Positions 1 to 64,000 of a stretch of 64,000 bases of DNA are shown piece after piece. This DNA comes from Amoeboaphelidium protococcarum X5. Lineage: Eukaryota > Fungi > Aphelidiomycota. The position numbers were made by a program, and so were the translations under genes. The notes under the pieces were generated by a model that saw nothing but the letters and a program-made list of their open reading frames with translations, made no database searches and was not told the DNA's origin. How positions within the stretch are numbered: the stretch's first letter is position 1; every line of letters begins with the position of its first letter. Where the stretch lies: the NCBI GenBank assembly GCA_023515725.1, contig JALDTO010000098.1, positions 1,452,164 to 1,516,163 on the forward strand, given 5' to 3'.

Positions 1-121
1 GTACAAGCACAGAGATAGTATGAGGCTTGTAAAAGAACTCTACCACCTTGTTCTGCTCTTCCTCCCTGAAGGTAGAAGTCGATACACTTTTATGTAATTC
101 TTCTCCACGTCTACTAGTCAT
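1..121 (-). CDS. Phosphatidylserine synthase (base-exchange PTDSS type), 5' part only; runs off the window start
   Basis: MTSRRGEELHKSVSTSTFREEEQNKVVEFFYKPHTISVLV; FFYKPHTI matches the PTDSS1/2 N-terminal motif FFY(R/K)PHTI. An alternative in-frame ATG lies at 259. Confidence 0.65.
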   Translation of the reverse strand, partial: MTSRRGEELHKSVSTSTFREEEQNKVVEFFYKPHTISVLV

Positions 122-343
122 TTGAATGATATATTTCCTAATGAGACTTATACGCAACGTGTCAGGTAGAATCACGAAGGGCAAATGCCACAGAAGGAAT
201 TGAAAGGAAAGATTCGTCAGCGATCGCGTTTCATTCTAACTATTTCTAACACGACTCATTAAAACAATCGCATGTACTGTATAGTAAATAGAGAGATAGT
301 AATAGCAAAACGATAACAAATTAAAAGATTCTAATAAATAAAT

Positions 344-742
344 TCACATGTAAATTACATCGCTTATGTATACGGGATATGATACCCAGCCAAACCATGT
401 AAGTTGACTCATTGCAATGCGATATTCTTACTTCACTTCTTAATTGCCATACAAGTCTGCATCTGGGGTCCAACTGATCAGATAGTCCAGTTTCGTTGGC
501 TATGTGATTTTCAATTTACCCAATCGCTCCATGATCTCTAATGTCTCTTGGCGTTGACCATCTTCAACAATATCAGATGACGACACGCGAGCAATTTCAA
601 TGGCCAAAGTAGCATGACGCGTCCAGAATGTAAACTACTCCTCAGAAACACTAATTTGGACGATAAACTTGTTCATTTAATTAACCGTCGCCATTGTCGG
701 CAGAGAGGGATACTTGAAACAGACGTCAATCTTTTCTGACAT
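344..742 (-). CDS. Hypothetical protein, 132 aa
   Basis: ATG-to-TGA frame under table 6 (MSEKIDVCFKYPSLPTMA...); no recognisable motif. Confidence 0.35.
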
Positions 743-1247
743 TTGCCGTTGATTATCGCTGTGGCTGCACTGAAACGAGTAAGCTGGTTATTATGATTAT
801 GAGTCTATCGCAGACACTTGGGACTAAAACACCAGCTATGTGGGCATACAGCTAATTATAGCAGCTACTTATAGTATGAGTGAAGCTTTTAAATTCATTT
901 ATGACGCGATTTATTTGATAGCGAATGTTGATGCAAGTACAAGAAGAAAAAAGTGATATTGTCGAAGTTCATTTAGTCACGATCATTTGATACCAGCCAA
1001 TCAGCTTGCAGTATTTCTTATTGTTTGCTTATCAATTCCCTTTCGACTTGGTCTTGTTGATATTCTGCATCGTCCACGCTTGTAGTAATATGCATTATAG
1101 CACTGTAATTTGGTCTAATTTGGAGTATACAAACTGACTGGATACTTGATGAACTGTGCATGATGGGATGCGATGAGCTGGCAGCCTCAATTGTTGAGAA
1201 GCATCACAATTCCATTCCATCTCATGACAAAAGATAATAACTAAACA

Positions 1248-3017
1248 ATGTCAACCTAATAGCCAGAAGTTTCATATCCAAAGTTGAGTGGCGTTGAAGC
1301 GTAAGGGGAATCTGCAGAGACATTGCTTGAGCCACACGCTGCTTTAATTCGCGACATTGGTGCTGTATCTTAAAGCACGCTGTCGTATGATCTTCGCGTC
1401 TAAAATGTTAGTTAACGCGCTGCAAAGAACCATCTATTTGATGGAAATGTTCCCCTTGCGTGGCTGTTTGCTAATGGTGTGATTGTAAAGGATCCAGTGG
1501 AATTAGCATTAACTGCCGTAAGTGAAGATGAAAAATTTCCTGATTGGCTTGATGGTTATGTGGTTTATTTCGTTGGTCCAGGATTATTTGACATTGAGTA
1601 TGTTAATCGCGAGACTGGGCAGTTGTCGTGCTTTACTCTGAGTTAGTGGTAGGATGGGCTTCTTATGGTTCATAAGTACACGTTTTAGAAAGTGGGTGAT
1701 GGCATCGGCCGCGTCTTGTATCAATCTTCTCTGCCATGCTCGATGGCTATGGAGAGATTGCGGTAATATGCTCAAGATTACTCATTCGTTTATGATCAGA
1801 AATTGCATCCCAATAGTCTGATATCAGACGCGATAAGAAAGAAGAAGGTGAGTGAAAAGCTATCTTCAGAAGATGCCGCTGTAGGAAGTAGTGGTTGTTT
1901 CGTGTCTGTTGCCAGTGGGGAGTAGGCGTCACCTGAATCGACCGCATAAGAGAAGTCTCTATTTCTATTTGGGGCTTAAAATCTAGTACAAGAATTGGAT
2001 GATGGAACATTGAAGGTTAAACGTTTGTTTCAACTGGGCCAAGGATTTGGACTTGTGGACTAGTTGTGTTATGACGCGCATAAGGAAGAGTGGATATTCA
2101 TTACGTTTGACTTCAAACTGTCCGGAATGGAATTTACTGCGAAAGGTACACCGTCAATCAGGCCATTTGGTAAAGAAAGCTATGACATTTGTCGCCTGTC
2201 TACTCGTATTGGAGTTGCCAGAGTTGCAGTCACGAGAAACTTTATCATCTTAGTACTACTGCCGTTTAAAGCTCCTTTGAATGGATTATAAGTTTGGATG
2301 GATAACATGCGCTATTACGATTCTCTTCATTTTGATAAAGATCAAAACACGCAATTCTTTGTGATAAGCAAGACCCAGCGAAAGTTGATTGCAGTATATA
2401 AATCTGCTCCTATTTACTGCCGTAACATCATCAATGCGTTTGAAGATGGCGATTTGATATATGTCGACACTGCTGTTTATGAGACTGACTTGATTGAAAA
2501 GTGTTATAGTATCAAGAATTTGCGTAACGCTGGCATGTGTCCTGTTGATGGGAATGTAGTTCGTCGTTACAAATTGTCAAATGTTTTGGTGTAGCAGGAT
2601 TTGACGCGTTCTATGGAGGCCAGCTTCTCTTACCGGACCAATCAGACTCTGGAGATGAGTGAGGTGAATCCTCAGTTTCAATGTGTTGATTACCGTTACG
2701 CATACGGCTTAGGTTTGAGTAATAGTGAGTCCAAAATTTATGACATGATTGTCAAGGCTGATTTGGCAGAGAAAGTTGTGGCTAATTGGCAGAAGGATGG
2801 CTGCTGTCCATCTAAGCCTGTTTTTATTCCTAATCCCACTGGTGCTTAGGAAGATGATGGCGTTCTAGTGTCTATTCTGTTTGATTTCAGAGTTAAATAG
2901 TCTCGTCTAGTGGTGATCAAGGCTCAAAATATGAAGACTGTCAGCCTTGGATAAATGCAGAATCCTATTCCATTCGTCAGAAGCTCTGTCTTTGCGTTGT
3001 CATCTTTGAACTCTTGA
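1248..3017 (+). CDS. Carotenoid oxygenase/RPE65-family protein, 589 aa, probably catalytically inactive
   Basis: One frame under table 6 joins ORFs 2064, 2298 and 2601. Family motifs: FPDWLDG..GPGLF, W.DGL, INAFED, NPQFQCVDYRYAYG, PSKPVFIPNP..EDDGVLVS. The Fe-binding His positions are replaced. Confidence 0.85.
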
Positions 3018-3248
3018 GTTCTTTACAATTGGCGTTGGCTTTATATATCGGAGAAAGAACTATTAATTTTTATCAGTAGTCTGTGTGAATGTTGCCATTT
3101 ATGAAAATTGCTTTTATATGGTTGCATAAGATCACTTTTGCCGGTATAATTCTAATTCTTTAATCACCAAGATTCTCGCCTTCAAAAATTAGCGTGGGAA
3201 CAACTCTATTGGCGTTGTGATAAGAAGAAGAAGATAATTCATTTTATA

Positions 3249-3461
3249 GAGCGTATTCAGTGTTCAAACGCTCTTGGCCCATCGAAGCGGCCTGTCCTAG
3301 ATGCAAAGGCAATTGCTTGCATGCAAAAAGCCTTGTCGTACAACTTTTCCAAAAGTTCTCCCTTGCTACAGAACTACTGTAATTACCTAGCGCATGCCCG
3401 TGTCACCCGTTCGAGGCCTGGATGCCTAACCTTAGACTGAGCGATCGCTCAACTTCAGGCA
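3249..3461 (-). ncRNA. Candidate structured non-coding RNA A (family unknown)
   Basis: GC-richer intergenic island with several inverted repeats and a long closing helix. A-C mismatches on + become G-U pairs on the minus strand. Confidence 0.4.
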
Positions 3462-3618
3462 AACACGTCGCGTGACTTCTTTTAAAAAAGTTATATCAAT
3501 TGAATGATGAGATAAAAAATAGTTCAAGCTCAACAGTATGATCTATTATGATTACACTATACTTCATCTCTGACAATCTGATATTAGTATAATTTATAAA
3601 CTCGACTGAGAGCGCAAT

Positions 3619-4389
3619 TCAGTCAATTTCCATCTCGTTGAGTGCCTTCTTGACGCGTTGAAGAGTTAGTGATTTATTCATAAACTCGCAATCGAGAACG
3701 ACGCGTTTTATGAGGACCATCTACTTGACTGAACCGCATTTGATCCACAACAGTCCATTCATACCAACAGCACACTCAAATGCAACGCGTTTCCCCAATT
3801 CGAATAACACAGTACTTATCAGACATTACTACTATTGATACACAGCGGGAAGATTCTTGGACTTGAGCATGGTGGAATTGAAAAGCCGCCGAGCATAGTT
3901 GCAGCTAATCTATATAGTGAGACCATCTTACAACGCGCCATATCCAGCAGACTTACCATCTTCATTCACACAAGACAACTCACATTCAATGTCAGCCCGT
4001 ACAACAGCCGCTACACGCGCATATACCAAATCTCCATTCTTCAAATTTGGTCTATTCCTCCGTGTGGCATTCTCAAAAGCCAGGAAAGGCAATAATCCAC
4101 ACACAGCTCCACCATAATCAATGCGATACAACTCAAGCTCCCCTATTTTACCACATACAACACCAAGTATAGAATCACCGACAGCGGGACTGTAAAATTT
4201 CTAATCAGTCTCCACCCAGAATTTATCATTAGCATGGATCAATAATCCGCTTTAAGTAAACTGCACAAATTCCTATTCCATTTCTGACACTCGATCTTCC
4301 TCCTCCATTACTTTCAATCCCATTCCAATAGTAATCTCATTCTAACTATCAATCTACTCATTCAGTATACCACCAGCTAAGCGAAACAT
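3619..4389 (-). CDS. RRP40: Exosome component RRP40/EXOSC3, 256 aa
   Basis: LAFENATRRNRPNLKNGDLVYARV, ELSCV, FECAVGMNGLLWIK; continuous frame under table 6. Confidence 0.95.
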
Positions 4390-4893
4390 TATTATAAACT
4401 TTCGCGTTCTCTCTTAGTTTTGTCAAGTCGCTTCCTTTTCGTAGAAATTCTTGATCTATTTTTAAACGTTTGAAGTTCGTGGCGAATTACAGTTCGTTTC
4501 AGTAAAATGTCCGATCTCGGAAAAGTGTTTTGGGCACAAAAAATAATGACGAAGTTTTAAGCACGATACTTCCCTACAACAGATAGTATTAGAACTCGTA
4601 ATGCGAAGCATACGTGTAATTTGAACAATTATAAGTAACTTATGTGACGTCTGTTTAGATAATGCCGCAAAGTTCTCTATTTCATTCTCCAGTGATGGAA
4701 AGTGCCAATTTCAAAGCCATCGATTTTAGATTTAAGTAATCAAGTGATGGATTATAGTAATAAGAATACTTTTCCTATATATTATGTAGTTCTTGACTTT
4801 AGAAATTTTCAAACAGTGCCAAGTAATGAAATTCAATTTCATCGTTACTAAAAGCGGCTAGCAAACTCCAATTACTGACTTGTTGAAAAGGCC

Positions 4894-4900
4894 TATAAAA
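4894..4900 (+). promoter_or_regulatory. TATA box upstream of the Fanzor ORF
   Basis: TATAAAA in GCC-TATAAAA-GCG context, 70 bp upstream of ATG 4964, followed by a pyrimidine-rich leader. Confidence 0.45.
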
Positions 4901-4963
4901 GCGCCAGACAGTTCACTATTTCTTCTTCCTCTTTCTTATCTAACTTCTCATAGATAAGAAGAT

Positions 4964-7279
4964 ATGGCAAAGAAAGTAACACGTAAATGCAAACTAAATA
5001 CTGTCTTGAATCTTAGCGATGGTGATAAAGAGAGATTGATACCACAGATTCGACTGAGCTCAGTGCACCTCACCTTTGCATCCCGTCTGATCTATCTCAG
5101 TCTTAATGTATGGAATGAAGCCGGCAAGGCACTACCTGAGCTATCTCATTAGCAGTATTTCGCGTCAATGCTGGAGTATCTTTGCAACTCTGCGTTTCAT
5201 CGTGACAATGAACACACACGAATACTGGCTGAAACAATCGCTCCTGAAGTGCGATAGAGATTGAGGCACGAAAGCCTGATTGGTCCAAATCCTAACCTGT
5301 ACGTGTTTCAAGCGCGTAAGATTATTTAAGCTATCACCTGGCATCTGACTGAAACTATATGGGTCTACTAGAAGAAGGTGATTAAAGCTTAAATGGAGGC
5401 CTTTAATGTAAAAGGCCGAAGGCTTACCGTGTTTCTATAGCTGCTCAACTCTTTGCTGACTGAAGAAGCTGTTAACACGATGGAACACTTTGGGGGCGAG
5501 TACTTGGAGATTAATCCCGCGACTCAGATACATTTGCCTCCTGATTACGATGCTGGTGAAGATGAGGAGACAATTGCGCAATAAGATGCTGCTATTAAGG
5601 ACGAGTTGCTGCAATTGTAATAAGTTGAAGAAGTTCGGCACTTGGTCTCAATGCATCGTCACCATTTATTGGATATTGTCACCACTTCTTTTAAAGACAG
5701 AGCTCCAAGAAGGAGATACAGTAAAAGAAAAGCATAATCTCCTAGTCAGCTGCATGGACTCATCGGTTTCAAGCGATAGAAATCGGGTAAGATGAAGTAG
5801 CGTGATACCCATCAAACATACATGCCATCAAGAGCACACCATGCATTTCAGAATTAGGAGGGCTAGAAAGTTTTGGTCCAATATCTGATGTATTTGCGTT
5901 AAACTCTCAAGGAGCTAGGCTTGCCATCATTCAAGATTTTCCCTACTGGTACCGATGTTCCGCGCCACATCTGCTTTGACAATAAAGTTTTGGCTCAGTG
6001 GGGATTTGAACAGTATCGCCTGGGCAATCAGTTGGGGGAGGAGTCGAAAGAGGAGGAGGATCAACGGTAATGTATCCTAAGGCTTAAAGTTTTGGGTCTT
6101 TAACAGCGGGTGGCTCAATCTAAAAACGTCAGTGTCAGTATCACCTCTGATGGTTTTGCGTGCTCCGTGTCTGTTTCAGATTAAGGTGGGAAAGCGTATG
6201 CAAATGAAGCTTCAGACCTGCAGAGAAAAGCACGAAGCATTGACGTGTCTCAAGTAATTGTTGGGGCTTTTGCTTTGGAAAACTGTCGGAATCTCCAACA
6301 AAGATTAGATGGCTCTCGATTGATTGGCGTAGACCCTGGTAAGAAGAACGTACTGGTGTGGGGCGACGACGCGGACGTCGATGGTGCAATTACGCTAAAA
6401 GAAGCCAAGAAGGAGCTAAAAGAAACGGGCCACATATCTGCTGGATACTGGTAACGTCTTGCATTGACTACAGAGTCTGAAGCCCATCTGTTGCATATCA
6501 AACCAACTGAAATCACGCTGATGGAGTAAGATATGGCCTAATCAAACACTTGCCAGTAGTATCTCGATGTTTACATCAGATATTTTGAGGACGTCTATGC
6601 CTTCTACTCAAGATCATTCCATCGTAATTGGAGATTCCGACGATTTTGCGCGACCAAGTCTGCGTTTGGTAAAGTCATCAACATGATGTATGGCAGACCA
6701 AAGCCACCAGTGCCTAAAATCAACGATCGGCGCCGAGGTAAAGCTGCAAAGAAGAGGAAACGCGAACTGCGTAAATCTAATGGCAAGTTTTCACCTCCAG
6801 ATAAGCCTCCGGTAATTGCGCTTGGTGACGCTGGTGTGAAGCACGTGCGTGGTAATCCTCCTGTTCCGGTGAGAAAATTCGCGTTTGAATTCAGTCGTCG
6901 GGCATTGGTAGTTATAACGCCGGAGTTCCACACTAGCAAGCAGCACTCATTATGTCATGCAGATCTTCAATGGGAGCATGAAGTGGTGATGAGGTGCGGA
7001 CACAAGAAGGCAAAGAAGATACTGCCTGGTCGTCGCCGGGCTTAAACTGTCTGCATCAAAGCTGATGGTCCAGAAATCCTATCGTACGAATGTCCTGATC
7101 GTTTTAACCGAAGAGTCCAATCAAGATTTGGAGTTTGCCCAAACTGCCAAAACACTGGATGTGACGTCTTTGTAGATCGGGACGTTAATGCTTACAGGAG
7201 TATGGCTCAAATAGTCCGCCATTACGCGATGCATGGTAGCAGACCTTAATGGAATTGCCGCGCCGAAAGGCGCGCCTGA
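4964..7279 (+). CDS. Fanzor1 (TnpB-derived eukaryotic RNA-guided endonuclease), intact, 771 aa
   Basis: Single TGA-free frame joining ORFs 4964, 6245 and 6683. Motifs: SITSDGFACSV, RuvC-I IGVDPGKKN (D at 6332), VIALGDA, RuvC-II VVITPEFHTSK (E at 6923), Zn finger HSLC...CPNC, RuvC-III DRDVNA (D at 7181), C-terminal GSRP. Confidence 0.9.
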
Positions 7280-7438
7280 TATATACAGTAATGTTTGTCG
7301 GACAAACCGATGAAATAGACTGTACTCCGATTGAAATCAAACCTCGTTCCACTAATCAAAGAAACAATTTTGACCAGTACACAGTCAGGAACTTTATGCA
7401 AAACAGCGGAAGGAAATCAAGTCAATATCTGGGCGCGT
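7260..7438 (+). ncRNA. Putative omega-RNA scaffold of the intact Fanzor
   Basis: GCGCC-GAAA-GGCGC hairpin at 7260-7273. Closing helix 7270-7282 with 7425-7438 encloses hairpins at 7284-7324 and about 7368-7390. It overlaps the ORF 3' end, as TnpB/Fanzor omega-RNAs do. Confidence 0.55.
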
Positions 7439-7820
7439 ATTTAAACTATTCCTAAGAATCAATCTGCCGTAGACCTAACTTCAAGATATACGTAATTAAT
7501 GCACATTTCACAGTCTCATCGCATCGTGTCAGCAAACTTATAATACTATGGTTTTAAAAGAGATCGTTGTGTTCAAAGCATTAATTACAAAGAATTCATT
7601 GATAATTATTAAAATTCATACGTGAATCTTATTTAAAGCCTTGAAAGGAAACGCGCCGAGAGAATTTGTGTCGAATGGAACTGAATGAAGTCTTTCCTCT
7701 CTCTTTATCGTTTCCCTTTATTTCGTGTCGAAGAATCTCCGTTCTGCTTACTAAATTTACAATCAATTCTGTCATTAGTCGTAGTGCACCTGAATATATT
7801 GTATAAGAACAGATTAAGTT

Positions 7821-10800
7821 ATGCCGTGTATTTTAAAGATTAAAGTGGTTGCAGCCAGAGATCTTCCCGTGATGGATAAGAGCAGTGATAACACGGACAG
7901 TTATGTGGAGATTAGACTTGCCGCTCATTAGTAAGGCTAGAGTAACGGGCCTGCTCCTAATTTGCCTCTTACCTAAGGAAATGCCAATAGTGGCTATAAT
8001 AACAATTCTGGTGGTCAGTATTTCAATCAAACTGGTGGTAACAATTAGTCTCAAGCTGGAGATGGAATGGTCAATAGTCATGGTCAACATGTGAATAATT
8101 TCAGTGGTCATGGATATAACAGTAATGGTAATAATCTTCCTAGTAATACTATGAATGTCGCATCATCAAGTGATATTTTGAGAACATCTATTCAGTGGAA
8201 GACGTTGAATCCAATTTGGAATGAAGATTTTAGGATAGAGTGCTCAGATGATGCTGAAGTGTAAGATGAAGTTTTGGAATTCAAGGTTCTAGATTATGAT
8301 AATTACTCTGCCAATGACAGCATTGGTGTGGTTTACATTGATCTTAGTCCACTGATTACTTTGGAGAATAAGATATCAGAGAGTGATGTACTAAGTAAGT
8401 CCACAGATAAACAATCATTGGGTAATTTGATCAGTGGATGGTTCCCCATCTATGACACTATACGTGGTAGTAGAGGTGAGTTGAATCTTTAAATTAGGAT
8501 TGAGTATTTTGGCGACACTAATCCATTTAAAGACAGTAGTGCCGGTGTATTGATTTTCAGTGGTGGTGGAATTCCGGAGGGATATAGAATACAGGAGGTA
8601 CAAGGTCTTGTTACATCCATCGTGTGTATGGATGATCCCGAGTATCATTGGGCAGATTCGTTCAGATCGCCGCGTATTAGTAATGAGGCCAGGCAGAAAC
8701 TGCTGTGCCGAATGTGTGGCTAATTGCGAAGATTCATTGGGAGGGAGGCGCTGGAGTTGAAAGGTAACGCCATAATCGGGTACAAGTAGTATTTTGATTT
8801 TGAGAATGAAGAATCTGTTATAACTGGCCGTGTAATTGGTACTTGTGTTACTCTCGTTCCCGATGATAGTGATGATGAAGATGCCGATGCTGATGAAGAT
8901 GAAAGTTTTCAGTATCTTGATAGTCCTGGCTCTGACGGCAATCCTTATGACGCGTCATTCAGTTAAAGTGGTCCTGGTGGCGATGCTGATCAGTCCGCAT
9001 AGAGAGATGGCAAATTGGTCAAAAGTCCGTCTGATGACAATAAGTAGTAGTAGCAGTAGGGAGACTTGTTTGTTAAAACTTCAACGAATGCGCTGTTACC
9101 TTCGTCATCTTTGTCTAAACGGCCCGTTAGATTCATCAACAATGATGACGATGTTGTGATAATGACCCTGAATGATCTTTCTACTTAGTTTATTAAAAAT
9201 ATTGGTGGAATTGTATCAGCGAAGTCTGTCAAGCTTTTTGATGAGAATACTGATGAAGACGAGGATGAGCTCAGAGATGCCTGGTGGGATGAGCTGAGGG
9301 AGGAGATTGAGACGCACGCGAAAGCTCTGAATTGTCAATTCGTTCTTGGATATGAGGAATCTGTGACCATATGTGATGATTTGTGTGTACTGAGTGTAAT
9401 GGGAACAGCTGTTAATTTGAGATTAGATGCAGATGCGTCTCCTCCTCCTGCCACTTACTTTGGCGAAAACAATGATAACTTGTCGCAGGATCCATCTGGT
9501 ACTGGTCAAGGAAATCAAGGTAGAGGAGATTTGGCAGAGAGTGGCACAAGTACGAACATTAGGTAAAAGTCTCGCCAGCTATCACGGTTAATGTCAATTC
9601 AGGAATCTTCGCCACTAAATTCTCGGCAATCTTCAACGTTATAAAGAAATATCAATAACGCCTCAGATGTTGACTCTTCTCACTATCGTTCACCTATGCT
9701 CAAGGATGGTGGACTTCCTACATCTGTATTGCAGTCAAGTGGTCCGTATCTGTCAGAATGCTAAGCTTGTCACATTCCATATTCTAAGCGGAGATTACCA
9801 TTCCAAGTTACTTTGACAAAGTGTATGATTTGTAAACGGAGATATGTGCCAGAAATTTTGATCACGAATATTGAGGTTCCTGCTGATTTACTCACTGTAG
9901 GAGATTCTCAGCTCATTGAGGCTCATATATGCAGAAGTAAAAAGAGTAAGGATGGTGAATCCAATGCCAGTGCTATAAGCGATGTTCTTCCCTTTATTGA
10001 TTATGAAATTCATCGTCAGTTGTTGATGAAGTTGCGTATTGCTGGTCTCAACTCTATTTTTGGTCTGAAGGTGAAGTTGTGCATTAGTGAGACGTCAATT
10101 TTGGCACTGGCTACGGGAACTGCTTTCTTCCTGGCTGCTCTTCCCTCATTGCCTCCTCTGAGACTGAGATCCAACATGGAGGTGATTGACGCGTCAGATT
10201 AGTAGTTTGTCTCGTTGTAGAATAGAATTATGGAACTCAGCTCGTCTAACAAGTCACGGATCGAGATGGCGAGATAGGATATGCTGGTGAGACGGCGTCA
10301 GTTAGTTAATAGTAGTGGCAATGCAGTTGGTGGAGCGCTATCCTCCATAACTGAAGACCCGTCAACAACGATGATGGCGAGTCCATCTACCATGAATTCC
10401 TACTCTGTAACTGGCACATCTGATGTTAATTCTAACCTATAAACTCCTATTAGAAGTCGGAAAATGTCTGCTAATCTATCCAGAGAATAGGAGCTCTTGT
10501 CTGACAATGAATCTCTGAGTTCATCTGATTCTGATGATCAGCCAAGTACTAATGTGATTATACAGATTGATGATGATATGGATGAAGATCTAGTTGGTCT
10601 CTTGTTAGATCCCATCTATGATTCTGGAGATCGCACTGTTGAAAGATGTAATGTATCACGTTGCTAGTTTTCTTATTGTAGTGAGATGTAATTTTTGACT
10701 CAGTTCTTGACAAGTAATAGTTGCGATAGAGCATCATCATCATTATCTTATTCCGACTATCCTGTATCTGGCAGTAATATACTCAAAGTGGAGAAAGACA

Positions 10801-11912
10801 ATTCGACTATTGTTTATGCAGCTGACTAAAGATCAATGAATATTATAAAGTAGATTTCTTTAGGTTCTGTAGAGTTACGATAAAATAGGCAGCTCACAGA
10901 TATTGTCAACTCAGTGTACATGGAGCTAAAAGATCAGGTCAAAGTTTTGTATAAATTTGCTATAATCAGCGACATTAACGTGAATCTCACAATGTTGAAG
11001 AAGGATGCGATAGACATTGTTTTGAGCTGCTATGTTGTTGGTCTATATTCCATATCTATGTCTTATTATGAGGCGCTGTAAGAGAAAGTGAGGTTGTCAC
11101 TTTTGTCTGATGATGAAAAGAACAACCATAATGCTGATAATTGTGGCATGTCTAACCCAACATTCAATGATATACCTCTTGGAAAGAGCACCACCGTTTA
11201 GACTCTGAATCCTTTGATGCGATACTCATTGTTCTAACCAGTCACTTAAGAATAGCCCATTATCACGCCACTGTCTCACGTTCCTGGCCGGATCATTACA
11301 TCGCACATTGACAGGATATGTATCTGTCTGATTAATGAGGATTTAAATGTTCATATGCGTGGCGGTCAGAGTGGATTTGGATTTCATTTTGAGAATTATT
11401 CACAGAATCAGAATACTGCCACATCTTTAGGTGGTGGGAGGTAAAATAGTTTAAGTGGAGCGTTGGCGTTTCCTAAAAAATTGCTTCTTCTGCCCTTGCT
11501 TGGTTAGTCGTCCTCTAATGCTGTGGTTCGGCAAGAGGATGACTTGAATGTTTTTATTGGATAATCTGCCGCTGATATTTTCGCAACAGTAAGTGCACAC
11601 TGTACCAGTCTAGACGGAGATGCTGTATGTTCGTTCAAAATGGAGGTGTGTGCTGTTAAAGAGGAGGGAAATGGTAATCGGGCTTACTCTTTGATTTGCA
11701 TTTCAGGCGATGTTGTCACTTTGGCGGATTAGAACCATTCTCCACATCGCTTAGCTGATGATTCTGTTAAGCCTTCAGATGGACGCAATGAAAATGGCTT
11801 GAAAGAGTCTGTTGGTGTCAAGGCTGAAGATATAAAGAATAACTCTGCCTTTGTGGTTAGTCTTTGTCAAGTTGACATGATAAACGCAATGTGGTCGACG
11901 TTTGCGCAATGA
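7821..11912 (+). CDS. C2CD5: C2 domain-containing protein 5 (C2CD5/KIAA0528-like), 1363 aa
   Basis: MPCILKIKVVAARDLPVMD, ISGWFPIYDTIRGSRGEL, DDPEYHWADSFRSPRISNEARQ, RDAWWDELREEI, CHIPY, LPFIDYEIHRQLLMKL. Confidence 0.9.
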
Positions 11913-12239
11913 ATATTCTGGTCGGAAGTAACTAGCGCTCTATAGACCCCCAGCACTCTAAACTTTACAAGTTACTTCCATGAAGTTGATATGTATTAAA
12001 TATTGATATCATCTTGATTTAGAAATATATTTGCACTGTATCAATACATTATACAGCTAATTTGACTTATATTTCCATTCTCATAAATGTCACGCGACTC
12101 GGATTATTGATGAAGGGGTAACCTTACTGCTGCGCCATGTCATCTACTATAGTATTCCAGGGAAATAAAATTTTAAACTGTTATAGTTGTGAACTCTATC
12201 CTCTGATATAGGAATATCTCTGCACATTCACTGATAGAA

Positions 12240-13739
12240 ATGAATTTTAGATCCAATTGGTATTCTTTGTGTACGAGCGATAATCTTCCGGTCGGGTAAG
12301 TGGCCGGCATGAGATTGCTAGGTGATCCTATTTGTCTGTTCCGTACGGCGAAGAGCGGACGCGTTGGCTGCTTGGTTGATCGTGATGAGTCTCGTGGTGA
12401 GCAATTGAGTCTAGGACGCGTCGAAGGAGAGCACCTTCAGTCCAAATATCAAGGTTGGGAGTATGATCTGACCGGACGTGTCGTCAAGATTCCTCAGGTC
12501 ACTGACGAGGAATGCAAGACGATGAACGTGTCTGTCTACGCGTATCCTTGCTGGGAACAAGGTGGTCGCATTTGGGTGTGGCCTGGCGATAGGTCAGAGG
12601 CTAATGTCAACCTGATTCCTGATGTGTCTGCAATGGTGCCTCCGAGTGGATGGAGTCTTCTGTACAACCAACATTGGGATGCCGATATCTGTCCGCTCTT
12701 GACTGTCGAGTCCAACACCAACGTGTCTCATGGTCCGTTTGTTCATCATGGCACCGTGTCCAATCGTAAGCAGGCTTAGGTGCTACATCCTGTAAACTCT
12801 GAATTTGATCTTGGTCCAGTGCTGGGTCCTAAATTTGCTAAGTAGACTGGCTACAAGTCCCGCACAACCTTGGCTGACGGCACTACTTTTGAGTAGGTTT
12901 TGCTGCCTTCTTTCCAGGTGGCTCTGACTTAGGAGCAAAATGGGAGTCCAATGGTTCGTGTAATGATGCAGATTGTTCCAGTGAGTAAGAACCACACCCG
13001 CTTCATCACTTGTACATATGTCAAGAATGGTAGTCCATTGTAATATATCAGCAAAATTCCTGGTATGAAGTTTATCATGAAATGGGTAGCTGACAAGGGA
13101 TTTTCCCAAGATTATGAAGTTATCCGCTCCCAGATGCTGAACAGCCGCAAAGGTGTTCACTCGCTTAAGAATCCCGATGCATGCGACTACCTGACCATAG
13201 TTGTAAAGTAGATGGTGGCCGATGGGATGGCAATGAAGTATAATTGCATCAGGCAGGGCGATTATGAGCTGAAGTTGAATAGTTTCTGGTTCAGCGGATG
13301 GAAGTGCACCACCAAGACTGACGCGTTGAATGACGGCCTAGTTGTAGATCCTTTCATGGATGGCGACTACAAGCCGACACCACTGCCTGGAATCAACAGT
13401 AGTTTATACTAATTAGCACAGTTTCCAGAGAGAAATATAAAGTTACACGAAGTTTAAATAATTGAAATAAAATTAATGTTTTCCGTCTATTATATTCCTT
13501 TTTTATGTTTTCGAATGGACGCTCATATTTTATCCAATTCAGTTAGTGGTTTTAATAGTAGACGCGGGCAAAGCTTTCGAGCTGATTCGTTCGTTCATCC
13601 GTCGCCGGTTTATCCTTTAGAGCTTTCCTCTTTCCGTTTAACGGAATTGCTCAAGTTAACGCCGCTTATTATTCTAGTTGATTTACTCTTGATTTATAAT
13701 AATATTTGTCTGGAATATTAATATTATATTTTATATTGA
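12240..13739 (+). CDS. Rieske non-heme iron oxygenase (PaO/CAO/VanA-like) lacking the [2Fe-2S] ligands; protein-like sequence ends near 13454
   Basis: NWY..LLGDPICLFR..DRDESRG..LSLGRV..LQSKYQGWEYD..G..IP, then VESNTNVSHGPFVHHGT and FSQDYEV. The first in-frame TGA is 13737-13739, but the sequence after TAA 13455 looks like AT-rich UTR. Confidence 0.8.
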
Positions 13740-13754
13740 TTGTGTATGTACATT

Positions 13755-16700
13755 ATGGGAAATGGTGGTGGTGATAATGATGATGAAAATGAGCCTATGC
13801 TGACTCCATTCCAGAAGGCCAAGATGCATTTCCGAAAGATGGAAGAGGAGTAGTCGCAACCATCCTCTACATAATAATCGTCAGTTTCCTCTAGTAGTAC
13901 AAGTCTGCCTTTATCCAGATCTGGAGATCGGAGTAGATAGCGGTCTATGGGTAATTTATACACCTAATAAAGTGCTGTTTCGTAATAGCAAGATGTTACA
14001 TCTTCAAGGACCGCTCTGCCAAAAAGTGTCAGCCACGATAGTGTGACTGTGCAGAGTGCTATTAGATAACTTAAACTGGGATCACAATTTAATACAAATA
14101 CAAATTCAAGTGGTAGTGGTAGTAGTAGTGGTGGTGGAAGTAATATTAATAATAATAAGACCAATTATGCTATTGATCCATTCTCTGATGAATTTGCCGT
14201 TAGTGCATCCAACACCTCTGCCAGTAATAGTAGAAATAGTCTTCGGGTGAAGACTTCTAGTTAATTCTCTTTCAACAATAGCAAAGATGGTCTTGATAGT
14301 GGAAGTAGAGTTTAATAAAGAAAAGCTAATATTAATACCTTGAGTAGTAGTGGCGATAGCATCAATAAGCCATCTCTACCACCTCGACCGAATAATGACA
14401 GTTCTCCTATGGCCACCAGCACTTCCTAATCATCCAGTCGCAATGCTATAATTAATCGACCACCACTCCCGGCGCGTCCTAAAATATCATCTACTGAATT
14501 TCTGAATATCGTCAGTCTGCCATCCTCTGCTGCATCTTCTCCTCTAGTCGCAGGTGGTGGATAGTAAGTATTTGATATATATTCTGGATAATAATATGGA
14601 ATTGTGTCTTCCTAAGTTGCTAGTAATGTTAGTAATAAATCCAGTGGGGTGACTTAAAGTTATAAAAGCTCTTTAGAAAAGACGGCCGCATATCCGGATG
14701 CTTTTAATGCCAATAGAAAGGCTCCCTATGTTAGGACGCCGTCATGTATCAAAGAGCTGAGTGTTAAAGGTTCCCCGTACCGCGCGGCAATTGGTCGAGG
14801 ATATTTAGCCGTTGTTTCACAGACACTAAAGTTATACAATTTGCAGACTGGAGATTTGGCTTTCACAGTCTAGCTTAATGTTTAGTCGTCATCATCTTCT
14901 AATCAATCCTCATCTCTGGTATCATCTTCCAATTAAGGCAGTTCATCATCATAGTCAAAGCAGCAGGAGGCGGCTAAATGTTCCGCTCTGTGCTTCGCCA
15001 CAGTTCCAATTCTACCTGGACATTCTGGATCTCAGTTGAATGCATGGGATACTGAATATCGATACCTGTGGGTAGGTGCTCGTGATGGTGAAGTTTACAT
15101 TGTGGATGTATTCAGTGGAGAGATTGTGGAGCGGCGGTCAAGTGCTCACTCTCATGCAATTACATTTATTGAGCGCGTGGTGTTTGCTAGCAGTAGTAAT
15201 AATTGCTAGAGCTGTGGTATGTTGACTATTGATGATAATGGGGTGGCTTAATTGTGGACTGAGCCTCATCCATCTTCCGTCTAATTGTTTAATATTCCGG
15301 CACTGTAAGCAGCAGCCACGTCGACTTCATAGTCATCTGCAAAGACTATTCATATTGGAAAGATTATCAGCTTGGAAGGTCGCCCTAAAACTATTCGTAT
15401 TGCGCCGAAATAGGCTGGTGTTTGTATTGTTTAATCGTAGAATTAAGATTCTTTGTAGTCTTAGACTCAATTATGGACCATTAAAGATCGTTCTATTGAA
15501 ATTGTACCTCTTTCCACTGCCAATGCTCACTAATTTAGTAGAGAGTCCATGTCTAAGCGTATTGAAGTTCCTTAAACGGTCGGTGCTCTCACCTGCATCT
15601 CCTTTCCTTAATAGACTTTGTCGTTATAATAATAATCCTCACCATCGTAGCAATCAAATCCTTGCAGAGTTTATACAGGTCATATTGATGGTAAAATTTT
15701 GGAATGGTCAACCACTAACTCTGAATAGTAGTAGCAAGTAGCGATTCGACTTATTGACATGGGATCTTACAGAATATCAGCCTTACTGAATACCATTGAT
15801 GGTCATCTCTGGGTTGGTACCGGAACTGGTCGATGCTCCATCCTCGATGTGTCTACCACCACTCAATAGGATTCTGGATAATCTTCTGTCACTTGTTTGA
15901 AAGATTGGATTGCTTCTCATGGACACGCTGTTGAGAGTTTTGAAGTTGATTTTGACTCTATAATTCGTGGCGATTCTCTTCTCGTGAGCTCTTGCTCAAA
16001 GGATGGTCATGTCTAGTTTTACGATGGTCTACTCAGTTAAGATTATGAAGACATGTTTGTCAGGATGAGGGAATAGCAATTCTGTACTTATACTCCATTA
16101 TCACTTCTAATGTGCTCCTGGAATATTGATGCTAATAAGCCTGATGCTCTAGAAGTAAGGGGCGAGGATGCATACTTTCTTGATAAGTACGTCAATTAGG
16201 TGGAAGGTGGTGCGGATATAATTGTTTTTGGATTCCAAGAGATTGTGGACTTGGAGAGCACCAAAGTTGCTGCAGGTGGATTTTTCTCCCGAGCGTCTGG
16301 TAAAAAGGCCACGGCGGATCAAGTGCAATCAATGTCTGCAGAAGAAGCTAGTCAGCAAGCCAGTCGGGCAACTGCGTGGAAGGATAGGCTTGTGCGATTA
16401 CTTCGTTAGAATTACAAGCGACCTTATCATATGTTAGAATGCAAGAATCTGGTGGGGCTGTTCACATGTATCTTTGTTCGAGAAGATTTACACTCGCGGA
16501 ATCTCATTTCGAATGTCAGTTGCAGTCTAATTAGTACCGGTCTTGGTGGTACTTTTGGTAATAAAGGTGGTATAGTGGTACGATTTGTCCTTGATCATTC
16601 TTCCTTCTGCTTCGTCAATGCTCATCTCCCCGCTCATTAGAATAAAGTGGCAAAACGTAACGTTGATGCGCTGACTATTGTGAAATCATCTACTTTGGGT

Positions 16701-17414
16701 GAAGTAAAGTCCAAGGCTGGTTAGTCGTTGGAGTTATGTCTTTCGCATGGTGGAAATGGATGTCAGGCTTTGGATCATGAATTTTGCTTCTTTGCTGGAG
16801 ATCTTAATTATAGAATTGATATGGATCGAGACAAGGTGGTGTAATTGATTAATGATGGATAGTTAGAGGAATTGAAGTTACATGATTAGTTATTACGATA
16901 GAAAAAGTAATCAAGTACCGCTTCTCTATTGAAAATTTTTGATGAAGGTGTAATTAACTTTGCGCCCACTTACAAGTATGATCCTGGAACTGATATTTAT
17001 GACACTAGTGAGAAGAAGCGTGTACCTGCCTGGTGCGACCGTATTCTTTTCAGAGACAGTATCTCATAAATGTCTAAAGTCAGGCCTGATGTTAATTGTC
17101 GAATGCACAGCCAGGAGTCAAAGATACGGCAAGAGAAGTATGGTCGATTGGAATGCTGGATATCTGATCACAGGCCTATATATTCATCCTTTAATGTTCA
17201 CTATCGATCTATGCAGTCTGTTGAAAAGTTTAATTTTGTCTAATTAGAATCTCAACAATATTCCGTGGACCGAATGGCTGAAATCTAATCGCACTGTAAA
17301 TTGAATTGGCTCAAGTGTCGTCTGCCTAACAATGTCACTGAATCAGATGTTCGACGAGTATTGCAAAGTTGTAATGGTGATTTGGGCGAAGTGTTGCGTA
17401 AGTTTGAATAATGA
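13755..17414 (+). CDS. Inositol polyphosphate 5-phosphatase with disordered N-terminus and beta-propeller-like region, 1219 aa
   Basis: [51 protein letters not shown]. Confidence 0.92.
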
Positions 17415-17486
17415 TTAGTTATTATTTGTTATGATAGACTCAGTGTGTATACAACTTATAATTTTTATATTATTTCACATAGTTAG

Positions 17487-18578
17487 TCAAGCCCTTTCAA
17501 TAAAAGTATCAGATATCCATGTTATCTGCTAGAGATACTTCTCCTTGACGGCGCTTTCTTGCTTATTCTGCTCGCGTTCAATCAGTTTCAGACGCGTCTC
17601 CAGCTTATTCATTGTATAACTAGCGTATTACTAGATTTTGATCTGTTCAAATGCAGTTGGCTCAATGACACTAAATGATATACCACGTTTGATCATCTAC
17701 AGAATGTTCATGTCCTCCAAAGACAACTCCTTTATTAAGAAATGATATTCCCTTTTCTTCAGTACAGCTTTATCCCTCCTCTTACTTTTAGATGAAGATT
17801 CTGAATTTGCAGCTGTATTCTTCGAGGTGGCAGAACTCTTGCGTCGCCGAGGCATCTCAGTGGTAGTAGGAGCAAATCGCCAGTTATGATACGCAATTAA
17901 TGGATACTCATCAGGATGAACTAATCGCAGAATTCGCCGCCGAGTAATTGTTGAGTACTTTCTTTATTTCTGTGGTGTTTGATACTCATCGCCCAGTTTC
18001 AAAGACATCTCTCTCTGCTTCTCCTCAACGAAAGCACATTCATAAAGTCCAAACACGTCATAGTTGTACAGATCAACACCCGTGCATTTTAAGACATTCT
18101 TCACGGTATCACGGCAGGTCATTCGATAATCGATAGTATCAACAATTTCCACTGTGGCAATGTCGGCATCTTGTACTTGTAACGTGGCCATTTGAGAATT
18201 TCTCCGCTCAGAATTCGTGCTTTCCGACGCGGTATCATTATTGCTGTCTTTGTCATCACCTGCCAAGCATTCTCCTCTGGTATCCATTCCAAAAGTTATA
18301 GTGTCTGGATGCTGCACATAAAACTTGATGTTCATCAATAATAGATTAGATTCCTGATCATGCCTAGTTTAGTTGTTTTCCATAGCAGTATTGAGGATAT
18401 TGATGTTCTGTCCATTATCACTTCTATTTCTCTGTCGCGCCATTGGAGTCTGTTGAGACGGTTGATGTTGTTGTTGTTTCACCTCAGATTGTTTCATCTT
18501 TGGCGAAGACGCTTTCACTGACGATTATTAGGTTAAATAAGTGGCCATGAAATCATCCATACTTTCATTAGTAGACAT
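17487..18578 (-). CDS. RASSF-like protein (putative Ras-association plus SARAH domains), 363 aa
   Basis: FGLYE...RLVHPDEYPLI is RA-like. The C-terminal QQYASYTMNKLETRLKLIEREQNKQESAVKEKY has a SARAH-type coiled-coil pattern. Confidence 0.55.
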
Positions 18579-18691
18579 TATTGTGGTATGATTTTGCTGT
18601 GCAGTAATGTCTAATCTCTTCACTTGAAAGAAATTGCATTCAGCCTCAATGGCCAAAGCACCATTTGATCTGATTACTCTGATTGGATCAT

Positions 18692-19006
18692 GGGCGCACC
18701 CGACACCGTACGCCCTATCCTGGAGCCTTCCTTTACCTCGTAGGCTCACCCCTACTAGCTGATCGCTAGACAAAATCTACAGTGACCAAGCCGAATCCAG
18801 AGGCCTTGGGTGCAGTCTTTAAGGGTGAGCACTAAGCATCTGGTATGCCATTACGAGTAAACCCTTATCTGCACGAGTAACCGGTGCAGAGAGCTAAAGG
18901 CTAGAGCCACCGGTAAAGGAGTCTCCGACGAGTTCCCAATCGTCTACGGGGAAGCGAACATTAGTACCTGCCGACAGATTAATCGATTAGGGGTACCTAC
19001 CTCCCC
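18692..19006 (-). ncRNA. Candidate structured non-coding RNA B (about 315 nt, family unknown)
   Basis: About eight hairpins plus a long-range helix centred on TCCTTTACC (18729-18737) and GGTAAAGGA (18912-18920). G-U bias favours the minus strand. Confidence 0.5.
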
Positions 19007-19593
19007 GGTTATGAACAATGTAATATATTATAACATAAGTATCATTCAGAGTAGAGATGCAGCGCAATTATCAGATGTGGGGAGGCCAACAGCCGTGGAT
19101 TGGATCAGAGTGATTGCTCACTTAACTCGCATTTTTCAGTCAGCATATCAAGGAGCCCAGAGAGAAATTGTGCCAATAATACACCATCTCAGAGCGCCGC
19201 ATATAAGTCGTGCTATAGAGGACTCATATAAAATACGCCAGAATGCTGAGGAGTTTAAAAAGTGACTACTACAGTTACGGTATAGATAATATGAATTATG
19301 TTGAGATAGGAAAAAGTATTGTACTTACACAAATCTGCAGCAGTCATGTCATCATCAGACGCCAATTCATAACTAAGCTCCTTTATTTCATATAAAGATT
19401 CCATTTAATGCTTGTAGCGCTAGGCTCCATAGGGACATCCGAAAGAGGTGTATTATTAGTAAAACTCATTATATTACAACGCTATTCACAATCAAGAAGA
19501 GAAGATTAACACCCCAAACCAGCCTTTTATGCACAACAACAGCTCAGACTTGAGTCACTGATCTCACACCTGTGACATGCTGAACAACACAAA

Positions 19594-19611
19594 AGAGAGA
19601 GAGAGAGAGAG
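19594..19611. repeat. (AG)9 microsatellite
   Basis: Directly visible. Confidence 0.9.
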
Positions 19612-19756
19612 TCTAGAATACGAATTCATACCACTACTGCATCACCTCATCGCATCTAATCAGTTTGCACCGTCACGGTGACACGTAATCCCTACGACTT
19701 ATGACTGTCCCCGATGAACTTCCAGGCGTCTTTTAACTTTAAAGTGGTCATTTACA

Positions 19757-20023
19757 ATGCCGCCCAAACGAAAAAGATAGATTAACGTTGGAAAGGCAAA
19801 AACCATACCAAAGGCATCTGAAGCTCTGGTGGATAAGGTCAAAGCTTGCTTTGAAAGCTAGGATATTGATCCGGAGCTTTACTATGATGCCTAGAAAATT
19901 GCAGACATTATTAGCGGATCCTTTACTGAAGCTACCGCGGAAAGTGAGACTGCTGTATTTGATCGCATGATAGAATACTAATTGTTTGAATGTGCTCAAG
20001 TTAATCGCTAGCATTTAGACTGA
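19757..20023 (+). CDS. Small hypothetical protein, 88 aa, with an NLS-like N-terminus
   Basis: MPPKRKRQINVGKAK... to TGA under table 6; no domain recognised. Confidence 0.35.
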
Positions 20024-21431
20024 ACTTGAACCTGGAACAAAGAGCGGAAGCAGAACCAGTCAGGAAGTCTTCAAGAATTAAGCAATAACGTAAGAAATGA
20101 AATAATAATAAGATATTAATAAATTTTATAAGCAGCTATTCCACAAGACTGACTGTCCGCCTGATTACTCTGAGATTTTCTTTCAGCCGCACTTGCAGCA
20201 AAAAGGATATGATGATCATCTTTATAAAATCAGCAAGCACAGTCCACTTTGGTGATCCGGAATCTAAATAGCTCTTTTGTGCATCCAACTTGCATCATGT
20301 CACGTTAATTCCTCTTCTTTTACCGCATATTTCTTACAACTTGACACATTACTCATAATTGCACTTTCGCATATATCTAATTTTATGCCAGTCAGGCCCT
20401 TCGCTATAACACCTGACTCTCTTATGACTGCTACAGAAATCCACGGCAAAATCAGCTTTCCTTGTAAGACGCATATCTATTCATGATAATCAGAATTACA
20501 GCTCCTAAATTTTCCGTGCAAGCGTGCAGACATTAGTACTGTTAGTTACGATTGACACCAGTTTACTACCAGCTGACATTTCTTAGCTCACAAAGCAAAT
20601 GACTTGACCACATTAAAGTAATCATAAATCTTGCCATTGGTATCAAATAATTTGCATAATAATAGTTTACGGACCGGCTTGACGATAATAAAGTTCACAG
20701 TATGATCAGATCTCATAATTGGCCCTACCGATTGAAAGCAAATGGTTCTACTAAGTCATAGCATAATCTTCATAGTCTAGCTAACTCAAAGATTTATAAT
20801 CTCTTTTCAAATACTTTCGATCACTTAAGCACTATAAAGGTGCGTAGCTTACTCAGCAACAGTTCGTAATAAATGTCTCCAAACGCAACAGAATTTACAA
20901 CATTGAAAGCAACATGCCGCAGCGCAATCACAATCATACCCAAGTATTACCAAATCTTTTAATATTGCTATAAGTGATAATAGGTAAATAAACTCTATAC
21001 TCCAGATTCATCTAAAAAGGCTGAGCAGATATCCCATTAAGTAAGTTGACAAAGTACAACATTGTTTCGGAGTCGACATCTTTGCAGTTGCTCCTTTTAT
21101 GGCTGTTCACTCACTCCCTGTCTTGAGCCCAGCATACTCTAGTGCCACAGCAAATACAATTGCCGAAGTTACCATCGTAGCCCTTTATACACTCAAAGAT
21201 ATATATAAAATAGTGTCGTAATTTTCGCAGACGCTTGTTTTGTATTGAGAAAAACAAACTCAAGTCTAACGATGAACTTAAATGCTTTAATTTAGTTTAA
21301 CAAATCATGCATTTACCACCGAATTAGTACACGATTTAGACATATGCCGTTATATGAATACGCGCTAATGAGAGTTCACCAATGTTGGTCGCGATTTAGG
21401 CAATTTTACACACAAAGGTACACACTAGGCA

Positions 21432-22215
21432 TCAACAGCGAAATATAAGCAGTACGCATAGGCGTCGAAAAAAGCCCAAAGCACTTGACATAAAGCTCGT
21501 CAATCTCTTTTCGAAGTAGCTAATAACTCGAAATGCAGATTTAAAGGTCCTCATTTCGTGCCGCTGGGTACGTCTATGCTCACAGACTATCACTGCGTAA
21601 AATTGAAAAAGATAAACGAATATTAAGTAGCATATATATTTAAGACGACACGGATGCAAATTGGTATAGTTAATTGAAAAAGTCACCATTCCTTGCGCAT
21701 CTACGTTTGATATGCGAAAATATGGTTCTTGATTACCCCTTTTAAAAGAGGTTTCCAGTTTGGGATCAGCTTTCGCGCACCAACGGGCAGCATTCTCCAA
21801 TTACTTACCACGAAGAGGCGAAACTTGTTACAGAGCAGTCAGAACAACGGAGTAATTAGTGTATTCCAGGAATAGTCTTTGGACATCCATGTCTTTTCTT
21901 CGGAATAGCTCCACCTAATTCACAAGGAGGTCCTCCCACTTCTCCAAGTCATGTTCATTAAGCAGTTTGGAAGCAAAATCCTTGACAGGAGGAAAAGAAG
22001 ATGAGGTCATCTGCCACCAATTGCCCGGTGTAGGTGCCCACCCGATCAAGCAGCGCGCCTTTCAAAATCAGGTAGTAATCTCTTGTCACCCGACGCTTGA
22101 TTTTGTTCCGCTGAATGGCATCTGATACGCTGCGAGATATCGTATCGCGATCAAATCCACCCAATTCACGCGCCCAGTGGGTTATTTTTTTGCGTTCAGC
22201 TTTGCCAGATTCCAT
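21432..22215 (-). pseudogene. Frameshifted ORF remnant downstream of the decayed Fanzor
   Basis: Protein-like segments (MESGKAERKK..., ...ENAARWCAKADPKL...) lie in different frames separated by TGA; family not recognised. Confidence 0.3.
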
Positions 22216-22303
22216 ATTGGGGGAGGGGGTGTTTCAACGTTGGATTAAGAGAGCAAGATAAAATAACGAATGACTTTGAATTATGTGATTTGTTAACGAA
22301 AAT

Positions 22304-22406
22304 GGAGTATCGCCGCCACGTTGCTCAGGGCATAATGATCATAATACGCGTTAACTGGCGATGTTGACCAATACCTCGATCCATTTGATATCTAATATCA
22401 AGGATG
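22304..22406 (-). ncRNA. Putative omega-RNA remnant of the decayed Fanzor
   Basis: On the minus strand: hairpin ATCC-TTGATAT-tag-ATATCAA-at-GGAT, then nested stems GAGGTATTG/CGATACTC, TCGCCA/TGGCGG and GCGTA/TATGC, just 3' of the Fanzor stop. Confidence 0.4.
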
Positions 22407-22467
22407 CTTTCAAGTTAAAATCGATTTGATATGAATAGACATAAGTATTATTCAAAGCCATTCAATT

Positions 22468-24471
22468 TCAAATGTTGAGAAAATGCCTGGGAAATTATCC
22501 ATTCATCATCATCATATGAAGTCCAATATACAAAATATTTGCTGCGGCATTAGTGTCGCCATTCCTTTGATGATCTATATTTCCAATACAGACAAATTAA
22601 TCATGAGGACGTGGATATCTCGTCCCAATGCAAAAACATAGACTACACCTCTGACCGGAGTATGGCTTAGGAGTCAGAGCAACTATGGCGTACTTGTTTA
22701 GAAGTCTTCTGAATTCTACCAGAGGTGGCAACCTTTTTCTCCCAAAACCTACAAATTCGTGATCTGCAGCGGCGCCAAAAAAACACAACTTACTTGTCTC
22801 TTGTCGCCTCGTCTAGAACGTGCACCCCAAAGTCTGTCTTTACTACTTCCAGCAACTAGTCGCGTCTCCTCAGCCAAGATTGAAATCGTGTCTCTCGCCT
22901 TTCCCTTTGAAGAACCAAGTCTACTGCAGCAAGAGTTTGACTCAAATAGGCCTAACAGTATTACACTATCGCTCCAAATTTACCGTCCGTCTCGTTACAC
23001 CGGCCGGTAAACTCAACACTGGTGGTGATGCTAGTGCAACATCATGTTACCCAAGATTGCGGACTCTCATAACTCAAAGCTCTCTACGCTGATTCAACTC
23101 ATTGAACTGATCCAATGGTGTCTAATCCGCCTTCTAATACTCAAAGCCAGCAAGCGCCACTGCCACCCGTATTACAGGATCAATAGCCAAATACTTTGTC
23201 CCCCAGGCTTAAGGCAAGCGTGTGAAGTCAGGATTGTCCAAACGGTTGGGCTACAATGCTGGCTATAGTTCTTCTTGAGGAAGCTCGACGCCATTCTCAT
23301 CCATTAAATCTTCATTACCATCCTCAAACTTCTACAACATGTTATCACCAGCGGCAATAATCTCCTCAATGAGAAACTATTGCAATTAACCTTCACCAAT
23401 GACTTCTCTGTGATTGCCAGCGCCGATGATAAAACTGACCGAGTGCATGTCAGTAACCATATGACCGGTGAATTTGGCCTAGAAGCTTCTAGTGTAAAAA
23501 ACTTCGGATGCCCACCCACATCTCCGCAACACCGGTTCCTCATCACATCTTCTGAACATTGCGTCCGTCAGCTTGATGTGATGAGGTGCGACATTAAATT
23601 GCGGCAGTAGAAAAGGTAATGAGACAGTCTAAGCACTTTCGTGCGCCAAGTCTTCAACATGCCACAACATGCAATAGGCTAGCACGATATACTAGTCAAA
23701 GTTGTCAGTTGTTACACGGCGTAAGGCACCAAAATCATTGTACATTTATCTTAGCAACCAACGAGCCTTCTGCTATATACTCAAAACACGTTATCGCAGT
23801 TACTACTTTTATGCCAAAGGAGTATCAGCCGGGACGCAGCGGTATAGAAACTGCCAGCTTACATTTACATTCTCATGCTTTTGTAGCAAACTAACCATCT
23901 CCTTTACAAGCTTATTTCGGTCTAGAGTTTCATACTAGCACTCCACGCGCAGCAAGTAGCCTACAAAGCATGATAAAATCTTGAGAAAATTTGCCTGGAC
24001 ATGATTGTGCAGATGTGTGAAGTACTCAAATGCGATTTACGGCAAAAAATGAGCCATCATATCGTTGTGCGGAATTTCAAGCTAAGATGGTATAATGACG
24101 CGTTGTTCGAACTCTCTCAACTTGGTATTTACATCAAGATAATCCGGACCAGTTGTATTATAATCTAGGCCATTATCAATAGGACTACCTCTGAAAGGAC
24201 GCATCATTGTTTCAATCGAATTTTGACTCAAATGTAGAAACTGAGTATCCAACTATACTACACCTTCACCATGTTGGAATATCTGCAACATTTAATTATA
24301 AGCATCAGACTATTACAATTTGGATACCAAATAATATTTGATGAACAAAGACGATACTACTCTAACCACTATGGAATCTTTGTGCAATCTATTCAGCCTC
24401 TGACGCAACTCATCACCGCCGATCCAAAAGTCATTAAAGCTCTCTTTGATACAAACGAAGTTGTCGGCCAT
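22468..24471 (-). pseudogene. Second Fanzor1, decayed (in-frame TGA, two frameshifts, RuvC-II E replaced by K)
   Basis: MADNFVCIKES..., HNHVQANF, LLPQFNVAPHHIKL, FTGHMVTDMHSVSF, YLAIDPV, RRETRFQSW, VVFFGAA, VALTPKPYSGQRCSLC, NGDTNAAANIL. TGA at 23074-23076; frameshifts near 22970 and at the A7 run near 22780. Confidence 0.8.
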
Positions 24472-25092
24472 GCTATATTAGATTACTATCTTAATGGAGC
24501 TATCAATGGCTTATAATGTAGAAGACATAGATAAAGAAAAATGACGATAAGGAAGTTAAGAGTCAAGCAAATTTCTGAGCTGGTTCATACTTCGGCGTCC
24601 AGTGAAGTTACCATGACAACGGATGTAATGACCGTCGCATTATAGCGCTATGACTAATCCTACCTCCTATTCCTATTCTATTAACGAATGTGTTGCTGCT
24701 TTTAGCAAAATTACGCGTTTAAACAATTTATATAAATAAACCAGCCTTCTTCAACCAGGGTTTTGACAACGACAGCATTCTCCAGCAGAATTTTCATGCA
24801 TTCGGAGAAATGCGTTTTTTGGTGCATTATATATTCCATCTATATAGATCAAGATAATGTGTTTCAAAATCTTGTTTTTTCATAAATATAAAATTCATAC
24901 TTGATTATATATGATAGTGTAGTCTTGTAAGTTGTTGCGGGTTAAAAAACGGTTATTACTTAGAATAACTAAAGTCGAAATTACGCCCTGCCCGGTGCCT
25001 GATTATCTAATACACTTCAAGGCTAAATTTAACAATGTGGATTGACCGCTCTTACTTTATTCTTGGTTAAGTCAACACGTAATCAAAAAAAT

Positions 25093-26976
25093 ATGTTGGA
25101 TCAGGATATTTGGATTCGCTACGTGTATACTGCGGTATGTTTGCCGTTGACAACTGTGGCATTGATAGCAGTGATGGCGTGCGCTGCTGCTATCAACGTT
25201 ATCAGGCTATATGACGATGAAACACAGTATATCACTTTTGTGCTGACATCTATCCTAACGCAACTGGGTATCGTGAATATGTTTATATCGGCTTACGCCT
25301 TTGGTATGGCTTATTAATATGTTACATCGTGGCGTCGTAGGTGGAAGCTTTACGTGAAAGAGTTTGTAGGCTACTACGTGTTTCTTGCCCTGATCAGCTA
25401 TTCTGCATATCTAGATGTCTTACCTAGAGCATGGCTATTTACACTTCATTCCACGGTGGCTGCAATTTATATATATCTGATAAGGCCGTTAATATTTCGT
25501 CCAGATTTTGTCGAAGCTGAGCACAATCCAATGCTGGCCCTGTTCGAACATGATGAGTTTTGTTGTCGCAATGAGACTCCTCTGTTTCGCTTATCCGCTG
25601 GTCACGATCATTTTCGCCAGTAATCACAGAGGAAGACACGCGATGGAGCAACAGACTCGGGATATACCAGGTAATTTTTATCCTTTATCAAGTCAAGACT
25701 GAGGCTTCCAAAGTCATTTAGTGGTATTGAAAGAGCTATTTTGGGTATGGTTATTGTAAAGGTCCTCACTTCTTGGACTGTTTATGTTTGGAGTATTGAT
25801 CTTAGTGCCGTACTTTTATTTCCTATTAGTATTGCTGCCTGGTTCATGTGGCTCGAGAGGGAGCAACATTTTTATAGAGACTTTAGTTATACTTGGTTCT
25901 TGCTTATAATGCCTGAATTTTATCTGAATATTCTTGCATCCATATACTTTTAGACTAATAGCTTCATTACAGCAGGCGACACGTCGAATCAAATTGCCGT
26001 CCTCATTGTGTATGAAATGCTAGTCTCTATCGTGTCAAAGATATTTTACCATCTAGTGCTTAATGTCGCTTCATAAAAAGAGTAGGCACCGGTATTGCTA
26101 TTTCCTGTTTATCTATATCAGTATCTGATTTAGTTCTTTTTGCTACTGTCCGTTAAAGAGTTTAGAAGTCCTACATTCTGGATTTCTGTGAGTATTGCAG
26201 TTGCGTTCAATATTATTGACATTACTGGAGCAGCGACTGAGATTTTCATGTAAGTGTAAAAGAAGCTTCGTAAAGATGATGTTGGAATATAATTAGGCTT
26301 TTATGGCCGCGGTGATTAGTAAGAGGTAAAGTCCATGGGCGTAAAGAATGACATTACGGGTGCTTAGAGAGTAATTAAAAGTTCACGTCTGGACTCGGAT
26401 TCAACCGAGACTGTAGTTGATCAAAGCTATGATGAAGAAGCAGACAAAGATGACATTGCGGGATACTATCTGAAAAAGTCTTATACATACGCTCTGATAA
26501 CGATGCAGGTCAAGTCTGTGAGTATCCTTATAGCCGGATTAATTGGCGCTAGTATTTCTTTCATGGATCTTCGGTCACTTTATCTGCTGAATCTTATATC
26601 GAAACTTCCATTTGATCTAAAAGGGACAGCCTGCGTTTATCTATGTAACCATTTGGATTAAAGTCTGACCGAGAGGATCATTGTTATAGTTGTGTCTTAC
26701 ATTATCATCGCGTCTATTGCCATTGCACTGTGCATTTTTAAAATGTCAAAGAGATATAACGGTGCTTAGTCCTTTCCATAGATTAAGAATAGCAGCGATG
26801 GGAAGAATACCGCCGAAAGATTGAAAATATAGCTACTTTAGAATGCTCTGGAGGTCATTTGTTTGTCTAAAGGTCATTTATCACGTCAGTTTGGTAATGG
26901 TAAACATTTACTCTATTTCGTGTGCGTGATTACGCACGCAAGCTGGTCTTTTCTGTCATACTTACAGTAACGTTGA
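25093..26976 (+). CDS. Multi-pass membrane protein of unknown function, 627 aa
   Basis: Continuous frame joining ORFs 25042, 25354 and 25741, with ten or more hydrophobic segments. Confidence 0.75.
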
Positions 26977-27054
26977 TGTAAATTGGCAATAAGAGGGAAT
27001 GATAGAGAAATGTGTGCGCGAGTTAATGAATTATTCATTATTCAGAGAAAGCAA

Positions 27055-27654
27055 TCAATTTTCAACCATTTTTTGCACAAAGTAGGCGGCCCACTCAACC
27101 ATGTACATGGATCTGATCTGCAGAAGCGTCTCCTTGTGCTTATTGTCGGCAGGATCGAAATTTGGCACTTGTTTCACCTCTTGATCGCTCAGCATTTCGT
27201 TGATGCGTTGATCAAATTCTTCCTTTTTGAAATCCTGCTCTTTGCCCATCACAATCATCTTGAGCAAGTGACCAATACTCTCGCTTTCATGTCCAGCATC
27301 ACCATTGAAGGTGCTGTACTGGCTAGCAGCTCGCGCACAATCGAAAAAGTGATCCAAGCAGAATCTCAGCGTCACCTCCCACTGATTCCATTGCTTCTTG
27401 GGGATTCGAGTCTGCACTGAGGACAAAACGTGAGCCTGGACGCGCTTGACAAAGCTTTGTCTCACAGCCACACTCCACTCGTTCCACCTCTTCTCAACCA
27501 TATTGAGGCTCCGTTGCAGCTCAGGATTAAGCTTATCATCACTACTCTTATCCTGCTTCTTTTGCTAGCGCACATTGATGATTTGCTGTGCGATTGATGC
27601 ATTTTACTGCACCTATTACACACTCTGCACTTGATCTTGAGCTTGCGAAGACAT
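27055..27654 (-). CDS. Hypothetical protein, 199 aa
   Basis: MSSQAQDQVQSVQQVQQ... in frame with the 148-aa ORF; ends in TGA. Confidence 0.7.
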
Positions 27655-28051
27655 TTTTGGTATTACAGCTGAACTTGGCAATTATAGATTATAAATTTCG
27701 TATCGGCTACTGTTAAAGTAAGACTGTTATATTGACAAAAGAGTGGTAGAATGTAATAACTAAGTTTGTGGTTGTTTCGAGTACAATTTACTGCTGGCCA
27801 ATCACCTGCAATCTTATAAATAGCCTGATTAGCCTCAATCTAAGCAAAGCGTTGACAAGTTCTGAGTAAACGCCGCTATAAACGGATGCTCGTCTAGTAC
27901 TCTGTCATGTAATTATGAAGATGAGATAAATGTGAAAACTACTTTGAGCATTGCAGATTTTCGATGCAATACATGCGAGATATAATCACAAGATAATGAG
28001 AGCAACCAAAGCAAGACGAGTCTTTTCGAATAAGATGTATATTTATAAATT

Positions 28052-28585
28052 TCAACACAAAACTAATAGAATAATAGTAGATAAAGCTGCAGTAAAAGAG
28101 TGATGCAAAAGTGAGTTAGTGGTGCCATTCGAGTTGTCAGTCACGTTACGACCACATGGTCCGATGCATTACTGAGGTGCAGGAGGCCTTGCAATAGCGG
28201 ATGTATTGCCAGTAGCAGTACCAATGATTTAAAACGGCGAGCCATAATCGTAGTCTGGCTGGGCATTACCTACAGCATTATTATAACTGATTCTGATACT
28301 ATAAGTGGAAGTGAATAGATAATCAGGCACCGTCCAGCCGCAGTAGGTGGACTATGGAGATAGCGCATTGCAAAGAGTAGTCACGTACACAACCTTCGAC
28401 GGTGGTCCTGTGATTAGCTCTACAGACAAAAAATTGGCAGCAGGACCTCCTTCATTAATTTGCCAACGAACCCCCACTTGTTAATTCACCTGCCACGTAG
28501 TATTCTGACCAGGATCAATGACCGCGTAACGCGCATAGACGTGAGAGAATAGAAGCAAGGAAGCCAACAACGATTGCATAATCAT
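28052..28585 (-). CDS. Secreted, probably GPI-anchored surface protein (Kre9/Knh1-N-like Ig fold), 177 aa
   Basis: Signal peptide MIMQSLLASLLLFSHVYA, P..TTWQVNQQVGVRW, WTVP..YSIRI..YGSPFQI, and a hydrophobic C-terminal tail. Confidence 0.7.
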
Positions 28586-28860
28586 GTTTTTTAATACAAA
28601 ATAGCCAGTTTAGCAAAGTAATGTAACAGAAATTATGGAGCTTAAACTATTAATGAAAGTAGAGTGAAAAGGACTATAATTGTTCAACAAGGGGCTTTCT
28701 AATTAAAGCATATCGCGATCAATTGTTTCAGACCCTGAAAATTCTAAAAATTCACCTTACCTCACCTTCTCAATGATGATGATAGACTTCTGTAATGTCT
28801 TAATCATTTATATGTGTTATAACATAGCTTATATTTTATTAATTTTAAAATATAATTAAT

Positions 28861-29820
28861 TCATTGAGCAATTTCAATCACAATTTTACCCTTCACCTTT
28901 CTGTCTTCAAGATATTTGAACGCTTCGACCGTGTCTTCAAACTTAAAAACCTTGTCGACATAAGGCTTGATCGCGAAGGACTCTGCCAATGATTTCATTT
29001 CATCCAGCTCTTTTCTAGAATTACTAGCAGTAAATTGGACACAATTTTTTGTCCACGCACACTGAACTAGAGGATACATACCGCCGCCACCCACAACGTA
29101 CGTACCAGTCTTCTATAAGAGAGGTAACAGACGCTTAACAGAATCATAACACGCCATGTCCAGGATTACATCAAACTTCTCCGTCAACTTTGTTACATCT
29201 TCTTTGTCATAGCAGATGACAGAATCAGCACCGAGTTCCTTGATCATATCCGCCTTTGAACTCTGGCCAACTGCAACAACATATGCACCATAGTGCTTAG
29301 CGATTTGAACTGCAAATGATCCAACGCCGCTCGTTGCACCATTAATCAACACTTTGTCCCCTTTCTTTACTTTACCATGGTCTCTCAAAGCCTGCAATGC
29401 AGTAACACATGCTTCTGGAATACAAGCGGCCTACTTGAAATCCAGATTGGATGGCTTGAGGGAGAAAAGCTTTTCAGGCTTACAGACGTATTCGCTCAGG
29501 CTGCCCATGTTTGCACTGGAGATATCACCCCAAATCTGATCACCGACTTTCAAATCTTTAACTTTAGGCCCGACAGCCTCAACTACACCAGCAACATCAG
29601 ATCCTAATATCTTTAGGCTTGGACTAGAAAAGCCGAAAACTAAGCGGATCATCCAAGGATCGGCCTTTAACAGACGCAGGTCGGACGAATTTAGAGATAC
29701 CGCATGCACTTTCACTAACACTTCGTCCTCCTTAGGAATCGGCTTATCAACGTTTTTCATGTACAAAGCATCAGGACTTCCATACTTATCCCGCCAAATA
29801 GCTCTTATCTGCTCTTGCAT
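28861..29820 (-). CDS. NAD(P)-dependent medium-chain dehydrogenase/quinone reductase-like, 319 aa
   Basis: YGSPDAL, EVLVKVHAVSLN, LGSDVAGVVEAVG, VLINGATSGVGSFAVQIAK, KGKIVI. Confidence 0.92.
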
Positions 29821-30497
29821 TATTTTTAGCGTTCTACTTGACACTGTTGATTTCTGCTTCACTTTCCTAAATGAAACAGCTTAGTTGTTTGTTTCAAAGT
29901 ATTAAAACAATGAATATATTAATGAAGACGATTGTATATTATACAGTGATTCACAGTATATAAAAGAGAGTGGACGACAGTTCGCACTCCAACGTACGTC
30001 TCAAGCCACAATAGCAATGGCGCTGTGCCACTGAGGGTAACGTTGTTTGATCACACGATCAACACAAAGCAGGTTCATTATGCATCGATCCTCCACTATG
30101 TGCCATTCCACGTGCGAGGCAACTCTAAATCTCACGCATAGATCATCTTCATTGTCATCAATATACATATATCAAACAATGGAATATGTAATACAAAAGT
30201 GTGAATGTAATCAAGATACTGCTGCGACTCAGGTGTGAAAACGCCACATATTATTTAAACAAGATTGCCTTAAACTGTAATTACTCTCAACACGGCACAA
30301 CTTCGCCCATGTAATGAAACAGTCAAGTTGAATAAACTAGCAGTATTACTTCAGCGTGTCAGCCACCATGAAGAAGGAAAAAATAAACACAGAATATCCT
30401 GTATGAATAGATTATGTATGCATTTACGACTTTATAACTGTATGAAATGGATGTGATTACAACTACAATGAGGCGCAGCAATACAAGTTTAGGAAGA

Positions 30498-30514
30498 GTG
30501 TGTGTGTGTGTGTG
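30498..30514. repeat. (GT)8 microsatellite
   Basis: Directly visible. Confidence 0.9.
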
Positions 30515-30869
30515 AAATGATCCGGCAATAGTCGTGCGGGTGGAACGAAACGCGTCCGGCCATTGTTCTTTACTCTTCATTCGTCTGCTCGATCACAATC
30601 AGTCACTCATTCAGTCAGTACTTTTGTATTGTAATTGTCAAGTAATCATCACTGCTGTTGGCACTGTGAAAGTGAAGTATTGTCTACCATACACCTGTGC
30701 ATTTAATTGTTTATAACACTATCTTAATTAATTCTGTGAATAGTTCTGTATATATAGTAGGTACTTAAATATGACCCTTTACAATCGTCATTATACATAT
30801 GTACGGTTCTAATTGGACTTATTCATTTGTGTAGTACCTGTTGGTAATTGTATTGTGGTTATAATAATA

Positions 30870-32996
30870 ATGTCTGATGAGAACGATAATTCTTTGATTC
30901 AGCAAAATAATTCTGGTCATCAGTAGAATAGTCAGTAAAGTTCTGCTGCTGCTGATGCTGTTTCTGTTACTAAGCATCTTGGTAACAACACTGAATCTGT
31001 TAAAGTTTCCCAATTTGAATCCATCTCAGATAATAATAATTAATAGCTGCAACAGTTGTTACCTGGAGCCCGTTCCCAGCAACGGAGTCTGAAATCTTAA
31101 GAATAATCATAATAACAAGATTAGTTGTTATTCTTATCATCATCGTCACTGTTGTCTTCGTAGCAATAGGAAGTGTAGTCGTAGTACCAACAATAACAAC
31201 AACAACATCATCATCCTTTGGAGTTGCATATTGGCAGTGAACTTTATTCTTAAGATAATATTGGCTTATAATCTGCGATTACTAGCTCCGATACTTTGGA
31301 ATAATAATAATAGTTGTAGTAATCACACACCATTGCGAATATCAATCAACTAAATCATAATCAGAACATGTTGATCAGTTCCGCTCTATTACCCAATACG
31401 CCGCCGTTTACGCCTAAGCGTAGTGGAAGTCCAGGATGTATGGTGATTTAGTAAGCTCGACCATAATCGGTGCTTGTCAATAGCTATGATGATTAGAAAG
31501 GGGCTTAAGTCGAGTTTGGCGATCATCAGGAAATGTATAATGGCGGATAATTGCGCAAGCTAGAAGGTGGTAAGGATAATAATCAGTTGGAAGTTGCTCA
31601 TCATGGGAAGTAGCAGCTCGACTTGACACCTGACGCTTCTTCTGCTGCTTCCTCAACTGTGAACGTATTTGATGATCATCATTAATATGGAAGTTTCGAT
31701 TAGCTGGAGCAGTTGTTAACGGGCTCTGGGAATCTTTTGAACGATATTGAAGTAAATGGTGGCGGCGCCAGTTGTGGAGATCATAGTTATCTGCTTGATT
31801 TCCATTATGGTGGGGGAAATCATCACGGATAAATGTAATAGTAGTAATCGTTTAATATTTGCGGCTAGTAGAATAATCTTACAGAGTTAAAGAATACTCA
31901 GAAGGAGGATGATGACGCTGGAGTTTTCATATCTTAACAACCATAGCAGCAGCAGCCGTAAGATTTTTATACTTTGGGACTGAGTCCATTGTTTAAGAAT
32001 GCTGCTGCCTCTTTTGGAATGGCTTTGAATCTACAAGAGGTTCCTCTGTACAATTAGCATCATTAATTGCATCATTAGCAGTAGTAGTTGTAACATCATA
32101 TCCCAAATAATGGGATGGGGTCTGACGGGTAGCATGGATCATCACTACTGCTGGGAAGCGGTAATTAAAATGCCAAATTGTCGATGGATAAGAAGCCTGC
32201 TGCTATGAGAAGAAGAGCTTTCTCAATGCTGAGTAACAATAATAGCTAGAGTCCTCATATGCATCACGCTAGCATACCTCAAGTTCAGTATTAGCATCAG
32301 GTGTAGAACAGACGCGCCTCCATCAATGAAGGTGCTTACACTAGCCTGTTTGATGAGAGTTATTGGCCTCTGGAGACGTTGCCTACCAATGGATAGCCGT
32401 TACTAGACGCCATGTCTTTTCTGGTTGACAGTCATCCTGGTGGTGATTGTGCTGGTGCGGGATGTCATCACTAGCACCATGCAAATCACTATAGTAGCCA
32501 TAGCGTGGATTCACTGTAGCATTTTGATAACGCCGCGACTGGTAAAGCTAAAAAGTCGCGAAAGAGAAAGAAGATTGATGACGCTCCCGTTGAAGAAGGG
32601 ATTGAAGGTCAGTAGTTGTATGCGTGCGATTTTCCGGGATGTAATAAATAGTTTGACAAGTACCATAATTTGAAGAGCCATGTCAAGAGTCATTCCGTTG
32701 AGCGTCCATACGCTTGCGAGACTTGTGGACTGCGATTCAGTAGAAATCATGATTTGAAGCGTCACGAGCGCATCCACGCTGGCGTGAGACCGTACGTGTG
32801 CGAGTATTGCTAGAAGTCCTTTCTGCGCCTGGATGCGTTGAATAGACATTTGAAAGTGAACAATGGCCGCGGCTGTCGTACGCGCGTGAAGAAGGATGAG
32901 CTAGTCTAATTGGCGGTTGCCGGTATGGAACAACTGCACCAAGACGGCTTCAGTGGTTTTCATGACTAGGCTTTGAATTAGTAACATTATGCTTGA
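30870..32996 (+). CDS. Gln-rich C2H2 zinc-finger transcription factor (Crz1-like fingers), 708 aa
   Basis: Three fingers: YACDFPGCNK..HVKSH, ERPYACETCGLRFSRNHDLKRHERIH, RPYVCEYCQKSFLRLDALNRH. PolyQ runs mix CAA/CAG/TAA/TAG. Confidence 0.9.
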
Positions 32997-33189
32997 TTAC
33001 TTGATTGATTAAAAATGTGCAATATACAGCCTACTCTATATTTCTTGATCTTTTTTATTATGATTTGATTTAGTTTTTGATGTTGGCGATGATAGTAAGG
33101 AGATATGTAAAGCAATCGTAAAGATTAAGACGTCTCATTTAACAAGCCAACATCTATTTATTACAACAATCACTAGCAACTTTATTAAA

Positions 33190-36100
33190 TCAATTTCTCT
33201 TTGGTTCTTTCCATTGATAAAACTCGATGAAAACCACGCTGACATTGTCGGTACTGCCCAACTTCAGACTCTCATCGACCAGAGCTTCACTGATGCCTTT
33301 CGTTCTATTTCCATGTTTCTTCATGTACTTCTTGACAAATTTACGGACAGCATCGGGAGTCATCACATCCCAGAGACCATCACAGGCCAGCACAACATAT
33401 TGTTCATCGCCTCGCATGTCAACCTCCAGGATATCCGCATCTGGAGTTATGACTTTATGCCTAATATTTCCAAATGCTCGCGTCACTGCAACAATACCGT
33501 TGACTCTCAGTATTCCACCCTCCTCAGATATGAATCCGCCCAACTTTTCAATTCTCGCCTTTTCCGCGGCAGATCCAGGCTTATGAGGATCCACTAGCTC
33601 TACAGTCTCCTTCTCCCGATATAGTGATGCCAAAGAGTCGCCTACCCAAGCAACGAACATCTTGTTCTTTCTGAAAACAATCACAACACCAGTACTACCA
33701 GCCGTGGTTGGAAGATAAAGTCTATCAGATGCCTCCTTCAATTCATCCTAAGTTTTTAGGAATGACTCTGTGAGAGCCTTCTTGAAATCAGTATCCAGCT
33801 CGGGATGCTTCATCACGTTATAATGCAGATGAGTCTCCACAAATGCTGCAACGTGGATACCACCATGGCCATCGTAGACTGCATAATATGATATTGGGTC
33901 TTCCACTGCCTATTTTCTGTCCACCAACACGTCAATATAAGGCAGATGAATATGACGATCTTCCATTGTCGGTCTGATTCCTTATTTCGCGCAATACTCA
34001 TACTTGGTGGGAACTTACGGAGCCTCTTGCAGCTCATCTGGATTCTAATCAAACGCTTCAGCATCAGACAGGAGGCGACTTTCTACAATGCCGCTCAATT
34101 GACTTTTTATCTTACCAGCATCATAGACATCTTTATCGGTCAGTTTATACTGATTCGCATGCTAAGCTACGAAATCCAACGCCAACTGTCTAGTAATCTT
34201 GGCGACAAAGTAATCCCAAACTGCAACGGAAGTGAACTGCTTCTACGACTTGAAAGTGTACATCAGAAACTGAGGATTAGTGTATATGTCATGGATGACG
34301 TGCCCGAGGCAAAACTTTTCCAAGTCTCTAGGTAGCACCGTCTCTTGTACATTGAAAAAGAATGGAAACTGAGCAGAGCTCTGCTTCTTATTACTATCCT
34401 CAGCGGGCGCCAAGTTTTCAGTCACTGCACTGACGGCAGATTTCCATACAGATTTGATATCAGTCAACCAACCAGCCATATCCATTGACTGATCAGCACT
34501 TTCCAGAATATAGGATCTTCCTCTGGTGGTGATTTTGATCTATTCCACAGGCGTAATTATTGCAACTTTAGCTTACTACTACTACTACTTCTCCTCTTCG
34601 ACTTTCTTATCTGGAACTGTGATCTTGGTAATCATGGTGGGATAGGTAGGATTCAACTCAATTTCATCCGACTCTGCAGCACTGTCATTAGACTTGATCT
34701 CAATCTGTGTGCCCATACTATCCTCTTTAACTATTTCTTGCTAAACGTCACTCTCACGCTTAATAGAAGAATCCGCACCTTGTTCTATTGATGATTAATT
34801 ATCTCCTTCATTCATGCTACTATCAATTGTAATTTCCTACTTTGGAAGCTCTGCAATACTAAGCTGCACTTCAATACTCTTTTCAATGTCTTTTACTTCA
34901 GCAGACAGATCTTCAATGACAATTTCAGCAGTCTTGGCAATTTTACTCCCACCGCTACCCGGAGAGTCGGCGCTATCAGCCTTCTTTACAATCTCCTTAA
35001 TGACTGGCGGATAAGTGGACACATCAACCACGTCCTTCAATCTAATCTCAACCTGAATTTCTTGATCTTTCTCGTCAACAGACATTAAAAGACGCACCTG
35101 CTATAGAGTACAATGCTTTTGCAGTTTCTTTGTACAATCACCAATCTGCACCAAGAGCACACCTTCACGAATCGACTTGTTGGCATTCCGTTCGGCGACT
35201 GCTGTGGGAGTACTAGCCTGAACGACTGCTCTTATACGACGCAGAATATAATCTGCCCACTCGAGAACGTGTTAATTGGTAGGACCAAATTTTTTTATGC
35301 CACCAATTACATGTTCCTCTAGCTGAGTGCGCATAATAATCTTTATACTCTACTGATCAAAAGTGACATTGAACAGAAACCAAAAGGCAGCCTCTACATT
35401 CTACTCTCGCTCCTAATGTATAGTCAGAATCTGCTTAATCATTGGGAATACGCCCATCTAAATTAGAGAGTGAACACTTTCTGGTTATAAAGCTAAATTT
35501 CCAAGTAGCCAGCAAAACTGCTCACAAATCTAAGGATCTTGAAGATTTCCACCATTCGCCGAGTTGGTGATCATGAAGCCCATTCTATCAATCACATACT
35601 TCCGAGCATGCGACTCCACCGTAAGATTTCTGAATAGCCATAAGAATGAAGCAACAGACTGTCGATCATTCATAGCGGCGGCGAATTTCTAATGCAGAAC
35701 CTCAATCCATGAATTGTCCAAAATAGCCTTAGAGTTGTGCTCAGCCAAGTTAATCAGCGATCTTATAGCCTCGCGCATTACATCCTGAGGAATCATTGGA
35801 GTCTTTAACAACTCAAAGATGGCCTTAATACGACTTTCTTCTCCATTCTTATGAGACTTAGCATTTCTGCTTAAGATCATCAGCAAAAGTAGAATCTTGT
35901 CCAAAAATGGATTCTTGTCATCTGACACCAACTCAAAGATTAAGCTAATCAGTTCACTATTATACTGGAATGTCTGCGCAGCTTTATAGTTAGACATGAC
36001 TCTATAATGTGCAATAAAATCCATAAGATATTACTTGCAGCTCTCGCGCTATTTCACTGTCATCTTCTTATAATCAAACTTTAATACCTTGGATAGATCT

Positions 36101-36972
36101 TCTGCTACACGCGCATGATCTTGATCAGATGCAGGTGCCGTAAATACAGGACTATTCAGAGACTGATCAGCTTCGTTAGGCTCTCCAGTCACCACGTCAA
36201 CTCTCTCGTAATTGTTCGTAGCGTCAGGTACAGTAGTCATCGTATTGGAGCTATTGACTGATATTTATGTCTAATTCTCACCATAATTCGATGAGGTAAG
36301 CGACTGATACTGCTTTGGCAGAGTGTTTCCTCGACCGGCCATCAATGAATTGCTATTATCACGATCCTTCAGTATAGGCACAGTATCCTCAGCTTCAGTT
36401 GATTCGGAAGTAATTGCACTAGACGGTTGCGTTGGCAGGGAACTTCCTGCGGTGTATTATTACGGAGTGCCTACTTCATAGCGGATAGTGTGTTCATCAT
36501 CATCATTATTAAATTGGTCCTTACTGCCAGAGCGGCTCTATTGATTGCTTCCATTACTATTGGTGCTATTCTAAATAGCTTCAATTCTTAGCGGCTTACG
36601 ATCTTTGCTCATATCTCCAGTTTATGCAGCGCTAGTGTCATTAGACATTCGAGGCAAAGACACTTGATCTGCATCAGTGTTAAATAGACTTACATCACTA
36701 TGAGCACCAGTCAACTTCTTCATACCTACTCCTCCTTCCTATTGCTGACCACTGCTACCACCAGCGACACTCAGAAACTGACCAGCAGCACTTATATCTG
36801 GGCGCACAAACTAATGATTAGACACTCGGACGGAGCCAGTGAAATCATTGTGCTACTATAATACTCTATCATCAAGCAGTGGAGTTGGGGATGAAGGCTG
36901 TTCGCCAGACAATTCCGCCTGAGGACTTTCAACTCGGATATCACTATTAATATCTTCTTTTTCCTAAGACAT
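33190..36972 (-). CDS. PP2C/PPM phosphatase (PPM1E/F-like catalytic domain) with an ARM-like helical region, 1260 aa
   Basis: ORFs 36240, 36024, 35097, 34485 and 33741 share one frame. Motifs MEDRH, YDGHGG, GSTG, AWVGDS, RVNG..VTRAFG, LACDGLWD, GSTDNVS. Confidence 0.9.
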
Positions 36973-37224
36973 GAGATTTCTAACTTTCTTTGATTTTTAA
37001 TTCTAAATGAATGCGGATGATAAATAAATCAAAGAGTTCAATGATGATTATTAGACAAAGGGCCAAGTGCTGAACCAAAGTTGGTTGATATTCATTGCGT
37101 TTCAAGTGGTTGCTAAGGGCTCGTCTTTACTGTCGGTTAATCACTAAGGCAAGTCTACAGTGGAAAAAGTAAGAATCTTACTGCTACATTGGTATAGCTC
37201 TATTTAACTTAGAATACGATTTAA

Positions 37225-37884
37225 TCATTAATAGTACATCATAGCGCTGTAAGCTACACCAAATAGCGCACCGATGAATTTCTCAGCGAACGAATGATAG
37301 TAAGTGCTGGTGATGATGAGCATGAAAAGCCACAAAGCGAGTAAAGCTCTCAGAGCAAACAATAACGCGCGGGTTAGAACGCTCCCAACACCAATCAAGA
37401 AACGACCTCTGGACAGGACTCCTAATTCCTATCTGATGACCAGAGAAGAATGGAGAAGGATGAAGCAGTGCCCGCTAATGTCGAATGAGTTCCAAGTGTG
37501 CTGCATTCGCCTGCATGAATGATAATCAGTCAAAACGGTAACATTCTACTCAGTCTAACACTAAGCATAAGGATTCCAGTGCTTGTAAAAGTTGTCAAAT
37601 ACCAACACAGTCATTGAGTACCAATAGAGAGTGGCTAGAAGTAGGCGACCGAGAAGGCGAGTCTATACGGGCGATCGTTGACAAAGTAGTGCCGCACCGA
37701 ACAATAAACCACTCGTCCATGCCCAGCCCATCTTAACAAACTTATGATTCAAATACTAGATCCAGTCGACATTATACAAATTGATTCCAATACTGTCTAA
37801 TAGCGATTCTCCAAAGAGCGAGAATGATACAATTATACTCAAATAGATTAAGATATCCGTCCGTCTGCGATAAAAAGCCATCAT
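37225..37884 (-). CDS. FIT-family (Scs3/FITM2) acyl-CoA diphosphatase, 219 aa
   Basis: FVKMGWAWT, FDISGHCFIL, WLFMLIITSTYYHSFAEK; absent from the supplied ORF track. Confidence 0.88.
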
Positions 37885-38153
37885 AATGATTCGTAACTGT
37901 CAAGAAAGAAGCAATTGTCGCAAGATCAGCGCCCGCTATCACTCAAGTACTGTCGAGATATGGTAAAAATCTTGCAATGCTAACAATTGTTACGCCGACT
38001 CTCATATTGTTCAACACTTCTAATGTATCAATAAATGCGTTGATTTATTACGACCCACTGCAATTAGAAGTAATGCAAAGCAAATTTAAACGGTTTGAAG
38101 CCAAAAATTGTATCAATTTTCTTATTCCGTTAAGCTTCATAGTAGAAATCATT

Positions 38154-39578
38154 ATGGACATTCCGGGATATATTTATGATCCGGTAAAGAATAGATACTT
38201 TAAATAAGATACGACCACTAAAAGTCCTAGAAAGAAATTAAAGTAGCACTAGTAGTCTGATACTTACATATAAAATTCTGCTGCTGATGAATAAAAATAA
38301 GACTTGCTTTAGTTGAAAGCGTGCTCACTGACGCGTCAGTTAAATTGCAGAAAAGTTTGTGGACAGCCTGTGAATATAAACCCTGTACATATGATAGAGT
38401 ATTTCGTGTTAAAATAAGCTATAGAGGAGTATGTTGATGATAGCTGGATTGATAAGCCAGAGCCAGAGTAATGTTTATGCATAAATGAGCATATATACGC
38501 GTTTTAGCACATACGATCCCCGCGCACAATGTAATTGATATCGGATGATGTAAATGTAAGGGAGATCCCTTTAAGTGACTAATCAATAATGTCACATATC
38601 ACAGATGCTATTGATATTGCTTAGAGGAGCAATCAATCTTACAACACAGTTTAGAGAGCTACCCGATTTCATGCCATAATGCGATTCCTCACAGACCGTT
38701 AGTTGTTTAACATTCGGAATAAATTTTGTGAATTCTGGTGGGAGAGGAGTATTAATCCGATGGATTTCTTGTTGTATATACCCAATATTGATTCCGTTCT
38801 TCTACTAATGAACCAAAATTCATAGCTCATTAATCTGCAGACAAAGTTCAAGACTCGAGTCAGCCTGGGATTGTCGCGTGGTCAAGAAGTTAGTGCCGTA
38901 GCCACGGTCAAGCATTAGAATGTGCTTTATGCATCTAATACTGGGGATTTATATTGTCTCACATTCACATCATAGTCTAATCAGTATTCGCGAAGTCATA
39001 TTGGGCGTGTCAATGTGGGAGGCAGGAATGCGTGTATAGACAGTATTGTTCCATTTGGAGATGGTAGTTGGGTTATTCTTCAATTCAAGTTTTGTTAACA
39101 GTTATAGATATGTCATTTGGATGGCTTGAGAGAGTAATATGACTCGGATGAAGGAATTTCCTAAGGGATCACTGCCAGACATATTCTCAATCTAAATCTG
39201 GATGTTGAAGGGTACGATATATTGGACAATGATCTGAAGATTCAAAATGTTGAGCTTGATCCTGATGAATGTATACTGCTGGTGCTATTCAAGTGTAATG
39301 ATGCTCCTTAATCGCGATTACACCTCTTTGACTTTGTTGAGATTAGCTGCTAATTGCAATAGTTGGACAATGTTTCATCTCCAAAAGAGCCGGCGGTGGT
39401 TGTACCATATGCTACCGTTATACCACAAGATGAAAGTTTTTGTCTGAATAACGCCAAGTTTGGTATTAAAGAGTTCTTTCGCGGAACGGCTGATCTGTAT
39501 CTGATATTAAACGGCTCGCGTTGCTTCAAACTGTGTACATACGATCGGTCTAGGCGAATTTGTCCACCATCTCAATGA
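38154..39578 (+). CDS. DCAF4/WDR21-like protein, 474 aa
   Basis: N-terminal IPGYIYDPVKNRYFK matches the DCAF4-family motif; the remainder is a divergent beta-rich region. Confidence 0.6.
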
Positions 39579-39666
39579 ATTAATACATTTAAGTCATTTC
39601 AAAAAGATTTTTTTATTTTATACAATGCATGCATTCAATTTATAATGAGTAATAGGATAATATTCT

Positions 39667-40095
39667 TCAAAACCTCCAACTGGTGGAGTAATCCTTGGGC
39701 GAAATGACCAAATTCTTACCGGCACGCGCACCTCTAAACACAACTTCCAGAATGTCAATCATCTCCTGCTTGTCTTCTATGGGCCATTTGATCTTGTTAT
39801 TATCTCCAGTGCCGCAGTCAATCATTATGTGTCGATTCCTATAAAAGAACATGACTGAGCACGGATCATACAGCTCGTACATGATATTAAAATCTGGCAC
39901 CTCGGTGATGTCCACCAGATAGATCACGGCAAAGTTCTTGACGCGATCAGCAATTTTGAACAGAGTTTCATCCATTACAATGCATTGCGGATCCCGGTCA
40001 TATCCAAATCGGATCACCACCACTCGATCTTCCTCAGACAGTATAGCCTAGTCCACCTGCCAGCCATTAGTAAGATGCGGTAAGAAATAAGACAT
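39667..40095 (-). CDS. DIM1: U5 snRNP protein Dim1/TXNL4A, 142 aa
   Basis: MSYFLPHLTNGWQVDQAILSEEDRVVVIRFG...YELYDPCSVMFFYRNRHIMIDCGTGDNNK...SPKDYST. Confidence 0.97.
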
Positions 40096-40222
40096 TTTCA
40101 ACTCTCTCCCTTTTTAGATTCAGCTATTAACTTTCAAAAGATTCGCGTCAATTGCACAATCGCTTCCAATTTGCTGATCCGTAAAGGAATTTAAAATAGC
40201 AGACGCGTGATAAAATTAAGTG

Positions 40223-41545
40223 ATGGAGTACATTTAGGAATTAATGCAGTAAAACTAAATGTTCTCTGCTGGTGCTGGATTAATCGGAGTAGGCGCTGGA
40301 CTGGCATTTATGAGATCTGCTTCCAAGACTGGTGTAATGCTTTTAAAGCGAAGATATCTAACCACTTTAGAGATTCCATCGCATGATAGATCGTACGATT
40401 GGTTTATGCAATGGATGACGCAGAAACAGCTGGGATCGAGGCGACATTTGTCAGTCAGGACATCTTTCCTGTAGCATGATAATGGCAGTGTATCTACTCA
40501 TTTCACATTTCTACCTGGTCAAGGCTTTCATTATTTTAGGTACGGAGGCGCGTGGTTCTAGGTGGAACGACTGAGGGACAAAGGCTCGGACGCTCTGATG
40601 AGTATGGCCGTGTCAAGTGGTGGATTGAATACACGGCCGCGCGAGTCTATCACTCTGACAGGACTTACTTAGAATGTCAATGTACTGACTGAGATGCTGA
40701 ATGATTGTAGAAATCACGCTTTGGAATTACAAGAAGGTAAACTTGTGTTATACACTGCAATGGGACACGAATGGCGACCGTTTGGAAGCCCCAAGCGACG
40801 TCGCAGCATAGATTCAGTCATACTTAAACGCGGACAGTCTGAGCTGATTGTAAACGATGTTCAAGATTTTTTGGATCCTCATAGAGGCGGTCGCTGGTAC
40901 ATTAAACGCGGAATACCGTACAGGCGTGGATATTTGTTGCATGGTCCTGCAGGATCGGGTAAGACTTCGTTCATTTACGCTCTGGCTTCACACCTAGAGT
41001 TTAATATCGCCACCCTCAACCTTGCCGAGAAATGGATGTCTGATGATAGATTAGCTATGCTATTTGCCTCCGTACCAGCGCGCACTATTGTCCTCTTGGA
41101 AGATATAGACGCTGCATTCTTGAATCGCGATTCATAGGCTGGTAATAATCTGACGTTCTCTGGTCTTCTTAATGCACTCGATGGTGTTTCATCTTCAGAG
41201 GAGGGTCGACTGATCTTCATGACCACAAATCATATAGAGCGATTGGATCCCGCATTGCTCAGACAAGGCAGAATTGACGTTAAATTGCATGTTGACGATG
41301 CGACAATCGAGTAGGCTAGGAGAATGTTTTTAAAGTTCTATGATGATGACGACGATGAAGTGGACAAGTAGTTGGCTGACGAGTTTATCACAAAGCTGAA
41401 AGAGAGTTCAGGCAAAGTGGAATCATCTGATGAAAACGATATTCTCCATGGAATCAGTATGGCTTCCCTATAGGGACATTTTGTTATCCACAAAGACGAT
41501 CCTAAAAAGGCAATACTTGACATAAAAAATGTTTTTAAACAGTGA
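40223..41545 (+). CDS. BCS1: Mitochondrial AAA chaperone BCS1, 440 aa
   Basis: [70 protein letters not shown]. Confidence 0.96.
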
Positions 41546-44500
41546 TGTTTGTTTAGTACAAGTCATTTGTCGTTCAGCTATGAAAGTCGTGCTGCGTCGC
41601 GCGAAATCGTTTCGTCAAATCCGGTCAAAGTGACAAACAAACACTGAGAAGTTTAAAGTCAATTACTCTTCTTCTTCATTCTATCTAACTAGAATATTTT
41701 ACAAAACAGTAATAAGTCCTACGGCAGTGTGCGACCAGTTAGTTAAAGAATTGTAAAGTATGAAGATCCAAGTTTGAAGCCCTTTGATTGCCTGAAAGCC
41801 ATCAACAAATGCTAGCTATCTACGGCTTCGTATCACTTGGGAAGGATATCCTAAGTTCATAGAACAAGAGCCTTCGTCAGAATTTAATGCTTAAATATTT
41901 TCCAAATTGTAGTCAGTTTGTATGGTTCTGAAAAGATGGAGATCGGAATATTATTTGGGACTTGAAGAGTAGATCTGTCATTTGAAGATGAATCGTTTTA
42001 CTAATCCATCTTGTGATCTGGTCTTGTGAACCTTGTCTGGTCTGGTTATCTTCTGGTTGTTGCACATTCTTATCTATAATCTGAGATGTTAATCTTCAAC
42101 GGAATAATTGGTGTTTAAACGTGGCATGAGCGAAGCCTGCAAAGTAATCTAAGTACAACACGTCCTATCCCATATCGTGTTAGTCCTTTATTGTCGCCAT
42201 GTAAAAGAATAACACTGAAGTGGTCGTTTCGGTGTGTTCCTATCCCTAAATAATTCTGCTAATTGATTACAATCATGCTGTATGATGAATTATCAGATAT
42301 TATTACTCAGTCGCTTGGATTTTGGCATTGGGGAAAGCCGAGGATATCTATCGAGTTCTGTTTATCATTAGGCTCTGAGGAAGAAATTGAAGGATATACT
42401 GTTTGTCGTAGATGGAGTACTCTGATGTAAGTCCGTATGTTGGATTTATTGTACTTTATCTCTGAAGATTAGAACGTGTCTAGCTACGAAGGACAATAGT
42501 TGGTGAACCGTGCTAAAGTATGCAGATAATTAACAAGTTGTAGAGGGCGCGAAGTTTATACAACACTTACAAAGAGTTGACTGGACATGTAATGAACGAT
42601 TATGAATACCGTGGACTGTTTCAGCTGTCTGTCAGCTTTATACTTCCGCAACAAGATCTTGGCACTGGTGAAAGATAAAGGCGGTGAAGTGTCATATTGC
42701 ACAATTTCCTAGTTGGAAGATATCATCACAGAGGTGCTCAAGTAAAAGAGACAAAAACCCGATGATCAGTTATTTGTCACTTTCCAAGGATGCAAGTACT
42801 TCTTATTACGCGTCAAGAATCTCCTTGTGTCCTCCCCCGTTCTCCTTTAGATCAACTGCTCGGGTACAGAGCTTTGATCTCAGTAATGATATTAAACTTT
42901 ATGGAATAGAACCGCAGTATCTGAAGTACACTAGCTACTTTGCTGCCTCAAGAGTGTCCCCTTGCACTGCATCTTCTGAAGAGCGAGCGAAGCTGCTGCG
43001 TTTTGTGGTGCTAGAAAGTTTATTGGGAAGGTGGGCTGAAGACTGATGTTTTATCTGATAACAAGGCTTTTTTTTTCTATAAGAAGAAACCATCGGCGGA
43101 TATCGGAAGTTTAGCTGAATGGAAGAGTCTCAAGGGCGCGGTCAGAAGAGCCAAAGTAGGCGCCGACAACATAACCGTGCTCATTTGGAACTCCGCGGCT
43201 GGATTCTCTGAAAATTTGGACGTGATCTATGTTGCGAGCCTGAGTTTTGACTACGTCGCTTATTTTGACTGGGAAGTGGATGCTGCTGTGCTTAATCAGA
43301 AAGTTAGCATCATCGAGGGCAAGGAGCTGACCGAATTTCTGATTAAGTTTATGAAAATTCTGGATAAGGACTAGTTTAACTACCTGAGCTACTTTTGGAG
43401 CATGGAATAGTTTAAGCGTATCTGCAACTAAATGGACACGCCCGAATTATCCACGAGATTCTAACCTGTGGTTAAATTTCTCGGCCATCTCATAGAGTCT
43501 TTAGTTTAGATTAAATTAAGGACCTCTCCGCGTGGCCGCTTAATCTGGAAGGCTTTGGTTGATGTAAAACCGGACGATGTAGATGACTTGAAGATCTTGA
43601 CTGACATTAAAATGAATTGCGTGTTTACTCATTAATATTTCAAATTTGTCTTTTTACCCAATGCGCTACTTCTGTGCTGAAAGCTACGAATCTGACCATT
43701 GCTTATCATAAATCTACCATTTTTTCAACTTAATCAAATCAAACTGCGACAATCATGAAAACAAATATTTAATACTATATTAAATCGTAACGTTGATGCA
43801 GCAGTGAAACTAGTAAGTTATTAGTATATTCTCTTTATCTTATCACTAATAGCTAGACATTCGCGCTAGAAGTCCGGCGAACTCCTACTGTAGTCTCATT
43901 CTTCAATCCTCCTACAAGTTATATAACATCAATCAGATCAGACCATACCCATTACCCAGCACATATAATCTCCAAATCTAACTTTCAACCACCCTTTGAG
44001 AGTACTGTGGTAAATTTCATAGATTGTGCACCCTCCATATTTGTCAACCAACTCCCTTTCAAATTCTCTTAAGACATTTCTTTTAACTTAGAGTTGGAGC
44101 TGTCTCTGGGTGTCCAACTCCTGCAGCCAAGAGAGCGCTAAAGTAGCCAACTCATCTCTGCGGAACTCAGGAAGTCGGTTACGCATTTCTGCAGCTCTCC
44201 TCTGCGTATCGCCATCCACAGCGAATCTAATGAAGCGCCAATTGTGGGCACGTCCAGGAGTAGGAGAGTAATCTTCGTCAATGATACCGCCTAACCAGAC
44301 TCCGCAGTACTATTGGCCTAATTGCTTTTGTCTACGGCTCAAGCGGTGGCGAATCTCTCTCCAATGCCTGCGGAAGTAATCACTTCCAACCTCCGCGGAG
44401 ATTCTTCTCATTGTATGGTAATTCGGGGTCATGACATCAACTTCAATAGACCCAGTGAATCTCGCTTGTTGATCAGTGCCACTATGCACTGCATTAAATG

Positions 44501-46340
44501 CATAGTGAGCTGTAACTCGCTCGTGAAACAGCATGTGGTGTTGATGTTGCCACAACACACGTTCAGCGCCTCAAAGCCAATTAGTGTGGCGTCTTGATCC
44601 TTGTGTTAAACTTTTTTCAACTTCGGTTCAGGGGCAGACGTTCTGAACATCACTTCCAACAGTTTGCATCAACAGGATAAGGATTGATGACAAAACAAAA
44701 AAATGAAATTTAACTCTTACCTTAACTTGTATTTATGCGGACTCGGTTGATATAGGATAGTGGTACGTGAAAGCAATGCAATGGAATGACCAGCTACCGA
44801 CAGCTAAAGCATACAATCTTACCTTTAATCTCTAGGCAATAGTAATATCTAACAGATAATACCAAAGTAATAATAAGCATCTACAACAAAATAACAATGA
44901 TGATGATGGTGACAACAGATGAATATAGAATAACAGCAAGACAATAGTGTTTCACAGACTGGAGTGAATTGATAATATGGTGATGTTCCATTGCAGACTC
45001 TATAAATGACTGACTGATGATGATTGATATGTCGACAAAATCTCCAAGAACATTGATAACAATAATAATAATCTCGCAAGCCTTGGTACTTGTAAACTCT
45101 AGTTGAGAGCCAGATAACTCACTCTACCTCCACCCCTTGTGTATAAATGTAGAATAAACGTCGTCGCCGATAGTAGTTGAATAGACTGGAACCTGGTGAT
45201 GAATAAACTACACACATTACTGATTACACGACCATTTGATAAGAACAGATAACTAGATAATATACTTACAGAATAAACTGAGTGAACAACATATAGGAAA
45301 TAAGTCCAAAGAGTAACGACTGCGGCAACAAAGATCATGAGATGGTGGTGATACAGCAGAGAGAATCAATCAATCAAGCAAGCATGTGACACTTTGACAA
45401 CAACAAGACAGACATATAGACATTGCTATAAAATGGAGCAACCTGCGTTCATCATCTTATCCGAGTTGATACTAAATCTGATAAAACAGAATAGTCACGG
45501 CATCGATGGACTCCAGCAATGTGGTGTATGTAATATTTAGGACATATATATATACGGTAGACCGAACCGATCAACTACTAGTGATGTAATAGTATCAGAC
45601 AAGGAGAGCAAAGCGAAACAAAAACCGGCAAACTACACTCACATATTCTCAATATGTATTACTATATATGCATTAGATATAGTGATAAATAATAATTACC
45701 TTTACTAACAATCATATACAACAATACAAATCAAGTCTCTCTAGGCAACAAACAAAATAACGTTAAAAATCTCTAGGCAAACTACACACATCAAAGATTA
45801 GAATCCAAATGTTCGTAATACCATCTGTGGCTAGTCATTTCATTGCAAAGCTATATCCATTTGTACTCATTATTATGTTAAGAGCCTGTTGATATAAGGT
45901 TCAAATTGACTATTTCACATCACTCTGCACTGATCAAGAGTGATGGAGGAAAGACGAGAGAAACGAGAAACGAGTTAGCCGACAGACGGTCACAATTTCG
46001 AGTCACAAGCCGACCGGTGTGATGAAACAGCCTCAACAACAACGATGCGATGATTGGAAGGATCCACCTACAGTACTGACCGAGGATTCTGTAGTTAAAA
46101 GAGTCGCCACCATACAGTACTACTATGAAATACGGTCAATTCAGTTGATTATATGATAATATAAAAAGACAACGGTGAAACAAAAAGTAAAGGAGAACAT
46201 CTTATCGTACACTGCGCTTGAATTTACACAATATAAATTCAATCATCAAATATCTTCGTATACATGGCCACAGCTTTATCCTCAGTCTCACCGCCACTTC
46301 TCCTTCTATGTCTACAAGTATGCAAAGGCGATACAAGTTG

Positions 46341-49300
46341 TCACTGCTGCGGCTGTTATTACTTGGATGCCGACATGGACATGGAGACACGTTCACCGCG
46401 GATAGCATTTGCACACCAGTCAGCGAGCAGTCTTCTTCCCTCGCCTTTGGAATGGCCAAACGATCTCTCCCAGGATGCCCATAGAATACATTTCAGCAGA
46501 TCAGGGTAAGACATGCCTTCAAACGCAGCCATCTTGGCCAATTTACCATCCCAGCACCAGCCTGGATTAGGATTAACCTCGAGAAGCTTGATGGAACGTT
46601 TAGGAGAGTGTTTCCTCGCAGATACTCCATGCTCAAACCCACCAGCCTATCCGACAGAAGCAGAATCATTGACAGACGAAGGCGAACGAACAGAACTAAC
46701 ACTACCATGGCCAGAATCAGACATGTCGAGTCTAACATCGGGAGTAACGCTCAATGAAGATTCTGTAGAATTGTCCATAACCAGTGACTTGACCTCATCT
46801 TTGTTCTCACTTGAACTCTGATTAGAAGGTTCAACCGCAATCTATACACCTTGAGTTGTGATACTTATACTGCTAGGCACAGACTCATTTCCATCTACTC
46901 CTCCATTACTATTGTTCGCAACATTGAACAAATCTCCAGTCTCAACGTCATACAAAATCTCGCGGTCCGCTCGCCAGTCAAAACGAGCATAATCTCTACA
47001 GCCAAAACGTTCAAACAGGATAGTACATGCACGCTTCAACTCCTCCTCTTCTTCAAGAGTTAGACCGCCACTCTTGAATATTCTTCGTTGAGTTGATGAG
47101 GCACAATTCTGTTACTACTGCTGCTGCTATCCCAGAGAGACTCCGCCATTTTTAAGGCCGCATGGTGAATTACAGCTTGACAACTTTGGACTAGGGATCC
47201 TTTTGGCGGGATAGAAATCGACATCAGTCCAGTATGGAGACGACGGATCCCACTTGGATTCCCAACCCAAAATCGGTTCTAAACCTCCCTGAACCACCTT
47301 GGAATAATCAACCTGCAAAATTGGAAAGAAATGGAAACCAGTCTCGGGATTTCCAATAACACCAACGGAATATTCGGTACCAGTCAAATACTCTTAAATT
47401 ATAAATTACTTCAAACCGTACGTACTAACCAAAGACAGGACATACACAGCCAGGTCGTGTTTGTTGTAGCAGATAGACTTTGAGGTGATTCCAAGCGAGT
47501 TGTCACCCTTCATTGGCTTAACAAAAGCAGGATAGCGGATGTTACCGGCCTGATCTTCTGCCTCGATCAGTCTCACAATATCTTCCAACTAAACGTCTTT
47601 GGTGTCAACCGACTCTGGCAAAATAATGTGAGTCTCCTAAGGAACGCTGATACCAAGCTTGGAGGCTGTAGCATTGACAAATCCCTTATCATAACAGACA
47701 CCCAAACTCACAGGATTGGCTCCACTGTAAGGTATGCCACACATCTCCAGAAAGGAGGCAATGTGAAGTTCCTTATGAGCATCGTTCAAAAATCCTTCAT
47801 CGCACAAGTTCAAAATAAAGCTAGGAGGGCGCACAGTCAGACGGGTAACCAGATCACGATGAGACTCATAGACAGTAATCTGGGACGCATCATAACCACA
47901 ATCTAGTAGAGCATCAATCATCTTTCGTCTCGTGACCAGATCCTCCTCATTCCATCTACCATGCAGTTTATCACGACATGGCAGAGAGACATCTCCCAGC
48001 AACACGGACAGCTGATGGTTTGGAAATGGTGGTGGAGGCAGCAGATGATACAGTGAAGGAGTGGCTAGAGTAATCGTCTTTGCCTTGGCGCTATTACCAA
48101 CAGAGCTAGAAGGAGGTTCAATATGCGACGAAGGTGGTAAAATAACGCGGTCAATCCACTCGCGAAGAACATTGTTGGTAGATGCTTGATTACCATTAGC
48201 ACCATTCTAATCCATCTAAAACTGCTATCCATGACCGGCACCATTCTCATCACAGTTGGCACCATTGTTGTACTTGACACTGTCAACACTAGAAGTATCC
48301 GTAGAATCGGCTCCATTCGTACAAGACTCAATCCACTCAATCACAGCCTTCTTGTACTCAATAGATTGCAAATCATTCTCAAACCCAGAGTTCATCTCCT
48401 GCAAGCTAAGGCGTTCGATCCATTCCCTAACTGCCTGAGCATTCTCGGCAGACATTTGCGGGTGAGGAGCTTGGGTGCGGCCTTTGACGGATCCCTTCTT
48501 TCTCTTGCTTATGGCTCGAGGATGATTCTGGATCTTGGTAGCTTAGATTAGCAAGCGCTGCTCCATCATACCTAAATCCTAACCACGCTAGCTCATTTCC
48601 TTCGCAGCAGTCACCGTGTTGACTCCATCCTGTACCACGGCAGCCTGGTCAGTATCAATCTGAAAACCAGCCTCATTCAAGATGGAGATTAATTCGCTTC
48701 TACTATACAGACGCTCGCTGTAGAATTGATCCCTGACCACACCACGATTCACCATAGTCACAACCTCTCTGGAGTGGAGACGCTTCTTGTCCTTGGAAAG
48801 CACCCTCTCACGACACACAAAAGTCTTGTCATCGATCCACTCCCAAGAGCGAGGACTATAATTCTGTCGCATGTAGTCACCATCGACGAGATCTAGCACC
48901 ATCTTACCATCAATCTTCAACATTCTGTTGATTTCCCTCAGCACGGCCCTGTCTCCTTCATCTCCATGATCAACCACGGTCTCAACAGGATCCTTGGCGA
49001 AATCATCATTAAAGTCAACTTCCATACGGTCATTCGCACTGAAATAACCAAAGCTATTTCCCATAACCATAACAAAGTCAAAGTCATTGCTGTCATAAGG
49101 CACATTCCTGCAGTCTCCAACAGTGAAGGTGGGCACATTCTGACGATACGGGGCATCAGGTAGATTGGTAGCACGTTCTCTTGCAAGTGAAATAAGATAC
49201 GCAGACTAGTCATGACCATACAGACGCAGGTTAGGATAACGCTCAGCCAGCAATAAAGTATGACGACCTACAAATCGAATTGGTAAAGATTATTTGAAAC

Positions 49301-49679
49301 TCATTACGAATACAAGTTGAGCATACCTTGACCACAACACAAGTCCAACACTTTAGGCCAGCTTTATTGTTAAAGATCCCCACCGCTCACTGAAGCTTCC
49401 TTGCTACCACGTTAGAATATATCCGCAATCTTTGGGTTAGACTCCAACATTCTACAAACCAAATAACGATAGAAAGCTTAAACTCAATAATCATGAAAAT
49501 GAAACTTACCGCAACTCTTCCTTAGTAATTTCAGCATCTTCAACAACATCTCCGTCAGTCTTCAAGTACAAATCGTCAGCAAACACACTCTTCCACCACT
49601 GAGCAGGCACCATATGTTCAAAATCCTCTTCAGTCACTCTGCCATGGCAGTTGGCTGTGTATCCAGAAGGTTCAGGCAT
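46341..49679 (-). CDS. Class I SAM methyltransferase fused to a D-Ala-D-Ala-ligase-like ATP-grasp domain, 1073 aa; introns 49452-49509 and 49268-49326
   Basis: MTase motifs VLDLCCGQGRH and MGNSFGYF. ATP-grasp motifs LNLCDEG, GIPYSGA, YPAFVKP..DNSLGI, EYSVGVIGN, CRDYARFDWR, LEVNPNPG. Two GT-AG introns restore the frame. Confidence 0.88.
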
Positions 49680-50704
49680 GGTTGGTTGTCTTAAATAATG
49701 TTCAAAGTCAGACACTAAATGTAGAGCTGAGTACAATAATAACGAGAGATTGAGAGTAGCAGAACTTGCAATAATAAATACTTCTATATAATAGAAATTT
49801 AGACTTTCCACCAGCAAGCAATTGAAATAAACTACAAAAGCAAACTCTAGCCGGTTTTGACTTTCTGAAACGGTTGAAACTTCAAACAGACGCACGAGAC
49901 TTACCAAAAATAGACGAGATCAATCGGTGCTTTGCTTCGTATAAACAGAGATCTGCAATTGAATACCACTCCTACTACTACTATGAATTAAATTTCAAAA
50001 CTAGGTGTGCAATTAACTTGTTAACACACACACACAAAGCAGGTACAATTATTTTTCTTATGAGTCCACCCGAGAGGAGTTGAGATGAATTCAAAATAGG
50101 ATATTCTGTTTAGTGTTGGAACTGAGTGAGAGTGTTCCAGCAATGGAGCGCGATTGTACGAGAGAAACAGAGCTCCGTCCGCGCGTTTCTCTGTGCGAAC
50201 GATCTAACGAGAAGGGAAATTTCATCTGTGGCGTCGACGCCTCACAAAGCTTATATTCCAAGCTTGGCTTTGTCATGTCCTTAAGCTAAGACGGTTGACT
50301 GTTATTACGTGATCATTCACTATCAAATTTTCGATCTCATCATATACCTCACCAGTCTTTTGATTTCTCTTGAGAGTAGGGGGAGACTGTTCACCTAGTG
50401 ACCTTCTATCATTTAAATTTTAAGAGTCGGTTTGCTAAATTATTTCAAAACACATTTCAAGAGATTTGAATATTAAATTCAGCTTTATTGTCCCCGCATC
50501 TGTTATATCAATGTGTGAATTACAACTGAACGTGATGATGGGGAGTCTATCATTGAAACAAGCGACGAACTTTATTACCGCGTGCTCGTCGCCGTGATGT
50601 CATCCGTTCGCTTAGATCAGTTCTCACACCATAAAAAATCGACGCGCGTTCATCAAACTCTTCTTCTGCTATCATCTCCTAAGAACTGATTAAAAAGGTC
50701 CATC

Positions 50705-52057
50705 ATGTTGTCGATGCTAGTTTTGTTAATCTCTGCGGTGGCCATCGAAGGGTCCGCTGTGAAGCGCATTGAAAAGGGCGTGAACTTGCGCAAGATTGCC
50801 GAGTTTCCTTTCAATAATCCAGCCTTCGTCACCGCTGTCAGAAATCCGCTGAACAATGGCTCGTTCGATATGCTAATTTCCACGTTTGGTGTTTCGCTGC
50901 CATTTAAAAAGTCGCCAGATGGTGTCTGGATGGTGGAAGATATTGGCACGAAATTGTTCAAGGCTAAACGCGGATCCTCCGTCTCTTTAGATGCCCAGTT
51001 GTTGGGTGATCGCCAGTTGACTTGGCCCAATGAGGTGGAACTGACTGAAGATGGTCAGCTTGTCGCTGCCGGTGGCTTCTTGGTTCCTGGTAAGAAAGGT
51101 CATGTTTCTGTGCTCGACCTGAAGCAGTTCAAGTCAGGTAAGTCAGCGCAGTGGAAAGAACTGATTGGCAACGACAAGGGATTTTTCCATCGCTCATCAG
51201 TTGTCCAGATTGCGCCACCTTCACTGAGTGGATCTGATGATGGTAAGAGGCTCGTAACTTGTCGCGGGCGTAAAGGTATTTTCGATGGTGGCTCTGGTGA
51301 GATGATCTATTTGGACAAAAAGTCAGATGGCTCTTATGTTGAACACCTAATTGCACCGGGCTGTGATTGCTTCTTTGTACCTATTGATCTGAATGGTGAT
51401 GGTGTTATGGAGTTTATCATTCCAGAGTTTTTTGGTAAAAAGTTGATCCTTCAGTGGACTGAGGATCCTTAGGGTGATTGGACGAAAACTGATCTAGTAA
51501 GACAGCGCGTCGTTGATGATACTCTGGGGGCTGCATTTGACATCACAGTTGCTGACTTGTTTAATGATGGTAACCTGTAACTTGTTGTTGGTAATCATTA
51601 GGATGGTAAGAAGGGACCAAAGCCTTAGATGTTTGCTTATGATGTGATTAAGCCGGCAGCTTCTGATCAGATTGTCTTTGAGAGCGGTAGCCCAATCTCT
51701 AACTACATGAACGGCTTAGTCTTTGAGCGTCACGTTCTGTCTGATAAGTTCAAGTTGCGAGCTAGCATATTTAATCCTTCTCCTGGCGCTCCTGGTAGTT
51801 AAGTGGTGTTCAAGCCTTTGAAGTCGCAGCAGCGCCCTTATATTTTGATCTCTGGCGATGATGACTAACGTGCTCATTTGCTAGTTCCTCGTAATTGTGG
51901 TAAAAAGTGGAGCTATGATCATGTGGAAATTCATGACTGCAAAGGCACAGTTGGAGGCGTTTTTGTCAATGATCTGGATGGTAATGGTCGTGCTGACGTG
52001 ATCATCCCTTGTTATGGTTCCAACACCATCGCTGTATACGAGTTTGAGGGAGCATGA
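50705..52057 (+). CDS. Secreted FG-GAP/VCBS-repeat beta-propeller protein, 450 aa
   Basis: Signal peptide; Ca-binding loops DLNGDG, DLFNDG and DLDGNG. Confidence 0.8.
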
Positions 52058-52215
52058 GTAATGAACGAACATTATGTCAATAAGATTTATTAGTTTATAC
52101 TTTTGTAAATAGAGTAACTTTGTCCATCATGACGATTTTAATACGTTCATCGTGTAACATGAAATAGTCGCGTATATTTAGTTCATTGGCTGGACTCAAC
52201 TTCATTGTAAAAAAG

Positions 52216-52728
52216 ATGTCAAGCCCATAATCTTCATCATTCAGTAAAAACCCAAGACTCTCAACATCTACCCAATACGTTATGTCTGCATAGGTCTTTG
52301 TGTATCGAAAATTTAAATCAGATCAAGTTTCAGCAACAACAAATGATTGCCAATCAGCTAAGAGCATATGCAGCCAATTACTGTGCACGCTCACTTAAAT
52401 AGATGCTTGGCTCAATCCACCCATTTTTGTCTGTAATGCCCACCACATTCCAGTAAATATTACTGATATTGAGGCAATGATAAAGACATCAATTCTAAAT
52501 CGGACACTTGGCAATGTGTTATTCAAACTGAAAGAAGGCTTCGCTGTCGCTGTACCTGATTTCAACCAAATAGCTCAACCTCTGTAAAATGTCGAAGGCT
52601 CTCTAAGTGGTGTGCTTCAGCAATCCAGAAAGAACAAGAATGGTAACGCTATCTAAACTGCCCTTAATAAACGGTACATTGAACCAGAGAAGGCTGACTT
52701 GATAATGCTTAGTATGTTTGAAATATGA
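52216..52728 (+). CDS. Hypothetical protein, 170 aa
   Basis: ATG-to-TGA frame under table 6; no motif recognised. Confidence 0.45.
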
Positions 52729-54812
52729 TGTTAGTTAAATGGTAGAATAAATTTATTGAACGCGTCTATATTGTTTCAATATTTTGTATGTCACGTATAT
52801 TGAATTACATTCCATGATTTACAGCTTAATAGGCACATTAAGTATAAGTAGAATTGTCGTTGAATGATACAGAGTCAATTGTACCTCCAGCTTTACATCA
52901 TGCATCTCTAAATTCTTAAACGCGTCTCAGCTTTTACTCCTTAGGCGGAGTGTTTCTCATTGAAAGCCTGAAGGTGAAGCGATGTATTTATCGAGGACTC
53001 TTCGCTTCTGTGGTGCGCAATAGGTCCATATAATTGTACTTTTGTTGTTACGGCTTCTGTTAATACAATATCAATCCATTAGTCTATGCGGACACATTGA
53101 TTATAATCAAGCCAGCTTTACAATTGCAATGTCAAGTGATTAAAGAAATGAGGATGTGTAAAATTTGCAAGTTTATATTTCTCAACAAGACATTGAATGC
53201 TATAATTAATTAAGATGAGGCGGCAGTATCCAAGACTTTAATCAATACTCAAAAAAGCGGGCTTCTTGATAGTCCAACTTGGATTTGCCAATGTATGTTT
53301 CCGCAATCTACGCGTCCGACATCACACGCAGAGCACTGGAAGCCTCCCTTATCTCAAACGGACTAGCCCCAGCTAACTTTCGTTAACAAATTGATATAGT
53401 TCTGTCTCACGCCAGATCTAAGAGCGCGGATGTCTATTCTTGAGGTTTATCCTAGGTGCTCAGTCAACCCGTTTGAGTAGGCGCTAAATGTATTAATCGT
53501 CGATACATAGAGCGAAGGCCATACCAATCGTAAACCGATTGACACGAGGAGTTCCAATCCACTATGCGAAGAGGTGATTATCACTTACCAACCGTCATTC
53601 GATTGGATCATGCATCTCTCGCGCACTCACTTCTAGTAATAGAGTACATAACGACAAACTAGCATCATTGGAGGGGACCAAATAGACCAGAATTGAGAAA
53701 TAACTTGCATTGTACAGTAAATATATCTACACGTAAGGTATATTAATGCATTTGCTTCTACATAAAAAGTATATCGCCGTTTGTAAGATAAGTCTCCATC
53801 CATTTTTTCATGGCAATCTGTCCAGTAAAGACTTGTCAAATGTCAGCCTCCGTATCAATATTAAAGAAAAGAACTGCTGTTACTGTTGTCGAACATTTAA
53901 TGCATCAGAATGAACGAAACCACGTCATCGCGTCGTTATGGCATATTTTGACTCAACCGTTCTCTGTAAGTTGGTTGGCTTAATGCTTTAACTGTTAGTT
54001 CAACAAAGCTTCAATTAGTTAAAATGCCTAAATCGAGCAAAGCTAACTAAGAAGTAACGACAGAAGGCTGCCAAGGCCAAGATTAAGAAGACTTTGTAAA
54101 AGAGCCATGCACCATGCTGGATATCAGCAGGAGTAAACTCCGAGATCTAAGTATCGCCGATGACTTCGTGATTAAGGTTGATTGACCATATTTTTCGAGT
54201 GATTATTTCCAACGTTTAAATTTAATATATCTATCAACCGATGTATAACACACCACGCTCTTTGATTCTGCCTCAGGATCTTTCCTCCATTTGCAATAAG
54301 ACAGCGAATGATATTAAGTTCAGAATGCGCAGGATTTGCCTCAACGGCCGCAGCTAGGCGCGTCTCATCCCACAGTAAGATTAGAACTGGATCACCTAAA
54401 GGCATCTAACGCAGAATCGCGATCCAATTTTCAGGAAATATTGATTAAATCTCTTCTTCGATAGTCATCCAAATTCTAATTGGTTTGAGTATTATCGAAG
54501 CGTCAATCAGATTGGTTTTGTCGACAGGAATTTCACAAGCGAATGATAGAGCGCTTATGGCCTGATTCCTGATAAATACTTTTAAGAGAGCAATTGGCTA
54601 TCCATCAAATTTACTGAGCTTTGAATAAGTTTGAAGTTCTACAATAGACATTGAATGAATTAATCGCCGCTTTACCGACTGGGATGTCTTCATTTGTTTC
54701 ACTATTTTAATCCAACTGAAGTTTCTTACGCGCCGTGTCATCTTGTTTCATGTTCTATTTCTTCTTGAGCCTCAGAATACTGGTACTACTGTATAATAGT
54801 GCTTAGAACATC

Positions 54813-56236
54813 ATGCAAAGGGTGGAAGGACGCGTTATAGCAACTAATTCTGCCAATGACCGTGGAAATATTGTCATCAAGGATGATACAGATATTCTTC
54901 ATATTCACTTTGACAAGGCAAGCAAGCATTTCCGTCCTTTAAAAGAAATGGTAAGAGCTGTTCTACTGTGATGCTAAAAACTGAATAATTATTTCTTAGG
55001 TAGATTAATCGTGTAATTGCATTGAACTTAGTGTCGGTGTATGAGCGAGACAATCAAAAGCACGCCAAAACTCAAAGGTCAGTGGCAGGGCTCGAACTGT
55101 ATCCTTCAGATTGTACCAAGTTCACAAGATCATTGCCGTGCTCCTGTTTCACATCGATCGGTGATTTGTTTGAGATGGTGCGCGAGATGGACGCGTCTGT
55201 TTCATAAACTGTTAGTGTTGTTGCTGTGCTGACTAATATATCCAGCAATGTGGCTGTGAATGCGACTGATCAATATATATAAGCTGGCGTTTTGAATGAT
55301 GATACTGGGTCGGTGTCTGTAGTTAGACTTGCTGACACTGACGACCATTTAACAAACTTATCAACAATAACTCAGTACTCAGTGGTTTGTCTTCACAATA
55401 TTTAGCTAGTTGATGTGGTGTCTTGCGGACCTTTACCACAACTTCTTATCACGTATGATACTCTAGTTGAGGTTTGTCCTGATAGTGCTAAATTCTCTTC
55501 ACTGTATGAGTATGCTTCACTGCTGCAATGTGCCGCTTTAAATGATGATGAAAATCTCAGTCCAGCTGAAGATTTATCGAATAATTTCTTGCATGACAAG
55601 GACTAATTTGGTATTTGGATTGATAAGTAGGATCAGCTCTCTAGTTAAGCATGCATTACCAGAATGAATAGCTTCAATGATCACGCGAAACATCCTAACG
55701 AAAAATGTTCGTACCTACTTGATATTGAGAATTCTGCTAAAAAGTTGAGTCCCTTCGAGACGCGTTCTTTCAAAATTAAAGTCATAATAACAAGAATTTA
55801 ATTGCTGGATTGTTTAAAGTCATACTGGTATGCTTTTAATAATCATAGTATTATATATTGATCATTTATTTGTATGTGTAGTTTATGCTGCCAGAAGACT
55901 TACGCGGTTCAGAGTCAATTCAAGTACACTTGCGACAACTGTGTGGATAAGTCTAAATCTGCAAAGACTAATCCGCGTAGATATTTGCGCATAAGAATGA
56001 CAGTGGCTGACAAAAGCGGATCTGTGACTGATCCGTATGTATCTGCTTAAACCTCGTTGCTGCTGCTTGGAATTGACAATGCCATGCAATATATGCAGTT
56101 GAGCCGCTCCGATCTGGTAAACTTGGAAGAAGTTTTGACGTTCAAACACGCCAAAATGAACGTCAAGCTGTACTGGGATGATCACATCAAGCAACATGCT
56201 TTGCAAATCAACACTATTGATTTAATGGAGTAATGA
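54813..56236 (+). CDS. MEIOB/RPA1-like OB-fold ssDNA-binding protein, 438 aa; introns 54951-55003 and 55828-55881
   Basis: Three OB-like regions; zinc ribbon YCLCCQK...CDNC followed by MTVADKSGSV...LLLG; ITYDTLVEVCPD. Size and C-terminal pattern fit MEIOB. Confidence 0.65.
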
Positions 56237-56328
56237 TTATACCACAACTACTGAACTGAAAAGGAAAACAATTTATTAAGGAAATTCATTAAGTAATTAA
56301 TTCCAATTTAATTCAATTCCAATATCAT

Positions 56329-57969
56329 TCAAAACAAATGTTCCATGCGCAAAAACTTAGAGGAATTAGTCTTGACAATGTCTTCATAAATCTACTTATT
56401 CACCTCCTTGTCAACTTTGGTGGCCACTACAGAACGTATGGAGAATGCTCTCAAAGCATCAGTAACAGACAACGTTCCAATCGCAGAATCTTTGCGTCCA
56501 GTAAACGGAAAGCTATCAGGACCACGCTAACACTGGCTATTTATATTCACACGGCTAACTTGATGCACCAAATCATCCACCAATTCAGAGATTAGTCTGG
56601 TGTCCTTCTAACCAAAAATGGAAGCCTACTGCCCATACTAGGATTCGGCTAAATAATCGAAGATCTCCTTGTGATCTTTATACATGACGATCGGTACAAT
56701 AGGACCAAATTGCTCTTCAAAATAAATTCTCATCGACTTTGTAACATCAGTCAGCACAGTCGGCGCGTAGAATGTTCTATCAAACTTTCCACCCCGCTGT
56801 TTGTTAGCAATAGACGCACCCTTAGACAATGCATCATCCACCAGGCCTTACAAGTAATCTATCTTTCCTTCTTCAGCGATTGGAGTGACTTTCACATTCT
56901 GAACCCATGGACAGCCAATAGGTAATCTATCCACAGCTGCGGCAAACTTTTCCACGAACGACTGATGAATAGACTCATGGACGAAAATCAGCTTAATTGC
57001 AGTACAACGCTAGCCCATGTAAGAGAACGACCCAAGAACACATTCAGGAACTGCAACATCATTCAAGTCAGCATCAGGTAGGACAATCGCAGGATTCTTA
57101 GCCTCCAATCCGAGCACTACCTTCAAACGATGTGGCTTTGGGTGATGTTTCAGCAAACTGTCAGCCGCCGAAGAAGTTCCAATTAGCGCGAAACCGTCCA
57201 AGTGGCCGCTCTTCATCAAAGCTGGCATTATCTCACGTCCACTGCCTGTCAACACATTAACTACACCCGGCGGAAAGCAGTCTTTGAATAACTAGAACGT
57301 TGGATAGTGGCAAAGTACTCCGACACGAGGAATCTTCAAAATAGCAGTGTTTCCCACCAACAGAGCAGGAATAAGCGTTGTGTAAGACTCATTCAGCGGG
57401 TAGTTTTGAGGAGCGGAACACAACATTACACCCAGAGGAGCACGCCGGATCTACGCAGTCACACCCTGGTCTGTGATAAAAGAGGACGCTGCATTCTCCT
57501 ATGCCTTCAAAGCCGCAATAGTATCGACAATGTACGTGATGGTACGGTCAACTTCCTTCTGCGCATCCTCTTTATTCTTGCAGATCTCCCACATCAAAAT
57601 TTCAACAATTTCATCGCGAGCCTTTTTCAGGCCCTCCACAAACTTGGACATTGCTGCAATACGACCCTTTACACCAATTTTACACCAGGGACCTCTTCCA
57701 TAATCATAAGCTTTGACTGCAGCGTCAAGAGCCTCCATAGCTTCCTTGTCTGTCAACATTCCATATGAGCCTATCAGTGTCTTTTACTCTGGAGCTCCCT
57801 TCACTAGAACAGGCGAATAGACCTGGCTCGACTTACCGGTCCACTAGCGAATTTCTCCATTGATAAGATACAGATTATCGCCAGCCTTAGGAGCTTGTCT
57901 ACTACCAGGCTCGGCATAGAAATCGTCAAAGATTTTGGTACACAGATCTTGGCCTTTCACAGTAGGCAT
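56329..57969 (-). CDS. gapN: Non-phosphorylating NADP-dependent glyceraldehyde-3-phosphate dehydrogenase (ALDH11), 546 aa
   Basis: [48 protein letters not shown]. Confidence 0.9.
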
Positions 57970-58242
57970 GATGTCTAATACGCAGTGGAGTTTTAGCGAA
58001 CAGAGAAAGTCTAACAGACAGTTGTTTCAACTCAAGAAGAGCACGCGCGTCTAAGTGAAACGATCTGTTGACTGACTAAAGATTTTCAATACGTCTTACT
58101 GCTTTAGATTCCTATCTCTGCTTATCTTTACAATTTCGGACAATAAGTTACAGCATGAGAATGAAGCTTCGTATATAAACGACAAGGAGAATTAAGTTAA
58201 CAATATAAACAATTGTATTGTACAAGATGACTGTAATGCACG

Positions 58243-59304
58243 TCAATATTCTTGAATGGGATCTTCTTCATCATCAGACTTTATGGCACCATACGAGAAT
58301 ACAGCAGACTCGCGATATAAAACATAGTGTTAGACGATGAATAAAACATCAAATACCAAGCTAGTAACACCAAGACCCACTTTGATCAAGTTTCCAAATA
58401 TCCCATTCCAGTCATCTACACTTGAAATAACTAATGAATACCCAACGATGATCAAAAAGCCTAATAAGAACCATTATACTTACCGGTAATATACGCGTCT
58501 AAAATGAGTTGTGTAAATGATAAAGTACCGCCAGTAAAATCTAGCAATATGTTAATGATTGACCATCCAGCAGTGGACTTTCGCACATAATTAAAGTACG
58601 CTTGCGGCACGTATTTAATCAAGCTAGTCCCCATCTTGATGTAAGATAAGGCATATATCATGGTAATCCAATCAGTAACGCGCAAGATGGAGGTGATGAG
58701 CAGAGTAAAGATCACGATAAACGCAGCGATTAGTAAGTATTATGCAAAGCGCGTAATTAACCTACCATTAGACTCTCTGAACGCAAAAGCCAAAATCAAC
58801 GTGACTACAGTGAATAAGAACGCATGTGCCGCAAACACGACATCATTCAACTAAACCAGAGGCATATTTCCATTGTTTCTAGCCGCGTACTATCGCCTAA
58901 TCTCATCATTAATAAAGAATGTGATGGTATAAATCTACAAAACGCTTTAATACAATTTCAATAACCAAAATTGACAATCAAAAATAAAGAAATCTTACAA
59001 AGTAGCAAAGGAATCCAAGAACATTGTATACAACAAAATCAAAAGAGAGTCCATGAGATGATTTCCGTCTAATAATAAGGAAGATCTACACAATTTACTC
59101 AAAATTTAATCGAATAGGATGAGAAAATTGCATCAATAGATTAAAATTACTCACCTATGGATAGAAACTGATCGACCATGCAGCAAAATAACTCTACAAA
59201 AATCATTATCGAAATATTAATATAAAACAAGTCTTAAAGCATTGTGTTAACGTAGAGAATCTTACCCACCCGATAACTATCGACAGGATCTAAAGATCAG
59301 CCAT
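58243..59304 (-). CDS. CTNS: Cystinosin/Ers1 PQ-loop lysosomal cystine transporter, about 5 short introns
   Basis: AWSISFYPQ, GLSFDF, NDVVFAAHA, IKYVPQAYFNYVRKSTAGWSIINILLDFTGG, FDVLFIVQHYVLY. Confidence 0.92.
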
Positions 59305-59806
59305 TTCTTATAAGGAAGTATGACACTAAAGAATTCCCAAAATCTCTGTGAGGTCAAAGCTTTGTAGTGCTGTAATAAAATGCAATAATGCAATCTTAAT
59401 AGATTATTCTAATATTAAACTTAAGAAGAAAGGGAATTGATTATGAAATCAAACTCTGATTAAATTCCTATGACGTGATCAGTATCGACCAACCAGAACT
59501 AATGAAAATTGAGATCTTCTAATCTTCAATTAATGTTAAAATATTTAACCGTTACAATCATATAGAATGGTGTTTCATCACAAAGGTGATAACATCCGCT
59601 TTCTTTTCCCGGATTGAGTCATGATGAAGAGCACACTGCGTAACTATCCACGTTGCAATGAATGGTTCAAAGTTGTTTCAGCCTGATGGAACGTTTTGAT
59701 TTGTCGCGCGACGAAACTTTCTCGTTTCTCTCCTTTCTCTCAATCTATACCGTTTTAGTCTCTATTGGCCCAGAATACTTGTTCAAACTTTAGTAAAGTC
59801 AATCTA

Positions 59807-61299
59807 ATGCAGATAACTATTACTAATTAAAAGGGTGAGATTTACTCCCTTGAGTTGACTCGGGATACTGAGGTGAGATTCTATCGTATTTTATTATAGT
59901 TCTTATAACTGAATTATTAAAAGTTTTATTATTTTTGTAGATTTCAACTTTGAAGATGCTAGTGGAAGCCGAGTTTAATATTCCTGCGTAATCGCAATAG
60001 TATTATAAGGATAGTAAGGTGTTAAATACCTCCTTGTAATCAGAGTCATGTACTCTTTAGCAGTTGGGTATTCAAGATAACGATGTTCTCTTTGTTCATG
60101 ATAGTTCCTAGATGCAACTTTCTCAATAATAAAGTAGCCAGGGTCAATCTTAAAATCAATAATCCTCATAAGTTGATGCTTAACTGGATGCTTTGAGATA
60201 GTAGCTGCTGTCTGATCCTAATATGAGATAGTAAATGCAAGCTACTAATCCTGGTCTTTTGAATGCCGCCCAGAATGATCCAGTAAAGTTCAAGTAGATG
60301 TTGTAGACCATGATGGGTGAGCAGATGCTTCCTGCAGTTTCTCCGTAGAATATCAGTCATTCAGATCCATTCGATGTTGAGATGTAGAAGCGGATTGAAG
60401 AGTAGATTAGAATGGAAAACATTAATGAGAATATGGAATTGGCCTATTAGTACAATCCTGAAGTGTTTACTAAAGTTCATATGCTGTATGTTGACGTGGA
60501 GGTTAATGGTCGTCATATTAAGGCGTTCATAGACTCTGGTGCACAGGCAACTATAATGACGCCTGCATGTGCTGAGAAATGTGGTATTATGCATCTGTGT
60601 GACTCCCGATTCGCAGGTATAGCCAAAGGTGTGGGAACTTCAAAGATTTTGGGCAGGATTCATGCTGCCACCTTGAAATTGATTGGTAAAAAGAAGAAGA
60701 TCGATACAGGTTCCTCTTTATCAGAGAAATAGTAGTAGAAATAGAGTCAAGATGCTGTAAAATCTGCAGCAGAGTCGTAGAATAAATCAAAAGATTCCAA
60801 CTCTTTATTTGTATAGTGTTCATTCACTATAACTGAGCTTGGTGAGATGGATATTCTAATTGGATTGGATATGCTACGAAGATTTTCTGCTTGTATTGAC
60901 CTAGAGAAGAATGTTCTGAGAATTGGAGAGTTTGAGACTCATTTCCTGTCTGAAAATGAACTTCCTGATTATGCCAAGCGTGAGTTTAGTGGTGAATTGG
61001 CTTAAAAGTCTCCTGTTGCTTAGAAGCCATAGCAGTTGCTGTCGTCAGGTAATTAAGCTGATAATTTGGGTTCATAGTAGGTTGGTAGTTCTGCTAATGC
61101 TTCCAAGTCTGGCAATCATAGTCAGAACAGACAGTAGACATAATCCACGGGTGGTACTCAACAATCATCAACTGCATAGTTTCCAGATGCTTCTATTCAG
61201 AGTCTGATTAATATTGGAATGAGTCGAGATGAAGCCATTAAAGCACTGAGGAAAACTAATGGAAATGTAGAGGTTGCTGCTTCAATGTTCTTCCAATGA
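59807..61299 (+). CDS. DDI1: DNA damage-inducible protein 1 (UBL, retroviral-like protease, UBA); intron 59873-59940
   Basis: [44 protein letters not shown]-terminal UBA ([24 protein letters not shown]). Confidence 0.95.
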
Positions 61300-61383
61300 T
61301 AATAATAAGTCTTTATATGAGATATTGATAAGATGCCAATTACAGCGTTTATTGATTTTGAGCTTACTATAATAAAGTTTAAT

Positions 61384-62127
61384 TCAATAGATACACAGAT
61401 TAGCTTTAAGGAATTCAAGTGCCTTCTTGAACGCCTTTGGTGCATTGTCTTTACTATACACCTCTGGGCGATGTTCATTCATGAAAGCGTGACCACAGCC
61501 TTCAAACATGGCAGTCTCGTGGCGACACTTGAGCTGCTTCTTGAACTACTCCAGAGACTCCGGGTCAGAGAAGCCCTTCATAGTATCCTCCTTACCAAAT
61601 ATGAACAGCACTGGGACTTTAATGTTGGCGGGTGGAAAATATTGCGCGCCGGGTAGACCGTAGAATGGGACACACGCATCTATTGCATCTGGGTACTTAC
61701 TAGCCAGTGCCAGAGATAGAGCACCTCCCATACAAGTTCCAGTGACAGCGACGCGTTCACAACCTTGTTCACGCAGGTAATCACTCCACAGCTTCAGTTC
61801 GTCGACAGCCTTCTGAAAGTCCAAATTCTGCATGGCATGACTCGCTTCATCATCCTTGCCGTATGGAACAACTTTACTACGGTACAAATCTGGACACACC
61901 ACTAGATATCCGCCACTGCCACCATTGCCTGTATCAGCATTATCGCCTTTAGTAGAATCTTTACCAAAATCATAACTTTCATTAGCAAATCTCGCGCCCA
62001 ATGCCTTCAACTGATCATTCAATCCCCACCATTCGCTGTTGATTATGAGTCCGCAAGTTGGTTTACTATCCTAGTTGGATGGAGCGACGACCCAACCTGG
62101 ACAATTTTTATAAGTTACACTTGACAT
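61384..62127 (-). CDS. Dienelactone hydrolase-family protein, 247 aa
   Basis: EWWGLN, PDLY, GTCMGG nucleophile elbow, PFYG, GHAFMN. Confidence 0.92.
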
Positions 62128-62359
62128 TTATGTTATACCACACTACAATATAACGTACGTATATCTCTGGTAAAAAGCTTTGTAAGTGATAGAGAACTGG
62201 GAAGTGAAAACGATTAAGGAAACTAAAAGAGCGACGCTCAACAGTAAAGCATGATCATCATATTTATCATCATTTTCTCATACAACACTCAATAAATGCT
62301 TGATTTAACACACAGGGCAAACTCAGTATTCACTTTCTATTCGGCAGATCTTGAGCACA

Positions 62360-64000
62360 TCATGGCAAATTATCAACCGAGTTGGAAATCTGCTAGCTCT
62401 TGAGAAGGTCTTCGCTATTCTTGATCTTATCAAACATCTTCTTACCTTTGTTGTCGCTCTTAGCAGGCAATGCAGGTGGATTGAGAATTCTGCTACCTCT
62501 TAAATTGCCGCTTGCAAGTTATTAACTAGATCCATTCAGCTTAGATTAACTTCTGGCCAGATTGTCAATGGATTAAACGCTGATACTCTCGAATTTCTCC
62601 AGTAACATGGTGACACGCTTCTATTTCTTGCTATTATCGTCATCCTTTTGATCTGGTTATTATTGTGCCTCACTAGCTTGAACTATTGGTGCTGTTTGAC
62701 TTTACTACTGATCGGCACCTGCAGATGAAGGATCAACTTTTAGTTATTCAGAAGCTACCATGACGGGTACAGCTTCCTTGTCCAAGGCAATGTCATTTTA
62801 ACCCACTGAGTTACTAGGCTCTTCAATAAAAGACATGTCAATCTTTTTACCTTGAGTCTTGATTTAAACATCACCAGCATTGGATTCACGTTCAATGTCA
62901 AACATTGTCATTATTGAAGTTTTAATTTTCTCCTGAGACCTGCTTGACAAGGATGGTCTGACTTTTCCAGTAACAGGTGGATTCTATTAGTTTTTCAATT
63001 CTGCAGAAGATTAAGCTTCACCTTACTCAACCTGAGACTGAATTGACTACGGCTATACGTTCTATGAGACAATACCAGCGCCTAACTTCCCTTGATCAGC
63101 TTTAGTATTAACATCATCATCACTTTTAGCATTTTTATCATCATTATCTTCATCGTCATCATCAAATATATCCATAGACTGGCGGGAACCAAGAGCTTCC
63201 ATATTCTCTAAGAACTTGGTCTTTGGAGTTGCATTAGACATTCCAAGAATCTCAGATGACAAATTTCTCCTTAATCCATTACCGGAACCATCTTCTTCCT
63301 CAACTTTATTAGATAAAAACAAGTTGGGGTTGAGTGACTGAGCAAAATTGGCCTTTTTCACTTTAAATTCCTCTGTGCCTCTGAGATCAACCACCATTTC
63401 ATTTGGGGAATCAAATCTAATCTTATCCTTCTAAGCAGACTTTTCAACTATGGACTTGACTTTTTCCTGACGATCATTAATCTCTTTATCCACAACTGTG
63501 GTAGGACGATCATTAATCAACTTCTCCCTCTACTCCTTGTCCTTCTTGATCTCAGATAGAACCTTATTCAGTTCAAGGACCCAAGAGTCACGCTCATACT
63601 CTGTAGGACAAGCAAAGCAAATGTATCCATCCTTTGGTCTTTATTTCTACACTAACGCATTCTACCTCACAGTAGAATAGCCTTCATTAGGAATCAGTAG
63701 CTCGTGTATCTTCACCTTGAATACCCAGTACGGCGTCTTTTCAGAGCCTATTTATATAACTGTATCCACTCCGTCCTGCTCAAGTCTTTCGGCAGACATT
63801 AGATTGCTCAGAGAGACGACGTACTTCACTTTGACTTTTGATACATCACCTGCGAATACCGACTTCTCGCTCACCTTATTGATTATCAGTATATCGGTAA
63901 ACAGCAGAAGCCAGCGTTGAGTGGTCTGACTCTATGATACTGGCTTTCCGGGGATTATATCCTTGACCTCCAATAGTTCACCACTCTCGCCAAGCTCACG
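62360..64000 (-). CDS. 3' part of a PH-domain protein (RhoGEF-type PH) with a long disordered tail; starts beyond the window
   Basis: RELGESGELLEV...RWLLLFTDILII...FACPTEYERDSWVLELNKV; the frame is continuous to TGA 62360-62362. Confidence 0.7.

Follow-up and report, generated by a model that had tools for sequence, protein, structure and literature searches.

A divergent Fanzor1 transposon of the SPu-1 type in the aphelid Amoeboaphelidium protococcarum

The closest described counterpart of the locus analysed here is SPu-1 of Spizellomyces punctatus, the element of SpuFz1 (PDB 8GKH, 9CEU-9CEZ). It combines one Fanzor1 ORF with inverted repeats of ~30 bp, a TA duplication and a 75-nt right-end scaffold that includes the TA, is present in many copies, many of them intact, and is preceded by conserved bases which complete the TAM, the CA in front of the left inverted repeat matching the TAM measured for SpuFz1, CATA (PMC10432273). 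Location of the 3' TSD within the omega-RNA scaffold is a general rule (PMC10432273, PMC13565253). Other Fanzor1 proteins of solved structure include PpFz1 of Parasitella parasitica (9CF0/9CF1) and GtFz1 of Guillardia theta (9CER), the latter with an AT-rich TAM, TTAAN (PMC10432273), and with loci reported to be devoid of inverted repeats. Tc1/mariner (DD34E) and pogo-type Fanzor1 transposons possess a TA duplication and CAGT-type ends (Bao and Jurka 2013, PMC3627910), and Fanzor2 as well as the TnpB proteins of IS607 and IS200/IS605 display a RuvC-zinc finger core and the logic of a right-end guide RNA. What Fanzors do biologically has yet to be settled (PMC10432273), and a 2026 review regards the benefit of OMEGA nucleases for DDE transposons as unclear (PMC13565253).

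The window, a stretch of 64,000 nucleotides of the A. protococcarum genome, harbours a new, divergent representative of the SPu-1 type of Fanzor1 transposon. All the SPu-1 traits listed above recur in it, the scaffold and the TAM as predictions, and SpuFz1 is its best structural match (Z up to 19.5). Nevertheless, the two proteins are only 13-15% identical, with no match at the sequence level, and differ in length (771 aa in the aphelid versus about 638 aa) and in the TAM (predicted ATTA versus measured CATA); in addition, the aphelid protein has a His for the first zinc Cys, carries a Cys-rich insert and is written in a code in which TAA and TAG specify Gln. The aphelid scaffold overlaps the stop codon, which lies 43 nt from the right end, no ORF-less ghost copies like those of SPu-1 were seen in the aphelid family, and the aphelid genome contains Tc1 elements with matching TIRs, whereas none were found for SPu-1. 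PpFz1 and GtFz1 share the whole-length fold (Z 15-18.6) but only 11-16% identity. Unlike the Tc1/mariner and pogo-type Fanzor1 transposons, the window family has no transposase of its own, although the same species has a sister family in which a DDE_1 transposase lies next to the Fanzor. Compared with Fanzor2 and TnpB, the structural match is much weaker (Z about 9.5-10), the REC is larger, the ends are of the TIR/TSD type, and neither a serine recombinase nor a Y1 transposase is present in the element.

A. protococcarum also offers two controls that SPu-1 lacked, namely Tc1 elements that have much the same ends but no Fanzor, and in which the flank bias described below is absent, and a sister Fanzor with different ends and its own transposase but the same ATTA flank; filtering after insertion versus steered insertion becomes testable in this species. 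Furthermore, the species is the source of an enzyme that was recently active and is divergent (about 14% identical to Fanzors of solved structure), with a predicted TAM, a compact predicted scaffold of 75 nt and an additional Cys-rich module.

Boundaries, copies and the empty site

The element and its surroundings are as follows.

4490..7322, + strand: whole non-autonomous Fanzor1 DNA transposon, 2833 bp, with ends common to 10 full-length copies
4490..4515, + strand: left terminal inverted repeat, Tc1-like, beginning CAGT; 22/26 bases identical to the TIR of the Tc1 DD34E element L053 of the same genome
7297..7322, - strand: right terminal inverted repeat, doubling as predicted RNA stem 2; 16/26 identical to the left TIR and 20/26 to the L053 Tc1 TIR
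7323..7324, + strand: 3' TA target-site duplication
3619..4389, - strand: RRP40, host neighbour outside the element (PF21262, E 3e-26)
7821..11912, + strand: C2CD5, host neighbour outside the element (C2 and PF23025 matches)

A sequence-only reading had delimited a stand-alone nuclease gene at 4894-7460, without clear terminal repeats. Repeat finding on the window alone indeed yielded no usable terminal repeats, but alignment of the genomic copies set the ends at 4490 and 7322; the inverted ends had been overlooked because they are imperfect, with 16 of 26 bases identical, an imperfection that would reflect the shaping of the right TIR by RNA pairing. Far from standing alone, the gene belongs to one of ten full-length copies, 98-99% identical, found by the genome search along with a copy carrying an internal duplication, another that is interrupted, and several older pieces. 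The other young copies measure 2843-2847 bp, and the window copy has a 12-bp deletion in its left arm. In eight of the ten, the 771-aa ORF is intact and encodes all three catalytic residues. Alignment of the copies showed the flanking DNA to be unique to each, at unrelated loci and with TA on both sides; the duplicated TA is found at 19/19 left and 16/17 right junctions. The earlier reading was correct in that the element (4490-7322) contains no transposase gene and in its naming of the neighbours, both of which were recognized by Pfam. A borrowed Fanzor tail was looked for as the left end of the element and not found.

The homeologous RRP40-C2CD5 interval (L057) aligns on both sides of the insertion at 88-90% and shows no vestige of the element; its intergenic stretch measures 589 bp, as compared to 596 bp in the window minus the element. 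Contigs of the sequencing run also contain the empty form and lend support to the right junction, and the DNA beyond 7324 is host intergenic sequence that aligns to the empty homeolog. Window positions 3241-3520, outside the transposon, are likewise present in the homeolog, at 88%. The ends, the TSD and an empty site could all be defined by the genome search proposed for the locus. The assembly of a second strain contains several intact copies of another subfamily (B), one of them at a site common to both strains, and all members of the database cluster that represents the young subfamily come from the window's assembly. The element is likely a recently expanded, non-autonomous cut-and-paste transposon of SPu-1 architecture. 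A recent viral source is unsupported, with scans of viral and metagenomic sequences yielding only distant relatives (21-25% identity). Two unrelated runs (X5 and X6), one of them a hot-spring metagenome, contain near-identical fragments of the element at low depth; these may represent the parasite itself or carry-over.

The Fanzor1 protein and its genetic code

The coding region comprises the following features.

4894..4901, + strand: TATA-like box TATAAAAG, recognized by sequence, of putative function, inside the element and 70 nt before the ATG
4964..7279, + strand: Fanzor1 ORF, 771 aa in table 6, no intron needed, equal to database protein P0032
6146..6154, + strand: SDG/TDG motif upstream of RuvC-I, SDG at residue 395, placed by the TDG/SDG alignment column
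6332..6334, + strand: RuvC-I Asp457 in DPG (GVDPG), invariant in 15 homologues
6923..6925, + strand: RuvC-II Glu654, at the Ealt position six residues ahead of the zinc finger, conserved in every intact copy
6944..7147, + strand: zinc-finger (TNB/NUC) module H661/C664/C725/C728 (H661-x2-C664, C725-x2-C728)
7181..7183, + strand: RuvC-III Asp740 in RD (DRD), placed by sequence motif and alignment

The frame of 771 codons, the SDG motif, the D/E/D triad and the zinc finger with its Cys/His-containing insert are all where the sequence-only reading had placed them, as is the TATA box, which is kept in six of seven left arms of subfamilies A and B, whereas elsewhere the arm has diverged far more. 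Searches of Pfam (with stop-free pieces and the full table-6 protein), NCBIfam and PDB sequences gave no significant match for the ORF, so that the proposed HMM check returned nothing, whereas the structural check bore out the Fanzor1 assignment. An AlphaFold2 model (pLDDT 83.7, pTM 0.82) retrieved only Fanzor1 structures among its top seven Foldseek matches (SpuFz1, PpFz1 and GtFz1; E 7e-16 to 3e-10), with VIA Z scores of 15.3-19.5 over 480-555 residues against 12.4 for the next protein; Fanzor2 (9B0L, Z 9.5) and TnpB (8H1J, Z 10.2) matched more weakly, over 300-320 residues. Judged by this predicted fold, the protein is a Fanzor1, with an enlarged REC/WED part in addition to RuvC and NUC, distinct from Fanzor2 and TnpB. 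Relatives at 21-25% identity carry a Cas12f1-like TNB domain, and in a quick tree the A. protococcarum Fanzor families form one clade (SH-aLRT 99).

The published motif of Fanzors, D-x(125-275)-[TS][TS]-x2-C4 zinc finger-x(5-50)-RD (Bao and Jurka 2013, PMC3627910), is recognizable throughout: 200 residues separate D457 from T657-S658, and the RD lies ten residues past C728. The RuvC-I DPG motif described in PMC10711439 is present, its D and G being invariant, and the rearranged-Glu fingerprint of the same study is found as E654 followed, after six residues, by H661. The first zinc Cys is replaced by His in the window Fanzor and two sister families, and is a Cys in family 2. The zinc finger holds a beta-rich insert of ~55 aa with C678, H680, C697 and C710; all six cysteines of the module (C664, C678, C697, C710, C725 and C728) are invariant among six clade members and H680 is not, being Asp in subfamily B. 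To judge by these residues, the Cys-rich insert is possibly a second metal site. Between subfamilies A and B, dN/dS is 0.16 at dS 0.42, indicating that the protein has been held under selection while mobile.

The UAR-to-Gln code of A. protococcarum has been published (PMC5304391), and its use in the element, proposed from the sequence, holds up well. The ORF contains 15 TAA and 9 TAG codons read as Gln, ends in TGA and has no internal TGA; 22 of these 24 codons face a Gln codon in an 86%-identical subfamily B copy, seven times CAA or CAG. Adaptation to the host code is likewise borne out, with TAR accounting for 48% of Gln codons in the window ORF and 49-51% in those of the sister families, as compared to 56% in genes of the host; in a standard-code relative from a metagenome the share is 0%. 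Such recoding is to be expected in A. protococcarum and adds little beyond evidence of long residence. The suggestion that the gene is invisible to mining is valid for raw standard-code translation and for profile searches but not for NCBI nr, which holds the exact 771-aa protein (P0032) and its copies, translated in the host code and labelled hypothetical proteins. Our literature search found no paper joining Fanzors with Amoeboaphelidium or aphelids; the part of the Saito 2023 supplement available to us lists two A. occidentale proteins only, and the window Fanzor may have been catalogued earlier.

Predicted omega-RNA and the ATTA flank

Three further features flank or span the ends.

7250..7324, + strand: predicted omega-RNA scaffold, 75 nt, two hairpins (fold z = -4.7, covariation)
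7325..7339, + strand: predicted locus-specific guide, unique flank at each copy, its length borrowed from SpuFz1 (14-15 nt)
4486..4489, + strand: left flank ATTA, predicted TAM from comparison of left junctions, its last two bases being the 5' TA duplication

The segment 7250-7324 folds at -26.7 kcal/mol. Stem 1 (7257-7275, with a GNRA-type loop) overlaps the last codons of the ORF, and in stem 2 (7284-7324) positions 7284-7289 pair with the last four bases of the element and the duplicated TA; the terminal TA is paired within the scaffold in all three families. Across subfamilies A and B and two families ~40% identical at the protein level, all 13 counted pairs are kept and five show two-sided changes, a count that involves three lineages only and a structure derived from the same sequences. 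The covariance model recovers the fold behind other Fanzor loci of the genome, and each of its strong matches falls on a Fanzor ORF belonging to these families; a search of Rfam yielded nothing significant for the element. The right end is thus predicted to encode an omega-RNA scaffold, with the 3' TSD inside it, followed by a variable 3' guide. An RNA extending to 7460 was ruled out because conservation among the copies stops at 7324.

The diverged Fanzor families of the window's assembly are known by their coordinates, and relatives of them were read in the assembly of the second strain. Family 2 is a 4.55-kb element (L072 2268-6817 and L073 in the second strain; C207, ~293.4-297.2 kb, in the window's own genome), in which a pogo-like DDE_1 transposase with an unbroken frame of 391 aa (288 aa in the annotation) lies upstream of a 759-aa Fanzor1; it has the ends CTGTA/TACAG and the left flank ATTA, and by its gene content is a candidate autonomous Fanzor transposon. 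Family 3 (802 aa; L070 and L071, second strain) has a right end with omega-RNA and TA; no left inverted repeat was found for it at these two loci, and its left part has short motifs in common with the metagenomic standard-code relative (L074).

ATTA precedes the element at 17 of 19 left junctions and GTTA at the other two (binomial p 2e-13 against the AT-rich background, in which AT stands in front of only 11-14% of TA sites); one of the GTTA copies reads ATTA at the orthologous site of the second strain, leaving 18 independent sites. In the young family, with copies diverged by <1%, the count is 12/12. The bias is one-sided, the mirror motif occurring at 0/16 right junctions (Fisher 4e-8 versus the left), and although the comparison sets are small (eight Tc1 ends and two pogo family junctions), ATTA is found at 0/8 ends of Fanzor-less Tc1 elements with similar TIRs (Fisher 2e-5) and at 2/2 junctions of the 42%-identical family 2, with its different ends and pogo-like transposase. 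Since the flank is shared across two transposase types and absent from Fanzor-less Tc1 elements, these two controls within one species tie it to the nuclease rather than to the transposase. Given that in SPu-1 the conserved CA before the left inverted repeat equals the measured TAM CATA (PMC10432273), the TAM of the window Fanzor is, by analogy, predicted to be ATTA.

Filtering after insertion, competing explanations and related loci

Starting from the observed Tc1-like ends, TA duplication, spread, purifying selection, covarying RNA fold and one-sided flank, we propose the following cycle. The element would probably be moved into TA sites by a Tc1 DD34E transposase supplied in trans. A transcript running from the internal TATA promoter through the right end would, as in SpuFz1, very likely provide the 75-nt scaffold and ~15 nt of flank as the guide. 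The resulting RNP is likely to cut ATTA directly followed by the guide, that is, the empty or precisely excised site, and would spare the filled site because TGTA stands where ATTA was. Repair from the element-bearing chromatid or homologue would then, with a slightly better than even chance, restore or copy the element, such that TAM-bearing insertions persist and others are lost, which would leave the one-sided ATTA flank.

Excision of the Tc1 type usually leaves a footprint, by which TAM and guide would be separated, and this counts against the proposal, as does a dN/dS near 1 among young copies, on few changes. Among the 17 DDE_3 loci, the six Tc1 elements inspected had no unbroken transposase, their genes being frameshifted, truncated or possibly spliced. 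ATTA followed by the guide of the window copy occurs nowhere in the assembly, the filled site reads TGTA, and the homeolog has diverged at this spot. The right flank TA-CAG-TA, which has the form of a Tc1 excision footprint, is found in 2/17 copies (L006 and L013) as compared to 0.36% of TA sites, a difference noticed post hoc (p about 0.002), and fits true cut-and-paste excision.

Alternatively, the flank bias could stem from the transposase or from asymmetric ends, with the Fanzor TAM having adapted to match, as for TnpA and TnpB in IS200/IS605. In bacterial IS, the TAM as a rule matches the target of the transposon (PMC13565253). Moreover, ends that agree at just 16 of 26 positions could assemble into an asymmetric transpososome. 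However, Tc1 elements with nearly the same TIR lack ATTA, the flank is common to two unrelated end types, and the mirror motif is missing on the right, whereas Tc1/mariner target preferences are normally palindromic; we consider this explanation rather unlikely.

A bias arising at insertion would be expected if the Fanzor protein or RNP bound ATTA and sent the DDE transposase there in a fixed orientation. Consistent with such steering, ATTA is nearly absolute even in the <1% diverged copies and accompanies Fanzor across two transposase systems, and the two TA-CAG-TA right flanks resemble re-entry into an excision footprint. Yet our literature search yielded no account of a Fanzor physically linked to a DDE transposase, the nuclease site is preserved, which sets it apart from RNA-guided integration systems, ORF-less SPu-1 ghost elements have the same kind of flank (PMC10432273), and retention of TAM-bearing insertions accounts for the same data. 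Steering appears improbable. It is likewise quite improbable that Fanzor1, beyond protecting filled sites, guides DDE transposases of two types, Tc1 and pogo, to its TAM in one fixed orientation and perhaps returns them to excision footprints; if true, this would amount to a eukaryotic nuclease-assisted targeted-integration system. The present data do not separate either explanation from filtering after insertion.

Whereas the non-autonomous element foreseen by the sequence-only reading stands, its other option, a domesticated stand-alone programmable nuclease serving the host, has hardly any chance of being right: an ORF without breaks, Gln codon usage close to that of the host and the purifying selection seen between subfamilies would suit it, but ten near-identical, recent copies, broken ones among them, are located at unrelated loci with TIR and TSD, a different subfamily has expanded in the second strain, and a domesticated gene at the window locus is refuted by its multiple copies, retained ends and empty homeolog.

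Several further loci deserve mention. A broken, unrelated Fanzor-like gene lies in the window at 22468-24750 (- strand), with DPV, CxxC and DTNAA pieces spread over different frames, a Glu missing from its usual position and no tblastn match to the window Fanzor family at E 0.01. A DDE_1 transposase match (G000 C264:384976-385485) is located ~0.8 kb to the right of the copy with the internal duplication (L011/L013). The metagenomic relative (L074 435-3340) is a 939-aa protein in the standard code with a TATA box and a hairpin after the stop; its closing stem TATACAG/CTGTATA resembles that of the aphelid RNA but is longer, and the fold alone is not significant.

About nine weaker RNA-model matches of 67-70 nt, without a Fanzor ORF match, may be old relics or ghost-like loci. 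The coordinates of these weaker omega-RNA matches include the following.

G000 C211:212633, C264:1907128, C146:664177, C98:638203, C154:430284, C244:442560, C264:102000 and C200:106530: weaker omega-RNA matches, given as coordinates only

The 5' half (L052 3633-4524) and 3' half (L053 4915-5700) of a Tc1 element, which provide the closest TIR, are separated by 6.4 kb, and their TIRs point outward. After the 5' half at L052 comes a decayed family-2-like Fanzor tail with an RNA fold, and the weak RNA match read at this locus corresponds to that tail, adjoining the Tc1 fragment.
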